The notes under the pieces were generated by a model. The model was not told the DNA's origin. It searched no databases and saw nothing but the letters and a program-made list of their open reading frames with translations. A program made the translations under genes and the position numbers. Below are positions 1 through 64,000 of a stretch of DNA of 64,000 bases, piece after piece; positions within the stretch are counted from its first letter, which is position 1, and the number at the start of each line of letters is the position of its first letter. The DNA lies in the NCBI GenBank assembly GCA_963831745.1, contig CAWHRD010000002.1:275603-339602 (forward strand), in the 5' to 3' direction. This DNA is from an uncultured Chloroflexia bacterium. Lineage in GTDB: Bacteria > Chloroflexota > Limnocylindria > Limnocylindrales > CSP1-4.

Positions 1-7
1 GTGGGGC

Positions 8-1555
8 TCATGGTTCCTCCCGGCGATCGGTTTCGCGCACGGCGAGCTGGATCGAGAACAAGTGCGATCCCCAGGGATCAAGCTCGACGTAGAGGCCGTC
101 GAGCAGGTCGTCGCCCGAACGGTCGAAGGCGGCCCCGTGGACGGGGTCGACGAGGCGGACGTCTTCCCCCCGCATCGCCCCCCAGGACCGAGGGACGGTC
201 ACGTGTCCCTCGGCGGTGGTGGGGCCGAGGTTGACGACAATGAGCCAGCGGTCGGCGTCCGCGCCGGTCTCCCCCGGCGCCGCGTCTTCCCAGCACCAGG
301 CCACGAGCTGGGACCAGTGGTCATTGCCGGGCCAACCCGATCGATCGCACAACTCCCAGGAGCCGGACCGCAGGGCCGGCTGCCGCAGCACGCCGAGGAA
401 GGCCCGATACCAGCGCTGCAGGTCCGGGTCCGGCGGCTCGTCGGGGGCCCGGCCGAGGAACACCGGCACGTGCAGCCGGCGGCCCTCGAGCTGCCCGTCG
501 TGCAGCAGCCGGGCGCCCGGCTGGGTCAGCGCCACGACAGCCGCGGCCCGCTGCCGGCCACCGGGGAACGTGGACGCGGCGCGGGGCTCGTCGTGGTTCT
601 CGATGAAGCGCACCAGACCCTGCTGGTATGCGAGGTCCGCGCAGAGGTGGAGGCGCACGGACTCGGCATCGCCGTGGGCCAGCCGGTCGTAGAGCCGCTT
701 GTCGTAGCAGTAGTCGAAGCCGAGCTGCTGGAGCTGCCACTCGAGGTCCCAGTAGGCCTCCGCGATGAGGACCGCGTTGGGATGGGTGGCGCGCACCGCG
801 CCGATGACGTCGGTCCAGTACTCGGTCAGCGGGGGCGGCTCGACGCGGTCGCCCCACGTCCGGGCGAACACCTCGTTCAGCATCAGCATGGCCATGTCGC
901 AGCGCACGCCGTCGCACTGGTCGAGAATCCCGGCCAGGGTGGCGGCCGCCGCGTCGCGGAGCCCCGGCGAGAATGCGTCGAGCTGGACAACATCGGACCA
1001 TGGCGGGAAGAACGGGTCGCGCCCGCAGGCGAGGATCCGTTCGCCGGCACGCACGAACGAGCGGGGATCGCGGGCGAGGTCGTCGTCGGTCCCGGGCACG
1101 AAGAAATCGGGATGCACGACGGTCCACGGGTGGTCGGGCGCGACGTGGTTGGGGACGAAGTCGAGGACCAGGCGCATCCCCCGGTCCGCGAGGGCCCGGC
1201 GCGCCGTGGCGAGGCCCGCCGGCCCGCCGAGCCGCTCGTCGACGACGTAGTCGCGGACGCAGTAGGGCGACCCGACGACGTCCCCGGGCCGGAGGTCCGG
1301 CAGGACCCGGCGGAAGTCGGCCACGCGCTCCGGGTCGGCCATCGCGATCGCGGTCCCGGCCGGGCTGCGTTCCCACACCCCCATCAGCCAGACGGCGTCC
1401 ACGCCGAGCTCGGCCAGGCGGTCCCACTCGGCGGCCGGGACCGTCGCGAGCTGGACCCGCCCGCCGGCCGCGCGCCCGAGGCGCTCCAGCCAAGGCCACG
1501 TGTCGATCTCGTAGATGAGCGGATGCGTCGCCGTGCCGGGTGTGTTCGCGCGCAT
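8..1555 (-). CDS. Glycoside hydrolase family 13 (alpha-amylase family) enzyme
   Basis: Part of ORF 8..1765. GH13 conserved regions are visible: LVLDFVPNHVAPDHPW, DGVRCDMAMLM, LIAEAYWD, FIENHDEPR. Start trimmed to the internal ATG at 1555 (MRANTPGTATHPLIYEIDTW) because the 70 upstream codons are Arg/Pro/Gly-rich. Confidence 0.8.
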   Translation of the reverse strand: MRANTPGTATHPLIYEIDTWPWLERLGRAAGGRVQLATVPAAEWDRLAELGVDAVWLMGVWERSPAGTAIAMADPERVADFRRVLPDLRPGDVVGSPYCVRDYVVDERLGGPAGLATARRALADRGMRLVLDFVPNHVAPDHPWTVVHPDFFVPGTDDDLARDPRSFVRAGERILACGRDPFFPPWSDVVQLDAFSPGLRDAAAATLAGILDQCDGVRCDMAMLMLNEVFARTWGDRVEPPPLTEYWTDVIGAVRATHPNAVLIAEAYWDLEWQLQQLGFDYCYDKRLYDRLAHGDAESVRLHLCADLAYQQGLVRFIENHDEPRAASTFPGGRQRAAAVVALTQPGARLLHDGQLEGRRLHVPVFLGRAPDEPPDPDLQRWYRAFLGVLRQPALRSGSWELCDRSGWPGNDHWSQLVAWCWEDAAPGETGADADRWLIVVNLGPTTAEGHVTVPRSWGAMRGEDVRLVDPVHGAAFDRSGDDLLDGLYVELDPWGSHLFSIQLAVRETDRREEP

Positions 1556-1758
1556 GGGACCCCAAGCGGGAGCGGTTCGCTGCGAGTGCGGGAGCCTCCT
1601 CCCGCCGGGCAGCGTACGTCGCGGGCGGCCGGGGGTGCTCCCCCCGTTGGGAGGATGTCGCCGGCCGAAGTGGGCGGGTAGGCTCGCGGGCAGTACCGGC
1701 GTCCGTGGTCCGGCGCGCGCCGCGGCAGTGACGTCCACCGGGAGGCTCTCACCACCCC

Positions 1759-3168
1759 ATGACAACCACCGACCGCGCCTCGCAGGCTCAGCAGCCCGCC
1801 GACGTCCTCGTGATCTTCGGCATCACCGGCGACCTGGCGAGGGTGATGACCTTCCGCTCGCTGTACCGCCTCGAGCGGCGCGGCCTGCTCGCCTGCCCGA
1901 TCGTCGGCGTCGCGTCCCGCGACTGGACGATCGAGCAGCTCGTGGAGCGAGCCCGCGACTCCATCGTGGGGACCGGCGAGCCGCTCGACGAGGCGATCTT
2001 CGCCCGTCTCGCCGCACGTCTCTCATACGTGAGCGGCGACCTCAAGGACCCGGCGACCTACGAGCGGGTCCGGACCGCGATCGGCAGCGCCACGAGCCCC
2101 GTGCACTACCTGGAGATCCCACCGTTCCTCTTCGCGACCGTCGTGCAGGGCCTCGCGGGCGCTGGCCTCACGACGAACGCCCGGGTCATCGTGGAGAAGC
2201 CGTTCGGCCACGACCTGGCGTCGGCGCGCGCCCTGGCCGAGGAGCTGCACCGCCACCTCGACGAGTCGCAGATCTACCGGATCGACCACTACCTCGGGAA
2301 GATGGGCCTCGAGGAGATCCTCTACCTGCGCTTCGCGAACACGATGCTCGAGCCGGTCTGGAACCGCAACTTCATCGCGTCCGTGCAGATCACCCTGGCC
2401 GAGGACTTCGGCGTCGAGATGCGCGGCCGCTTCTACGATCCGGTCGGCGCCCTGCGCGACGTCGTCGTCAACCACCTCATGCAGGTCGTCGCGATGGCCG
2501 CGATGGAGGCGCCCGCCGGCGGCGACCCGGAGACCCTCCGCACCGCGATTACGACGGTCTTCAAGTCGATCAGGACGGCCGATCCGGCCAGGTACGTCCG
2601 CGGCCAGTACGCCGGGTACCGCTCGATCGACGGGGTCGACCCGGCCTCGACAATCGAGACGTATGCCGCCCTGGCGCTGGAGGTCGAGAACTGGCGCTGG
2701 TCCGGCGTCCCCTTCCTCATCCGGACGGGCAAGCGCCTCCCGGTGACCCAGACGGAGCTGCGGCTCGTGTTCAAGGAGTCGCCGCGGCTCGGCTTCGGCA
2801 TCCGCGGAGAGCACAACCAGCCCGACCAGCTCGTGATCAGGCTCGACCCCTCGACCGGCGTTCAGGTCCTCCTCAACGCCCAGCGGGCAGACGCCCCGAC
2901 GCCCGACGTCGTGCCGCTCGACGTGACGTTCGCGGAGGCCGGCGGTGAGGGCGCGACGCCGTATGAGGTCCTGCTGCAGGCCGCCATGGAGGGGCGGAGC
3001 GCCCGCTTCGCCCGCCAGGACGGCATCGAGGAAGCGTGGCGCGTCTTCGGTCCCCTCATCGAGACACCCCCACCGATCCTGCCCTACGCCCCGGGCTCCT
3101 GGGGGCCCGAGGAAGCGAGCTCGCTCGCCGCCGACCACGGCGGCTGGCGCGATCCGTGGATCGAGTGA
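1759..3168 (+). CDS. zwf: Glucose-6-phosphate 1-dehydrogenase
   Basis: 469 aa. Dinucleotide-binding motif FGITGDLA and G6PD signature [17 protein letters not shown] about 12 nt upstream. Confidence 0.9.
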
Positions 3169-3250
3169 GACCGCCAACCGTGCTCCCCGCACGCCGGATG
3201 CAACGCCGTCGCGTCCGGCCCAGCCATCGAACCGGAAGTGAGGTCACCGA

Positions 3251-4936
3251 ATGAAGGTCGTCATCGTCGGCGGGGTCGCCGGCGGCGCCTCCTGTGCGGC
3301 GCGTCTGCGGCGGCTCGACGAGAGCGCCGAGATCATCGTCGTGGAGCGCGGGCCGTACATCTCGTACGCCAACTGCGGCCTTCCGTACTACGTGGGCGGG
3401 CTGATCCCGCGCGAGTCCAAGCTCGTGCTCGCGGACGCGGCGCTGTTCCGCGCGCAGCTCAACGTCGAGGTCCGCACGCTGTGCGAGGCGGTTTCGATCA
3501 ACCCGCAGGCGAAGACCGTCCAGCTCCGTGACGTCGCGACCGGCGAGGTGACCACCGAGTCGTACGACAGGCTGGTCCTCTCGCCCGGTGCCGTGCCGAT
3601 CTGGCCGGCCCTGCCCGGGATCGACCTCCCGGGGATCTTCAAGGTTCGGACGGTCCCCGACGTCCACGTCATCCGCGAGTGGATGGAGGGCCACGTCACC
3701 GATCCGTCCGGGCTCGACACGTACACCGGGACCCAGACCGTTCTGCCCGCGCGGCGCGCGGTCGTGGTCGGCGGCGGCTTCATCGGGCTGGAGATGGCCG
3801 AGAACCTGGCCCACCTCGGCCTCGACGTCACCCTCGTCCAGCGCGGCCCGCAGCTCATGTCGCCAATGGACCCGGAGATGGCCCGCTACGTCGAGCGTCA
3901 CGTGGCGCGCAACGGCGTCAAGCTGGCGCTCAGCGAGAACGTGACGGGCTTCCGCCAGGCGACCGAATCGTCGCTCGAGGTGCTCACCGCGTCGGGCAAG
4001 GCCATCCCGGCCGACATCGTGGTGATGGGCATCGGCGTTCGGCCCGAGGTCGCGCTGGCGAAGACGGCCGGCCTGGCGATCGGCGAGCGCGGCGGCATCC
4101 TCGTCGACGACCGGATGCGCACGAGCGCCCCCGACATCTTGGCCGTGGGCGACGCCATCGAGGTCCGGGACCACGTCACCGGCGACCAGTCGCACGTGCC
4201 GCTGGCGGGTCCGGCCAACCGCCAGGGCCGGATCGCCGCCGAGGTCATCGCCGGGCGCGATTCGCGCTTCCGGGGCACCCAGGGAACGGCGATCATCGGC
4301 GTGTTCGGCGGCGCGGCCGCCTGGACGGGCGCCAGCGAGAAGACGCTGCGCCGGATCGGCGACACGGACTACGAGAAGGTCTACCTCTACCCGAACTCGC
4401 ACGCCGGGTACTACCCCGGTGCGCAGTACCTGGCGATGAAGATCCTCTTCCGGAAGTCCGACGGGCGGCTCCTGGGGGCCCAGGCCGTCGGCCTCGACGG
4501 CGTGGACAAGCGGATCGACGCGTTCGCGATGGCCCTCCAGTTCGGGGCCACGGTCTACGACCTCGAGGAGGCGGAGCTCACCTACGCGCCCCAGTTCGGG
4601 AGCGCCAAGTCGCCGGTCAACTTCGCCGGGATGGTCGCCGCCGACGTCCTCCGCGGCGACATGCCGGTGGCCCACTGGGACGACGAGCACCCGTTCCTCC
4701 TCGACGTCCGCCAGCCGGCCGAGCTGGCCGTCGAGCAGGTGCCGGGCGTGGTGAACATTCCCCTCCCCGAGCTGCGGGCACGTCTCGACGAGCTGCCGCG
4801 CGACCGGGAGATCCACGTCATCTGCCGGTCCGGCCAGCGGGCCTACTACGCGACGAGGATCCTGCTGCAGAACGGCTTCGCGGCCCGCAACATCTCGGGG
4901 GGGATGCTGTCGCACGCGACGCTCTCCGCCGGGTGA
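3251..4936 (+). CDS. CoA-disulfide reductase-type FAD oxidoreductase with C-terminal rhodanese domain
   Basis: 561 aa. N-terminal VVIVGGVAGGASCA FAD fold, redox Cys in SYANCGLPYY, second Rossmann VVVGGGFIGLE, C-terminal rhodanese loop ICRSGQRA. Confidence 0.85.
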   Translation: MKVVIVGGVAGGASCAARLRRLDESAEIIVVERGPYISYANCGLPYYVGGLIPRESKLVLADAALFRAQLNVEVRTLCEAVSINPQAKTVQLRDVATGEVTTESYDRLVLSPGAVPIWPALPGIDLPGIFKVRTVPDVHVIREWMEGHVTDPSGLDTYTGTQTVLPARRAVVVGGGFIGLEMAENLAHLGLDVTLVQRGPQLMSPMDPEMARYVERHVARNGVKLALSENVTGFRQATESSLEVLTASGKAIPADIVVMGIGVRPEVALAKTAGLAIGERGGILVDDRMRTSAPDILAVGDAIEVRDHVTGDQSHVPLAGPANRQGRIAAEVIAGRDSRFRGTQGTAIIGVFGGAAAWTGASEKTLRRIGDTDYEKVYLYPNSHAGYYPGAQYLAMKILFRKSDGRLLGAQAVGLDGVDKRIDAFAMALQFGATVYDLEEAELTYAPQFGSAKSPVNFAGMVAADVLRGDMPVAHWDDEHPFLLDVRQPAELAVEQVPGVVNIPLPELRARLDELPRDREIHVICRSGQRAYYATRILLQNGFAARNISGGMLSHATLSAG

Positions 4937-4937
4937 G

Positions 4938-5918
4938 GTGCCGGGGCGCGGCGATGGGATCCGGAGCGTGAGCCGCGCCGGATCGGGCCCCGGCGCGGCC
5001 GTCGCCTGTACCACCGAGCAGGTCGTGCTCGGGGAAGGGGCCCGCTGGGACGCCCGCCGCGACGAGCTCCTGCGGGTGGACATCGCGGCCGGGCGGATCT
5101 TCCGGGACCGGGTCGCCGACGACGGCGGCCTGGTCCCCGTCCGCGCGTACACCGTGCCGGGCACGGTGGGGGCGATCGCGCCGATCGACGGCGACGACGG
5201 CTGGCTGCTGGCGGCCGGGCGCGGCTTCGTCCAGCTCCGGCCGGACGGCCGCCAACGGACGATCGCCGAGGTCGCCCCGGCCGGCACCCGGATGAACGAC
5301 GCAGCCTGTGACCCGCAGGGCCGCTTCTGGGCCGGCACCCTTGCCGACGACCACCACCCCGGCGGCGGCGCGCTCTATCGACTGGACACGGACGGCCGGA
5401 GCGAGCAGGTGCTCGACGGGCTGACGATCTCCAACGGGCTCGGCTGGAGCCCGGACGGGCGCACGATGTACCTCGCGGACAGCATCCCCGGAGTGATCCA
5501 CGCCTTCACGTTCGACGGCCAGCGGGGAACGATCTCCCAGGGCCGGGACCTCGTCACGATCCCGGAGGAGGTCGGGGCGCCCGACGGTCTGACCGTGGAC
5601 GCCGCCGGCGATCTCTGGGTCGCCGTCTACGGGGGTGGCTGCGTTCGCCGTTACGCACCGAACGGCGAGCTCCGCGAGGTGCTGGCCGTCCCCGCCAAGC
5701 AGAGCACGTGCTGCGCCTTCGGGGGCCCCGGCATGTCCTGGCTCTACGTCACGACCGCCACGGAGGGCTGGAGCGACGAACAGCGGCGCGCCGAGTCGGC
5801 CGCGGGCCTCGTCTACCGGCTGGAGACGGACGCCCTCGGCCGACCGGCCGACCCCTTCCGCCCGGACCCTGACTGGTGGGTCAGCGCATGCACGCCGGAC
5901 GGTGCGGAAGGCAGGTAG
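4938..5918 (+). CDS. SMP-30/gluconolactonase/LRE family protein
   Basis: Typical N-terminus (VLGEGARWDARRDELLRVDI) and repeated beta-propeller blades (PDGLTVDAAGDLWVA). The start is uncertain; GTG at 4968 is also possible. Confidence 0.75.
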   Translation: MPGRGDGIRSVSRAGSGPGAAVACTTEQVVLGEGARWDARRDELLRVDIAAGRIFRDRVADDGGLVPVRAYTVPGTVGAIAPIDGDDGWLLAAGRGFVQLRPDGRQRTIAEVAPAGTRMNDAACDPQGRFWAGTLADDHHPGGGALYRLDTDGRSEQVLDGLTISNGLGWSPDGRTMYLADSIPGVIHAFTFDGQRGTISQGRDLVTIPEEVGAPDGLTVDAAGDLWVAVYGGGCVRRYAPNGELREVLAVPAKQSTCCAFGGPGMSWLYVTTATEGWSDEQRRAESAAGLVYRLETDALGRPADPFRPDPDWWVSACTPDGAEGR

Positions 5919-6157
5919 CTCGCGGCGGCCGAACGGGCAGTGTTCCGCAAGGTCGGCCAGCTTGGCCGCCGACTTCGATCGCCCGGGTAGTTGCGCAGGG
6001 CCCGATCCGATCGGACAATGGGTACAGGGCCGATGACGGGCGGAGCTCGAGGGATGCCGCCCGGACCCGGCGTCGGCCCGTGGTCGGGTACACTCTCGCG
6101 GCGCAACGGTGTCAGCGGCGGCGCGAGACGCCCGCCCGGCACCGGGTTTCGCTCCGC

Positions 6158-6234
6158 GGTGGCCTTAGCTCAATCGGCAGAGCATCGGATTGTGGCTCCG
6201 AAGGTTACGGGTTCAAGCCCCGTAGGCCACCCCA
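6158..6234 (+). tRNA. tRNA-His (anticodon GTG) with encoded G-1 and CCA
   Basis: Hand-folded cloverleaf. G-1, acceptor GTGGCCT/AGGCCAC, D arm GCTC..GAGC, anticodon arm TCGGA-TTGTGGC-TCCGA (GTG at 6192-6194), T arm ACGGG-TTCAAGC-CCCGT, discriminator C, CCA at 6232-6234. Confidence 0.93.
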
Positions 6235-6451
6235 CCACTCCGCACGGACGACCGGCATGGAGCGGCGCTCAGCGGCAGGGAGCGGCACCGAGATTGCTAC
6301 AGAGACTGCTACAAAGCGCGCGGCGACGGCTACTCGGTCGCTCGGTGCTCCCCGGCGGCGCGGCCCACAATGCCTAGTCATGAACGTCGTCGCGCTGAAC
6401 GTCTGCCACGCAGGTCGCGACCGGGCAGACGCGGTTGCGGCAGCGATCCTC

Positions 6452-6495
6452 GTCCCATCCTCCGAGGAGAGCGGAGCGCCCGGTGCGGAGCCGGG
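6452..6495 (+). repeat. R2 interspersed repeat, copy a
   Basis: GTCCCATCCTCCGAGGAGAGCGGAGCGCCCGGTGCGGAGCCGGG, nearly identical to the copy at 7006-7049. Terminal hairpin GCCCGG-TGCGGAG-CCGGGC. Confidence 0.8.
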
Positions 6496-6497
6496 CT

Positions 6498-6839
6498 TTA
6501 GTCCTTCGCCGCCGCCTTCTGGAAGGCGGCCAGGAAGACCTTCCAGCCGGCGTCGCTCAGGTAGGTGTGCGTGGAGCCCGGCATGACGTCGAGCGAGACG
6601 GGGTTCCCTTGAGCCTTGAGGACGGAGAACAGGAGCTCCTGCGACTCGCGGACGTCGAGGATGCCGTCGGTGAGCGCCCGTTCGCCTCGAGTGATGCTCG
6701 TGTCCGACGACCCGGGCGCCGACTACGACCGCCCACTGCCCGACCCGGAGGCCACTGACGCATTCTTCGCCCTGCGCGACCCGTCCGGGGTCCTGCGCCG
6801 GCCGACGAGGAGCCGCCCCGTCGGTAGGCTCGCGTTCAT
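6498..6839 (-). pseudogene. Remnant of lipoprotein esterase paralog (signal-peptide start fused to C-terminal ~60 codons, frame-broken)
   Basis: The minus strand starts MNASLPTGRLLVG (compare MREQQSMGRLFVG of 15067..16059). In another frame it ends ILDVRESQELLFSVLKAQGNPVSLDVMPGSTHTYLSDAGWKVFLAAFQKAAAKD*, matching the C-terminus of the 15067..16059 protein. The middle about 200 codons are missing. Confidence 0.7.
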
Positions 6840-6864
6840 CCCCCAACCCTCCTCGGGACGCCAT

Positions 6865-6939
6865 CGCGGGTCGGTCTCGCCAGTGGCTCCGCGCGGTCGG
6901 GGCGACCGGAGTGTGGACCGAGTGTCAGAGCCTCCCGCC
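6865..6939 (-). repeat. R1 structured leader-like element, copy a
   Basis: Reverse complement reads GGCGGGAGGCTCTGAC...CCGACCGCGCGGAGCCACTGGCGAGACCGACCCGCG. It ends 25 nt upstream of the pseudogene start at 6839. Confidence 0.8.
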
Positions 6940-7005
6940 AACTGCTGATCGTGGGCGGCGGACGGGCACCTGACGAGGGTCGAACGGCCCCCTGACGCCC
7001 GGCGC

Positions 7006-7049
7006 GACCCATCCTCCGAGGAGAGCGGAGCGCCCGGTGCGGAGCCGGG
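7006..7049 (+). repeat. R2 interspersed repeat, copy b
   Basis: GACCCATCCTCCGAGGAGAGCGGAGCGCCCGGTGCGGAGCCGGG. Together with R1a it forms a ~190-bp composite unit. Confidence 0.8.
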
Positions 7050-7194
7050 GGCGATCAGCGCGAGGACGGGGGACGTGTCGGAGGAATGCACGGCATGCGG
7101 GGATTGTCACCCGAGGGATCGGCCCTTGGTCAGGGCTCGGGCGGATCGCAGGTTTCGTGGCGCTGGGACAGCTCTGCCGTGCGGCGTGCCACCG

Positions 7195-7458
7195 TCAGAG
7201 GCTCCTCGTCGCCAGAAGGTCGCGTAGCCCGTGCACGGCTTCCTCGAGATCATCCAACATCCAGCGGGTGTGCTCGGCCTCATGGGGCACGTACCGGCCG
7301 CGCTCGAGGAGGTTCAGGTCTCGTTCGAGGCTGTCCAGCGCTTCCATGGCGTCGGCGATGTGCTCATGGGACTTCGCGTACGTGCCCTGGTCGGGTGCTG
7401 TCGTCGTGGTCAGGCGCTCCACGGCAACGAGACGGTGGGGACTGGAAGACCTGAGCAT
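7195..7458 (-). CDS. Hypothetical protein (87 aa, helical)
   Basis: The ORF has non-shadow amino-acid composition (MLRSSSPHRLVAVERL...EALDSLERDLNLLERGRY). AGGTGA lies 5 nt upstream and an R1 element immediately upstream. Confidence 0.5.
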   Translation of the reverse strand: MLRSSSPHRLVAVERLTTTTAPDQGTYAKSHEHIADAMEALDSLERDLNLLERGRYVPHEAEHTRWMLDDLEEAVHGLRDLLATRSL

Positions 7459-7484
7459 CTCGTCACCTACGTCGAACGGCGCGG

Positions 7485-7557
7485 CGCGGTCGGTCTCGCC
7501 AGTGGCTCGGCGCGGTCCCGGCGGCCGGGTGTGGGCCGCGCGTCAGAGCCTCCCACC
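7485..7557 (-). repeat. R1 structured leader-like element, copy b
   Basis: Reverse complement GGTGGGAGGCTCTGACGCGCGGCCCACACCCGGCCGCCGGGACCGCGCCGAGCCACTGGCGAGACCGACCGCG. It ends 26 nt upstream of the ATG at 7458. Confidence 0.8.
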
Positions 7558-7596
7558 AACGTCAATTGTCCCACCGGCAGCAAGGGACTTGTCCAG

Positions 7597-7845
7597 ATGG
7601 ACCGCCCAGGTCATCGACTTCAACCTGCCCCAAGCCGTTGGCAAGGCTTCCGACTCACGCGCCGCAGGCTTCGTGGCTCGCCACGGGGAACTGGTACAGG
7701 TCGAGTTGGACGCGTTGCCACCGGACGTCCTGCGCGACCTATTCGAGATCGCGCTCGCTGAGTTCTGGGACGAGTCCGCGTACCAGCGCTCGCTCGACCG
7801 GGAGAAGGCCGACCGCGAGCAGTTGTTCGAGGTTGGGGATGACGG
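7597..7845 (+). pseudogene. Orphan coding-like fragment (no start codon), unknown family
   Basis: This frame of ORF 7037..8092 reads ...GFVARHGELVQVELDALPPDVLRDLFEIALAEFWDESAYQRSLDREKADREQLFEV. The composition is protein-like, unlike the flanking Arg-rich text. It collides head-on with the truncated esterase copy at about 7850. Confidence 0.25.
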
Positions 7846-8215
7846 CGGCCTGAGAGTTGACCGCCAGTTGTCCGTCGTACGTGAACTCCCAGGCGCCCCC
7901 TCCGGGCACGTGGCCCCAGTCCGGTACGAACACGACGAACCCGAGGTCCGCGACCTTTCGAGCGTGGTCACGGTAGTCAGACTTCGTCGAGACGCCGCTT
8001 GGTGCGCCGTGGAACATCACGACCACCGGCCACGGCCCGGCCGTGGCCGGCGCATAGACGTCGAGCACGCCCGGCAACAGCAGCGGGTTTGACAATTCGT
8101 AGGCGATGTCGCTGATCTTGGTCACGCTCGGCGTGGCGCCGGCAGCGCAGCCACCCACCAGGAACATGACGACCAGGCCGACGAGGAGCCGGCCAGTCGT
8201 TGGGTGCTCGCGCAT
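7739..8215 (-). pseudogene. Truncated lipoprotein esterase paralog (N-terminal ~125 codons only)
   Basis: MREHPTTGRLLVGLVVMFLVGGCAAGATPSVTK...VVVMFHGAP...ARKVADLGFVVF..WGHVPGG is collinear with 15067..16059. Similarity stops at about residue 125, before the GHSGG nucleophile, where the orphan fragment begins. Confidence 0.65.
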
Positions 8216-8238
8216 CCTTCGTCCCCCCGGACGTCAAT

Positions 8239-8311
8239 CGCGGGTCGGTCTCGCCAGTGGCTCGGCGCGGTCCCGGCGGCCTGAGTGTGGGCCGCGTGTC
8301 AGAGCCTCCCG
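8239..8311 (-). repeat. R1 structured leader-like element, copy c
   Basis: Reverse complement CGGGAGGCTCTGACACGCGGCCCACACTCAGGCCGCCGGGACCGCGCCGAGCCACTGGCGAGACCGACCCGCG. It ends 23 nt upstream of the ATG at 8215. Confidence 0.8.
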
Positions 8312-8365
8312 TCAGCCGCTCACCGTAGGCGCGTGCCGGGCATCTGGCGAGAGGCGAACGGCCCG

Positions 8366-8419
8366 GTGCGCATCCCATTCCGTCACCCGAAGGGCGGAGC
8401 GAACGGCGGGGCCCCCGGC
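8366..8419 (+). repeat. R2 interspersed repeat, copy c (degenerate)
   Basis: GTGCGCATCCCATTCCGTCACCCGAAGGGCGGAGCGAACGGCGGGGCCCCCGG. Preceded by the shared linker GAGGCGAACGGCCC. Forms a composite unit with R1c. Confidence 0.6.
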
Positions 8420-8539
8420 CGCCTGCGCCGCAGTCCCGCGTTCCCGCCTATCCGGCGGACCGGGGAGGCCGGGCAGAGCCGAGGGCCGCACCCATTCTCC
8501 TCGCTGCATTCATCAAGCGCAACGGCCTCCGGACGCCAG

Positions 8540-8586
8540 ATGCGCGTCCCATCCCGGCAAGCCGGAGCGGAGCGGCGTGCCCCGGC
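8540..8586 (+). repeat. R2 interspersed repeat, copy d
   Basis: ATGCGCGTCCCATCCCGGCAAGCCGGAGCGGAGCGGCGTGCCCCGGCC. Confidence 0.7.
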
Positions 8587-8588
8587 CA

Positions 8589-8822
8589 CTACCCTCGGAC
8601 GAGGTGGATGATCGCCTCGTCGGTCATCTCTTCCTCGTCCTCCTCCTCGCCTTCGTCGGGAGGGAGGATCGCGATCTCGCGGAAGGCCTCGATGATCTCG
8701 GCGTCGGTCATCTCATCCTCCCGGCTCCTCAAGTCATCGACTGCCGTCCGCTTGGCGCGGCGCCACCGCCTCTCCGCCGTGGATGGCGTCGGCTCTGGGG
8801 CCGATGCGTGCTCGTCGCTCAT
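8589..8822 (-). CDS. Hypothetical small acidic protein
   Basis: MSDEHASAPEP...EMTDAEIIEAFREIAILPPDEGEEEDEEEMTDEAIIHLVRG, with an internal EMTD(A/E)xII duplication. AGGAG lies 12 nt upstream of the ATG at 8822. The ORF track start at 8855 is also possible. Confidence 0.5.
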   Translation of the reverse strand: MSDEHASAPEPTPSTAERRWRRAKRTAVDDLRSREDEMTDAEIIEAFREIAILPPDEGEEEDEEEMTDEAIIHLVRG

Positions 8823-8904
8823 GGTGCTCGTCACTCCTGTGGGTCCGGCAAGCATGCGCGTGAGCGCGCACGCTCACAAGGTGACCGCTGCCCCGGGATG
8901 CCCG

Positions 8905-8957
8905 ATGCACATCCCATCCTCCGAAGAGAGCGGGCGTCCCGTGCGGAGCGGGGCCGG
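8905..8957 (+). repeat. R2 interspersed repeat, copy e
   Basis: ATGCACATCCCATCCTCCGAAGAGAGCGGGCGTCCCGTGCGGAGCGGGGCCGGG. Hairpin UCCCG-UGCGGAG-CGGGG. Confidence 0.75.
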
Positions 8958-9176
8958 GTGTAGCCGTGCCGCACGGATCCGCGCCCGGTGAGCGGCAGCC
9001 CTCAGCGGTCGAGGCCGAGTCTCCGTAGGACGCGGTAGGGGTCGCCATAGCCGACCGACTGGACTCCTGGCGCTGACGCCGCAATGGTCTCGACCTGCTC
9101 GACCAGCTCCCGGCTCGACCGCGTCCATCAGGCGTCCCAGCATCGATGTAGCCTTGGCCCGAGGAGGAGCCGACGC

Positions 9177-9602
9177 ATGGAGCGAAGGATGCGGAGGGCC
9201 AGCCTCGTCCTGCTGGCGGCGGCCGTCCTCGCGGGCTGCAGTGGAGTCGCCACCATCCAGCCGAGTCTGTCCGAGGGTCGGGGCACCGGAGGCCGCTCGT
9301 GGAGTGATCGTGAGCATGGGGAGGACGTGACGGTCACGACAAAGACCACGATCTCGGGCCAGATCGACGGCACCGTCACCGTAGCGAAGGGGGGCGTGCT
9401 GACGCTCTACGGCCGGGTGGAAGAGGACCTGATCATCGACAAGAACGGGCGGGCCGATGTCTACGGGATGGTCCTCGGGGATGTCGTCAATCGTGGCGGC
9501 ACGGTGACGGTGTACGGGTGGGTTGGAGGCCGGGTGATCAGGCAGGGCGGCGAGACCGTGGTGAGCCCGGGCGCGGTGGTCAAGGGGTCGCCGGTGCCCT
9601 GA
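9177..9602 (+). CDS. Putative lipoprotein with short beta-strand repeats
   Basis: Internal ATG preceded by GAGGAGGAG. Lipobox LLAAAVLAGCSG. Repetitive G-x-V segments (GTVTVAKGGVLTLYGRV, GGTVTVYGWVGGRV). Confidence 0.6.
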   Translation: MERRMRRASLVLLAAAVLAGCSGVATIQPSLSEGRGTGGRSWSDREHGEDVTVTTKTTISGQIDGTVTVAKGGVLTLYGRVEEDLIIDKNGRADVYGMVLGDVVNRGGTVTVYGWVGGRVIRQGGETVVSPGAVVKGSPVP

Positions 9603-9626
9603 CGGGCGCATGGATTGGGCGCCTCG

Positions 9627-9992
9627 TCAGCGGTGGCGAGCGAGCAGGATTGCGCCCGTCGCGAGCCCGGACCCGAGGACGACCACCGCGAACGCGAGGA
9701 GCGGCCACGGGGTGCCGCCGCCACAGAGACCGTCGGCACACGCCAGGGCGGTGTTGATCGCGCCGCACAGATAGAGGGCTCCGGAGCCTACCAGGACGCC
9801 CGACGCAAGCACTGCCCGACGTGCGTCCTCCCGAACGAGACTGAACGCGGCGAGGGCGAGGGTCGCGACGACCAGCGCGATCGAGACGAGCGGGAGGATC
9901 GAGACGAGCAGACCGACGAGCAGACCGACTCCGGCCGCGAGGGCGTAGTCGCCGATCGGCGAGCCTGACGAGGCGGGATGTGACTCACGCAC
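9627..9992 (-). CDS. Hypothetical integral membrane protein (3-4 TM)
   Basis: Hydrophobic segments (LAAGVGLLVGLLVSILPLVSIALVVATLALAAF, PWPLLAFAVVVLGSGLATGAILL). GTG at 9992 is preceded by GGAGGA 8 nt upstream. Confidence 0.55.
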   Translation of the reverse strand: MRESHPASSGSPIGDYALAAGVGLLVGLLVSILPLVSIALVVATLALAAFSLVREDARRAVLASGVLVGSGALYLCGAINTALACADGLCGGGTPWPLLAFAVVVLGSGLATGAILLARHR

Positions 9993-10195
9993 TTCGACCG
10001 TCCTCCATCTCCCTTCGGTCACCGACCTCGATGGACGGGGCAACAGCGTCGCCAGCGCTTCTCCGCCCTGTTGCCTGCCGTGCCCAACCATGACCGCGCT
10101 ATGGCCGGTGGCGCCCTGGGCGCGGCACGGCCAGGCTCATGGTGCCGGGTGATGTCCTCGCCGTCGAGCTTCGTGGGGTCCCGGGACTGAGCCAA

Positions 10196-10696
10196 TCAGC
10201 CGGCCGCGTCGAGGGCAGCCCTGATGGTGGGGTAATGCTCGCTCCATGACTCCCAGACGGAGCCTGCCCATCTGCGGACCCGGGCATCGTGATCCTCGAT
10301 GCTGGTCGCCTTCGAGACGGAGAGTACGGTCAGGTCGCCCGGACCACGAACCCGACGAAGGACCGGGAACTCCGTCCGGCGAGCGAGAACGGCCCGAAGC
10401 ACGTCCGGTGAGCGCGCCGCTGATGCCTCGCGCTCCACGACGGCGCACAGGCTCGCGAGGTGGACGAACACGGACTGACCGTCGCGCCGATCCGTGCCGT
10501 CGCCCGGGTGCTGGGCCATGGAGGCGTCAACGGTGAGGTTGTTCGCAGCCGACCCGGGGAACCGGAGCATCTCGTCCGCTCGGAGAGCGCCGAACGCTGC
10601 CCAGCAGCCGGGGGCGCTCGGGACGTAGGCGTGGACCGGTCCGTCGATCTCCGGCACCACGGCTCCGCATTGCGGGCAGGTGATGTGGGTCGCCAT
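10196..10696 (-). CDS. DUF5946-like protein (N-terminal CPxCG zinc-ribbon-like motif)
   Basis: 166 aa. CPQCGAVVPEIDGPVHAYVPSAPGCWAAFG...LTVDASMAQHPG...VHLASLCAVVERE matches my recollection of the DUF5946 family pattern. Confidence 0.6.
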   Translation of the reverse strand: MATHITCPQCGAVVPEIDGPVHAYVPSAPGCWAAFGALRADEMLRFPGSAANNLTVDASMAQHPGDGTDRRDGQSVFVHLASLCAVVEREASAARSPDVLRAVLARRTEFPVLRRVRGPGDLTVLSVSKATSIEDHDARVRRWAGSVWESWSEHYPTIRAALDAAG

Positions 10697-10926
10697 CTCC
10701 GGCTACCGCCGCAAGCTGTTGAGCTTCACGGGACGCACCCTCCGCCTGCTGACGACGATGGGCGGAGCGTAGGGACCGCGGGGTCGGCGGGCAAGGGCCC
10801 GATGGATGCGACGGACCAACCGGGTTCGTCGCGGCCGCCCGGGGGCAGCTGACGGGCCGCTGACAGCTCCAGCGGAAGAGCCCGTGCCGACGAGAAGCAG
10901 CGTCGTCCAGCCGATCACGCCTCTAG

Positions 10927-11000
10927 CGGGTTCAAGCCCCGGACGCCACCCCGCCACCCCGCACGGCTGACCGGCCCACAGCGGCGCCGGGCGGCAGCGG
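10927..11000 (+). repeat. Degenerate direct copy of tRNA-His 3' half plus downstream flank (att-like)
   Basis: Aligns without gaps to 6208-6281 at a constant offset of 4,719 bp, 59/74 identical by hand count. The T-loop block TTCAAGCCCC is 10/10. The acceptor strand is mutated (GGACGCCAC vs GTAGGCCAC), so it is not a functional tRNA. Confidence 0.75.
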
Positions 11001-11405
11001 CTACGGCGTGATGGGGCCGAACCTGCCGGTCGTCGGGTCGTACATCTCGGCCGTGGCCAGATACGCCGAGCCGTCGAAGCCCCCGGCGACCAGGACGCGG
11101 CCGTCGGGGAGCAGCGTGGCCGTGTGCCAGCCGCGAGCTGTCGCCATCGAGCCGATCGCGTTGGCGCCGGGCGTCGGCGTGGACGTCACGGTCGGCGTGG
11201 ACGTCGCGGTCGGCGTGACGGCCGGCGTCGGCGTGGCGACCGCGACGGAGGGAGCGGCCGACACAACCGGCGTTGCCGCTGGCGGCGGGGTCGCGCCGGA
11301 GCCGCATCCGGTCAGCATGAGCGTGACGGTCAGGCCGACGAGGAGTCGCGAGGCCGCGTGGTTCGCGCCCGTGGCCTCCACCCCGGTCCAGCTTCTGGCT
11401 CGCAC
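11001..11405 (-). CDS. Lipoprotein with a single Kelch-like blade (probably truncated)
   Basis: Lipobox LMLTGCGS, a Thr/Pro/Ala linker, then [21 protein letters not shown]...[11 protein letters not shown] (one Kelch motif). The stop codon abuts the tRNA-like repeat. Confidence 0.5.
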
Positions 11406-11552
11406 CGACAGCTCCCGGGACGCCTCGGCGGTACACGAGGTCTGGCTGGGCCGAACCTCATCGCTCCCGACGCCGGTAAGACGCTGCGCCTCGCCCCCTC
11501 GTCACAGTAGAGGCGAACGGCCCCTGAAGGGCGAACGGGCCCTGGGCGCCAG

Positions 11553-11621
11553 GTGCGCGTCCCATCCTCCGAGGAAGGGATGGCCGAGGGTGTTCAGGTT
11601 CGACCGGCGCGGAGTGTTCGG
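11553..11621 (+). repeat. R2 interspersed repeat, copy f
   Basis: GTGCGCGTCCCATCCTCCGAGGAAGGGATGG... with hairpin CCATCC/GGATGG and a downstream GCGCGGAG motif. Preceded by the GCGAACGG linker. Confidence 0.65.
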
Positions 11622-11756
11622 TCTGCGGTCGGCGTCGACAAACGCCCTCCCGCAAGATGCCGGGTAGCGGGCTGGGCACCCGCCTCCGCCGGGGGTAAGG
11701 TCTCAGCGACAGGCAACACACCGTCACAGAAGCGCGCACGGGAGATCGTCGTGGCG

Positions 11757-12002
11757 ATGGACGAGATGGCTGGTGGTACTGCGGCACCTGAGGATCGACC
11801 GCGTTGGCGGAAGACCCGCCGTTCGAGACAGGGTGGGGCTCCCGCCGGGGGAGGGGCGGTCTACGGGCTCGGCATGATCGGTGCGATGGCCTACTTCTTC
11901 CAGTCCGCTGAGTCCGGCTGGGACTACGTTCTGGCCATCCCCAAGGCCAGCGTCTGGCCAGCCCTGCTGGTCTACAAGCTGCTCAAGAGCTACTACGGCT
12001 AG
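11757..12002 (+). CDS. Hypothetical small membrane protein (81 aa)
   Basis: MDEMAGGTAAPEDRPRWRK...GGGAVYGLGMIGAMAYFFQSAESGWDYVLAIPKASVWPALLVYKLLKSYYG. Two hydrophobic segments and protein-like composition. Confidence 0.55.
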   Translation: MDEMAGGTAAPEDRPRWRKTRRSRQGGAPAGGGAVYGLGMIGAMAYFFQSAESGWDYVLAIPKASVWPALLVYKLLKSYYG

Positions 12003-12050
12003 ACACGAGGCCATCCTGAGCACGCGCCCCTGACCCGGGTCGAGCCGAAG

Positions 12051-12100
12051 GTGTCCGTCCGATCCGCAGAGGAAGGCCGGGCCTTCGGTGCGGAACCGGG
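12051..12100 (+). repeat. R2 interspersed repeat, copy h
   Basis: GTGTCCGTCCGATCCGCAGAGGAAGGCCGGGCCTTCGGTGCGGAACCGGG. The loop UGCGGAA is kept while the stem changes to CUUCGG/CCGGG with G-U pairs. Confidence 0.7.
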
Positions 12101-12169
12101 ACGACGCGCCTAGGATGTTCGGGCCGCCGGAGCGTTGTCGGGCGGGTGTGTCACGCGGAGGGGGGGGCC

Positions 12170-12445
12170 ATGTACGCCGTCGTGGTTCGTGAGACCGGAG
12201 AGCCCGAGCGCATCGAGGGCACCAAAGAGCTCCTGCAGACCAACGTGCTGCCGCGCACGCGGCGCGCCCCCGGGATCGTCTCTGCGCTCTGGATGACGGA
12301 CGGGTCGGGCGGGACGCTCAACGTGTTGGTGTTCGAGAGCGAGGAGGCCGCACGAGCGGCGCTGGAGCCGATACGGAGCGCGCCCCGCCCCGGGTTCATG
12401 CAGGTGGAGAGCGTCGAGTTCCTCCGCGTCCTCGCTCATTTCTGA
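12170..12445 (+). CDS. Hypothetical protein (91 aa, small alpha/beta)
   Basis: MYAVVVRETGEPERIEGTKELLQTNVLP...LNVLVFESEEAARAALEP. GGAGGGGGG RBS immediately upstream. Possibly an ABM/dimeric alpha-beta barrel-like fold; I cannot confirm this. Confidence 0.55.
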   Translation: MYAVVVRETGEPERIEGTKELLQTNVLPRTRRAPGIVSALWMTDGSGGTLNVLVFESEEAARAALEPIRSAPRPGFMQVESVEFLRVLAHF

Positions 12446-12468
12446 CGCGAACATCCCGCGGACGCCCC

Positions 12469-12484
12469 GTGCGCGTCCCATCGC
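12469..12484 (+). repeat. R2 repeat, 5' core only (copy g)
   Basis: GTGCGCGTCCCATCGC shares the invariant 5' core (R)TGCGCGTCCCATC with copies d and f. The rest is absent. Confidence 0.4.
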
Positions 12485-12651
12485 GGCGCGTGGACCCGCG
12501 AGACCAACGTCAACACCTGCGTGGGTTCCCTCGTCCACTGAGCCCGGGCCGGCGATCGTGCGAGCCGCGGCGCCGGGTTGCGTCGCGGCTCGCCGCCGGG
12601 ACTCGGCGCACCCTTAGCCGCCTGCCGCATGCTCGTAGTGCCCACGGCCTG

Positions 12652-13089
12652 CTATCGCGAGAGGATCAGCAAGGGGTCATCGAGGGAGCCCGTGAGGCAT
12701 CCGCCGTCGATCCGCTCGCCGGCGCGGGCGACCACCTGGCCCGCGTCGTCGAGCACTTCCAGCGTCGGCGTGAACCGGACGGTGTAGCCGGGCGGGAACA
12801 CGATCTCCCGGCGGCCCTCACCCTCGAGGTCGAGCCACGCGATCCGGGGATCAGTCGGGTCGCCGTTGAGCGTGGCGCCAACGAGGCCAACGCCGATGCA
12901 GGCGTCGCTGAGCCACACCCTCGCGGTGGGCATCAGAACCGCAGGCGGGGCGCTGGGCGAGAGCAGCGCAGGCGAGGCGCTCGTCGAGACCGGCGCGGAG
13001 GGAGACGGGGACGCACATGCGGCCACGATCATGGCCACGACCCAGACTGCCGCCGGCCGACGCACCCTGCCTCCTTCGAGACGCTCCAT
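12652..13089 (-). CDS. Putative secreted lipoprotein (145 aa)
   Basis: C-terminal part of shadow-extended ORF 12652..14298. Starts MERLEGGRVRRPAAVWVVAMIVAACASPS (lipobox) and is followed by a protein-like domain. A short R1 element lies 19 nt upstream. Confidence 0.6.
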   Translation of the reverse strand: MERLEGGRVRRPAAVWVVAMIVAACASPSPSAPVSTSASPALLSPSAPPAVLMPTARVWLSDACIGVGLVGATLNGDPTDPRIAWLDLEGEGRREIVFPPGYTVRFTPTLEVLDDAGQVVARAGERIDGGCLTGSLDDPLLILSR

Positions 13090-13108
13090 GCCCCGTAGAC
13101 GACGCTGG

Positions 13109-13146
13109 CGAGGGTCGGTCCCGTCCGTGGCTCGGAGCCTCCCGCC
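13109..13146 (-). repeat. R1 element, short form (copy d; hairpin 1 deleted)
   Basis: Reverse complement GGCGGGAGGCTCCGAGCCACGGACGGGACCGACCCTCG retains the GGGAGGCUC head and the CGAGCCAC...GACCGACCC core. Confidence 0.6.
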
Positions 13147-13346
13147 GCCGGTCACGATGACCGCGACGGGGTGGGGCGTCGAGGGGCAGACGGCCCCCGG
13201 ACTGACCCTCGATCGCTTCTCGCGCTGCGGACGACCCGCCGAATGGCTCTGGCCCTCCCCGCGGCGCGAGTCTTGAATAGTTTCGGGCGGTCCGTGACCC
13301 ATACAGGGTGAGCGTCCAGCCAGGGCGCTGACAGGACCGGTGCCAG

Positions 13347-13895
13347 ATGGAGCACGACCTCGTCGAGCAGGCACAACGGGGCGACCAAGAAGCATTCCAG
13401 GCGCTCGTCTGCGGCGCTTCGGACAGGCTCTACGCGATCGCCTGGCGGATCCTGCGCGACCCCGATCGCGCCGAGGACGCCCTGCAGCAGGCACTGATCC
13501 AGATCTGGGAGGACCTGCCCGATCTCCGCGACCCGGGGCGCTTCGACGCCTGGACCTACCGGCTCGTCGTGCACGCGAGCTACCGGGAGGCCCGGCGCGA
13601 ACGGCGCTGGATGTCGCGGATCCGGGAGATCCCGGTCGACCCGCCCGACGACGATCGCGCGGGCGCGGTGATCGATCGCGACGAGATCGATCGCGGCTTC
13701 CGCTGCCTGACCCCGGAGCACCGGGCCATCCTGGTGCTCCACTACTACGTCGGCCTGCCGATCTCCGAGATCGCCGATACCCTCGGCATCCCGGTCGGCA
13801 CGGCCGGCTCCCGCCTGCACTACGCGGTGCGCAGCCTGCGTGCCGCATTCGAGGCCGACGACCGGGTGGTCGCCGCCTGGAGGACACCGGCGTGA
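13347..13895 (+). CDS. ECF-type RNA polymerase sigma factor (sigma-70 family)
   Basis: 182 aa. Region 2 (DAEDALQQALIQIW, FDAWTYRLVVH) and region 4 HTH (LPISEIADTLGIPVGTAGSRLHYA). Confidence 0.9.
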   Translation: MEHDLVEQAQRGDQEAFQALVCGASDRLYAIAWRILRDPDRAEDALQQALIQIWEDLPDLRDPGRFDAWTYRLVVHASYREARRERRWMSRIREIPVDPPDDDRAGAVIDRDEIDRGFRCLTPEHRAILVLHYYVGLPISEIADTLGIPVGTAGSRLHYAVRSLRAAFEADDRVVAAWRTPA

Positions 13896-14962
13896 CGCAC
13901 GAGCAGCAGTTCGAGCAGCGACTGGCCGACTGGCTCGAGGACGGGCCTCTCGACGCCCCCGACCGGGCGATCGACGCGGCGGTCGCGCACGCGCACGCCC
14001 ATCCTCGCAAGCGACGCCTCCTCGGCGGCCCGGGGAGGACCGTCATGAGTCGCATGCAACCCGCACCCTTCCCATCCTCCTCGCATCGGAGCTGGGTCAC
14101 GGCCTTCGCCACCATCGCCACCGTCGCCGTCGTGGCCCTGGCGGTCGTCGGCGGCGGGGCCCTGCTGCTGAACCGGAGCCCCGCCAACCAGCCGGTCGGC
14201 GCGGCCGGCGCTACGGCCTCGCCCGCGCCGACCGCGGCCGCGACGCCGGCGCCCACGGCCAGCTCTGTCGAGAGTCTCCTGGCCGACCTGGCAGCCATGG
14301 CGAGCGCTCCCTACGACGCGGCCAGGGTCGCGGCGCTCTATGCGGCCAACGCGGTGTTCCACGACAAGGTTGCCAACGAGACATCCACGGGTCTCGAGGC
14401 GATCCAGGCGAAGAACAAGGCGATGGACGCTGCGGGCTTCAAGGTCGAGATCACCTCGGCCTGGATCCGGCAGGACGACTTCGTCGCCCACTTCGCCACG
14501 TTCGGCAACACGAGCGAGCTCTCGGGCCGGGGCCTCCTGGTCTACGAGCTGAAGGACGGCAAGGTCCTGAACCAGTGGGTGTACGACGCTGCCTCGTCGC
14601 CCCCGGTCTCATCGCCCACGGCCAGCTCCGACGAGGCTCTCGTGGCCGACCTGGCTGCCGTGGCGGGCAGTCCCTACGACGCGGCCAGGGTCGCGGCGCT
14701 CTATGCGCCCGACGCCGTGCTCCACGAGCTGACGGATGCGAACCTGACATCGACGGGCCTCCAGGCGATCCAGGCGAGGCTCAAGGACCTTGCAGCGGGC
14801 GGCTTCAAGGTCGTCGTGACCTCGGCCGCGATCCGGCAGGACAACTTCGTCGCCAACTTCGCCGCGTTCGGCAACACGGGCGAGCTCCCGGACCGGGGCC
14901 TCGTGGTCTACGAGCTGAAGGACGGCAAGGTCCTGACCCAGTGGGTGTACCCGGCGCCCTGA
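13892..14962 (+). CDS. Anti-sigma-like single-pass membrane protein with two tandem NTF2/SnoaL-like domains
   Basis: GTG start overlaps the sigma stop (GTGA at 13892-13895). Cytoplasmic N-terminus FEQRLADWLEDGPLDAP, TM segment WVTAFATIATVAVVALAVVGGGALLL, then two ~108-aa units (SSVESLLADL...NQWVY and SSDEALVADL...TQWVY). Confidence 0.75.
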   Translation: MTHEQQFEQRLADWLEDGPLDAPDRAIDAAVAHAHAHPRKRRLLGGPGRTVMSRMQPAPFPSSSHRSWVTAFATIATVAVVALAVVGGGALLLNRSPANQPVGAAGATASPAPTAAATPAPTASSVESLLADLAAMASAPYDAARVAALYAANAVFHDKVANETSTGLEAIQAKNKAMDAAGFKVEITSAWIRQDDFVAHFATFGNTSELSGRGLLVYELKDGKVLNQWVYDAASSPPVSSPTASSDEALVADLAAVAGSPYDAARVAALYAPDAVLHELTDANLTSTGLQAIQARLKDLAAGGFKVVVTSAAIRQDNFVANFAAFGNTGELPDRGLVVYELKDGKVLTQWVYPAP

Positions 14963-14971
14963 ACGAGATCC

Positions 14972-15040
14972 GGCAGAGCTGACGCGCGGCCCCGGGTGCG
15001 GGCCGCCGGGACCGCGCCGAGCACCGGCGAGAGCGACCCG
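14972..15040 (+). repeat. R1 structured leader-like element, copy e (plus-strand orientation)
   Basis: GGCAGAGCTGACGCGCGGCCCCGGGTGCGGGCCGCCGGGACCGCGCCGAGCACCGGCGAGAGCGACCCG. It ends 26 nt upstream of the ATG at 15067. Hairpin 1 is GCGGCCC/GGGCCGC with a loop different from the other copies. Confidence 0.8.
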
Positions 15041-15066
15041 TGAAGCGTCCCGGAGGAGGGACGAAG

Positions 15067-16059
15067 ATGCGCGAACAACAATCGATGGGCCGGCTCTTCG
15101 TCGGCCTGGCTGTCGTGGTCCTGCTGGCCGGCTGCGCCGCCGGCGCCACCCCGAGCGTGACGAAGACCCGCAACGTCGCCTACGAATCGGCCAACCCTGA
15201 GCTGGTGCCGGGCGCCCTCGACGTGTACGCGCCGGCCAAGGCCGGCCCGTGGCCCGTGGTCGTGATGTTCCACGGCGCCCCGGGGAGCGACCCGGCAACG
15301 GATCGCGCGACCTTGAGCGAGCACGCCCGCAAAGTGGCGGACCTCGGGTTCGTCGTCTTCAACGCGTCCTGGGGCCACGTGCCCGGAGGTGCCGTCGGCG
15401 CGCCCACCTACGACGGGCTCCTGGCGACCCAGTCCGAGGCTGCCTGCGCGGTGGAGTTCGCCCGGGCGCACGCTGCCGAGTACGGCGGCGACCCGGCCAC
15501 GATGATCGTCTTCGGCCACTCGGGCGGCGCCCACGCGGCGGCGATGGCCACGTTCAACCGGCCCGAGCCGTCGGCGGGCTGTCTCGGGGGCACCACGCTC
15601 GGCCCGATCGACGCCCTCGTCACCTGGGAAGGAAACTGGATGCTCTCGGTGAATCAGCCCGATTGGGACGGCGCCCTCGCCGCCGACCCCAGGATCATGG
15701 ACGTCGTCACCCCGTGGACGCACCTTGCCGAGCACAAGGACCAGAAGGTCGTGATGCTGGTGTCGGACCATCCGGGTTCCCAGTTCGAGCGCAAGGTGGG
15801 CGACCCGTGGGCGGCCGACTCGTGGTTCGCCGCGCGCGACCCGTCGGGCGACCTGCGCCGGCAGCTCGAGGCGAACGGGGCGTTCGCCGACGGCACGATC
15901 GGCCAGGCCGACGCGCAGGAGCTCCTCTTCTCGGTCCTGGAGGCGCAGGGGAACCCCGTCACGCTCGACGTGATGCCGGACTCCGTGCATGACAACCTGG
16001 GCGCCGCCGGCTGGAAGGTCTTCCTCGCCGCCTTCCCGAAGGCGGCAGCGCAGGGCTGA
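15067..16059 (+). CDS. Secreted lipoprotein alpha/beta-hydrolase (esterase), intact paralog
   Basis: Lipobox LLAGCAAG, oxyanion region VVVMFHGAPG, nucleophile elbow FGHSGGAHAA. GGAGGAGGG RBS. The ORF track start at 15040 is less likely. Confidence 0.8.
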   Translation: MREQQSMGRLFVGLAVVVLLAGCAAGATPSVTKTRNVAYESANPELVPGALDVYAPAKAGPWPVVVMFHGAPGSDPATDRATLSEHARKVADLGFVVFNASWGHVPGGAVGAPTYDGLLATQSEAACAVEFARAHAAEYGGDPATMIVFGHSGGAHAAAMATFNRPEPSAGCLGGTTLGPIDALVTWEGNWMLSVNQPDWDGALAADPRIMDVVTPWTHLAEHKDQKVVMLVSDHPGSQFERKVGDPWAADSWFAARDPSGDLRRQLEANGAFADGTIGQADAQELLFSVLEAQGNPVTLDVMPDSVHDNLGAAGWKVFLAAFPKAAAQG

Positions 16060-16214
16060 CGCACCGGCCGATAGATGTCCGCCGGATCGCGGGGGCGCTT
16101 CGGCTGTCGCCCGGCGCTCGGGCCAGGTGCTCGACGTCGACCCGTGTCAGCCATGCCGATCTCGGCGTGGTTCGACGGCCACCAGGGGTAGCCGCCAACG
16201 GCACCCACGGGCGA

Positions 16215-16742
16215 TCACGTGAGCGGGCGGACCATGACCTGGATCTGCAGGTCGGAGCCTTCACGCAGCGGGAAGTGCCGTCCCGTATCCACGAACCCGA
16301 GGCGGTCGTACAGGGCGATGGCCCGCGCATTCGTGGTCGTGACTCCGAGGCCCAGCACCGGGTAGCCCGCCTCTCGCGCCCACTCGACGACGGCGGCCAC
16401 GATCGCCTCGGCGATCCTGGTGCCACGAGCTGCCGGTTCGACCCACATGGCGTAGAGCCCGGCGGCCGGCTCGTCGGTCGGGGCGGGCCCGCCCGATGCC
16501 ATGCCCACCAACCGGCCGTCGCGCTCTGCGACGATGACGACGCGGTCGCCCGTGCTCGCCCGCCGCTGCCAGACGGCGTCCGGCTCCGCTTCTTCCTCGG
16601 CCAGGGTGGCACCGAACGAATCAGGGGCGTCGGCCAGCGCCCGGAGACGCAGCGCACGAAGCTCCCGCCATTCATCCGGCCGCAGTCGACGGACGAGGTA
16701 GCCGCTCCGGGCGTCGCTGGAACGCGCGTCTTCCGCGGCCAC
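16215..16742 (-). CDS. GNAT family N-acetyltransferase
   Basis: 175 aa. Acetyl-CoA binding region LYAMWVEPAARGTRIAEAIVAAVVEWAREAG...ARAIALYDRLGF. Confidence 0.85.
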   Translation of the reverse strand: MAAEDARSSDARSGYLVRRLRPDEWRELRALRLRALADAPDSFGATLAEEEAEPDAVWQRRASTGDRVVIVAERDGRLVGMASGGPAPTDEPAAGLYAMWVEPAARGTRIAEAIVAAVVEWAREAGYPVLGLGVTTTNARAIALYDRLGFVDTGRHFPLREGSDLQIQVMVRPLT

Positions 16743-16758
16743 CCCAGGAATCCCGAGT

Positions 16759-17040
16759 CTAGAGCCCGGCGCGCCCGATCTCGGGCTGCGAAGGAGTCTC
16801 CGTGCGCGACCGTCGCCGAAGGCGTCGGACCATGTAGGTCGCCACGAGGCCCAGCAGCACGCTCGTGACCACGGGAGAGACCTTGGCGGGCCCTCCGCGG
16901 CGCCGGCGACGCATGGCCTCGGTGTCGATGAAGACGCCGCGGCACGTCGGGCAGCGCCATGCCCCGGAGCGCCGTCCCATCGGCTGCATCGTCATGGCGT
17001 CCTTCGGGCACTGCCACGCTGTCGCTGTCGGCTCGGTCAC
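16759..17040 (-). CDS. Zinc-ribbon protein with C-terminal TM anchor
   Basis: GTG start. CPKDAMTMQPM...WRCPTCRGVFID (CxxD...CxxC ribbon), then the hydrophobic segment VVTSVLLGLVATYMV. Confidence 0.55.
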   Translation of the reverse strand: MTEPTATAWQCPKDAMTMQPMGRRSGAWRCPTCRGVFIDTEAMRRRRRGGPAKVSPVVTSVLLGLVATYMVRRLRRRSRTETPSQPEIGRAGL

Positions 17041-17160
17041 GTGTCCCCTCCATTCGACCCTTGCGCCACCCCGGTGGCCGGCTTCGACCTGCTGGGATGC
17101 TTGCACGAGCCTACCCCGCGTGGGGATATGGCGGATTCGCCCGAGGCGGACGGGCCGCGC

Positions 17161-18018
17161 TCAGTACCCGACGGACGGCAGCCAGGCGCCCCGCGGCTCC
17201 TGGTAGATCCCCAGGGTCATCAGGTTCAGGACGAAGAAGACCCGCAGGCCGTGGGCCAGGCACCAGCGGAAGAGGTCGCCGTTGTCGAGGGGAACGAGGA
17301 ACCCCGGCGTGCCGAAGTCGTCCGCGGCGCCGATGAGCGCCCCGAGGTCGTCGTTCGTCTCGGCGACCGAGTGCCCGAAGTAGTGGACGCCGGTCGAGTA
17401 TGCGGTGATCCGGCCGAGGCGCTCGACGACCTTCGCCTTCCCGCCGGCGATCGACCCGCGCAGCTCGCCCGCCCGCGTGTGGCCGTGGACCCTCAGGCAG
17501 AGATCGTTGCAGGCCGCCTCGTCGGCCTCCGTGGCCGTGCGCACCGCGTACCCCGGGAAGTCCAGCTGGAGCGGCTCGCCGTGCATGGCGGCCAGCGTCG
17601 CCCGGACGTCCATCCCGAGCTTCGCGTACAGGCTCAGCGACCGGTTGTGGTACGAGATCTGGATCAAGCGTACGCCGGGGGTGCCGGTCTCCCTGGCCCG
17701 CTCCAGCATCGCGACCATCAGCGCGCGACCGACCCGGTGATCCTGCGCCGACGGGTCGACGCTGACCGGCCCGATCGCATTGATCGTCGAACGCTCGTCG
17801 AGGAACGAGCTGCCGGCGACGCGGCCGTCGACCTCCGCGACGATCCCGTGGAACCCCGGGTTGCCGACCAGGGCGCGCATGCTCCCGGTGGCGGCCTCGA
17901 CCGAGGGGAAGTCGTGTGGGAAGCCGTGCTCGTCTGCCACGCTCGCGAACGCGTCGTGCAGGATGCGCCCGCACTCGGGGATGTCGGCCGCCACCGCGCG
18001 GCGAAGGGTCACGTCCAT
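17161..18018 (-). CDS. GNAT acetyltransferase with C-terminal extension
   Basis: Internal ATG (MDVTLRRAVAADIPECGRILHDAF...). GNAT core GPVSVDPSAQDHRVGRALMVAMLERARETG...SLSLYAKLGM. The upstream 90 codons of the ORF are Arg-rich junk. Confidence 0.75.
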   Translation of the reverse strand: MDVTLRRAVAADIPECGRILHDAFASVADEHGFPHDFPSVEAATGSMRALVGNPGFHGIVAEVDGRVAGSSFLDERSTINAIGPVSVDPSAQDHRVGRALMVAMLERARETGTPGVRLIQISYHNRSLSLYAKLGMDVRATLAAMHGEPLQLDFPGYAVRTATEADEAACNDLCLRVHGHTRAGELRGSIAGGKAKVVERLGRITAYSTGVHYFGHSVAETNDDLGALIGAADDFGTPGFLVPLDNGDLFRWCLAHGLRVFFVLNLMTLGIYQEPRGAWLPSVGY

Positions 18019-18331
18019 GCGCACACCTCGGCTGTGCTCCAGGAGCGCCCCCGCGCTCGCCGATGATCGTATCGAGGCGCCCGTCGGCCCGCAACGCGAT
18101 CGGGTGCTCGCACGCGTGGGGCGGCGCAGGCGGCGCAGGCGGCGCAGAAGGCAGGCTCCGGGCGTGCTCCCGACGGCGGAGCGTGCCGGCACTCGCCTAT
18201 TCCGGGTGATGAGACCCCCTCCGTCCCGTGTACCATCAGCGCCGGCGTCGTGGACCCGCGGCGTCGCGTTCGTTGGTGAAGGTGCCATCGCCCCGAGATG
18301 CGGGCGCGGATGGCTGGGATGGAGGAGCTAC

Positions 18332-18805
18332 ATGAATCTCGGATCCATTCGGGAGGCGCTCGGGCGCCGGACCCTGCCCCTGGCGATCGTCGCCGTGGTC
18401 CCGGTCCTCTTCGCGGCCTGCAACCAGGTCGGCACGGCGACCCTGACCTTCTGGGACATCGTCTGGTCGATGGTCGTCTTCTTCTTCTGGTTCATGGCCA
18501 TCTGGATCTTCATCAGCCTGTTCGCCGACATCTTCCGGCGCAACGACCTGTCCGGCGGGATGAAGGCCGTCTGGCTGCTGTTCCTCATCTTCCTGCCCTT
18601 CCTCGGCGCGCTGATCTACATCGTCGCCCGGCCGAAGGTGACCCCCCAGGACCTCCAGATGATGGCCCAGTCGGAGGCCGCGGTGAAGGCAGCCTCGGGC
18701 GTGTCCGTTGCGGACCAGCTCGAGAAGCTCGCTCAGCTCCGCGATGCCGGCACCATCTCGGTCCCGGAGTACGAGCAGCTCAAGGCGAAGCTCCTGGCGC
18801 AGTAG
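18332..18805 (+). CDS. Membrane protein with PLD-nuclease-N-terminal-like TM domain and C-terminal SHOCT domain
   Basis: FWFMAIWIFISLFADIFRRNDLSGGMKAVWLLFLIFLPFLGALIYIVARP, then LEKLAQLRDAGTISVPEYEQLKAKLL (SHOCT). GGAGGAG RBS. Confidence 0.75.
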   Translation: MNLGSIREALGRRTLPLAIVAVVPVLFAACNQVGTATLTFWDIVWSMVVFFFWFMAIWIFISLFADIFRRNDLSGGMKAVWLLFLIFLPFLGALIYIVARPKVTPQDLQMMAQSEAAVKAASGVSVADQLEKLAQLRDAGTISVPEYEQLKAKLLAQ

Positions 18806-18819
18806 CCGCCGTTCACGCA

Positions 18820-18849
18820 GAAGGCCGGGGCCCTCGGGTCCCGGCCTTC
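18820..18849. terminator. Bidirectional stem-loop between convergent genes
   Basis: GAAGGCCGGG-gccctcgggt-CCCGGCCTTC, a perfect 10-bp stem, 15 nt after the stop of 18332..18805. No U tract. Confidence 0.55.
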
Positions 18850-18891
18850 GTGATTCCCGGGGATCGGCGCTCCCAGCCCGGAGGAGGTTCG

Positions 18892-19512
18892 CTACCCGGC
18901 GGCGCCGGCCGGAACGGGCGCGGGCGAGACCTCGGGTGCCGGCTCGAGCGGAGCGATCATCCAGTCCGCCTCCGGCGTGCCCGTCGCATCCGCGAGCGGC
19001 GCGAACGTCCCCGCGACGTCCGAGAGGCGGTGGAGCGCCAGGTACTTCGCCCCGATCCAGCGGGCAAACGCGCGACCCGCCGGCGTGAACTCCTCCACCT
19101 CGTCTCCCGGCACGATGCGCGGCTCGTCGAGCTCGTAGACCCGCTCGTGGAGCTGCATCCGGCAGTGGCCGGCCGCCATGACGTTCTGGACCCACTGCAC
19201 ATCGGCGCCGTAGGGCAACGGGATGTAGATGGTCGTGGCCGCGAGCCGCGGGTAGACCGGCGTGCGATGGATCACCCCGCTCACGCGGCCCACGTGCTCC
19301 AGCATCGCCCAGCGGCTGACCCGGCCGCCCACGAGCCCGAGGCGCGTGACCAGCGGGTCAAAGCGATGCGTGACGACATGGCGAACGGCCCCCGCCAGGT
19401 AGGCGCGGGGCTCCATCTCCGCCCCGTCCGCACGCCGCCGCAGGGCGACGATCCCGCCGGCGGCGCCGGCCGAGATCACCCCGAGGAGCAGGAAACGCGT
19501 CCTCCCGAGCAT
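18892..19512 (-). CDS. Nitroreductase-family deazaflavin (F420)-dependent oxidoreductase-like protein
   Basis: Internal ATG (MLGRTRFLLLGV...). GRVSGVIHRTPVYP...IPLPYGADVQWVQNVMAAGHCRMQ matches the F420H2-quinone reductase/DUF385 pattern from memory. Confidence 0.65.
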   Translation of the reverse strand: MLGRTRFLLLGVISAGAAGGIVALRRRADGAEMEPRAYLAGAVRHVVTHRFDPLVTRLGLVGGRVSRWAMLEHVGRVSGVIHRTPVYPRLAATTIYIPLPYGADVQWVQNVMAAGHCRMQLHERVYELDEPRIVPGDEVEEFTPAGRAFARWIGAKYLALHRLSDVAGTFAPLADATGTPEADWMIAPLEPAPEVSPAPVPAGAAG

Positions 19513-19623
19513 GTCATCATCCTCTCGTGGTGTCGCAACGAGCCTGCGGCGGCGGCCGGGAGTTGCCCAGTGCCGAAGGACAGGGGTGACGCCCGCCGCC
19601 ATGCCGGCGAAGGAGCGGCGACC

Positions 19624-21282
19624 CTACGCTGATCCCCCGCCGACGGTCGCGAGCACCAGCGCCTGCGCCTCTTCCAGGATCCGCCCGAGGTGCTCGTCGC
19701 CGCGGAAGCTCTCCGCGTAAAGCTTCGTGACGTTCTCGGTCCCCGATGGGCGGGCGGCGAACCAGCCCTCGGCCGTCACGACCTTGAGGCCGCCGATCGC
19801 GGCGCCGTTGCCGGGCGCGGTGGTGAGGATCGCGGTGATCGGGTCGCCCGCGAGCGTCGACGCCCGGACCGCGTCCGGCGTCAGCCTCCCGAGGGCGGCC
19901 TTCTGGGCCGGCGTGGCCGGAGCGTCGATCCGCCGGTAGGCGGGGCTGCCGAAGCGCTCCGTCAGCGCGCCGTAGGCCTCGGCCGGGTTGCGGCCGGTCC
20001 GGGCCGTCATCTCGGCGGCCAGGAGGCAGGCGATGATGCCGTCCTTGTCCGTGGTCCACGTGCCGCCTCCGCGCCGCAGGAACGAGGCGCCGGCGCTCTC
20101 CTCGCCCCCGAAGCCGATCGTGCCGTCGACGAGGCCGTCGACGAACCACTTGAAGCCGACCGGGACCTCGATGAGCCGCCGGCCGAGGTCGGCGACCACC
20201 CGGTCGATCATGCTCGACGAAACGAGGGTCTTCCCGACGGCGACGTCGCTCCCCCACCCCCGGCCGCCGCCGAAGAGGTAGGCGATCGCCGCCGCCAGGA
20301 AGTGGTTCGGGTTCATGAGCCCGGCGCCGGGCGTGACGATGCCGTGGCGGTCGGCGTCCGCGTCGTTGCCGAGGGCGAGGTCGAACTTGTCGCGCAGCGC
20401 CACGAGGCGGGCCATGGCGAAGCGCGACGACGGGTCCATCCGGATCCGGCCGTCCCAGTCGAGGGTCATGAAGCCGAATTGCGGGTCGACGGCGTCGTTG
20501 GTGACGGTCAGGTCGAGCCCGTATCGCCCCCCGATCGCGCCCCAGTAGTCGACCGCCGCGCCGCCCAGCGGGTCGACGCCGATCCGGAGGCCCGACGCCG
20601 CGATCGCCGCGAGGTCGACGACGTCGGCGAGGTCCCCGACGTAGGTCCCGACGAAGTCGTGGTCGGTCGCGGCCGCGCGCGCCCGCTCGAAGGGCACGCG
20701 GGCGATCCCGGCGAGCCCCGCGGAGCCGGCGGCCTCGAGGATCCGATTCGCCTCGTCCTGGATCGCTCGCGTGACGTCGGTGTCGGCGGGGCCGCCGTTC
20801 GGGGGGTTGTACTTGAAGCCGCCGTCCTCGGGCGGGTTGTGGGACGGGGTGACGACGATGCCGTCCGCGAGGCCGTCGCGGCGCCCGCGGTTGGCGACGA
20901 GGATCGCGTGCGAGATCGCCGGGGTCGGGGTGAAGCCGTCGGCGGCGTCGACGCGGACGTCGACCCCGTTGGCCACGAGGACCTCCAGGGCCGTCTGGAA
21001 GGCCGGCTCGGAGAGGGCGTGCGTGTCGCGCCCGAGGAAGAGCGGGCCGGTGTAGCCCTGCGCGGCCCGGTAGCGGCAGATCGCCTCGGTCGTGGCGAGG
21101 ATGTGCGCCTCGTTGAACGCCGCGCGGAAGGCCGACCCGCGGTGGCCGGACGTCCCGAAGGCGACCCGCTGGGTGGGGTCGGAGGGGTCGGGCCGCAGGT
21201 CGTGGTAGGCCCGGAGGAGCGCGTCGACGTCGACGAGCTCGGATGGATCAGCCGGCAGTCCGGCGCGCGGGCTCTGGGTCAT
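19624..21282 (-). CDS. pgm: Phosphoglucomutase (alpha-D-glucose phosphate-specific)
   Basis: 552 aa. Active-site GTSGHRG, metal loop [10 protein letters not shown], sugar-binding GGEESAG. Confidence 0.92.
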
Positions 21283-21365
21283 CGGGGGCCTCGCGGGTTC
21301 CGTCAGGTGCGATCGGCGACCGCCGCCGTCACGATAGCGCGGCCCGCGCGCTGGTGGAGAGAGAC

Positions 21366-21398
21366 GGGGCCCGGCCGGGTGTGAGACGGCCGGGCCCC
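21366..21398 (-). terminator. Stem-loop downstream of gdh
   Basis: GGGGCCCGGCCG-ggtgtgaga-CGGCCGGGCCCC, a perfect 12-bp stem, 14 nt after the gdh stop (21412). Confidence 0.6.
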
Positions 21399-21411
21399 CG
21401 GGCAGGGAGGA

Positions 21412-22773
21412 TCAGGGATAGAGGCCGCGCAGGAGCGTCGCCTCGGCGACGCGCTCGACCGCGATGGCGTGGGCCGCCCGGCGCGGCTCGATGCCGTCGG
21501 CCGCGGCGCGCTCCCAGACGTTCGCGGCGGCGTCGAGGATCGCCTCGCGGAGCCGGCCGTTGATGATCTTGGGCGCCCAGAACAGGAAGTCGCGGTTCTG
21601 GACCCACTCGAAGTAGCTGACGATCACGCCGCCGGCGTTGCACAGGATGTCGGGGACGACCACGACCCCGTTCTCCCGCAGGATCGGGTCGGCGTCGGGC
21701 GTCGTGGGGCCGTTGGCGCCCTCGGCGAGGATGCGGGCCCGCACGCGTCCCGCGTTCGCGCTCGTGACCTGGCCCTCGAGGGCGGCCAGGACGAGCACGT
21801 CGACGTCGAGCCCGAAGAGGGCCTCGTTGTCGATCGGCTCGGTGCCCGGAGCATCCGCGATCGTGCCGCGCTCCCGCATGAGGCGTCGGAGCTCGGGGAC
21901 GTCGAGCCCGGACTCGCGGTAGCAGCCTCCGCCGATGTCCGTGATCGCCACGACCCGGGCACCCGCCTCGTGCAGGATCCGCGCGGTCGCCTCGCCGACG
22001 TTGCCGTAGCCCTGGACGGCGACGGTGGCGCCCTCGAGCGCGAACCCGATGCGCCGGGCGGCATCCTCGATCGTGTAGACGACGCCCTGCCCGGTCGCGT
22101 CGGCGCGGCCGTTCGAGCCGCCGATCGCCACCGGCTTGCCGGTCACGACGCCGGGCACCGAGTAGCCCCGGTGCATCGACACCGTGTCCATGATCCAGGC
22201 CATCGTCTGGGCGTTGGTGCCCACGTCCGGCGCCGGGATGTCGGAGTCGGGTCCGATGAGGGGCCGGAGCTCGGTGGCGAAGCGCCGGGTGAGCGCCTCG
22301 ATCTCCCTGGCGCTCATCGTGCGCGGGTTGCAGGCCACGCCGCCCTTCGCGCCGCCGAACGGGACGTTGACGAGGGCGCACTTCCAGGTCATCCACATGG
22401 CCAGGGCGCGGACCTCGTCGAGGTCGGTCGAGGGGTGGTAGCGAAGCCCGCCCTTGGCCGGCCCGCGGGCCATGTTGTGCTGGACCCGGAAGCCGGTGAA
22501 CACGTGCGTCCGCCCGTCGTCGAGCCGCACCGGGAAGCGGACCGTGAACTCGCGCTGCGGCACCCGGAGGATCTCGCGGATCCCGTCGTCGAGGGCCAGG
22601 TGGTCGGCCGCCGCGTCGAACTGGCTCAGTGCCGCGGCCAGCGCGCCCGCGCCCGGGGAGGAGGCCGGAGGCACCGCGCCCGGGCTCGCAGAGGAGGCCG
22701 AGGGTGCCGGGTCCGCGCCCGGGGAGGAGTCCGGCGCGCCGACGACGGGCGGCCGGGTGGGGGTCTCGATCAT
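21412..22773 (-). CDS. gdh: Glutamate dehydrogenase (Glu/Leu/Phe/Val dehydrogenase family)
   Basis: Catalytic Lys region PFGGAKGG, Rossmann VAVQGYGNVG. Start set to MIETPTRPP (22773); the ORF track start at 22827 is possible. Confidence 0.9.
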   Translation of the reverse strand: MIETPTRPPVVGAPDSSPGADPAPSASSASPGAVPPASSPGAGALAAALSQFDAAADHLALDDGIREILRVPQREFTVRFPVRLDDGRTHVFTGFRVQHNMARGPAKGGLRYHPSTDLDEVRALAMWMTWKCALVNVPFGGAKGGVACNPRTMSAREIEALTRRFATELRPLIGPDSDIPAPDVGTNAQTMAWIMDTVSMHRGYSVPGVVTGKPVAIGGSNGRADATGQGVVYTIEDAARRIGFALEGATVAVQGYGNVGEATARILHEAGARVVAITDIGGGCYRESGLDVPELRRLMRERGTIADAPGTEPIDNEALFGLDVDVLVLAALEGQVTSANAGRVRARILAEGANGPTTPDADPILRENGVVVVPDILCNAGGVIVSYFEWVQNRDFLFWAPKIINGRLREAILDAAANVWERAAADGIEPRRAAHAIAVERVAEATLLRGLYP

Positions 22774-22856
22774 GGGTGGCTCCGGTGTCGCTCGCGCGGC
22801 CGGCGCATGCCGGCACGGTCCGCTCACCCAAGCCTCGCGCCCCGGGACGAACAGGA

Positions 22857-22957
22857 GGGGGGACGTCCATGAACGCCGCGTGAAAAGTTGCGGAACGGAG
22901 GCGGACTGGGTGCGGCAAGGTCGCGAACGTTCACGATCCGTTCATGGACGTTCCCCG
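22857..22957. promoter_or_regulatory. Long imperfect inverted repeat in the gdh / Cys-rich-gene divergent intergenic region
   Basis: GGGGGGACGTCCATGAACG (22857-22875) vs CGTTCATGGACGTTCCCCG (22939-22957), 17/19 complementary. It extends inward through GCGTGAA / TTCACGA. The internal palindrome GAACGTTC lies at about 22925. Confidence 0.5.
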
Positions 22958-23010
22958 GGTGGTTCAGGGCGCCGCTCCAGCATGGCGAGCGTTGATCCGC
23001 CATCGACAGG

Positions 23011-23041
23011 GATGTGCCCGGGGTCTCGCCCCGGGCACATC
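23011..23041 (+). promoter_or_regulatory. Perfect 13-bp stem-loop immediately upstream of the RBS of the Cys-rich gene
   Basis: GATGTGCCCGGGG-tctcg-CCCCGGGCACATC. It ends 17 nt before the ATG at 23059 and 8 nt before GAGGAG. Confidence 0.6.
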
Positions 23042-23058
23042 CGCCAGCGAGGAGCCCC

Positions 23059-23361
23059 ATGGCCACGCAGCCCGACTTCATCTGCGCCACCTGTGACGTG
23101 ACCATCACGCATCACCCGACGTTCCACCTCGGCCTGGCCTTCTGCTGTGCCGGATGCGCGGCCGACGGCCCGTGCATGTGCTCGTACGACGTCGAGGACC
23201 AGCTGCCGCTGGCGGCTCCCGCGCCCGCGCTCGTCGCAAGGCCGCGCCCCGAGCCCGCCATGGCTCCGGTCGCACGCCCCGTCGTCAGGACCCCGCGCCC
23301 CGAGCGCGCCCCCGTGCCCGCCGCGGAGACCGCTCCCGTCCTCGCCGCCGCGCGACGGTGA
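23059..23361 (+). CDS. Small Cys/His-rich putative metal-binding protein with Pro/Ala-rich tail
   Basis: MATQPDFICATCDVTITHHPTFHLGLAFCCAGCAADGPCMCSY has the pattern C-x2-C-x16-C-x3-C (TRASH/zf-like spacing) plus CxC, giving 7 Cys and 3 His in 45 residues. GAGGAG RBS. Confidence 0.6.
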   Translation: MATQPDFICATCDVTITHHPTFHLGLAFCCAGCAADGPCMCSYDVEDQLPLAAPAPALVARPRPEPAMAPVARPVVRTPRPERAPVPAAETAPVLAAARR

Positions 23362-23433
23362 CGGCCCCCGGTCCGTCCTGACCTCGCGAGGTTGCTGCCG
23401 GTGGCCCTCCAGCGGGCGTATCCTCGGGTCGTG

Positions 23434-24444
23434 ATGTTCGCCGCCGACCCGTCGATCGCGCCGGGCGGATCGCCGTCGCCCCTGGCCGGCGCAGCCCTCG
23501 CCCTGGTCCACGAGGGGGCGACGTCCTCCACGCTCGCCGAGCGCTTCAGGGCAGCCGGCGCCGAGATCGACGTCGCCCACGCGAGGACCCTGCTCCGCGA
23601 GCTCGCCCGGCTGGGGCTCGTGCGCGTCGCCCGGCACGACGGCGAGGATCGCGTCCACGTCCTGACCAGCCTCGGGCACCAGGTGCTGGGGGGCAGCCTG
23701 ATCGGCGACGCCGGCCTCGTGGCCCACATGGCCGAGCTGGAACGGCTGCGGACGGACCTCCTCTCGACCATCGCCCACGAGCTGCGGACCCCGCTGACCG
23801 CGATCCGAACGTGCGTCGGCGTGCTGCGCGATCCCGAGACGGCGCCGAGCGACGCCCAGGGCGAGACGCTCCTCGCGACGATCGAGCGGAACGCCGACCG
23901 GATGCAGCGGGTCGTGGGCGACATCCTCGAGATCGCCCGCTTCCGGACCGGCCAGGTCGTGCTCCAGCTGCGTCGCTTCGACGCGCTCGAGCTGACGAGG
24001 GGCGCGATCGCGTCCGTGGCGCCGCTGGCGGCCACGCGGCACCAGGAGATCACGCTGCGGCCGCCCGTCGGCGCGATCCGCGTGTTCGGCGACCATCGGC
24101 GCCTGGAGCAGGCCCTGGTCAACCTTCTCTCGAACGCGGTGAAGTACGGGCCGGCGGGCGGCCGGATCGTGGTCCGGCTGCGCCTCGACGCGGACCAGGT
24201 GACGTGGTCGGTGCGCGACGACGGCCCCGGCATCTCGGCGGCGGACCAGGTGCACCTCTTCGAGCGGTTCTTCGTCGGGCCGAACGACCGGGACGGCGGC
24301 CCCCGCGGCGTCGGTCTCGGGCTCCCGACCGCCCTCGCCATCGCGCAGGCGCACGGCGGCCGGATCGACGTCGAGAGCGCGCCCGGGGAGGGCAGCACCT
24401 TCACGCTGGTCGTGCCGCGCGACGGCCCGCACGACTCCGACTGA
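23434..24444 (+). CDS. Soluble sensor histidine kinase with N-terminal winged-helix-like domain
   Basis: H-box STIAHELRTPLTAI, N-box LLSNAVKYG, G1 DDGPGI, G2 GVGLGL. No TM segment. The N-terminal ~90 aa resemble a MarR/ArsR-type wHTH (TLLRELARLGLVRVARHDGEDRVHVLTSLG). Confidence 0.85.
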   Translation: MFAADPSIAPGGSPSPLAGAALALVHEGATSSTLAERFRAAGAEIDVAHARTLLRELARLGLVRVARHDGEDRVHVLTSLGHQVLGGSLIGDAGLVAHMAELERLRTDLLSTIAHELRTPLTAIRTCVGVLRDPETAPSDAQGETLLATIERNADRMQRVVGDILEIARFRTGQVVLQLRRFDALELTRGAIASVAPLAATRHQEITLRPPVGAIRVFGDHRRLEQALVNLLSNAVKYGPAGGRIVVRLRLDADQVTWSVRDDGPGISAADQVHLFERFFVGPNDRDGGPRGVGLGLPTALAIAQAHGGRIDVESAPGEGSTFTLVVPRDGPHDSD

Positions 24445-24448
24445 GCCG

Positions 24449-25144
24449 ATGCGGATCCTCGTCGTCGACGACGCCCCCGACGTCGTGGAATCCGTGCGAC
24501 TCGGGTTCATGCTCCAGTGGCGCGATATCGAAGTCCTGGGAGCCGCGACTGGCGAGGAGGCGCTCGACGTCGTGGAGGCCCAGCGCCCGGACGTCGTGCT
24601 GCTCGACGTCGGCCTGCCGGGCATGGACGGCTTCGGCGTCCTGCGCGAGATCCGGGTGTTCTCGGACGTCCCGGTGCTCATGCTCACCGCCCGCGACGAT
24701 GCGATGGACAAGGTCAAGGGCCTCGAGCTGGGTGCCGACGACTACGTCACCAAGCCGTTCAACCACCTGGAGCTGATGGCCCGCGTGCGGGCCGTCCTGC
24801 GGCGCCACGAGATGCCGCCGCCCACGAGTCGTGCGCCGTCGTTCCGGGCGCACGACCTGGAGGTGGACTTCGCCGCGCAGGAGGCGCGCCTGCGGGGCGT
24901 GCGGCTCGAGCTCACGCCGACCGAGTACAAGCTGCTGTACCACCTCGTCCGGAACGCCGGCCACGTCCTCCAGCACGGCACGCTCCTCGCAAAGGTGTGG
25001 GGCCGCGAGTACATGGACGAGGTGGACTACCTGCGGGTCTACGTCCGGCGGCTGCGCGACAAGCTCGACGACGATCCGGATCAGCCGCGCTACATCCGCA
25101 CCGAGCGCGGGCTGGGCTACCGCTTCATCGCCGGGGCCGGCTGA
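24449..25144 (+). CDS. OmpR-family response regulator
   Basis: Receiver (ILVVDD, VLLDVGLPGMDG, TARD) plus wHTH output (LTPTEYKLLYHL, IRTERGLGYRF). Confidence 0.92.
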   Translation: MRILVVDDAPDVVESVRLGFMLQWRDIEVLGAATGEEALDVVEAQRPDVVLLDVGLPGMDGFGVLREIRVFSDVPVLMLTARDDAMDKVKGLELGADDYVTKPFNHLELMARVRAVLRRHEMPPPTSRAPSFRAHDLEVDFAAQEARLRGVRLELTPTEYKLLYHLVRNAGHVLQHGTLLAKVWGREYMDEVDYLRVYVRRLRDKLDDDPDQPRYIRTERGLGYRFIAGAG

Positions 25145-25273
25145 GCGGGCGGCGAGCGGGCGGCTGAGCGGGCTTCCGAGCGGGACGCGACCCGGCGAGC
25201 CGCGGCCCGCTACGGGAGAAGTCCGTCACGGGGGCGCCGCCACCGAGGGAGCGCCGCTACGGGAGCAGCGCCG

Positions 25274-26557
25274 CTACGGGAGCAGCGCCGCCACGGTGCC
25301 CGCCAACGCCTCGTCGGAGGTCGCGATCACGACCACCGCTTCCCCGGAGGCCCGGACGTACGAGACGGGTCCGTCGGCGCCGTAGGAGACCTTCGTCAGC
25401 TCCCGACCGCCGAGCGTCACCGTCGACGTGCTCACGCCGGGCGACGACCCCGAGAGCCAGGTGCTGACGATCACGGGGCCCAGCTCGGTCGCCGGCATGC
25501 CCACGATGCGGAAGGCCACGAGGTAGCAATCGAGGGTGCCGGTCTCGTCGTAGGCCTGCGCGAGCTGGAGGTCGGCCGGCGTCTTGCCCAGGGTCTCGAG
25601 CGCGGCGATCATGGCCCTGCCGGAGGTGTCGTTGCCGAGGACGTCGGTGCCGATCGCGCTGCCGCTCGTGAGCGGCGTGCCGTCGATGGCGTCCGGCAAC
25701 AGCGCCAGGAGCTCCGGGGCGGCCGGGCTGGGCTCCGGGCTCCCGCTCGCGACCGCGGCCTCGGTGGGCGTGGGCTCGGCGCTCGTCGCGGGAGCCGTGG
25801 GCTCGCCGCTGGTCGCGGGTGCCGTGGGCGATGTCCCGGCGGTAGCGATCGGCGAGGTCCCGGCGGTCGCCGACGCCGCGGGGCTCGCGGGGCTCGCGGG
25901 AGCAGCGGCCACCCCGGAGACGGCCCGGTCCATCGCCGCGGCCACGGCCTGCGCCCCTGCCTCCAGGTCGGCAGCGTCCACGGCGCCGGACGGTGCCACG
26001 GAGGCGACCAGCCCGCCGCGGCGGAACTGGATCAGCGTCGTCGACGCGGTCGCATCCTCCAGCGCATAGCCGCCGTCCCCGAGGTCGGTCCGAGCCACGA
26101 CAGCCTGGCCGGCGGCCTCGGCCGCGGCGCGCGACCGGTCGAGCGCCGCGGCGGCATCCGCGGCGTAGCAGCTGACGGCCACGTAGATGGTCGGCGTGCC
26201 CGTCGTGTCGCCGGCGGGCACCGGTCCCACGAGCGACGCCCCGAGGCCGTCGGGGTCCACCTGCGTTCTCCCGACGGTCCATCCGGCCGGCAGGTCGGCC
26301 GGGGCCGGCGCGGCGTTCCAGGCGGTGGCCCGGCAGGATCCACCGCCTGATCCGGCGAGGGCAACGATGGCGACGACAAGGCCGAGCCCGGCCGTCGCGA
26401 GCGCCCCGACCCCGAGACGCAGGGCCCGCCGCGCGGTCGGGCTCGCGACCGGCGAGTCCGGCGGGTCCGCCGGGGGCGCCGCGGGATCCGGGTCGACCTG
26501 GGAAGAGGGGCGCGACGAGGCAGGCCCGTGCCGTTGGCTGGTCATCGCGCGAAGCAT
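25274..26557 (-). CDS. Hypothetical membrane-anchored extracytoplasmic protein
   Basis: N-terminal TM (LRLGVGALATAGLGLVVAIVALAG), two globular segments, and a low-complexity ATAGTSP/TAPATSxEPT linker. The start could be 26557 or 26545. Confidence 0.6.
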   Translation of the reverse strand: MLRAMTSQRHGPASSRPSSQVDPDPAAPPADPPDSPVASPTARRALRLGVGALATAGLGLVVAIVALAGSGGGSCRATAWNAAPAPADLPAGWTVGRTQVDPDGLGASLVGPVPAGDTTGTPTIYVAVSCYAADAAAALDRSRAAAEAAGQAVVARTDLGDGGYALEDATASTTLIQFRRGGLVASVAPSGAVDAADLEAGAQAVAAAMDRAVSGVAAAPASPASPAASATAGTSPIATAGTSPTAPATSGEPTAPATSAEPTPTEAAVASGSPEPSPAAPELLALLPDAIDGTPLTSGSAIGTDVLGNDTSGRAMIAALETLGKTPADLQLAQAYDETGTLDCYLVAFRIVGMPATELGPVIVSTWLSGSSPGVSTSTVTLGGRELTKVSYGADGPVSYVRASGEAVVVIATSDEALAGTVAALLP

Positions 26558-26646
26558 ACGGCCGCTTTCTGCAACGTTCCTGAAGGGCGCCCCGGCGCCG
26601 GACGCCGCTGGTCCGGCGCCCAATCCCACACTGCGCTACTGTACGA

Positions 26647-27435
26647 ATGATGGACCGCGCCGCTTCCGCCGGATCGACCCGGGCCGCGCCCCGGAGCCTC
26701 TGGTTCCCCCATCAGCACGGGGCCTGGGCGATGCTGGCGGTCCCGCTCCTGATGGGCGTGGCAGCCAGCGCGCCGTCGGCGTGGCAGCTCGTCCTCGCCG
26801 CCGCATCCGTCGCAGGGTACCTGGCGGCCGCCACGGCCCAGGCCTGGCTGCGCGCCCGGCGGCGACCGACCTTCGTCCCCTCGCTCGTGGCCTACGGCGC
26901 CGTCTTCGCCGTCGCCGGCGTCGCGCTCCTCGTTGCCTTCCCGGTGCTCGCGCTGGCCGCCGTCGTGGTCATCCCGGCCGGCGCGCTCGTCGTCGGCGGG
27001 GCCCGTCCGGGCACGCCGCGCGACCTCGCGAACAGCCTGGGCCAGACGGCCATCGCGCTGGTGCTCGTCCCCGCGGCGGCGCTCACCTCGGGAGCCTGGG
27101 AAGCCGACGCGGTCGTCCGGGCAACCCTCGTGGCGGCCGGCTACCTCGTGGGCACGGTGCTCGTCGTGCGATCGGTCATCCGCCAACGGGGCAACCGGGG
27201 CTTCGCGGCGCTGTCGGTCGGGTTCCACGCCGCCCTCGCCGTGGCCGCCGCCGTGACGCTCGCCTGGCCGTACGCCGTCTACTTCGCGGGACTCACCGGC
27301 CGTGCCGTCGCGCTCCCGCTTGTCGAACGCCGGCGCGCCGGCACGGCCCGCCCCCTTCGCCCGGTGCACGTCGGGATCGTCGAGATCGTGGCCTCGACCG
27401 TCCTCGTGGTCCTCGCCTTCGCCATACCGCTCTAG
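26647..27435 (+). CDS. YwiC-like family integral membrane protein
   Basis: 262 aa, about 8 TM. N-terminal FPHQHGAWAMLAVPLLMG, typical of YwiC-like proteins (from memory). Confidence 0.6.
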   Translation: MMDRAASAGSTRAAPRSLWFPHQHGAWAMLAVPLLMGVAASAPSAWQLVLAAASVAGYLAAATAQAWLRARRRPTFVPSLVAYGAVFAVAGVALLVAFPVLALAAVVVIPAGALVVGGARPGTPRDLANSLGQTAIALVLVPAAALTSGAWEADAVVRATLVAAGYLVGTVLVVRSVIRQRGNRGFAALSVGFHAALAVAAAVTLAWPYAVYFAGLTGRAVALPLVERRRAGTARPLRPVHVGIVEIVASTVLVVLAFAIPL

Positions 27436-28673
27436 CGAGCCGGCCTCTCGGGGGCGATCTTCCCGGGAGTGGAGGCGCCGCCGCCGGTCCCCGGCCCATC
27501 GCCGGCGCCGGTCGCGTCGGCCTCGAGGAAGGCTCCCGCCGCGAGGACATCGGCCACGTCGCCCGTGCCCCCGATCTGGAGCATCGCCCGGCTGTTGCCG
27601 GCGAGCTTCCGGGCAACCTTGAGGCGCTCCCCGGCCCAGTCCCAGCGGGCCGCCTCGGGGAACCGGGCGAGCCGCTCCTGGAGCTTCTCCAGGCGCAGCG
27701 CCTCGGTCTCGGCGTCCAGCTCGATCTCGCGCAGGCGGATCGCCGCCGCCAGCCCTACCTTCTCCATCTCGCGCTCGAAGCGCGCCTGAGCCTCCTGGCG
27801 CGCGAGGGCGTCGCGGTCGGACTGGACGCGCCGGTCGAAGCCCGCCTCCTCTTCCTGCTGCGACGTCCGGATCTGGGCAAGCCGGCGTGCCTCGCGCGTC
27901 GCGAGGAAGCCGGGCGGCGGGTCGACCCGGACGACGAGCACGCGGGTGACCCGCACCCCGTAGCTCTCGAGCGCCGACGACAGCGCGTCCCGGATGACCT
28001 CCGACTCGCGACCGACCATGTCGAGCACGCCCTCGGACTTGATCGACCGAGCGATCTCGCGGACGGTTGCCTGGGCCGAGCCCAGGCAGACGGCGTCGAA
28101 ATCGGGGGCGGTCGTGTTGTAGACGAACTTCCCGGGTTCCTCGATCCGGAAGGTGAAGAGCACCTCGATGTCGACCCGGACGTCGTCGGCCGTCGGGATG
28201 GCCCGCACGAGCGACCCGAAGGGGATCTCGCGGGTCGTCACGAGATGGGTGACGGTCACGGTCGGGGGAACTCGCTGGACGCCCGGCCCGGCGATGCGCA
28301 GGAAGCGGCCGCGCTCTGCGAGGACGGCCTGCGTTCCCTCGGGGACGGGGGTCAGGACGGCCCGGGCGCTGCCGGCGAGGAAGAGCGCGACCGCCGCGAC
28401 CAGGCCCGCCACCGTGAGGATCGTGCCGAGCGGCAGGAGCACCGCCGCCGCCGCCACCGCGGCGGCGGCGATGATCACCTCGACCTGGAAGCGCCCGCCC
28501 TGCTTGATGAGCACGACGATCGGGTAGCGCCCCGCGTCGTCGGGCGAGGCGAAGACCTCGGCCGCGCGCCGGAGGCGAACGCGCTGCTGGGTCAGCTGGA
28601 CGTAGGACGGCGCGACCACGAGCGCCTCGTCGACGGCATCGAGGTCGGCCGGCGCCGCGTACGACTCGGTCAC
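27432..28673 (-). CDS. SPFH/band-7 (stomatin/flotillin-like) domain protein
   Basis: N-terminal TM pair, SPFH core (VPEGTQAVLAERGRFLRIAGPGVQ...DDVRVDIEVLFTFRI...VRVTRVLVVRVDPP), then a long coiled-coil tail. Confidence 0.8.
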   Translation of the reverse strand: MTESYAAPADLDAVDEALVVAPSYVQLTQQRVRLRRAAEVFASPDDAGRYPIVVLIKQGGRFQVEVIIAAAAVAAAAVLLPLGTILTVAGLVAAVALFLAGSARAVLTPVPEGTQAVLAERGRFLRIAGPGVQRVPPTVTVTHLVTTREIPFGSLVRAIPTADDVRVDIEVLFTFRIEEPGKFVYNTTAPDFDAVCLGSAQATVREIARSIKSEGVLDMVGRESEVIRDALSSALESYGVRVTRVLVVRVDPPPGFLATREARRLAQIRTSQQEEEAGFDRRVQSDRDALARQEAQARFEREMEKVGLAAAIRLREIELDAETEALRLEKLQERLARFPEAARWDWAGERLKVARKLAGNSRAMLQIGGTGDVADVLAAGAFLEADATGAGDGPGTGGGASTPGKIAPERPAR

Positions 28674-30076
28674 GGGGCTTCACCTCCGGGGAGTGGACGG
28701 ACGCCGGTCGGGATGCCCGGCCGGCTGGCGATCGCGGTGGCGGAGGGTCGCGGCTCCGCGGGGGCCGTACCGCGGTTTCGGTAGATCGTGGGCACCGGGG
28801 CCGGTGTCGCGCCGGGGGCCGGTGCGCCTGCTGCGCGGCGTCGCTCCCACGGCAGGACCCCGGCCGGCTGCGGCGGCTCGGCGAGGCGTCCCCGGAGGTA
28901 GCGCACGGTATTGCGAGCGATCACGAGGATCGGCGCCGACAGAAGGAGCCACCCCAGGCTGATCTGCGAGAGGACGGCGAAGGCCGGCAGGGCCAGCGCG
29001 GGCTTGACGTTGAGGTCGCGGCCGAGCCGCCCGCCGACGGCCAGCTTGACGAGCTGCTGCGCGACGAGGTAGACGGCCAGCAATGCCACCGCCGCCTGCG
29101 GCTCGTCCTGCCGCGCGACCGCCAGCAGGACGATCGGGAGCGCGCCGACCAGACCGCCGAGCTGGGGGATCACCTGGGCGGTGCCCATGAAGGCGGCGAT
29201 CGCGATCGCCCCCGGGTACGACGCGATGTCCGCCCGCGACACCAGCATGAGACCGGCGTAGACCGCGGCACCGAGGCCCACGGCGGCCGCGATCTGCACC
29301 CGCAGGAAGGTGCTCAGGGCGCGGTGCACGATCGTCAGGAGCGCCATCGCGTCGGCGCGCAGGCCCGGGGCGAACTGGGCCGCGATCTGGCCTCGCAGCG
29401 AGCGCCCGTCGCGGACGACCGAGAGGACCCACAGGGGCAGCAGCACGAGGCCGATGACGAAGCCGATGGTGTCGAAGATCCCGAGGAGCCCCGAGACGAT
29501 GAGCTCGGCGATGGAGTCGAGGAACGACGAGAGGCTGGTGGTGACGATCGTCGCCACCCGCTCGAGGACGCCGACGACGAGCGCCCGGGCGCCCTCGGGC
29601 AGCGTCGCCAGGTACGCGTCGAGCTGCGCCCGGAGGTCGGCCAGCTGGGTCGATCCGGGGAGCTCGCGGAGGATCTGGATCGTCGCGGCGACCAGGGGCG
29701 GGACGACGACCGCCACGATCGCAACGAGCACCGCCAGGCCGGCCGCCAAGGCGATCGCGGCCGCGAGCACGCGCGGCATCACGCGGTCGAGGACGCCGAC
29801 GAGCGGGTAGATCGTGTAGGCGAGCAGGCCGCCGATGGCGAACGGCAGGAGGGAGGGCCAGGTCGCGGCCGCCAGCCACGCGGAGATGGCGACGACGAGC
29901 GTCGCCAGGAGTCCGCGCCCGAGCGCCTGCGGCGTGATCGTGGAGATCCGGGCCGCCAGCAGGCGCCATTCGGCGCGCGAGCGCTCCCGGGCGGGCCGGA
30001 GGCGGGCGATCGCGCGGTCCTGGACCTTCGTGCTCACGATGCGCAGAGTATCCGCCGCGCGCCGCCCGTGTCGCAT
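28670..30076 (-). CDS. AI-2E family transporter (PerM/UPF0118)
   Basis: Multi-TM protein with the family-typical layout. 4-nt overlap with the downstream SPFH gene. The exact start is uncertain. Confidence 0.75.
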   Translation of the reverse strand: MRHGRRAADTLRIVSTKVQDRAIARLRPARERSRAEWRLLAARISTITPQALGRGLLATLVVAISAWLAAATWPSLLPFAIGGLLAYTIYPLVGVLDRVMPRVLAAAIALAAGLAVLVAIVAVVVPPLVAATIQILRELPGSTQLADLRAQLDAYLATLPEGARALVVGVLERVATIVTTSLSSFLDSIAELIVSGLLGIFDTIGFVIGLVLLPLWVLSVVRDGRSLRGQIAAQFAPGLRADAMALLTIVHRALSTFLRVQIAAAVGLGAAVYAGLMLVSRADIASYPGAIAIAAFMGTAQVIPQLGGLVGALPIVLLAVARQDEPQAAVALLAVYLVAQQLVKLAVGGRLGRDLNVKPALALPAFAVLSQISLGWLLLSAPILVIARNTVRYLRGRLAEPPQPAGVLPWERRRAAGAPAPGATPAPVPTIYRNRGTAPAEPRPSATAIASRPGIPTGVRPLPGGEAP

Positions 30077-30258
30077 CCTCCGCGCCGGGTGAGGGGCCGC
30101 GTGCAGCGGGGGTGGGCGGCAGCGAGCGGCCCCCGGCCTCGCGGAACTGTGCCCCGTACCGAGCCACGCGGTACGCGACTACCGCGTCGAGCCTTGAGAT
30201 GACGGGAAGCGACCCTTTGGCCGCATGCCGGATCACGAGACCGGTCGCGCATACCGCC

Positions 30259-30350
30259 GGCGGCGGTACGGGTGCCGGCTCCCGGCTGGTTGGCGGCGGT
30301 ACGGGTGCCGGCTCCCGGGTGGCCGGCGGCCGGCGGCGGTACGGGTGCCG
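30259..30350 (+). repeat. Three direct copies of GGCGGCGGTACGGGTGCCGGCTCCCGG in the msiK upstream region
   Basis: Copies at 30259-30285, 30292-30318 (both 27/27) and 30332-30350 (first 19 nt). Periods are 33 and 40 nt. Confidence 0.85.
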
Positions 30351-30595
30351 CCCACATGCCGCGTCGTGCGGCCGGATGCCGCCCTGCGGAGTGGCCCCGA
30401 CGGGCCGATCAGCCCAGGGCCCGAGGCCTACCCCGGCACGGCACTCCGCCCGGGTGCACCAGACCGTCCGGAACGTTGCGACGGGGTGCTACGATCGATC
30501 CGCCCCGAGCCGGCACCTCGTACGGGGCCCGTCCGCGCCGCTTGGCGGCCGTGATGCAAGGGCCCACGATGCCCCGACCGGAGAAGGAGACGCGC

Positions 30596-31702
<1,107 letters not shown>

Positions 31703-31741
31703 TCGGGGCCGCTCGGGGGCACCACCCCGCACAGCCAACCG

Positions 31742-31773
31742 GGACGAGCCGGGCCGCAAGGCCCGGCTCGTCC
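31742..31773 (+). terminator. Stem-loop downstream of msiK
   Basis: GGACGAGCCGGGCC-gcaa-GGCCCGGCTCGTCC, a perfect 14-bp stem, 39 nt after the stop. Confidence 0.65.
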
Positions 31774-31800
31774 GCGTCCGGGGCCACGGATAATGCGCGC

Positions 31801-32508
31801 ATGCCTCCCGACTCGACCCTCGACCCGGCGCCCGGCGCCCCCGCCCGGGACAGCGCCCCTGAGCCCGCGGCTGAGCCCACGGCCGGCCGGCATCCTTCCC
31901 CTCCCCGGGCGGACGCGCCCGGTCCGGGCGACGGCGCGCTCGTGGAGCGCCTCGTCGCCTCCGAGGTGCTCCATCGCGGCCGCTACCTGGAGTTCCGGGT
32001 GGACACGGTGGAGCGCGCCGACGGGCGCCGCGCGCAACGCGACGTCGCCGGCCATCCCGGCGCGGTCGCCATCCTCGCCCTCGACCCGGACGGCTGCGTC
32101 CTGCTGGTCCGGCAGTACCGGCACCCGGCGGGACGCGTGCTCCTCGAGATCCCCGCGGGGACGCTCGAGCGCGACCCCGTCACCGGCGCCACCGAGGACC
32201 CGGAGGGCGCCGCGCGCCGCGAGCTCGAGGAGGAGACCGGCCGGCGCGCCGCCCGGTGGGAGCTGCTCGCCGACTTCTGGACGGCACCCGGGTTCGCGAC
32301 CGAGCGCATGTACCTGTTCCTCGCCACGGACCTCGCGCCGGCCGCCGGAGACCGGCTCCATCCGGACGAGGACGAGGCCCTCCAGCTGGTCCGGCTCCCG
32401 TGGCGTGAAGCCGTCGCCGCGGCGGAGCGCGGCGAGATCCCGGACGCCAAGTCGCTCGTTGGGCTGCTCTGGCTGGCGCGCCGGTTGGAGGGTGGCGCGA
32501 CCGCTTGA
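31801..32508 (+). CDS. NUDIX hydrolase (ADP-ribose pyrophosphatase-like)
   Basis: Nudix box GTLERDPVTGATEDPEGAARRELEEETG. N-terminal Pro/Ala-rich extension. Confidence 0.8.
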   Translation: MPPDSTLDPAPGAPARDSAPEPAAEPTAGRHPSPPRADAPGPGDGALVERLVASEVLHRGRYLEFRVDTVERADGRRAQRDVAGHPGAVAILALDPDGCVLLVRQYRHPAGRVLLEIPAGTLERDPVTGATEDPEGAARRELEEETGRRAARWELLADFWTAPGFATERMYLFLATDLAPAAGDRLHPDEDEALQLVRLPWREAVAAAERGEIPDAKSLVGLLWLARRLEGGATA

Positions 32509-32657
32509 AGCGCCCGGGCGGGATCCTCCCCGCCCGAGCCGCAGCGGGTCTCCTCGGGCGCCTTCGCGCGCCCGGGACCCGCCTGTCGGACGCCTCTCGC
32601 GCGCCTCGGTCGGCTCGTCGGGCGCCCGTCGGGCGCCTGTCGGTCGCCTCGGCCGGG

Positions 32658-33062
32658 CTACTCGCGCGACCCCCCGAGCCGGTTGAGGCCGCCCCGGTAG
32701 AGCCGGCTGTCGGGGGCCAGGGCGACCGCGAGGCGCAGGTGCGTTCGTCCCTCGTCGACGCGCCCCAGGCGGACGAGCGCCCGTCCCAGCGCGTAGTGGC
32801 CGTAGTGCGACGACGGGTCGACGGCCAGGAGCGCCTCGAAGGCCTCGACCGCGCGGTCGAGCTGACCGGTCATGAACCAGGCGCGGCCCAGCGGCTCCAG
32901 GATGGAGCCGCGCCCGGGCTCGAGGGCGGCGGCCCGCGCGAGGACCACCGCCGCCTGGGCGTGGTGTCGCTGCGCGAGGAGCGCCTGGCCCCGCAGGAGC
33001 AGCTCGTAGGCGCTCTCCGGCTCGCCGGGCGCCGGCAGGGACCCGGTCGCGTCGTCGTCCAT
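32658..33062 (-). CDS. Tetratricopeptide repeat protein
   Basis: 134 aa with three TPR-like helical hairpins (AQAAVVLARAAALEP, LDRAVEAFEALLAVDP, YALGRALVRLGRVDEGRTHLRLAVALAP). Confidence 0.7.
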   Translation of the reverse strand: MDDDATGSLPAPGEPESAYELLLRGQALLAQRHHAQAAVVLARAAALEPGRGSILEPLGRAWFMTGQLDRAVEAFEALLAVDPSSHYGHYALGRALVRLGRVDEGRTHLRLAVALAPDSRLYRGGLNRLGGSRE

Positions 33063-33093
33063 GCCCCGATCCTGCCACGGATCGGGGCCGGCG

Positions 33094-35648
<2,555 letters not shown>

Positions 35649-35652
<4 letters not shown>

Positions 35653-36680
35653 GCGCCGCTCCGCCAGGCGGCGAGGTCGACCCGCTGCAGCCTGGGACTC
35701 GAGGTGATCCCGGGGATCCGGCCGCGCTTCGCGATCGGCGCGCCGTCGATCTCCTTGATGTCGCCCGTGAAGTCGATGGGGCTCGCCCCGGAGATGTAGC
35801 TCCCGACGGCGAAGCTGTCGGCGGGGGCGCCCTGCTCCTTGAACTGGCGGATCCGGTCGGGCGTGAGGCCGCCGGAGACGACGATGCCGACCTGGGGGTG
35901 GCCGGCCTGGTCGAGCCGCGCCCGGATCTCCGTGACGAGGTCGGCCGTCACGCGCCCGCGCTCCGAGGGCGTGTCGAGGCGGATCCCGTAGAGCCGATCG
36001 CCGAGCGCGTCCGCGACCCGCAGCGCCTCCTCGGCCTCGTCCTTGAAGGTGTCCACGAGGACGATCCGCGGTACGTCGGGCTCGAGGTCTCGATCGAAGG
36101 CCTGCGCCGCCCGAACGGTGTCGCCCAGGATGAGCACCAGCGAATGGGGCATCGTGCCGGTCGGGTTGAGGTTCGCGAGCCGGGCTCCCGCCGGCGTCGA
36201 GGCGCCGACGCAGCCACCGACGATGGCGGCGTAGTCGAGGACGTCGGTCACGTCCGGGTGGACGTGGCGCGCCCCGAAGCTGATCACGGGCTGCGGCGCG
36301 GCGGCCTCGACGCACTCCCGGGCGGCGGTCGCCCAGCCGGTCGCCTGGGCCATCATGCCGAGGATCGCCGTCTCGTACAGGCCGAAGACACGGTAGCGGG
36401 CCCGGATCCGGAGGACGACCTCCTTCGGGGAGAAGCGGTCGCCGTCGTCGAGCCCCTCCACGAGGACCTCGTCCGGGTCGGCGTGCTCGAGGACGTGGGC
36501 CAGGAGGTTCTTCGCCTCGTCGATGCCGCACAGGACGCCCTGGCCGCGACTGAACACCTCGAGGGTGACGATCGGGTCGAGCCCCTCCCGCTCGAGGATC
36601 CGCGTCGCGCGGGCGAAGTAGACGTCCGCCGATTCGCCGGACAGGATCTCGCGCGAGGGGCGGTGGGGCTTGAGCCGCAT
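35649..36680 (-). CDS. Nicotinate phosphoribosyltransferase family protein (short archaeal-like type)
   Basis: 343 aa. N-terminal ADVYFARATRILEREG and a type II PRTase barrel pattern. Confidence 0.7.
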
Positions 36681-36731
36681 CGCCGGATCGTAGCAGGGCG
36701 GCGGCCGTCGGCGCGGGCCCCGTGGCGGCCG

Positions 36732-37247
36732 TCAGCGCGGGCCGGCCAGCTCCCCGAGCCGGTCCGCGTACCGTGCGAACAGCCCCACCTGGCGGCTGAC
36801 CTGCCCGCCCCAGTCCGGGATTCGCCCGGCGACCCAGACCCAGGGTGCCGTCTCCTCGAGCAGGAGGTCGCTGATGGCCAGGACGCGGGCGACGCCCAGG
36901 CCCAGCTCGTCGCGATCGAGCCGCTCGACCGGGATCTCAGCGGCCAGGACGGGCCGATCGTCGTCGGTCAGCGCGAACTTCACGAAGGGGAACTCGTCGT
37001 TCCAGCGCAGCAGGCGCCGGTACGAGACGCGGAACGAGTGGGCGATCGGGGGTGCGAGGTGGAGCCACACGAGGGCCGCGGTGGACGGGTCGAGGATCAC
37101 CGTGACGCGCAGGTCGAAGCGACGCCGCCCGTCGAGCCGCAGGTCCCAGGAGGCGACCGAGTCACGCTCGAGGCGCTCGGCCGGCCCGAGGTCCAGCTCC
37201 GCCAGCCAGCCCTCGACCGCGGCGGGCGTCGGGGCAGCCGGGGTCAC
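36732..37247 (-). CDS. YbjN-like (putative chaperone/sensory-transduction regulator fold) protein
   Basis: GTG start overlaps the glgC stop (GTGA). The sequence WDLRLDGRRRFDLRVTVILDP...FPFVKFALTDDDRPVLAAEIPVE resembles the YbjN family. Confidence 0.5.
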   Translation of the reverse strand: MTPAAPTPAAVEGWLAELDLGPAERLERDSVASWDLRLDGRRRFDLRVTVILDPSTAALVWLHLAPPIAHSFRVSYRRLLRWNDEFPFVKFALTDDDRPVLAAEIPVERLDRDELGLGVARVLAISDLLLEETAPWVWVAGRIPDWGGQVSRQVGLFARYADRLGELAGPR

Positions 37248-38611
37248 GCGTCGTCGCGGCGGGCGCCACCGGCGCTGCTGGCGGGCGTCTCCGGAGCGCC
37301 TTCGGCCTCGGCCGCCGCGGCGGCGGCCACCCGGCGCGAGCGAGGCTTCGCCCTGCCGTCGCGGCGCGTCACGGTGGCACCGGATTCCACCGACCTGCCG
37401 GAGAAGTCGGTGGCCCGCACGTCCGGATCGATCCGCACGTTGCGCCCGATGCGCACGCTGCGGGGGATCACCGCCCGCTTGCCGACGATCGTGATCCCGG
37501 TGTTGAGGTGGCTGGGCGCCAGGCGGTTGGCGACGCCGAAGTCGCCGCCCTCGCCGACGATGGCGCCGGGCCCGACCGTCACCTCCTTGTCGAGGATCGC
37601 CCGGTCGATGACGGCGCCGGGCCGGACGACGGTGTCGAACATCAGGATCGAGTCGCGCACGACGGCCCCGACGCCGACCACGACGCCCGGCGAGAGGACG
37701 GAGTTGACGACCATCCCGTCGACCTGGCAGCCGTGGCTGATGAGGCTCCGGTGGACCTGGGCCGTCGCCCCGATCTTGGCTGGAGCGCGCTCCTCCGACC
37801 GCGTGTGGATCAGCCACTCCTTGTCGTAGAGGTCCAGCAGGGGGTGATCCTCGAGGAGCGCCATGTTGGCCTCCCAGTAGCTGTGGATCGTCCCGACGTC
37901 CTGCCAGTAGCCGTCGAAGCGGTAACCGTAGACCCGCGCGCCCCCATCGATCATCGCCGGGATCACGTGGGTCCCGAAGTCCGGGTGGTCCTCGTCGAGC
38001 CAGCGGTGGAATGCCCGCTTGCTGAACACGTAGACGCCCATGCTGGCGAGGTCCGACTTCGGCTGCTTGGGCTTCTCCTGGAACTCGACGACCCGGCCGG
38101 TCTCGTCGAGCGCCAGGATCCCCATCCGCGTCGCCTCCGCCAGCGGGACGCGGCGGACGGCGATCGTGGCGTCGGCCCGGCGCTGGCGATGGAAGGCGAC
38201 GAACGGCGAGTAGTCCATCTTGTAGACGTGGTCGCCGGCCAGCACGACGACCACGTCGCCGGGCGCCTGGTCCACCACGGACATGTTCTGGAGGACCGCG
38301 TCCGCCGTGCCGCGATACCACTCGCTCGTCTTGCCGCGCCCGATGTAGGGCGGCAGGATGCGGATCCCTCCGACGGTCCGGTCGAGGTCCCAGGGACGAC
38401 CGGACCCGACGTGGTCCGAGAGCGAGCGTGGGTTGTACTGCGTCAGGACCGCCACGTTGTCGATGTCGGAGTTGACGCAGTTCGACAGGGCGAAGTCGAT
38501 GATCCGGAACTTGCCGCCGAAGGGGACGGCCGGCTTGGCCCGCTTCTCCGAGAGGATGGAGAGGCGCGCGCCCTCGCCGCCTGCCAGGATCACCGCAAAG
38601 GCTCGCTTCAT
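37244..38611 (-). CDS. glgC: Glucose-1-phosphate adenylyltransferase
   Basis: [43 protein letters not shown], left-handed beta-helix C-domain, extra Arg/Ala-rich tail. Confidence 0.92.
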
Positions 38612-38759
38612 CGGCCGTCCTCACGTGGGACACGGGATTGGGGGGGTCGACGGGCTCCGCGATCGATGCTACCACGGCCGAACGGGCCCGCCGGCACCCG
38701 GGCGCTCGGGGGACCGGCCGGGCGAGGGCGGCCGCCCGGGCCCATGAGGCCGCCGGGGC

Positions 38760-40142
38760 CTAGACGAACAGGCGCGGGTTCACGACGCTCCCGTTGAGCC
38801 AGACCATCCAGTGCAGGTGGGCTCCGGTGGAGTGCCCCGTGTTGCCCTCGTAGCCGATCACCTGGCCCTTGCTCACCGCGTCGCCGGCCGACGCGCCCGG
38901 CGGGACGATCGGCTGGAGATGGGCGTACCACGTGGTGAGCTCGCCGGAGTGGGCCACCACGACGATCCAGGCCGGGTCGGCGCCGTCGGCGTAGTTCCAG
39001 CCGGCGTAGACGACGCGACCGTCGCCGGCGGCCCGCACCGGCGTGCCCTCCGGGGCGACGATGTCGATCCCCTGGTGGAAGTGGGCGCAGCTGCCGAGCG
39101 GCGGCTCCCAGCCGAACCCGGTGCAGCCGAACTCCTGGGAGATCGCCCCGGACATCGGCCACTGCAGCGTCCCGTTGTACTGCGACGGGATGTTGCCGAG
39201 GCTCCGCTGACGGGCGATGATCGCCGCGATCCGCCCCGACAGCTTCTTCTGGGCGGCCACGTTCCGGGCGATGGCCGCGGCGAGGGCGCCCTTGTTCCTG
39301 GAGATCTTGCGGTAGGCGGCGCGCTGGATCGCGAGCTGGCGGGAGGTCTCCTTCTGGAGCTCGGAGAGGCGCGCTTTCGCCTCCCGAAGGTCCCTGAGGC
39401 GGGCGTCGAGCTCGACCTTCTGGGCCAGGGTCTCCTGGCGCAGCTCCTCGCGGGCGGCCCGCGTGTCGACCAGCAGGGCGCGCAGCGAGTCGAGGGTGCG
39501 CGCGTCCTGCTTGATCCGGTCGGCAAGGACCCGGTCCTGCTCGCCGAGGTCGAGATACGAGCTGACGTCCTGCAGGAGATCGGTGAACGTGCCGGCCGAC
39601 AGCACCGTCTGGACGAGCGGCGTCCGTTCGGTCTTGTATGCCTCCCGCAGGCGGGCGCCGAGGAGGTCCTTGCGCTCCTGCAGCTGGGCCGCCTTCTCGT
39701 CCTGGTCCGCCTCGATCGCCACGACCTGCCGGTCGAGCAGCTCGACCTGGGCGACCAGGTCCGCGTAGGCGGCGCGCACCTGCGCCACCTGGGCGCTGAT
39801 CCTCGTGATCCGCTTCCTGGTCTGGTCGAGGTTCGCGTTGATCCCGCCGAGGGCCGTCTGCGTCGAGGCGATCTCCTGCGCCAGGCCGCCCTGGAGGGCC
39901 CGGATCTTCGCGACCTGCTCTCGCTGCGCCTTGACCCGGGCCACCAGCGCCTTCTGGCGGGCGATGGCGTCCGAGAGCTCGTCGCCGTGGGCCGACGGCG
40001 GCCCGGCGAGCCCGACCAGGAGGGGAAGCAGGAGGATGAACGCGCCGAGGCGCAGGGACACGCCCCGGGGGCGGCCCGGGAGGGCAAGTCGCGTGCGGCG
40101 CGGCGTCCACCCCGCGGCCCGGGGCGTGGCGTGGCGGCGCAT
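38760..40142 (-). CDS. M23 family metallopeptidase with N-terminal coiled coil (EnvC-like)
   Basis: HFHQGIDIVAPEGTPVRAAGDGRVVYAG and GHSTGAHLHW zinc motifs. About 250-aa coiled-coil region. Signal/TM at the N-terminus. Confidence 0.88.
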   Translation of the reverse strand: MRRHATPRAAGWTPRRTRLALPGRPRGVSLRLGAFILLLPLLVGLAGPPSAHGDELSDAIARQKALVARVKAQREQVAKIRALQGGLAQEIASTQTALGGINANLDQTRKRITRISAQVAQVRAAYADLVAQVELLDRQVVAIEADQDEKAAQLQERKDLLGARLREAYKTERTPLVQTVLSAGTFTDLLQDVSSYLDLGEQDRVLADRIKQDARTLDSLRALLVDTRAAREELRQETLAQKVELDARLRDLREAKARLSELQKETSRQLAIQRAAYRKISRNKGALAAAIARNVAAQKKLSGRIAAIIARQRSLGNIPSQYNGTLQWPMSGAISQEFGCTGFGWEPPLGSCAHFHQGIDIVAPEGTPVRAAGDGRVVYAGWNYADGADPAWIVVVAHSGELTTWYAHLQPIVPPGASAGDAVSKGQVIGYEGNTGHSTGAHLHWMVWLNGSVVNPRLFV

Positions 40143-40313
40143 CAGGTTGGCGTCGTCATCGTGCGAGCGGTGCTCCGTTGGGCGCGTCTCCGGCGCGCCG
40201 TGGCGGTGTCCATCCCGCCGGTGCGTCGCCGTCCGAAGGGGGCACGCCTCGGGACGACCCGGCTGGCCCGCATTCTACTCCGCGCTCGCGAGCACGCCAC
40301 CCGGACGACCGGG

Positions 40314-40991
40314 TCAGAGCGCGACCAGGACCGCCCAGTACGCCCCGAGGATCAGGAACGGGCCGAACGGCACGTAGGTGCGCAGGGTGATCCTCCGGGC
40401 CGCGAGCAGGAGGGCGAGCACCACCCCGGCCGCGAGGGCGCCGACCACGACCCCCGCGACCGCCCGGGCGAGGCCGACGAGCAGGCCCACCGACACGAGC
40501 AGCTTCAGGTCGCCCAGGCCGATCGCGCCGGCCCCGAACGGGATGGCGACGACGAAGAGGAACGCGGGGATGACGAGCGCCGCGAGCAGCGCGCCCGGCA
40601 GCGCCCCCGCCGGGACGAGCGGGTTGAGCCCCGCGACGGCGACGACGAGCGCCAGCGGGATGGCCGGCAGGGTGATGACGTCCGGCAGGAGCCGCTGGTC
40701 GAGGTCGGTGGCGAGGAGGAGCGTCAACGCCGCGAAGAACGCCCCGAAGATGGCGAGGGCGACGGGGTCGTCGAAGCGCAGGGCGAGCGCCCCCAGCGAG
40801 AGGCCGCCCAGGACGACGACCACGGGCGTGCGCCAGTCGACCGGCCGGACCCAGCCGGCCGCCCGGACGACGGCTCCGTCCTCGTCGAGCTCGGCCTCGT
40901 GGACCGGCCAGCGAGCCGCGATCCGGTCGGCGGCGAGGCCCCACGCGGCGCCCGCGATGCCGAGGACGACGGCCAGTGCGCCGGGCTCCAC
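40314..40991 (-). CDS. Prepilin peptidase (A24 family)
   Basis: Multi-TM protein with catalytic Asp motifs LATDLDQRLLPD and GLGDLKLL. Confidence 0.75.
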   Translation of the reverse strand: MEPGALAVVLGIAGAAWGLAADRIAARWPVHEAELDEDGAVVRAAGWVRPVDWRTPVVVVLGGLSLGALALRFDDPVALAIFGAFFAALTLLLATDLDQRLLPDVITLPAIPLALVVAVAGLNPLVPAGALPGALLAALVIPAFLFVVAIPFGAGAIGLGDLKLLVSVGLLVGLARAVAGVVVGALAAGVVLALLLAARRITLRTYVPFGPFLILGAYWAVLVAL

Positions 40992-40994
40992 GCC

Positions 40995-42503
40995 CTAGCG
41001 CGCCCCGGCCAGGGCCAGCTCCACGAGCGTCGCGGTCGACGCGCCGGTGGCGCCGCGGGCGGCCCACGGCGTCGCCTTCCGGAAGTAGGCCGTTCCGGCG
41101 ATGTCGAGGTGCGCCCACGGCACGGTCACGAACTGGCGCAGGAAGAGGGCGCTGCGGATGAGGCCGCCCTCCGGCGAGGATCCGGTGTTCGACATGTCGG
41201 CGTACCAGCTCTCCATCTCCGGCCAGTACTCCTCGACGAGCGGCATCTGCCAGAGCCGCTCCCCGGCCCGCGAGGCGGCGGCCGCCACCTCGTCGTACCA
41301 GGCCTGGGGGGCGCCGAACCCGCCCGCCACCAGGTGGCCGAGCGCGCGGGCGACGGCGCCGGTGAGGGTCGCCACGTCGACGACGTGCGTGGCACCCAGG
41401 CGCTCGGCGTAGGTCATGGCATCGCCGAGGATGAGGCGCCCCTCCGCGTCGGTGTTGATGACGTCGACGGTCTTGCCGTTGAGCGCCGTCACGATGTCCC
41501 CGGGGCGGGTTGAGTGGGGGCCGGGCATGTTCTCCACGGCCGGGGCCACCGCGAGGAGCGGCGTGCCCGGGGCGAGACGGGCGACGGTCGCGGCGGCGGC
41601 CAGCACCGTGCAGGCCCCCGTCTTGTCCATCTTCATCTCCTCCATCCGGTCGGCCGGCTTGATGGAGATGCCGCCGGAGTCGAAGCAGACGCCCTTCCCC
41701 ACCAGGGCCAGGTGGCGCCCCAGGGCGTCCTTCTCGCCCTCGTCGCCGGAGCGCAGGACGATCATCCGGGGCGGGTTCGCGCTGCCGCGGCCGACGGCGA
41801 GGAACATGCCCATGCCCAGCTCCGCGGCGCGGACCTCGTCGACCACGTCGATCCAGAGGCCGTGCGCCGCGGCGATTGCGCGCGCCTCGTCGGCGAGGAC
41901 CGCGGGGCTCACGTCGTTCGCGGCCCGGTTCGCCAGGGCGCGTGTCAGGTTGCTCCCCTCCCCGATGATCACGCCCCGGCGGGCGGCTGCCGCGACTGCC
42001 GCGGCGTCCGCCCCGGGTGCCACGAGGACGAGCTCGTCGAGCACGGGCGGCACGTCGTCGGGGGCGGAGCGGTAGATCGTGGCCGGGTCGAAGCCTCCCT
42101 CGACCACGCCCCGGGCGAGGAGCTCGGCCACGGCCGGGGCTCCCCCGTCGAGCGCGTCGGCAAGCTCGCCGAGCCAGATCGCCAGGGTCCGCACCGGGCG
42201 GCCCGCCAGGCGCCGCTCGGCGGTCGCACCGAGGTGAACCACGGTCTCGCGGTCGAGCTCGGCGAGCGATCCGGTCCCCACCGCGAGGAGCCGGCCGGCC
42301 GGCAGGTCGCCGGCGGCGGCGATGGCCGTCGCGTAACGCGTGCCGGTGAGCTCGCCGAAGGTGGCGAGGGCGCGCAGCTCGCCGCCGCCCCGGCGGTCGA
42401 GCTCCCCAAGCGGCCCCTCGAACGTGGGATCGGGGGCGACGGGGACGACGAGGACGTCGGCGGCGACGTCCCAGGGCAGGTCGGTGACGACACGCAGCTG
42501 CAT
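40995..42503 (-). CDS. pepA: Leucyl aminopeptidase (M17)
   Basis: NTDAEGRLILGD signature and VGKGVCFDSGGISIKP. Confidence 0.92.
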   Translation of the reverse strand: MQLRVVTDLPWDVAADVLVVPVAPDPTFEGPLGELDRRGGGELRALATFGELTGTRYATAIAAAGDLPAGRLLAVGTGSLAELDRETVVHLGATAERRLAGRPVRTLAIWLGELADALDGGAPAVAELLARGVVEGGFDPATIYRSAPDDVPPVLDELVLVAPGADAAAVAAAARRGVIIGEGSNLTRALANRAANDVSPAVLADEARAIAAAHGLWIDVVDEVRAAELGMGMFLAVGRGSANPPRMIVLRSGDEGEKDALGRHLALVGKGVCFDSGGISIKPADRMEEMKMDKTGACTVLAAAATVARLAPGTPLLAVAPAVENMPGPHSTRPGDIVTALNGKTVDVINTDAEGRLILGDAMTYAERLGATHVVDVATLTGAVARALGHLVAGGFGAPQAWYDEVAAAASRAGERLWQMPLVEEYWPEMESWYADMSNTGSSPEGGLIRSALFLRQFVTVPWAHLDIAGTAYFRKATPWAARGATGASTATLVELALAGAR

Positions 42504-42721
42504 GCGGAAGGTGGCTCCTGTGTGCGCGGAATGGCGGCCGGCGGGCGGCCGGCGGCCGGGACTGCTCGCAGTCTAGCCGCGCTCGACGCCCGAGGGCGGG
42601 TCGAAGGGGCGCCGCGCGTGCGGCGGCGCCGTCGGAGCTGGCGGCGCCGACCGGCACGGGGGTGGCCCGTCCCGGCCGCGTCGCCTGTCCCGGCCGCCTG
42701 GCCCCGCCCGGCTGCGGGAGC

Positions 42722-43708
42722 CTACCCGGCCGGTGTGGCCGACGGCGCCGGGCTCGGCTCGCCCGCGGGCGATGCGACGGGGTTGGCCCGACCGTACGCG
42801 TCGAGCAGGGCGCCGCGCGCCTCCTCGATGACGATCACGGCCTGGTTCAGGCCGCCGCGCGCGACGTCGCCGAGGATGACGACCAGGGCGCGGGCGTCCG
42901 GCGGCAGCTGGTCCTTCGCGGCGCGCTCCCGCGCAGCAGCCTCTCGGACCGCGTCGGTCACGCGACCCCTGGAGCGGCGGAGGGCGTCCCACAGGTCCCG
43001 CAGGGCATCGTCGTACGCCGCGTTGCGCTCGATCCACTGGTCGAGCGTGGTGACGTCGACGGTGGCTGCCAGCCGGTCGCGGATCTCGCGTGCCGCGTCG
43101 AGCTCGGCCGCCGCGACGCCGATCCGCGCGACGGCCTCCGCGTACTTCCCGGCGCCGCCGAGCTGGACCGCCTCGCCGGCGATGCGGTCGTGGGCCAGCA
43201 GGTGGTCGGTCAGCTCGGCCGCCGGCACGACGCCAGCGGCAAGCCGCTCCCATGCCGGCCGGAGCGTCTCCACGGCCGCCAGCGCCGCCACGAGCTCGTC
43301 ATGCCGCGCGAGGGTCGCGGCCGAGTAGCGGATCGTGCGATCGGGGCCGCCAAGGCGGATCCGCTCCAGGTCAGCCGCCAGGGCTCCCGCCGCCGCGTCG
43401 ACGGCGTCCAGCTGGGCCGTGCCGGCGGCGGTCGCGCCCTCGAGCGCGGCCGCGTCGCGGCCGACCAGGGCGCCCAGCGCGGTTCGCCCGTCCTCGCCGA
43501 GGACGCCGACGGCATCGGCGAGCGCCTGCAGGTCGGCGGACGCCGCGTCGAGGCCGGGCGCAACGGCCCGATCGCCTGCCCACGTCAGCTCCGGGCGGCC
43601 GGGACCGCCGGGGAGGTGGTCGAGCGCCGCGACGATCCCTGCCGCGCCGAGGGCGAGGACGGCCGCGGCCGCGAGCCAGGCGACCGCGAGGGCGATGCGG
43701 CGGACCAC
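42722..43708 (-). CDS. Hypothetical membrane-anchored Ala-rich helical protein
   Basis: N-terminal TM (IALAVAWLAAAAVLALGAAGIVAAL) followed by a helical extracytoplasmic region. No recognisable motif. Confidence 0.55.
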   Translation of the reverse strand: MVRRIALAVAWLAAAAVLALGAAGIVAALDHLPGGPGRPELTWAGDRAVAPGLDAASADLQALADAVGVLGEDGRTALGALVGRDAAALEGATAAGTAQLDAVDAAAGALAADLERIRLGGPDRTIRYSAATLARHDELVAALAAVETLRPAWERLAAGVVPAAELTDHLLAHDRIAGEAVQLGGAGKYAEAVARIGVAAAELDAAREIRDRLAATVDVTTLDQWIERNAAYDDALRDLWDALRRSRGRVTDAVREAAARERAAKDQLPPDARALVVILGDVARGGLNQAVIVIEEARGALLDAYGRANPVASPAGEPSPAPSATPAG

Positions 43709-43720
43709 GGAACCTCCCGT

Positions 43721-44683
43721 CTACCCGCCCCGGGCGGCGGCGGCCGGCTCCTGCTTCTTCTTCGGGTCCCGGAGGTACAGGAGCTCGCCCTCCATTTTGC
43801 GCGGAACGAAGCCGAACGCACGATGGACGCCGTCGAGGGGGCCCACGTTGTCGAGCGCGAGCTGGCGTAGCTGGTCCGTCGCGACGGGGAAGAAGCGGAG
43901 GCGTAGCGCCTCCGCCGTGCCGGCGACGAGGCGGATCAGCGGCACCGGCATCGGCACGATGACGCGTCGCCTGCTGGTCGCCCGGGCGACCTCCTCGGTG
44001 ATCTCGCGGTATGTCCACGTCCGCGGTCCCCCGAGCTCGTACGCCTGCCCGATCGTCGCGGGTTGCTCCACGGCGAGCCGCATGCAGAGCGCCACGTCGC
44101 CGACGTGGATCGGCTGGAAGCGGCTCTTCCCGTCGCCCGGCACCGGGACGATGGGCGCCGGGATCCGCACCAGGTCGGCCACGATGTTGAAGAAGCCGTC
44201 GCGCGGCCCGAACAGGAGCGAGGGCTTGAGGATGGTCCAGTCGAGCGAGCTCTCGCGGACGGCTCGCTCCGCGCGGGCCTTGCTCTTGGCGTAGTTCAGC
44301 TCCTCGCGATCCTCGACCCCGAGGGCGCCGAGGTGCACCAGCCGGCGCACGCCGGCGGCCTCCATCGCCGCGATGAGGTTCCGCGTGCCGCCGAGGTTGA
44401 CGCGCAGGAGGTCCTTCCCGCCGTTCCAGTCGCGCGGGATGGCGACCAGGTGGACGACGGCGTCGACGCCGGCGAGCGCCGGCGAGAGCGTGTCGGGGGC
44501 CAGCACGTCCCCGGTGCGCAGCTCGACGGCGGCGGCCATCCCCGCCGGCAACCGGCGCATGACGACCTCGCCGGCCTTCGGGGAGCGGACGAGCGCGACG
44601 ACGCGATGGCCGCTCCCGGCGAGCTCTGGGATGAGGTGGCTCCCGACGAAGCCGGAGGCCCCGGTGACGAGGACGGTGGACAT
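43721..44683 (-). CDS. NAD(P)-dependent epimerase/dehydratase-like (NDUFA9/NmrA-like) protein
   Basis: Starts MSTVLVTGASGFVGSHL (Rossmann), with a YxxxK-like YAKSK motif. Confidence 0.78.
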   Translation of the reverse strand: MSTVLVTGASGFVGSHLIPELAGSGHRVVALVRSPKAGEVVMRRLPAGMAAAVELRTGDVLAPDTLSPALAGVDAVVHLVAIPRDWNGGKDLLRVNLGGTRNLIAAMEAAGVRRLVHLGALGVEDREELNYAKSKARAERAVRESSLDWTILKPSLLFGPRDGFFNIVADLVRIPAPIVPVPGDGKSRFQPIHVGDVALCMRLAVEQPATIGQAYELGGPRTWTYREITEEVARATSRRRVIVPMPVPLIRLVAGTAEALRLRFFPVATDQLRQLALDNVGPLDGVHRAFGFVPRKMEGELLYLRDPKKKQEPAAAARGG

Positions 44684-44889
44684 GGCTCGGTGCATCCCTC
44701 GGGCGGGTCCGGCAGCGCCCTGTGCCCGCCGGGCGGATCTGGTGCCGCCATTGTGCGGCCATCTCGTGCAGAGGTTCGACGGCCGACGTCGAGCGGATGG
44801 CGTCACCCGCGCCCGCGGCGCCACCCGCGCCCGATTCGCGAGCACGCCCGCCTGGTGCCACCCGCGCCCGCCGGGCGCGACCCCGGGGA

Positions 44890-45762
44890 TCAGGCGCGCG
44901 GGCGCGCCGCCAACGCCTCGAGCGCCTCGAGCGCCGACGCCAGCTCCGCCGCGTCCGCGGCCGTCGCCGCGGGCCGCTCCGCGGCCGGCAGCGCCTCCAC
45001 CTGCGCGCGCGTCGTCACGCCCGTGAGCATCAGCACGCACGGGATGCCGAGGCCGATGGCGGCGGCCAGGTCCGTGGCGATGCCGTCGCCGATCATCACC
45101 GCGTCGGCGCGCCCGAGCCCCTGCCCGGCCGCCCGGATGGCCAGCTCGAGGAGCAGCGGGGCCGGCTTCCCGATCGAGACCGGCACGACCTGCGATCCGG
45201 CCTCCACGGCGGCCACGATCGACCCCGCCCCAGGGCGGGTCCCGTGCTCCGTCGGGAAGACGGGGTCACGGTTCGTGGCCACGAACCGTGCGCCATGATG
45301 CACGCAATCTACCGCGACGGCGAGCTTCTGGTACGTGAACTGCGGGTCGAGGCCGACGACGACCGCGTCGGGCCGCCCGGCGGCCTCCCAGCCGTTGATC
45401 CCCTCCTGCGCCTGGCGCGTGGCCGCGTAGGCCGCGGTGACCACGTCGAGCCCGGCGTCGCGGCACTCCCGCTCCAGGCCCCCGGCCCCCACCACGAGGA
45501 CGCGCCGCGCAGCCGGGCCGCGTGCCGCGTCGGCGAGATAGAGGGCGGTCGCCCGCGCGGAGCTGACGACCCGGTCCGCGGTGACGGGGGCTCCCATGCC
45601 GGCCAGGCGCGTGACGTAGTCGGCGCGGTAGTGCATCGAGTTGTTCGTGACGTAGACGACCACGTCGCCCCGGGCCGCCCGATCGGCCAGCGCGGCGGCG
45701 ACGCCGGGGATCGGCGCCGCGCCCCGGTAGACGACGCCGTCGAGGTCGACGAGGAGCAGCAT
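44890..45762 (-). CDS. HAD-IIA family hydrolase (NagD-like)
   Basis: LLLVDLDGVVY (motif I), VTNNS (motif II), IGDGIATD (motif IV). Confidence 0.8.
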   Translation of the reverse strand: MLLLVDLDGVVYRGAAPIPGVAAALADRAARGDVVVYVTNNSMHYRADYVTRLAGMGAPVTADRVVSSARATALYLADAARGPAARRVLVVGAGGLERECRDAGLDVVTAAYAATRQAQEGINGWEAAGRPDAVVVGLDPQFTYQKLAVAVDCVHHGARFVATNRDPVFPTEHGTRPGAGSIVAAVEAGSQVVPVSIGKPAPLLLELAIRAAGQGLGRADAVMIGDGIATDLAAAIGLGIPCVLMLTGVTTRAQVEALPAAERPAATAADAAELASALEALEALAARPRA

Positions 45763-45805
45763 GCCCGGAATCGTAGCCCGGACGGACGGGCCGTACCATC
45801 TGACC

Positions 45806-46360
45806 ATGCCCCGCCCCGCCCCGGATCCCCTCGTCGGCGCGACGCGCCTCCTGATCGACGGCACGAACCTCCTCCACGCCCTGGCCCGGCGGGGCGGGCC
45901 GCTCCCGGCCGTGGCGGTGACGGGGCGCCTGCGGGCCCTCGTGCCGCCCGGCGTTGCCGTGACCCTCGTGCTCGACGGCGGCCCCGCCCCCGGCGGTACC
46001 GACCGCCGCCTGACGTCCGGGATCGACGTGCGCTACTCGGGACGTCGCTCGGCGGACGTGCTGCTCGGCGACCTCGCCGCGGCGGCGCCCGAGGGGACGC
46101 TCGTGGTCACCGACGACAACGCCCTGGCCGCCGGCCTGCGGGCGGCCGGTGCCCGCACGGCCCGCACGTCGTGGCTCGCCGAGCGGCTCTCCCGCCAGCG
46201 CTTGGAGGCGCCGGCCGTGGGACGCCCGAAGCCACCGGCGGGACCGCCGCCGGGCTTCGCCGGCGCGGTCGACCCCGACGACGGCGCGGCCCGCTGGAAG
46301 CCGGGGCGCGGCGCGACGAAGAAGACGGGCAACCCGAAGCGCGGCCACCGTCCCGCCTGA
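45806..46360 (+). CDS. NYN/YacP-like domain protein with basic tail
   Basis: LLIDGTNLLHAL...VLDGGP...VVTDDNAL, like the predicted PIN/NYN RNase family. The start is uncertain (45761 or 45806). Confidence 0.5.
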   Translation: MPRPAPDPLVGATRLLIDGTNLLHALARRGGPLPAVAVTGRLRALVPPGVAVTLVLDGGPAPGGTDRRLTSGIDVRYSGRRSADVLLGDLAAAAPEGTLVVTDDNALAAGLRAAGARTARTSWLAERLSRQRLEAPAVGRPKPPAGPPPGFAGAVDPDDGAARWKPGRGATKKTGNPKRGHRPA

Positions 46361-46453
46361 CGCGCCATCGCGACGAGCGACACCGTGCGGCCCGTCGGAA
46401 CGGCCCTACCGCACCCGGCGCGGCGTGGCACGCTAGGCGCACGCGTCCTCGCC

Positions 46454-47746
46454 ATGGCGACACAGCGGCGGAGGTCTCCCGTGAAACAGCTCAAGGTGCT
46501 CCTCGTCGGCGTCGGAACCGTGGGAGAGGCGATCGCCCGGCTCAGCGCCGACACGCCGTGGCTCGACCGGATGGTGCTCGCCGACTACGACGTCGAGCGC
46601 GCGCGCCTCATCCAGGGGCGCCTGGGCGGCGGCTCCGCCGACGCTCCGGCCACCGCTCGCTTCCCGGTGGCCTTCGTCGACGCCGGCAAGCCGGAGCTGG
46701 TGACCCAGCTGGCCCGCGAGCACGGGGTCGACATCGTCGTCAACGCCGCCGACCCGCGCTTCGTGCCCACGATCTTCGACGGCGCCTTCGCCGCCGGCGT
46801 CGACTACCTGGACATGGCGGTCAGCCTCTCGGAGCCGCACCCGACCGACCCCTACTCGGCGCCGGGCGTCAAGCTCGGCGACTACCAGTTCCCGAAGCAC
46901 GAGACGTGGAAGGCTGCCGGCCGCCTGGCGATCCTCGGCCTCGGGATGGACCCCGGGCTGACCGACCTGTTCGCGGCCTACGCCCACAAGCACCTCTTCG
47001 ACGAGGTCGACGAGGTCCACGTCCGCGACGGCGGCGACCTCTACATCGAGGGCTACGCCTTCGCCCCGGTCTTCTCGATCTGGACGACGATCGAGGAGTG
47101 CCTCAACCCGCCGATCATCTGGGACGCGGCGCAGGGCGGCCACCACACGACCGAGCCGTTCTCGGCTCCCGAGGCCTTCGTCTTCCCGGAGGGGATCGGG
47201 CCCGTCGAGTGCGTGAACGTCGAGCACGAGGAGGTCGTCCTCGTGCCCCGCGGGCTCCCGCAGGTGAAGAAGGCGACCTTCAAGTACGCCCTCGGGGCCG
47301 ACTTCATCAACGTCCTCAAGGTCCTCCATGCCGTCGGCCTCGACTCGACCAAGCCGGTGACCGTGAAGGGCGTCGAGGTCGCCCCGCGCGACCTCGTGAT
47401 GGCCGTGACGCCGGACCCGGCCAAGGTCGGGGAGCGGATGAAGGGCCGCGCGATCGTCGGGACCTGGGTGATCGGGCGCAAGGACGGCGCGCCGCGCGAG
47501 GTCTACCTGTACCAGAAGACCGTCGGCGAGGAATCCTGGGCGGACCACGGCCTCCAGGCGGTGGCCTATCAGACCGGGTTCAACCCGGTCCTCGGCCTCG
47601 AGCTGCTCGCCCGCGGCGAGTGGGGCGGCGCCGGCGTCCTGGTGCCCGAGCAGCTCGATCCGGATCCGTACCTGGCGGCCATGGACCGCTGGGGCTTCCA
47701 CTGGGCGATCGAGGAGCGGGAACCGGGCGCGAACGTCCCGACCTGA
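46454..47746 (+). CDS. Saccharopine dehydrogenase family protein
   Basis: LKVLLVGVGTVGEAIARL Rossmann motif. Family-typical length and C-terminal domain. Confidence 0.7.
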   Translation: MATQRRRSPVKQLKVLLVGVGTVGEAIARLSADTPWLDRMVLADYDVERARLIQGRLGGGSADAPATARFPVAFVDAGKPELVTQLAREHGVDIVVNAADPRFVPTIFDGAFAAGVDYLDMAVSLSEPHPTDPYSAPGVKLGDYQFPKHETWKAAGRLAILGLGMDPGLTDLFAAYAHKHLFDEVDEVHVRDGGDLYIEGYAFAPVFSIWTTIEECLNPPIIWDAAQGGHHTTEPFSAPEAFVFPEGIGPVECVNVEHEEVVLVPRGLPQVKKATFKYALGADFINVLKVLHAVGLDSTKPVTVKGVEVAPRDLVMAVTPDPAKVGERMKGRAIVGTWVIGRKDGAPREVYLYQKTVGEESWADHGLQAVAYQTGFNPVLGLELLARGEWGGAGVLVPEQLDPDPYLAAMDRWGFHWAIEEREPGANVPT

Positions 47747-47786
47747 GCTCACTCCCCGCCGCCCACGGCGGGACGCGGAGGGTGGC

Positions 47787-48608
47787 ATGGAACGCTTCGT
47801 CGACGTGCCGGGTGGCCGGCTCTTCGTGGTGGACGAGGGGGACGGCCCGCCGGTCGTCCTCCTCCACGCCGGCATCGTGGACCTCCGGAGCTGGGACGGC
47901 CTCGTCCCGCACCTCGTCGAGGCGGGGTACCGTGCCGTCCGCTACGACGCACGGGCGTGGGGGCGCTCCACGACCGACGACGTCCCCTACTCCAACCGGG
48001 CCGATCTGGTCGCCGTCCTCGACGCCGTCGGGATCGGCCGGGTGGCGATCGTCGGCAACAGCCGGGGCGGGCAGATCGCCTTCGACACGGCGCTCGAGTT
48101 CCCCGACCGCGTGGTGGCGGTCGTCGGCGTGGGCGCCGGCCTCGGCGGCTTCGAGGGCCACCCCACGCCGGAGGAGATCGCCCTCCTCGACGAGATGGAG
48201 CGCCTCGAGGAGACCGGCACCGACCTCGACGCGATCACCGCTGTCAACATCCGGGCCTGGGTTGACGGCCCGGGCCAGCCGGCCGGGCGGGCGCCGGCCT
48301 GGATCGCCGACCACGTGCGCGCGACGAGCGAGCTGCTCTCGGCGCCCGACCATGTCTTCGGGCGTCCGATCGTGCTCGACCCTCCGGCCGCGGCGCGGCT
48401 CGACGACCTGCGCTGCCCGGTGCTCGCCGTCGCAGGGGCGCTCGACGTCTCCGACGTCGCCGAGACCGCGCGCCACCTGGAGGAGGCCGCCCCCGACGCC
48501 CGGGCCGTCCTCCTGCCCGACGTCGCGCACATGATCGGCATGGAGCGGCCGGCCGAGCTCGCCGCCCTGGTCGTGGAGCTCCTGGAGCCGCTCCGGCCCT
48601 GGACCTGA
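47787..48608 (+). CDS. Alpha/beta hydrolase
   Basis: VVLLHAG, nucleophile elbow VGNSRGG, C-terminal His in DVAHMIGMERP. Confidence 0.8.
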   Translation: MERFVDVPGGRLFVVDEGDGPPVVLLHAGIVDLRSWDGLVPHLVEAGYRAVRYDARAWGRSTTDDVPYSNRADLVAVLDAVGIGRVAIVGNSRGGQIAFDTALEFPDRVVAVVGVGAGLGGFEGHPTPEEIALLDEMERLEETGTDLDAITAVNIRAWVDGPGQPAGRAPAWIADHVRATSELLSAPDHVFGRPIVLDPPAAARLDDLRCPVLAVAGALDVSDVAETARHLEEAAPDARAVLLPDVAHMIGMERPAELAALVVELLEPLRPWT

Positions 48609-48912
48609 CGCCGACCCCGGAGCGCCCGGGAGCGGCCCCGGATCGCCCGGGGCGATCCCGGAACGCCTGAGGCGGCGGCGTGGCGCGCCCGCGGGACCGG
48701 GGTCCGCCGCGGCCGGGAGACCGGCGCGGAAGCGCCGCGGAGGGCCATCTGGCCGGGACCGCCTAGATGCCGTTGGGCTCCCCCGTCCGGGACCAGTGGC
48801 CGGTCCGGCGGCCGGGGGAGGCGTGCATGATCGGGCTGCGTCCCGGCATTCGACCGTGCGCTCGCGTCCCGCGCGACGGCGGCGGCCACCAAGCGAGAGT
48901 GACGTCCCACTC

Positions 48913-50151
48913 ATGACCCGGCTTGATGACGGCCTCCTCGCCGCGCTCACGGACCGCGGCGTCTCGCGCCGCGCCTTCCTGAAGTTCTGCGCGGCCATGA
49001 CCGCGACCCTGGCGCTCCCGGCGACGTACGCCCCCCGGATCGCCGCCGCGGTCGTCGCGGCTCCCCGCCTCCCCGTCATCTGGCTGCGGGGCCAGACGTG
49101 CTCGGGGAACACGGCCGCCTTCCTGCGGGCCTCCGACCCGACGACGGCCGACCTGCTCATCGATCTCCTGTCGGTCGAGTACCACGAGACGCTCATGGCC
49201 GCCGCCGGCCCCGCCGCCGCGCGCTCGCTGACCGACACGCTCGAGACGTACCCCAACGGCTACCTCGCGGTCGTCGAGGGCGGCATCCCCACGGCCGAGG
49301 ACGGGATCCACTGCCTCGTCGGTGGGCGCCCGTTCCGCGAGATCGTCCGCGAGGTGTGCGCGGGCGCGAGCGCGACAATCGGGGTGGGCTCGTGCGCGTT
49401 CGACGGCGGAACGCCGGCCGCCGCGGGCGGCGTCACCGGTGCCGTCGGCGTGGGCGGGGTCGCGTCGGGCGGCCAGCTGATCAGCCTGCCCGGCTGCCCC
49501 CTCAACGTCGACAACCTGGCGGCGACGATCGTCCACTACCTGACCTTCAAGCGGCTCCCGCCCGCCGACATGCGGGGCCGCCCGCTGTTCGCGTACGGCG
49601 GCCTGATCCACAACCAGTGCGAGCGACGCGCGGCGTTCGAGTTCGGCCAGTTCGCCACGTCCTGGGGCGACGAGGGCGCCCAGAAGGGCTGGTGCCTCTA
49701 CAAGATGGGCTGCAAGGGCCCCGAGGTCTACGCCAACTGCCCCACCCAGAAGTACGCCGAGGGGACGAGCTGGGCGGTCCGCGCGGGCCACGGCTGCATC
49801 GGCTGCACGATGCCGGACTTCTGGGATTCGATGGGCCCGGCCTACGCCCGCCTCCCGGGACCGGTTCCCTTCTTCCCCAACATCACGGTCGACCAGGTGG
49901 GCGCGGCCCTCGTCGGCGGGATCGCCGCCGTCACCGTCGTCCACGGCAGCGCCACCGTCGTGCGGAGCCGCCGCGGGGGCTCGGCCGCGCACCACGGCGG
50001 CGGCCAGCCCGTGGTCGAGCCGCTCCTCGAGGCCCCGGGCGTGCCGGCGCCGGAGCCGGTGGCGGATCAACCGCCGGCGCCGCCGGCGCCGGAGCCGGTG
50101 GCGGATCAACCGCCGGCGCCGCCGTCCGTCGGGCTGGGTGGTCCCGCGTGA
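48913..50151 (+). CDS. [NiFe] hydrogenase small subunit, Tat-exported, with C-terminal TM anchor and Pro-rich tail
   Basis: Twin-arginine signal GVSRRAFLKF. FeS ligand motifs GSCAFDGG, PGCPLN, HNQCERR, GWCLYKMGCKGP, ANCP, GHGCIGC. The first CxxC reads C-S-G-N. TM segment VGAALVGGIAAVTVV. Confidence 0.9.
   Translation: MTRLDDGLLAALTDRGVSRRAFLKFCAAMTATLALPATYAPRIAAAVVAAPRLPVIWLRGQTCSGNTAAFLRASDPTTADLLIDLLSVEYHETLMAAAGPAAARSLTDTLETYPNGYLAVVEGGIPTAEDGIHCLVGGRPFREIVREVCAGASATIGVGSCAFDGGTPAAAGGVTGAVGVGGVASGGQLISLPGCPLNVDNLAATIVHYLTFKRLPPADMRGRPLFAYGGLIHNQCERRAAFEFGQFATSWGDEGAQKGWCLYKMGCKGPEVYANCPTQKYAEGTSWAVRAGHGCIGCTMPDFWDSMGPAYARLPGPVPFFPNITVDQVGAALVGGIAAVTVVHGSATVVRSRRGGSAAHHGGGQPVVEPLLEAPGVPAPEPVADQPPAPPAPEPVADQPPAPPSVGLGGPA
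50044..50121 (+). repeat. Perfect 39-bp tandem duplication inside the small-subunit tail
   Basis: CCGGCGCCGGAGCCGGTGGCGGATCAACCGCCGGCGCCG occurs twice (50044-50082 and 50083-50121), encoding PAPEPVADQPPAP twice. Confidence 0.9.
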
Positions 50152-51920
50152 GCCGCACGGTGATCGACCCCGTCACGCGCGTGGGGGGTCATCTCCGCAT
50201 CGAGGTCGAGGTGGCCGGCGGCGCCGTGGCCGACGCCTGGAGCTCGGGGACGATGTTCCGGGGCATGGAAACCATCCTGCGCGGACGCGACCCGCGCGAC
50301 GCGTGGCTGCTCGCGCAGCGCGTGTGCGGGACCTGCAACGGCGTACACGCGCTGGGCTCCGTCCGGGCCGTGGAGAGTGCGCTCGGCCTGACCGTGCCGC
50401 GGAACGCCCGCCTGGTCCGGAACCTCCTTGCCGGGACGCAGCTCGTCGCCGACCACGTCGTCCACTTCTACCACCTGCAGGCCCTCGACTGGGTGGACGT
50501 GATGGCGGCGCTGCGCGCGGCGCCCGCCGCGACCGCGAGCCTGGCGGCCTCGCTCAGCGACTGGCCCCAGTCGAGCGCGACCTACTTCCGCGAGGTGCAG
50601 GACCGCCTGGCGGCGATGGTGGCCTCGCGCCAGCTGGGACCCTTCGCCAATGGGGACTGGGGCCATCCCGCGTACACGCTGACGCCGGAGGCCGACCTCC
50701 TGCTCCTGGCCCACGCCCTCGAGGCGCTCGACTGGCAGCGCCGCTTCATGCGCATCCATACGCTCCTCGGCGGCAAGAGCCCGCACCCGCAGACCTTCCT
50801 CGTCGGCGGCATGGCGCTGGCGCCCGAGTGGGGCGGCCCGAACCGCGCGCTGCCGGGCGAGCACCCCCAGCAGATCGAGCGCAACGCGCCGCTCGCTCTC
50901 GGAGAGCGCGGGCTGGCGGTGATCGCCGAGCTCGTGGCGGAGGCGCGGGTGTTCGTCGAGCGCGTCTACCTCCCCGATGCGCTACTCCTCGCCCGGGAGT
51001 ACCCCGAGTGGTCCCGCGTCGGAGCCGGCATCGGGTCGTACCTGGCCTTCGGCGAGTTCCCCGAGGATGACTCCCAGGCGCCCGTGCTCCTCCTCCCGCG
51101 CGGTCGGGTGACGCGGGCGCTCGCGAGCGTCGAGCCGGTCGAGCACACCGGCGTCGGCGAGACCGTGGTCTCCTCGCACTACACGTACGCCAACGGGGAC
51201 GCGGCCCTGCTGCACCCCTGGGACGGCGAGACCAGCCAGCGCTACGGCGGCCCTCCTCCCCCGGTCGAGACGCTCGAGGGCGCCGCCAAGTACAGCTGGC
51301 TCAAGGCGCCGCGCTACGCGGACCAGCCGATGGAGGTCGGGCCGCTGGCCCGCGTCCTGGTGGGGTACGTCGAGGCGCGGGACGTGATCCGTCGGCTGGT
51401 CAACGATCTCGTCGGCTCGCTCGGGACGGGGCGTGACGCCCTCTTCAGCACGATGGGCCGGACCCTCGCCCGGGCGGTCGAGACGCAGGTCGTCGTGGAC
51501 CGGCTCGCGGCGTGGCAGGGCGAGCTCAGCGCGAACCTGGCGACCGGCGACGTGGCGGTGACCAACGTCACGGCCTGGGATCCCGGGTCCTGGCCGGCCG
51601 TGGCACGGGGCTGGTCCTTCGGGGAGTCGCCCCGCGGCGCGGTCGGCCACTGGGTCACGATCGAGGACCGCCGGGTGTCCGAGTACCAGATCGTCGACGC
51701 GACGACGTGGAACGGGTCGCCGCGGGACGCCACGGGGCGCCGGGGCGCCATCGAGGAGGCGCTCGTCGGGACGCCCGTCGCCGACCCCGCGCGGCCGCTG
51801 GAGGTCCTGCGGACGGTCCACTCGTTCGACCCCTGCACCGCGTGCGCGGTGCACGCCCATCGTCCGGTCGGCATCCCCGCGGGCATCGACGTCCGGGTCG
51901 CCCGGGGAGGCGCGCGATGA
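50148..51920 (+). CDS. [NiFe] hydrogenase large subunit (group 1-like)
   Basis: GTG start overlaps the small-subunit stop (GTGA). N-terminal RVCGTCNGVH and C-terminal DPCTACAVH Ni-Fe ligand motifs, followed by a ~20-aa cleavable extension. The RxEGH motif reads RVGGH. Confidence 0.9.
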   Translation: MSRTVIDPVTRVGGHLRIEVEVAGGAVADAWSSGTMFRGMETILRGRDPRDAWLLAQRVCGTCNGVHALGSVRAVESALGLTVPRNARLVRNLLAGTQLVADHVVHFYHLQALDWVDVMAALRAAPAATASLAASLSDWPQSSATYFREVQDRLAAMVASRQLGPFANGDWGHPAYTLTPEADLLLLAHALEALDWQRRFMRIHTLLGGKSPHPQTFLVGGMALAPEWGGPNRALPGEHPQQIERNAPLALGERGLAVIAELVAEARVFVERVYLPDALLLAREYPEWSRVGAGIGSYLAFGEFPEDDSQAPVLLLPRGRVTRALASVEPVEHTGVGETVVSSHYTYANGDAALLHPWDGETSQRYGGPPPPVETLEGAAKYSWLKAPRYADQPMEVGPLARVLVGYVEARDVIRRLVNDLVGSLGTGRDALFSTMGRTLARAVETQVVVDRLAAWQGELSANLATGDVAVTNVTAWDPGSWPAVARGWSFGESPRGAVGHWVTIEDRRVSEYQIVDATTWNGSPRDATGRRGAIEEALVGTPVADPARPLEVLRTVHSFDPCTACAVHAHRPVGIPAGIDVRVARGGAR

Positions 51921-52654
51921 CCGCCATCGGCGAGCCGCTCCAGGGCGTGTCTGCGCGCCGACCCGAGGAGCGCGTCCGGCTGTACGTCTGGCAGGTGCCC
52001 GTCCGGATCACTCACTGGCTGACGGCGGGCTGCATCGTCGTGCTGAGCGTGACCGGCGGCTACATCGCCGACCCGTTCCTCATCCCCCCGGGTGGCTCGG
52101 TGATGACCACCGTCCGCATGGTCCACATGCTGACCGCCTTCGCGTTCCTCGTCTCCGGCCTCATCCGGACCTACTGGCTGCTCGCCGGCAACCGCTTCTC
52201 GCGCTGGTCGGCGTTCATCCCGATGTCGCGCTACCAGGCCACCGAGCTGTTCCGCCAGGCCGCCTTCTACGCCTTCATCCGGAGGGAGATCCCGAAGGTC
52301 CTCGGCCACAACCAGCTGGCGGCGACCGCCTACCTCGTGCTCTTCTTCCTGCTGCTCGTCGAGACGGTGACCGGCTTCGCCCTCGACGGCCTCATCGGGT
52401 CCGAGCCGGGCGCCTCGGCGTTCGCCTGGCTCCGCGAGCTCCTGGGAACGCAGAACGTGCGGCTGATCCACCACCTCGCGATGTGGGCGATCCTCGCCAT
52501 CGCGCTGTTCCACGTCTACAGCTGCATCCTCGTGGACCACATCGAGAAGAACGGCCTCGTCTCGAGCATCGTCAGCGGCTACAAGTTCCCCACGATCGAG
52601 GAGGTCGTCGAGTCGCGCGACGGCGGGCCCGAGCTGCTGGAGCGGGTCGAATGA
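51917..52654 (+). CDS. Ni/Fe-hydrogenase b-type cytochrome subunit (HyaC/CybH-like)
   Basis: ATGA overlap with the large subunit. 4 TM with conserved His (RITHWL, RMVHMLT, IHHLAMW, LFHVY). Confidence 0.85.
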   Translation: MTAIGEPLQGVSARRPEERVRLYVWQVPVRITHWLTAGCIVVLSVTGGYIADPFLIPPGGSVMTTVRMVHMLTAFAFLVSGLIRTYWLLAGNRFSRWSAFIPMSRYQATELFRQAAFYAFIRREIPKVLGHNQLAATAYLVLFFLLLVETVTGFALDGLIGSEPGASAFAWLRELLGTQNVRLIHHLAMWAILAIALFHVYSCILVDHIEKNGLVSSIVSGYKFPTIEEVVESRDGGPELLERVE

Positions 52655-53196
52655 CGAGAGGCGACGGGTCGCCCGTGGTGATCGGGATCGGCAACCTGCT
52701 CCTGGGCGACGACGGGATCGGCGTGCACGTCGTCCGCGCGCTCCGCGACATGGCCGCGCGCGGCGAGGTGACGCTCCCGGCAGGGACGCGGCTCGTCGAC
52801 GGCGGCACCCTGACCCTCGGCCTGCTCGACGAGATGGATGGAGCCCGGGCCCTCGTCCTCGTCGACGCCGTCGACCTCGGCGCCGAGCCCGGCACGGTCG
52901 TGGCGATCCGGGGCGACGCGCTCCGGCGGGCGGCGGACGCGTACGGGCCCCCGCGCGCGGGGCTGGCCGGGCTGCTGGCCGCCGCGGAGCTGGCCGGGAC
53001 GCTGCCGGACGACGTCGTGCTCGTCGGGATCCAGCCCAATCGGCTCGACGTCGGCCTCGCGCCGACCGACGCCGTCTGGGACGCGCTCCCGGCGGCCGTC
53101 GAGGCCACGCTCGCCGAGCTCCGTCGAGCCGCGCCCACCGGCGCGCGGCGGGTTCCCGCCGGCCACCGACACATCGCGATGGGAGCACCCGCATGA
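52651..53196 (+). CDS. Hydrogenase maturation endopeptidase (HyaD/HybD family)
   Basis: ATGA overlap. VVIGIGNLLLGDDGIGVHVV, LVDGGT, VLVDAV motifs. Confidence 0.85.
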   Translation: MTRGDGSPVVIGIGNLLLGDDGIGVHVVRALRDMAARGEVTLPAGTRLVDGGTLTLGLLDEMDGARALVLVDAVDLGAEPGTVVAIRGDALRRAADAYGPPRAGLAGLLAAAELAGTLPDDVVLVGIQPNRLDVGLAPTDAVWDALPAAVEATLAELRRAAPTGARRVPAGHRHIAMGAPA

Positions 53197-53933
53197 AGGG
53201 CATGGACCGCCTGATCAAGCTCCTCATCGTCCTCAACTTCGTCGTCGTGGCCTGCCTGCTCGGCGCGGTCGTCGTCTTCTCCGCGCAGCGGGCCCCGGCG
53301 GGCCACCCGGACCAGGCCGTGGCGACGCCGACGCCGTCCGGCTCGCCCGAGATGATGGACATGGGCCTGGCCCACATCCCGACCAGCAACAGCTGCATCC
53401 TGTGCCACGAGACCGGCGGCTCCGCGGGCCTCAAGCCGGTGCCGGCCATCGGCCACCCGATCGAGGGCTGGGGCCGCTGCACGGTCTGCCACACCGGCGA
53501 GCGCCTGGGGCGGAACGCGCCCGGGCACGAGGGGATCCCCGAGGAAGAGTGCCTCAACTGCCACAAGCCGCCGCCCGCGGGCCCGTCGATCACGCAGCCC
53601 CACTCGCGGTTCCAGGACCAGCAGTGCCTGGACTGCCACGGCAGCTACGCGCACCTGCCGTCGAGCATGGTCGGGCGCAACCAGGACGAGTGCTGGCTGT
53701 GTCACAAGCCCACCGCGTCGCCGCCGCCCGAGTACCCGCACCCGGCCAACATCCCCCAGTCCTGCCGGAGCTGCCACGTCGCCGAGGAGGCCGGGAACCT
53801 GCCGATCGACCACGCCCTCCGGGCCGACAACACCTGCCTCCTGTGCCACGACATCAAGACCGCGGCCAGCCCGCCGGCGTCGCTCCCCACCCCGGCTCCG
53901 ACGGCCGCACCGGCGGGGGTCGCGAACCCCTGA
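53193..53933 (+). CDS. Membrane-anchored heptahaem c-type cytochrome
   Basis: ATGA overlap with the protease gene. N-terminal TM LIKLLIVLNFVVVACLLGAVVVF. Seven CxxCH motifs (CILCH, CTVCH, CLNCH, CLDCH, CWLCH, CRSCH, CLLCH). Confidence 0.85.
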   Translation: MKGMDRLIKLLIVLNFVVVACLLGAVVVFSAQRAPAGHPDQAVATPTPSGSPEMMDMGLAHIPTSNSCILCHETGGSAGLKPVPAIGHPIEGWGRCTVCHTGERLGRNAPGHEGIPEEECLNCHKPPPAGPSITQPHSRFQDQQCLDCHGSYAHLPSSMVGRNQDECWLCHKPTASPPPEYPHPANIPQSCRSCHVAEEAGNLPIDHALRADNTCLLCHDIKTAASPPASLPTPAPTAAPAGVANP

Positions 53934-54014
53934 CGGATCGGCGTCCGGGGCGCCGCGATCATCGATCGCCGCCCCGGGGACGGCGGGCCGCCGGGTGGCG
54001 CGCGCCGGGCTAGA

Positions 54015-54503
54015 ATGCCGCGCATGACCGGAGACATCGCCGCCCAGGTCCAGCAGGCATGGGCCAGCTTCCTCGAGTTCCTGGCGAAGATCCTGTCCCC
54101 GGACTGGGGCGCGCTCGTGCTCCTCATCCCGCTCGCTCTCCTGCCGCTCGTGCTGCTCTTCCTCCTCGCCATGACCGGGCGGTGGACCATCTACGGGATC
54201 ACCAAGCCGCGGGCCAAGGTCCGCTGGGTGGAGGGGGCGCGGCCGCTCGAGCTCGACGCCGGCGGAGCGCCGGTCCCGCCGATCGGCCTGCCCTTCTCGC
54301 TGCGCACCGGGCTGGTCTACCCGCCCGCGGTCGTGCGCACCGACGACGGCGAGGACCTCGCGGTCATCTGCCCCATGTGCCGCGTCGAGCGCCTGGCCCA
54401 GGTCACGGTGTGCGGGAACTGCGGCCTGGTCCTGAACGTCAGGCGGGGGATCACGGTGGCCCGGCCGGCCGGGCCACCGCCGGGCGGCGCCGCGGTCGCC
54501 TGA
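54015..54503 (+). CDS. Membrane protein with C-terminal zinc ribbon
   Basis: TM segment WGALVLLIPLALLPLVLLFLLAM, then CPMCRVERLAQVTVCGNCG (CxxC-x11-CxxC). Confidence 0.55.
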   Translation: MPRMTGDIAAQVQQAWASFLEFLAKILSPDWGALVLLIPLALLPLVLLFLLAMTGRWTIYGITKPRAKVRWVEGARPLELDAGGAPVPPIGLPFSLRTGLVYPPAVVRTDDGEDLAVICPMCRVERLAQVTVCGNCGLVLNVRRGITVARPAGPPPGGAAVA

Positions 54504-54537
54504 CCGGGCACCGCTTCACGCCGGGGGGGCAGTCCGC

Positions 54538-55494
54538 ATGGCAGTCGCGTCCTTCTACCTCTACGTTGTCGCCGGGCTCCTGCTCGTGGGGGCCTTCGCG
54601 GCCCACGTCGCGCACGCCACGCTGCTCGCCACCGGCCGCCGCCTGGCCGTCTCGCTGGCTCCCCGGCCGAGCCCGGCCTTCGCCGGGGCCGTCGGCGGCA
54701 GCTTCGCGGCGGAGGTCGCCGCCACGCCGCCGGACGGCACGGGGGCCGGACCCCGCAGCGCCGCTGCGCCGTTCGCGATCGGCCTGGCCTGGGCGGCCGC
54801 CGTCACCCTGGGCCTGGCGCTGCTGACGCGTGGGATCGTGGTGGGTCGCGGCCCCTGGGGCAACCTCTTCGAGTTCACGGTCGCCTTCGCCTTCGGGACC
54901 ATCGCCGGCTACCTCGTGCTCGAGCGGCGCTACCCCATCCGCGCGATCGGGTTCCTCCCGCTGGGCGTCGCGCTCGGCCTGGTCCTCTTCAGCTGGACGC
55001 TGCCGAAGGAGATCGAGGCACTCGTCCCCGCGCTGCAGAACCCGCCCCTCCTGACGATCCACGTCGGGCTCGCGATGCTGAGCTACGGGATCCTCGCGAT
55101 GAGCTTCGCGGCCGGGCTGGCGTACCTGGTCCAGGAGCAGCGCCTGGCGGACGGGCGCGTCGTGGACCGGTTCGGGTGGCTGCCGTCGCGCGACGTCCTC
55201 GACGCCGTGGCCTATCGCGCGGTGATCGTCGGGTTCCCGGTCTTCGCCACGATGATCGTCCTGGGCAGCTGGTGGGCCAGCATCGCCTGGTCGCGCTACT
55301 GGGGCTGGGACCCGAAGGAGACCAGCGCGCTCGTCACGTGGCTCGTCTACGCCGTCTACCTGCACCTCCGGAACCAGCGCGGGTGGCGCGGCAGGCCGGC
55401 CGCGCTGGTCCTGGTGGTCGGGTTCGCGATGGTGCTCGTGACCTACTCCGGCAACCTCTGGTTCCCCGGCCTCCACAGCTACAGCGGGCTGTAG
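54538..55494 (+). CDS. ccsA: Cytochrome c biogenesis protein CcsA/ResC (System II haem handling)
   Basis: Trp-rich WWD-type motif WSRYWGWDPKETSALVTWLVYAVYLH. Multi-TM. Confidence 0.85.
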   Translation: MAVASFYLYVVAGLLLVGAFAAHVAHATLLATGRRLAVSLAPRPSPAFAGAVGGSFAAEVAATPPDGTGAGPRSAAAPFAIGLAWAAAVTLGLALLTRGIVVGRGPWGNLFEFTVAFAFGTIAGYLVLERRYPIRAIGFLPLGVALGLVLFSWTLPKEIEALVPALQNPPLLTIHVGLAMLSYGILAMSFAAGLAYLVQEQRLADGRVVDRFGWLPSRDVLDAVAYRAVIVGFPVFATMIVLGSWWASIAWSRYWGWDPKETSALVTWLVYAVYLHLRNQRGWRGRPAALVLVVGFAMVLVTYSGNLWFPGLHSYSGL

Positions 55495-55589
55495 CGGGCC
55501 AGCGGGCAGCGGGCGGGCAGCGGGCCCGAGCCGGCGGGCCGCAACAGGCGGGCGGGGAAGATCGGCGCCTCGCCCCCCTCGCCCCCGCG

Positions 55590-57530
55590 CTACTCCCCGG
55601 GGGCGATGCCCAGGCCCGCCAGGTACAGGGCGCCCGGGGTCGCGCGGGGCAGGCGCAGGGCGATCGACGACAGGCGCGAGGGATCGAACGCCGGGCCGGC
55701 GGCGACGAAGTCGGCGAGCGGGATCGCGTACGCCTGGACGACCCGCTCGACGGGCGAGGTCATCGACAGGTCGAGGCCCGTGAGCGCCGCCAGGCCGGCC
55801 AGCAGGTCGCTCTTCACGAGCCGCGAGGGCAGGGGCGGCGGAAGAGCGCCCCAGCGGGAGAGCGGCAGCCCGACCGTCACGCCGTCCGTCGTCGCCAGCA
55901 CGACCTCGGGGTCCAGCGCCGTCGCGCCGGCGGGCGCGGCGAGCTCCGCGGCGGAGGCGCCGGCAGGTGTGGCAGTGCCGGCACCGGCGGTCGGATCGGG
56001 ATCGTCGGACGCGAGGGTCCCGTTGGCGAGCTCGAGGCGAAGCTCGCTCGCCGCGTCCGCCACGATGGCCGGCGCGGCGCGCTCGAGGCCGGCGAGGCGC
56101 CAGGTCGCCGGACCGGTCCCGGCGGTCCAGCGCAGGACGTAGGTCTTCGCTCCCTGCCCGTTCTGCAGGCCGCGGAGGGGCGCCTCGATGGTCGCGACCG
56201 GGCCGAGGCCCTCCTTCTCGATCGACGCCCCGTCAACGAGTGGCACGGTTCCGGATGCCGGGTCGACCAGCGGCGTTGCCGTGCCGTCGTCCGAGCGGAC
56301 GAGGTACACGTCGGAGGGCAGCCAAGCTCGGCCGACCATCGGCCGCCGGAAGAACGCCCGGTACCCGGCTTCGCCGTCCAGGCTCGCCCGGAGGAACGCG
56401 GTGATCGCCGTGCGCGCGACGTCCTCCTGCTCGGCCTCCGGCGGCAGGGGCGCCAGGTCGAGCATGAGCCCGCTGAACGGACCCTGGTCGCCGCGCCCCC
56501 AGACGCCGTTGTACTGGCCGTGGTTGGCGCGGTACTCCCAGATCGCGGCCTTGAACCCGCCGTCGGCGACCCTGGTGCGGTTGTACTGCCGGATGCCCGA
56601 CCAGGCCCGCACGTCGGCGTCGTGGCCGCCCTGGAGCGCCAGGAGGTCGACGCCGTCGAGGTTGACGACGCCGCCGGTGTACTGGCCGTCGGACGGGGCG
56701 ATCGCGACCACCGCGTGGATCCGGACGTCGCTCGGCCAGGGTTCGAGCCCGGCCCCGGGCGCCGACCCGCGGGCCGCCATCCAGGCGGCGATCGCGGCGG
56801 CCTCGCCGCCCCGCGAGTGGCCGATCAGCGCGACGCGATCGAGCTCGACGCGCCCGTGCAACGGGCCGTCCGGGTCGGCGTTCCAGCGGCGCCACTGGTC
56901 CACGTGGAGGAGGAGCAGCCAGGCCCGGACCGCCTGCTCCGTGCCCTTCCAGTCGCCGGCCCACGAGCCGTTGAGGAAGTTCTCGTAGACCGAGGCGACG
57001 ATGAACCCCTGGCTCGCGAGGTGCTCGCCGAGGTACGCGTACCCGGGATCGCTGAAGTCGCCCATCGCGTGGTTGCCGTGCACGACGAGGACGAGCGGGA
57101 AGGGCCCCTCGCCGTCGGGGAGCCAGGCGCGCCCGTTGAGCGGGAGCGCGTCGCGGTCGAAGCCCCAGAACCACGCGCGGGCCTTGTCGGCCCCGGCGCC
57201 GAGCGCCGGCAGCGCCGCCCTGGCGTCCACGGTCGGCGTCCGGAGGGTGGCCTCGGCACCGAACTCGGGACGCCGCGCGTCGGTCCCGCTGCCGTAGGTC
57301 AGCGTCGTGACCGCATACGGGCCGGGCGCCCCCGGATCGGCGAGCCCCGTGAGCAGCGCCGCCAGTGCGCTGCCGTCGAACGCGGGGTCGGGGGCCACGA
57401 GGTGGGCGACCGGGCCCGGGTCGAACGCGACCGCGAGTGTCGCGACCGCCAGCACCAGCGCGGCCGCCGACACGACCCCCGCGGCCGCGAGGCGGGTGCG
57501 ACCGCGAGGCGCCCCGGGCGTTGGCGCCAC
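55590..57530 (-). CDS. Membrane-anchored alpha/beta hydrolase with large C-terminal domain
   Basis: N-terminal anchor RTRLAAAGVVSAAALVLAVATLAVAF, LVLVVHGNH oxyanion region, nucleophile elbow IGHSRGGEAAA. GTG start as in the ORF track. The same frame stays open upstream to 58163. Confidence 0.75.
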   Translation of the reverse strand: MAPTPGAPRGRTRLAAAGVVSAAALVLAVATLAVAFDPGPVAHLVAPDPAFDGSALAALLTGLADPGAPGPYAVTTLTYGSGTDARRPEFGAEATLRTPTVDARAALPALGAGADKARAWFWGFDRDALPLNGRAWLPDGEGPFPLVLVVHGNHAMGDFSDPGYAYLGEHLASQGFIVASVYENFLNGSWAGDWKGTEQAVRAWLLLLHVDQWRRWNADPDGPLHGRVELDRVALIGHSRGGEAAAIAAWMAARGSAPGAGLEPWPSDVRIHAVVAIAPSDGQYTGGVVNLDGVDLLALQGGHDADVRAWSGIRQYNRTRVADGGFKAAIWEYRANHGQYNGVWGRGDQGPFSGLMLDLAPLPPEAEQEDVARTAITAFLRASLDGEAGYRAFFRRPMVGRAWLPSDVYLVRSDDGTATPLVDPASGTVPLVDGASIEKEGLGPVATIEAPLRGLQNGQGAKTYVLRWTAGTGPATWRLAGLERAAPAIVADAASELRLELANGTLASDDPDPTAGAGTATPAGASAAELAAPAGATALDPEVVLATTDGVTVGLPLSRWGALPPPLPSRLVKSDLLAGLAALTGLDLSMTSPVERVVQAYAIPLADFVAAGPAFDPSRLSSIALRLPRATPGALYLAGLGIAPGE

Positions 57531-58138
57531 CGCGATCGCGCGGGCGAGCCCGGCGAGGCCGCCGACGAAGCCGGCGACGAAGATGAAGGGCCCAAGGACG
57601 CCGGCCGGCGCGAGCAGGCCCGCAGGCCCGATCGGCGCCAGGACCAGCCCCGTCCCGAGCGTCGCCGCGAGGAGCCCAGCGGCCCGGCCGGCAGGGCGCC
57701 GACGAGGCGGAACGGCCCGGCGATCAGCAACCGCAGCGGGGCGGGGAAGCGACGCCGTCGAAGGGCGCTGTCGAGGCCGCGCCCGATCCGCCGAGAGAGG
57801 ACGATCGCCCCGCCGACGAGGAGCCAGAGGGTGCCCATCACCAGCGCCGTGGCGATGGTCGCGACGAGGACGTCGACGACGGGGCCGTAGCCGAGGTACT
57901 TCGTGACGCCCGAGAGGCCGGTCGTCACCAGATAGGCGGCCGCGAAGCCAACGACGGACCCGTCGAGGGCGGCGCCCACGAGGCGACCTGCCCCGCGGAG
58001 GGTTCGCCGGGTGCGGTCGAGGACGCGCCCGGCGCCGACCGCAGCGGCCGGTCCGGGCTCCGGGGCGGTGGCGGACGGAGGATCGGCCGGCTCGGGCTCC
58101 GGGGCGGCGGCGGACGGAGGGAAGGTCGGCTCGGGCAT
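57531..58138 (-). CDS. Multi-pass membrane protein ORF whose protein-like signal switches reading frame near 57690
   Basis: The frame of the ATG at 58138 gives MPEPTF...VVGFAAAYLVTTGLSGV...LVATIATALVMGTLWLLVGGAIVL...LLIAGPFRLVGALPAG, then Arg/Ser junk. The hydrolase frame reads AGLLAATLGTGLVLAPIGPAGLLAPAGVLGPFIFVAGFVGGLAGLA from about 57690 to 57531. Confidence 0.4.
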
Positions 58139-58354
58139 CTGCCCGAATCTCCCGGATCCGAGGTCACCCGGACGAGGGCCGAACCGGCCTCGGCCGCGGG
58201 TCCAGCCGGTCACGATTCGGCGGGCCGGACGGCCCGCAGATGCCGTGCAGGCGGCGGGCGTGCCATGGCCGGGTCGGGCATGCCATCACCAGGTCGGGCT
58301 CGACATTCGAACGTCCGTGCGATATCGTCGCGCGGTCGACATCCGATCCCCGCG

Positions 58355-58428
58355 TTGTCCACGACCGCCCAGCGGCCTTCCACGACGCCCGCGGCGGCTG
58401 TCCACGGTGCGACCCGGGCTTGTCCACG
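58355..58428 (+). promoter_or_regulatory. Four phased direct repeats YTGTCCACG (DnaA-box-like)
   Basis: TTGTCCACG (58355), CCTTCCACG (58376), CTGTCCACG (58398), TTGTCCACG (58420). Spacings are 21, 22 and 22 bp, all in the same orientation. Confidence 0.6.
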
Positions 58429-58452
58429 ATCGGGGCGGCGAAGCGTGTCAGC

Positions 58453-58469
58453 CACAACATCTAGTTGTG
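58453..58469. promoter_or_regulatory. NrdR box 1
   Basis: CACAAC-ATCTA-GTTGTG palindrome resembling the NrdR operator consensus (acaCwAtATaTwGtgt). Confidence 0.75.
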
Positions 58470-58484
58470 CGGGGTGCCGAAGGA

Positions 58485-58500
58485 CCACAAGATGTTGTGG
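58485..58500. promoter_or_regulatory. NrdR box 2
   Basis: CCACAAGATGTTGTGG. Centre-to-centre distance to box 1 is about 31.5 bp, the characteristic tandem NrdR-box spacing. Confidence 0.75.
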
Positions 58501-58507
58501 TTTGGCG

Positions 58508-58536
58508 TTGACTCGACCCCCGTCGCGCGGTACAGT
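58508..58536 (+). promoter_or_regulatory. Sigma-70-type promoter of nrdJ
   Basis: TTGACT, 17-nt spacer, TACAGT. Lies directly downstream of NrdR box 2, about 280 nt upstream of the ATG at 58816. Confidence 0.65.
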
Positions 58537-58815
58537 ACGGGGACCGCCTTCGACCGGGCAGACCGGCTCCGGGACCACCCCGGAGCGATCGCCAGACCGG
58601 ACCCGGCGGGGGCATCACTCGGCGCCGCGGAGCCCCCAGGAGGCGACGGCGCAGCTACACCGGAGACGGCGGGACGGGCGATGCCCGGCGCACGCCGGCC
58701 GGGGAGCGGACGGATGGAGAGGCGGGCGGACCGCCACGAGCACCACCCGGCTCACGACGCCGGGGGCAGGGACCGGGCCGGCGAGCCGTCGGGCCGGAAG
58801 AGGAGCACGCGCAGC

Positions 58816-61800
58816 ATGGCTCGAGCCGTACACGACATCGTCCCGGCCGTCCCCCAGGACGCCAAGCCCGCGAAGGCGCGCGGCCGGCGGGCCGGCGGGG
58901 CCGCTTCCCCGGCCCGCGCCGCCGGCGCCGTGCCGGCCGGCAGCGCCGAGGCCGTCGCGGCACGGACGAACGCCGCCTTCGCCGAGGCCGAGGCCCTCCG
59001 GGCCCGCGCCGAGCAGGCGGCGGCTGCTGCCATGGACGCGCTCCACTTCACCGGCGAGGGGACCCGCGGCCTCACGCTCGAGCGGCGCTGGACCCGCCCC
59101 GACGTCCATCCGTACGACGAGATCGCCTGGGAGATCCGCACCGCCGCCATCGGCAACGAGTCGGGCAAGCTCGTCTTCGAGCAGAAGGACGTCGAGGTCC
59201 CGGCGTCCTGGAGCCAGCTGGCCACGAACGTGGTCGTCAGCAAGTACTTCCGCGGCCACCTCAACACCCCGGAGCGCGAGACCAGCGTCCGCCAGCTCAT
59301 CGACCGGGTCGTCCTGACGATCAGCGCCTGGGGCGAGACCCAGCGCTACTTCGCCACGCCCGAGGACCTCGCCACGTTCAAGGCCGAGCTGACCCACCTG
59401 CTCGTGAACCAGAAGATGAGCTTCAACTCGCCGGTCTGGTTCAACGTCGGCATCGAGGCCCGGCCGCAGTGCTCGGCCTGCTTCATCAACTCCGTGCAGG
59501 ACTCCATGACCAGCATCATGGACCTGGCCAAGACGGAAGCGATGCTATTCAAGTACGGCTCCGGTGCGGGCTCCAACCTCTCGACGATCCGCTCGTCGCG
59601 CGAGAAGATGGCCGGCGGGGGCACGGCCTCCGGCCCGGTCAGCTTCATGAAGGGCTACGACGCCTTCGCCGGCGTCGTGAAGTCGGGCGGCAAGACCCGC
59701 CGCGCCGCCAAGATGGTCATCCTCGACGTCGACCATCCCGACATCCTCGACTTCATCGACAGCAAGAAGCTCGAGGAGCAGAAGGCCTGGGCCCTCATCG
59801 AGGAGGGCTACGACGCGTCCTTCACCGGCGAGGCCTACGGCAGCGTCTTCTTCCAGAACGCCAACCACTCCGTCCGCGTCACCGACGAGTTCATGCGGGC
59901 GGTCGAGAACGACGGCGCCTGGACGACCCACGCGATCGTCGGCGGCGCGCCGATGGACACCCACCGGGCCCGCGACATCTTCCGCCGCATGGCCGACGCG
60001 GCCCACCTGTGCGGCGACCCGGGGATCCAGTACGACACCACGATCAACGCGTGGCACACCAGCGCCAACAGCGATCGGATCCACGCGTCGAACCCGTGCT
60101 CCGAGTACATGTTCCTCAACGACACGGCGTGCAACCTCGCCAGCCTCAACCTCATGCGGTTCGTCCGCGAGGATGGCGAGTTCGACGTCGACGGGTTCCG
60201 CTACGCGGCGCGCCTCACGATCACGGCCCAGGAGATCCTCGTCGACAACGCGAGCTACCCGACGCCGAAGATCGAGGAGAACAGCCACCGCTTCCGGCCG
60301 CTCGGCCTGGGCTTTGCCAACCTCGGCGCCCTCCTCATGAGCCGCGGCCTGGCCTATGATTCCGACGAGGGTCGGGCCTACGCGGCGGCGATCACCGCCC
60401 TGATGCACGGGGAGGCCTACCGCCAGAGCGCCGTCATCGCCCGCGACCACGGCGGCCCGTTCATCGAGTACGCGAGGAACCGCGAGCCGTTCCTCGCGGT
60501 CATCGACAAGCACCGCGCCGCGGCGTACCAGCTCCCGGAGGAGAACGTCCCGTCCGACATGGTGGCCGGCGCCCACGCCGTCTTCGACGAGGCGCTCGCC
60601 CTCGGCACCCAGCACGGCTACCGGAACGCCCAGGTCACCGTGCTCGCGCCCACGGGCACGATCGCCTTCATGATGGATTGCGACACCACCGGCATCGAGC
60701 CGGACATCGCCCTCGTCAAGTACAAGAAGCTCGTCGGCGAGGGCTACCTCAAGATCGTCAACAACACGGTCCCCGGCGCCCTCCGGCGGCTCGGCTACAC
60801 GCCGACCCAGGTCGAGGAGATCGTCGCCTACATCGACGATCGCGAGACGATCGAGGGCGCCCCGGGGCTCCTGCCCGAGCACCTGAGCGTCTTCGACTGC
60901 GCCTTCAAGCCGCGCAACGGCGTCCGGTCGATCAGCCCGATGGGCCACGTCCGGATGATGGCCGCGGTGCAGCCGTTCCTCTCCGGCGCGATCAGCAAGA
61001 CCGTCAACATGCCCGAGGCGGCGACGGTCGAGGAGATCGAGCAGATCTACCTCGAGGGCTGGAAGCTCGGCCTCAAGGCCATCGCGATCTATCGCGACAA
61101 CAGCAAGCGGAGCCAGCCGCTCAGCACGTCGAAGCTCAAGAGCGACGACGAGACGAAGGCGGTCGGCGAGCTTGTCGGCGAGCTGCGCAAGCAGCTGGCG
61201 ACGGCCCAGGCCGAGGCGCTCAAGCCACACCGCCGCCGGCTCCCCTCCGAGCGGACCGCGGTCACCCACAAGTTCGACATCGCCGGCCACGAGGGCTACA
61301 TCACGGTCGGGCTCTACCCGGACGGCCAGCCGGGCGAGATCTTCCTCAAGATGGCCAAGGAGGGGTCCACGGTCTCGGGCCTCATGGACACCTACGCCAC
61401 CGCCATCAGCCTGGCCCTGCAGTACGGCGTGCCCCTGCGCGACCTCGTCAACAAGTTCGCCCACGTCCGGTTCGAGCCGTCCGGCTTCACCGGCAACAGC
61501 GAGATCCCGATCGCGAAGTCGATCGTGGACTACATCTTCCGCTGGCTCGGCAGCCGCTTCCTCGCGGGCGACGACCGGGCGGCGCTCGGGATCCAGGAGC
61601 GGGGCGGGTCCGTCGTCGCCGCACCGTTCTCGTTCGCGGGCGGAGCCTACGCCCCCGAACGCGAGGAGGGCCCGCTCGGCGTCGACGAGGCGAACGAGCC
61701 GCCCTCCCCGACGGCCACCGCGGTCGCCACGGCCACCGGCCGGGGCTCCAGCCCGGCGACCGGCCAGGCGGCCCCGCCGGCCGCCTCGGCGAAGGTCGGC

Positions 61801-62031
61801 CTGCCGGTCGTGGAGCCCGCCGGGAACGGGCGCGCGAAGGGCAACGGCAACGGGAACGGCAACGGGAAGGGGGCGGCGGCGACCGCCATCGCGGCCTCGC
61901 TCGGAGCCGAACGCACCGCCTTCAAGATCCAGGAGGACGCCCCGTCCTGCATGGACTGCGGCTCGATCATGGTCCGCAACGGCAGCTGCTACAAGTGCCT
62001 CAACTGCGGCTCCACGAGCGGCTGCAGCTGA
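58816..62031 (+). CDS. nrdJ: Adenosylcobalamin-dependent (class II) ribonucleotide reductase, long form with C-terminal zinc ribbon
   Basis: GLTLERRWTRPDVHPYDEIAWE, VVSKYFRG, NPCSEY (catalytic Cys), TGIEPD, and a C-terminal CMDCGS...CYKCLNCG. A (GN)4 hexanucleotide repeat lies at 61840-61866. Start at 58816 (GAGGAG RBS, high GC3 downstream); the ATG at 59031 is an alternative. Confidence 0.9.
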   Translation: MARAVHDIVPAVPQDAKPAKARGRRAGGAASPARAAGAVPAGSAEAVAARTNAAFAEAEALRARAEQAAAAAMDALHFTGEGTRGLTLERRWTRPDVHPYDEIAWEIRTAAIGNESGKLVFEQKDVEVPASWSQLATNVVVSKYFRGHLNTPERETSVRQLIDRVVLTISAWGETQRYFATPEDLATFKAELTHLLVNQKMSFNSPVWFNVGIEARPQCSACFINSVQDSMTSIMDLAKTEAMLFKYGSGAGSNLSTIRSSREKMAGGGTASGPVSFMKGYDAFAGVVKSGGKTRRAAKMVILDVDHPDILDFIDSKKLEEQKAWALIEEGYDASFTGEAYGSVFFQNANHSVRVTDEFMRAVENDGAWTTHAIVGGAPMDTHRARDIFRRMADAAHLCGDPGIQYDTTINAWHTSANSDRIHASNPCSEYMFLNDTACNLASLNLMRFVREDGEFDVDGFRYAARLTITAQEILVDNASYPTPKIEENSHRFRPLGLGFANLGALLMSRGLAYDSDEGRAYAAAITALMHGEAYRQSAVIARDHGGPFIEYARNREPFLAVIDKHRAAAYQLPEENVPSDMVAGAHAVFDEALALGTQHGYRNAQVTVLAPTGTIAFMMDCDTTGIEPDIALVKYKKLVGEGYLKIVNNTVPGALRRLGYTPTQVEEIVAYIDDRETIEGAPGLLPEHLSVFDCAFKPRNGVRSISPMGHVRMMAAVQPFLSGAISKTVNMPEAATVEEIEQIYLEGWKLGLKAIAIYRDNSKRSQPLSTSKLKSDDETKAVGELVGELRKQLATAQAEALKPHRRRLPSERTAVTHKFDIAGHEGYITVGLYPDGQPGEIFLKMAKEGSTVSGLMDTYATAISLALQYGVPLRDLVNKFAHVRFEPSGFTGNSEIPIAKSIVDYIFRWLGSRFLAGDDRAALGIQERGGSVVAAPFSFAGGAYAPEREEGPLGVDEANEPPSPTATAVATATGRGSSPATGQAAPPAASAKVGLPVVEPAGNGRAKGNGNGNGNGKGAAATAIAASLGAERTAFKIQEDAPSCMDCGSIMVRNGSCYKCLNCGSTSGCS

Positions 62032-62059
62032 CGCAGACCATCGAACCTGGAGGCGTCCC

Positions 62060-62641
62060 ATGGCCGAGGTTCTGCTGTTCCACCACGCCCAGGGGCTGAC
62101 CCCCGGCGTCCGCGCCTTCGCCGACGACCTGCGGGCCGCCGGTCACACGGTGCACACGCCGGACCTGTATGACGGACGCACGTTCACGACGCTGGACGAA
62201 GGCCTCGCCCACGCCCGCGAGCTCGGCTTCGAGAACATCCTCGAGCGCGGCGTCCGCGCGGCGGACGACCTGCCATCCGGGCTCGTGTACGCCGGGTTCT
62301 CGCTCGGCGAGATGGCGGCCCAGAAGCTGGCCCAGACGCGGCCCGGAGCTCGCGGAGCGCTGCTCTTCTACTCCTGCATCCCGATCAGCGGCGAGTGGGC
62401 CTTCGGGCCCTGGCCGGACGGCGTCCCCGTCCAGATCCACGGCATGGACGCCGACCCGATCTTCGTCGGCGAGGGCGACGTCGAGGCCGCCCGCGAGATC
62501 GTCGAGAAGGTCGAGGACGCGGAGCTCTTCCTCTACGCCGGCGACCAGCACTACTTCGCCGACAGCTCGCTGCCCTCCTACGACGCCGACGCCACGGCGC
62601 TGCTCACCCGGCGGGTGCTCGCCTTTCTGGACCGCGTCTGA
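62060..62641 (+). CDS. Dienelactone hydrolase family protein
   Basis: 193 aa. MAEVLLFHHAQGLTPGVRAFADDLRAAGHTVHTPDLY, nucleophile region GFSLGE, C-terminal His (GDQHYF). Confidence 0.65.
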   Translation: MAEVLLFHHAQGLTPGVRAFADDLRAAGHTVHTPDLYDGRTFTTLDEGLAHARELGFENILERGVRAADDLPSGLVYAGFSLGEMAAQKLAQTRPGARGALLFYSCIPISGEWAFGPWPDGVPVQIHGMDADPIFVGEGDVEAAREIVEKVEDAELFLYAGDQHYFADSSLPSYDADATALLTRRVLAFLDRV

Positions 62642-62829
62642 CGAACGCCGGCGTGACGCGACCGCGCTCGGCGTTCCTCGGCGCGGGCCTCCTTGGGGCC
62701 CACTGGCCCTTCTAGGCCGGGCCGGCCTGACCGAACACGGGAGCCGAGCCAACGCCTGCGCCATACCATCTCCGTCGTGGTGACCGGTCTCGTCGCCGAT
62801 GCAGCAGGCGCGCAAGCCTCGGGGGACGC

Positions 62830-63633
62830 ATGAACGCTTCCGCGGGGTTGATCCAGGGGGCGCGCCGGCTGACGGCGCTCGGGTTCCTGGCGGTGGTGCT
62901 CGCCGCCTGTGCCGTCGACCGTCCGACGCCGATGGCGGGCTCGCCGACGGCGGCCACGCTGGCCCTGGATGCCGAGATGGCGATCGCCCTCGTGAGGCCC
63001 TACCTCCCGGCCGGCTCGGAGGAGACGCTCACCGCGACGCTCGACAGCGGCGCCGCGCGGGCCTTCTTCGAGGTCAGGGGCACGGACGTCTCCGCCGGTG
63101 TCGACGCGACGACTGGTCTCGTGATGACCGTCCTCCGGCTCGACCTTCTTCCCGACACCCCGATGGTGAGCAGGATCCCGGTCCAGGCCCAGGAAGCGGC
63201 AGCAGCCTTCCTGACGGAGCACGGCATCCCGTTCGGCGGCATGGACGCGGCCGTCGAGCTGATCGACCACGGCGCCACGAAGGAGTACCGCGTCACCTGG
63301 ACGCGGACCGAGAACGGGATCCTGCTCGATGACGAGCGCCAGGTCTCCGTGAACCCGGCGACGGGAGCCGTCTTCGGCTTCACCGACACTCGGCCCCGGC
63401 CGGGGACCACGGGTGCCGTCCTCGTGGACCGCGACACCGCGATCCGGGCCGCCGTCGCGCTGTGGGGCCAGGGCGCCGGGACCACCGTCGACGAGGCCGC
63501 GCTCATCGTGAGCAGGGACCCGCGGCTGCCGGGACGCACCGTCTGGTCCGTGAAGCTGACGAAGGAGATCTCGCACGCCTGGGTGTACGTCGACGCCCAG
63601 ACCGGAGTCGCCTTCATCATGGGCCTGGGTTGA
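62830..63633 (+). CDS. Putative lipoprotein with PepSY-like repeats
   Basis: Lipobox VVLAACAV. Three units end in D/N-x-x-TG-x-V (VDATTGLVMTV, VNPATGAVFGF, VDAQTGVAFIM). Confidence 0.5.
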   Translation: MNASAGLIQGARRLTALGFLAVVLAACAVDRPTPMAGSPTAATLALDAEMAIALVRPYLPAGSEETLTATLDSGAARAFFEVRGTDVSAGVDATTGLVMTVLRLDLLPDTPMVSRIPVQAQEAAAAFLTEHGIPFGGMDAAVELIDHGATKEYRVTWTRTENGILLDDERQVSVNPATGAVFGFTDTRPRPGTTGAVLVDRDTAIRAAVALWGQGAGTTVDEAALIVSRDPRLPGRTVWSVKLTKEISHAWVYVDAQTGVAFIMGLG

Positions 63634-63649
63634 CGCGAGCCCGCGTACG

Positions 63650-64000
63650 ATGCCGACGATGGATGGTCGGCGAATCCTGGTCGCGGCGGGGCTGGCGGCG
63701 TCGGCAGGCGTTGTCGGCCGGCGGGCCCTGGTGGCCCGCAGGTGCGCGGCCCCGGACGACGCAGCGCCCGGCGGCTGGGCGACGTGCTCGGCGCCGAGCG
63801 CCGAGATCTACGACCGCACGTTCGGGTGGCTGCTCGGCGGCCTGTACCGGCGCATGGCCGACGACCTCGCGGCGGCCGTTGCCGGGCTCGACGCGCCGGC
63901 GGTGTTGGAGATCGGGCCCGGACCGGGAGGGCTCGCCGTGGAGCTGGCTCGGCGCGTCGACGGCCTGCGGCTGACCGGGGTCGACATCGACCGGGCCATG
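63650..64000 (+). CDS. Class I SAM-dependent methyltransferase (5' partial, runs off window)
   Basis: Not in the ORF track because it has no stop. Hand translation gives MPTMDGRRILVAAGLAASAG...VLEIGPGPGGLAVELARRVDGLRLTGVDID (motif I). Confidence 0.55.
   Translation, partial: MPTMDGRRILVAAGLAASAGVVGRRALVARRCAAPDDAAPGGWATCSAPSAEIYDRTFGWLLGGLYRRMADDLAAAVAGLDAPAVLEIGPGPGGLAVELARRVDGLRLTGVDIDRAM

Follow-up and report, generated by a model that had tools for sequence, protein, structure and literature searches.

A heptahaem cytochrome c gene is the conserved last gene of a [NiFe]-hydrogenase operon in uncultured Limnocylindria

Introduction

Among the described [NiFe]-hydrogenases, E. coli Hyd-1 (HyaABCD, group 1d) and the group 1f enzymes combine an anchored Tat-exported small subunit, a large subunit carrying both CxxC pairs, a four-histidine dihaem cytochrome b and an endopeptidase, encoded in that order; group 1f synton-3 comes in two versions in Frankia, of which one reads hupS-hupL-hupC-hupD-hypA (PMC11879354). 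In the Desulfovibrio periplasmic hydrogenases (groups 1a/1b; c3, HmcA and the Hmc complex), multihaem c-type cytochromes of the bis-His type carry electrons for the hydrogenase outside the membrane. Multihaem cytochromes are also found with NrfD-family proteins in quinone modules (ACIII ActA/ActC, Qrc and Nrf). The heptahaem cytochrome c MmcA is encoded with the Rnf complex in Methanosarcina acetivorans, where it is reported to serve an intracellular route as well as extracellular electron transfer (PMC10153276). The likeness between MmcA and the locus described here is an analogy only, that of a seven-haem cytochrome on a membrane energy-converting complex; the partner enzyme and the domain of life are different.

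The Limnocylindria (Ellin6529, Edaphomicrobia), none of which is in culture, are reported to be abundant in soils and freshwaters and to oxidise H2. The DNA analysed in this work, called the window below, is a 64,000-nt stretch of contig CAWHRD010000002.1 from an uncultured soil member of this lineage. The window contains a hydrogenase gene cluster with the gene order and subunit features of Hyd-1 and group 1f, and, unlike those systems, it carries an extra translationally coupled heptahaem cytochrome gene at the operon end and no adjacent hyp genes. It differs from the Desulfovibrio systems in that the cytochrome c has seven haems, is membrane-anchored and shares an operon with a cytochrome b, and in that the hydrogenase is itself membrane-anchored rather than soluble. 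Where the NrfD modules have NrfD, this locus has a HyaC-type cytochrome b as membrane partner, and it lacks an FeS subunit of the ActB/QrcC type. We propose, with a probability of about 0.55, that the five genes constitute one operon for a Tat-exported, cytochrome-b-linked uptake [NiFe]-hydrogenase to which an outer-face heptahaem subunit has been added, providing a second electron path.

Results and discussion

Organization of the operon

Between 48913 and 53933 (+ strand), five ORFs are chained by four 4-nt start/stop overlaps (GTGA at 50148; ATGA at 51917, 52651 and 53193):

48913..50151, + strand: hydS, Tat-exported [NiFe] hydrogenase small subunit, 412 aa (TIGR00391, 379 bits, cut-off 179.5)
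50148..51920, + strand: hydL, [NiFe] large subunit, 590 aa (PF00374, 631 bits)
51917..52654, + strand: HyaC-type dihaem cytochrome b membrane subunit, 245 aa (TIGR02125, 146 bits, cut-off 121.5)
52651..53196, + strand: HyaD/HybD-type maturation endopeptidase, 181 aa (TIGR00072, 121.5 bits, cut-off 47.45)
53193..53933, + strand: membrane-anchored heptahaem cytochrome c, 246 aa (seven CxxCH, N-terminal TM helix)

The GC content at the third codon position is 0.93-0.98 in every one of the five ORFs, and the internal starts are preceded by purine-rich SD-like motifs. A preliminary description of this DNA had listed the same ORFs, lengths and overlap positions, all of which were reproduced on re-checking, and its reading of them as a tightly coupled uptake-type [NiFe] hydrogenase operon is borne out. 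Its statement that hyp and ccsB/resB genes are absent from the window agrees with our scan, in which no hyp family and no resB/ccsB was found among the approximately 47 called genes scanned, which cover the window apart from small stretches at ~9-13 kb and 25-26.6 kb. The window neighbours of the operon are housekeeping genes, and no electron acceptor or donor system is encoded nearby.

Hydrogenase subunits and cytochrome b

The HydS Tat motif SRRAFLK occupies residues 18-24 (48964-48984; twin-arginine profile TIGR01409, 20.4 bits, cut-off 16.7), and a C-terminal TM anchor is encoded at 49897-49962. It is followed by a Pro/Ala-rich C-terminal tail, in whose coding sequence 39 nt are exactly duplicated in tandem (50043-50120 in the nucleotide sequence), seen in the peptide as two copies of PAPEPVADQPPAP that map to 50044-50121. 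HydL is 45% identical to E. coli HyaB and carries the N-terminal Ni-Fe ligand motif RVCGTCNGVH (residues 58-67, 50319-50348) and the C-terminal motif DPCTACAVH (residues 561-569, 51828-51854); the 21-aa extension after the final motif histidine is expected to be the protease substrate. In the cytochrome b the haem-ligand histidines H33, H70, H185 and H199 are invariant, E. coli HyaC included. The locus thus has these features of a group 1 membrane-bound uptake enzyme: a Tat signal, FeS domain, RxCGxCxxxH, DPCxxCxxH, a cleavable-type extension, a dedicated endopeptidase and a dihaem cytochrome b. Gene identities and intact cofactor ligands are established here by sequence comparison.

Assignment to groups 1a/1b (soluble heterodimers with no cytochrome b or anchor and a soluble c3 partner) was rejected on account of the cytochrome b gene and the small-subunit TM anchor, and a soluble-c3 partner also because the operon's cytochrome c has a TM helix of its own. 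The O2-tolerant group 1d, defined by a six-cysteine proximal [4Fe-3S] cluster (CxCC plus one further Cys), was rejected as well: in the variant proximal-cluster motif CSGN (49099-49110) the second standard Cys is replaced by Asn and the extra Cys by Gly. Among the relatives the second-Cys position is occupied by N in 40, D in 11, E in 8 and S in 1; unlike in group 1d, Asn, Asp or Glu takes the place of the second proximal Cys and the two extra Cys are missing.

Conservation and phylogeny

The heptahaem gene follows hydS-hydL-cytb on the same strand in 61 of the 62 related loci with enough upstream sequence to be counted, and this synteny persists even where HydL is only 44% identical (tblastn best-segment identity). 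In 59 copies the heptahaem gene has a 4-nt overlap with the upstream gene, which is either the protease or the cytochrome b gene, while the flanking genes vary from locus to locus. The heptahaem gene is therefore the conserved last gene of the hydrogenase operon. A lack of this adjacency in relatives would, according to the preliminary description, have spoken against its reading; with 61/62 loci keeping the gene beside the hydrogenase genes, that objection does not hold. The arrangement is beyond chance because the seven CxxCH, seven further His and the 4-nt overlap are conserved across ~80 related loci. That the gene is merely a conserved neighbour whose role is unrelated to hydrogen would agree with locus L052, in which it is present and hydrogenase genes are absent upstream, and with the case of ccsA (see below), where adjacency in the window is deceptive; in view of its retention over the HydL divergence just given, and of an overlap that is conserved while the flanks vary, we consider this most improbable.

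All but one of the related loci, and all of the close relatives, come from entries titled Chloroflexota MAGs, many of them Limnocylindrales, not Actinobacteria; the earlier impression of a high-GC Gram-positive genome is not borne out, the organism being no actinobacterium. A preprint infers a monoderm envelope for the Limnocylindria lineage (10.1101/2021.08.23.457424). In a neighbour-joining tree the cytochrome-linked HydL sequences are monophyletic, with E. coli Hyd-1 and Hyd-2 outside, and their sister group consists of L007, L090 and L091, all without cytochrome c. The conserved synteny, the conserved translational coupling and the single cytochrome-linked clade are shown by these sequence data. 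The sister clade (62-64% identical) shares the variant proximal cluster (CxGN motif) and has the order S-L-cytb-protease with hypA/hypC genes after it or on its flanks; in its S-L-cytb-protease-hypA layout and its subunit sizes it matches the reported Frankia group 1f. Judged indirectly, by the layout of this nearest clade, the subunit sizes and CxGN, the hydrogenase probably derives from HydDB group 1f. Our literature searches found no paper describing the hydrogenase plus heptahaem arrangement, in keeping with the preliminary view of it as unusual.

In another explanation the seven c haems would store electrons and return them to the active site upon O2 attack, conferring O2 tolerance without the six-cysteine cluster of group 1d. 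The proximal cluster is not of the 1d type, HydDB lists group 1f as 'oxygen-protecting' with its role unresolved (PMC5037454), and cytochrome c terminal oxidases are reported in nearly all genomes of the lineage (10.1101/2021.08.23.457424). The sister clade, however, copes without the cytochrome despite having the same proximal cluster, and we found no precedent for this purely inferential reading, which we regard as quite unlikely.

The heptahaem cytochrome c

The seven CxxCH motifs of the 246-aa protein are at residues 68, 96, 120, 145, 167, 191 and 215 (between 53394 and 53849). Exactly seven are present in 85 of 86 copies of the gene, and seven further His (61, 88, 112, 137, 154, 183 and 207) are invariant across 52 homologues. 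The TM helix is encoded at 53211-53279; AF2 predicts a helix over residues 1-30 at pLDDT >90, within a model that is poor for the protein as a whole (mean pLDDT 52.8), and the C-terminal tail is rich in Pro/Ala/Thr. The protein scores above the cut-offs of two families of the class III/multihaem cytochrome c kind, which takes in c3, c7 and paired-CxxCH proteins (PF09699, 39.1 bits, cut-off 20.6; PF14522, 36 bits, cut-off 24.8). The best solved-structure match of its family profile is the Desulfovibrio 16-haem HmcA (PDB 1gws, E 2e-12, whole haem domain), as would fit the earlier suggestion of a sulfate-reducer-style multihaem partner combined with a cytochrome b. MtrA, MtrC, NrfB and, weakly, ACIII ActA come next; the MtrA entry is 6r2q chain A, which we take to be MtrA, the molecule name tabulated for that chain being wrong. 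These profile matches demonstrate homology of the heptahaem domain with multihaem electron-transfer cytochromes of the HmcA, MtrA and NrfB kind. The similarity to HmcA is at the domain level only, since the HmcA equivalog was rejected (NF045713, 14.6 bits, cut-off 400), and so was identity as a NapC/NrfH/CymA quinol dehydrogenase (TIGR03153, 18.8 bits, cut-off 134.2).

Octahaem relatives of the protein (~40% identity) are fused to, or encoded directly after, NrfD-type quinone-interacting membrane proteins; the usual partner of the module is therefore a membrane quinone subunit. This observation speaks for an arrangement in which cytochrome b and heptahaem c form a quinol:cytochrome c module: electrons from H2 would pass through cytochrome b to quinone first, and the c haems would be fed by quinol or by the b haems, never directly by the FeS chain (cf. 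ACIII, Qrc and NrfH-type enzymes), and would deliver them to periplasmic acceptors. Among the proteins that the operon encodes, cytochrome b is indeed the best conserved (median identity 77%, vs 59% for HydL), and in the 13 of 61 syntenic relatives that lack the endopeptidase gene at its operon position the cytochrome c gene comes after the cytochrome b gene, in some directly abutting it (e.g., L004 and L005). The sister clade, which has no cytochrome c, nevertheless uses the same cytochrome b, the NrfH family score is far under its cut-off, and nothing separates the quinol route from direct transfer out of the FeS chain. We consider a quinol module unlikely.

Proposed electron routes

The most likely role of the cytochrome, as judged from the sequences, is that of an extra subunit adding an outer-face c-haem path beside the cytochrome b/quinone path. 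A Limnocylindria-specific lineage would have gained it as a fifth (in some relatives fourth) subunit, tethered by its single N-terminal helix to the outer face of the cytoplasmic membrane. H2 would be oxidised at the NiFe site and the electrons would pass through the small subunit's three FeS clusters, from which one exit at the membrane surface would lead via two b haems to menaquinone, as in Hyd-1-type enzymes. The other would follow the extracytoplasmic face via seven bis-His c haems and end at c-type or extracellular acceptors, bypassing the quinone pool. The preliminary description, too, had suggested an H2-linked route that might lead to or from an external acceptor. The stronger version, a hard-wired branch point defining a new group 1 subgroup with a physiology of its own, in which quinone reduction stands on one side and on the other a seven-haem wire straight to acceptors beyond the cytoplasmic membrane (c-type pool, minerals, humics), or electron flow in the reverse direction, is put forward tentatively and is in our opinion doubtful.

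Multihaem chains are reversible wires, and the cytochrome might instead take electrons from extracellular or periplasmic donors and supply them either to the hydrogenase, which would then make H2, or to quinone by way of cytochrome b. Some group 1 enzymes have been described as physiologically reversible (PMC5037454). The operon layout, on the other hand, is the one seen in uptake enzymes whose cytochrome b reduces quinone, and the nearby genes encode no donor system, which makes the reverse path highly unlikely.

Should the heptahaem protein prove to be a genuine part of the hydrogenase, the enzyme would represent a subgroup joining two exits usually found in separate enzymes (cytochrome b to quinone, and multihaem c), and metabolic reconstructions would have to rewire the connection of H2 oxidation to the respiratory chains in Limnocylindria. 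The operon would then also offer a small, naturally occurring case of an enzyme connected to a chain of haems, and the conserved cassette of four to five genes is small enough for direct expression.

Genes downstream of the operon

Two further genes follow on the same strand:

54015-54503, + strand: Zn-ribbon (znr) membrane protein, 162 aa, with a hydrophobic stretch and a CxxC...CxxC pair
54538-55494, + strand: ccsA, System II CcsA/ResC-type (TIGR03144, 203 bits, cut-off 187.6)

Both had been correctly described as a Zn-ribbon membrane protein and a System II ccsA, and a family profile search with the 162-aa znr protein gave no match. They do not belong to the hydrogenase unit: of 71 loci, only 11 have the znr-ccsA pair downstream of the operon, and in L094-L096 the pair sits in the same backbone, with no hydrogenase there. 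The conserved order of this backbone is Peptidase_A24, M17, epimerase, HAD, saccharopine dehydrogenase, znr-ccsA and RNR. CcsA is the general haem lyase component of the lineage, placed beside the operon by chance of the insertion site, and illustrates how adjacency within a window can mislead.

The hydrogenase operon

The operon and the gene pair downstream of it comprise the following features.

Features of the operon and the adjoining gene pair (window coordinates)
48913-50151, + strand: hydS, [NiFe] small subunit, above the Pfam/NCBIfam curated cut-off
50148-51920, + strand: hydL, [NiFe] large subunit, above the Pfam/NCBIfam curated cut-off
51917-52654, + strand: cytochrome b, above the Pfam/NCBIfam curated cut-off
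52651-53196, + strand: endopeptidase, above the Pfam/NCBIfam curated cut-off
53193-53933, + strand: heptahaem protein, 246 aa, seven CxxCH motifs, matched by the generic multihaem models PF09699 and PF14522
54015-55494, + strand: znr-ccsA pair (162-aa Zn-ribbon gene and System II haem lyase component), also in loci L094, L095 and L096 of relatives

The preliminary description had the five ORFs chained by start/stop overlaps, and all four overlaps were found (GTGA at 50148; ATGA at 51917, 52651 and 53193); the identities it gave to the five products were upheld by Pfam and NCBIfam scores exceeding the curated cut-offs. The third-position GC of 0.93-0.98 across the five ORFs indicates that all are coding, and the internal starts are preceded by purine-rich Shine-Dalgarno-like motifs. 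HydS carries a Tat motif of textbook form (SRRAFLK) and a C-terminal transmembrane (TM) anchor that aligns with the E. coli Hyd-1 anchor, HydL has both Ni-Fe CxxC pairs and extends 21 residues past the C-terminal His, and the cytochrome b keeps all four haem-ligand His common to E. coli HyaC. As read from these sequences, the operon encodes a complete and intact uptake hydrogenase that is predicted to be quinone-linked. A soluble 1a/1b-type enzyme was rejected because the operon has a cytochrome b gene and HydS has a TM anchor. A promoter and terminator scan of this 75% GC region gave no match, and a repeat search detected no flanking repeats marking a mobile cassette. Past its TM anchor, HydS has a Pro/Ala-rich tail in which PAPEPVADQPPAP occurs twice as the result of an exact 39-nt tandem duplication (50043-50120).

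In HydS residues 63-66 (49099-49110), Asn replaces the second Cys of the standard CxGC, and among relatives (loci L001-L091) this position is occupied by Asn (40), Asp (11), Glu (8) or Ser (1). With this unusual CxG[N/D/E] motif, which is common to the cytochrome-linked clade and a cytochrome-free sister clade, the proximal cluster would have three Cys and one Asn/Asp/Glu (O/N) ligand. Group 1d identity was rejected, since the proximal cluster is not of the six-Cys type.

Linkage of the heptahaem cytochrome to the hydrogenase

One genome per species was scanned with the closer alignment (A3) as the query, the diverse alignment (A2) being too variable; 96 stretches encode a relative, of which the best 80 loci, from 78 distinct assemblies, were kept. 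Among 81 distinct loci overall, 62 have at least 4.6 kb of upstream sequence, and hydS-hydL-cytochrome b lies upstream on the same strand in 61 of these, so that the heptahaem gene does stand beside hydrogenase genes in relatives. Of the 61 syntenic loci, 48 have the protease gene in the interval from cytochrome b to cytochrome c and 13 lack it; in at least some of the protease-less loci, L004 and L005 among them, the two cytochrome genes are directly adjacent. Exactly seven CxxCH motifs occur in 85 of 86 copies, and in 59 there is a 4-nt overlap with the gene upstream. Against the window product, median identity is highest for the cytochrome b (77%), followed by the heptahaem protein (61%) and HydL (59%).

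That the heptahaem gene is an unrelated neighbour is hardly credible: the flanking genes vary among loci, so the linkage exceeds mere local collinearity. The arrangement that such a reading would expect is seen only in L052 (7995-8756), where the gene is preceded by unrelated ORFs of no relevant family; this locus comes from a fragmented MAG, and rearrangement or misassembly is possible. Judged by gene order, the cytochrome is tied to the hydrogenase. The protein is conserved and is predicted to be co-translated and outward-facing.

Directly upstream of the heptahaem-linked operon in L002 (654-4591) is a group-4-like membrane hydrogenase or complex-I-like gene set encoding Proton_antipo_M, a fused 30-kDa/49-kDa NiFe-type subunit, a ferredoxin and a 20-kDa subunit.

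The heptahaem cytochrome and its relatives

The protein matched no specific family, the HmcA, DmsE, NrfH and NrfB equivalogs failing by wide margins; an NrfH/CymA-type cytochrome was rejected on the NrfH equivalog score, far under the cut-off. An AlphaFold2 model from a 52-sequence alignment (mean pLDDT 52.8) is confident in the N-terminal TM helix only. The seven CxxCH motifs are accompanied by seven further invariant His, which suffice as ligands for seven bis-His haems. That these haems act as a redox reservoir protecting against O2 is quite unlikely. When a profile of 17 diverse homologues was compared with solved structures, the best match was the Desulfovibrio 16-haem HmcA (E 2e-12 across the haem domain), followed by MtrA, MtrC/F, NrfB and ACIII ActA. 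We take 6r2q chain A to be MtrA, the molecule name tabulated for that chain presumably being wrong.

When 1.84 billion cluster representatives were searched exhaustively, only 27 matches fell below E 1e-30. These include giant multihaem proteins with the module repeated up to 32 copies and octahaem relatives of ~40% identity with an eighth CxxCH added. An NrfD-family membrane protein is genuinely fused to the octahaem relatives P0270, P0260 and P0331 of the public protein collection, and on the 2-kb contig L097 (1-1478) an octahaem relative lies directly 3' of an NrfD gene; the haem module thus habitually pairs with a quinone-interacting membrane subunit. As a metagenome query the NrfD-octahaem fusion gave two weak matches only. 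A rival reading of the electron route, in which the c haems draw electrons from cytochrome b or the quinol side, we regard as unlikely.

What looked like fusions of cytochrome c to cytochrome b or to the protease (P0274, P0249 and P0310) were rejected as evidence of physical association, since their long Arg/Pro-rich wrong-frame stretches mark them as frameshift artefacts. Such frameshifted high-GC translations could mislead domain-architecture surveys.

Phylogeny and proposed electron routes

Three loci (L007, L090 and L091) encode large subunits of ~569 aa that are 62-64% identical to the window HydL, in operons of the order hydS-hydL-cytochrome b-protease, with hypA and hypC after or on either side of these genes and additional hyp genes in L007; no cytochrome c was found in these three operons. 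In a neighbour-joining HydL tree rooted with E. coli Hyd-2, the cytochrome-linked sequences form one clade with the cytochrome-free group as its sister, and E. coli Hyd-1 HydL (45% identity) falls outside both. In layout and subunit sizes, the sister group agrees with the Frankia description of HydDB group 1f (PMC11879354).

We propose that the heptahaem cytochrome would be an extra hydrogenase subunit. Electrons would pass from the distal FeS cluster through the b haems to menaquinone, and the c haems would offer an alternative exit from the same cluster to acceptors at the outer face. An electron path directed inward is very unlikely. No candidate electron acceptor gene is encoded within the window. 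The heptahaem MmcA attached to Methanosarcina Rnf (PMC10153276) may serve as an analogue in function.

The architecture had been called unusual. Literature searches on group 1f and Limnocylindria/Ellin6529 hydrogenases, and on multihaem-linked uptake hydrogenases and heptahaem cytochromes, gave no description of it. The one case mentioned in a survey of Chloroflexi is an Anaerolineae '1f variant' that has an NrfD-like subunit.

The znr-ccsA pair

The preliminary description had also noted that ccsA and the Zn-ribbon gene follow on the same strand; neither is part of the system. In L094, L095 and L096 the pair lies, with no hydrogenase in between, in a window-like backbone of Peptidase_A24, M17, an unknown gene, epimerase, HAD hydrolase, an optional saccharopine dehydrogenase, znr-ccsA and then class II ribonucleotide reductase, and ccsA occurs within 2.5 kb downstream in only 11 of 71 hydrogenase loci. 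It is thus only in this lineage that the cassette adjoins a haem-lyase gene of the core genome, and on comparative gene order the ccsA adjacency is not part of the hydrogenase system.

Neither Pfam nor NCBIfam gave a match for the 162-aa protein, which has a hydrophobic stretch and a CxxC...CxxC pair. Its 1064 homologues outnumber those of the cytochrome, and the ones listed are at least 57% identical. In the window and in every relative observed (14 loci), hydrogenase or not, its gene directly precedes ccsA, and no resB/ccsB gene lies beside it there. The protein may act with the System II haem lyase as a partner specific to this lineage. No intein interrupts the downstream class II (B12-dependent) ribonucleotide reductase of the window (58465-62031); that of L094 (8867-12489) contains an intein that includes a LAGLIDADG endonuclease domain.

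Taxonomic distribution and RNA elements

All source-named homologues of the heptahaem protein and HydL are named as Chloroflexota or Limnocylindrales MAGs, except one 'Sulfomarinibacteraceae' record. The titles of the best 80 of 96 loci are likewise Chloroflexota MAGs, all but one, a contig of 3 kb that was binned as 'Dermatophilaceae', probably in error. The earlier label of high-GC Gram-positive is wrong as to phylum, Limnocylindrales belonging to class Limnocylindria of the Chloroflexota; the lineage is inferred to be monoderm in a preprint (10.1101/2021.08.23.457424).

Elsewhere in the window, three c-di-GMP-II-GAG riboswitch aptamers (RF03169, 62-74 bits against a gathering score of 40) lie within 1.5 kb on the - strand (6860-6944, 7479-7562 and 8234-8318), each preceding a short ORF on that strand. 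The ORF at 7739-8215 has weak dienelactone-hydrolase and chlorophyllase matches; the other two (6205-6864 and 6723-7091) have no family match. A malK-III RNA (RF03009, 80 bits) occupies 30506-30598 on the + strand, at the 5' end of a gene for a MalK-like ABC ATPase; since the called start (30542) overlaps the RNA, translation probably begins at a later position.
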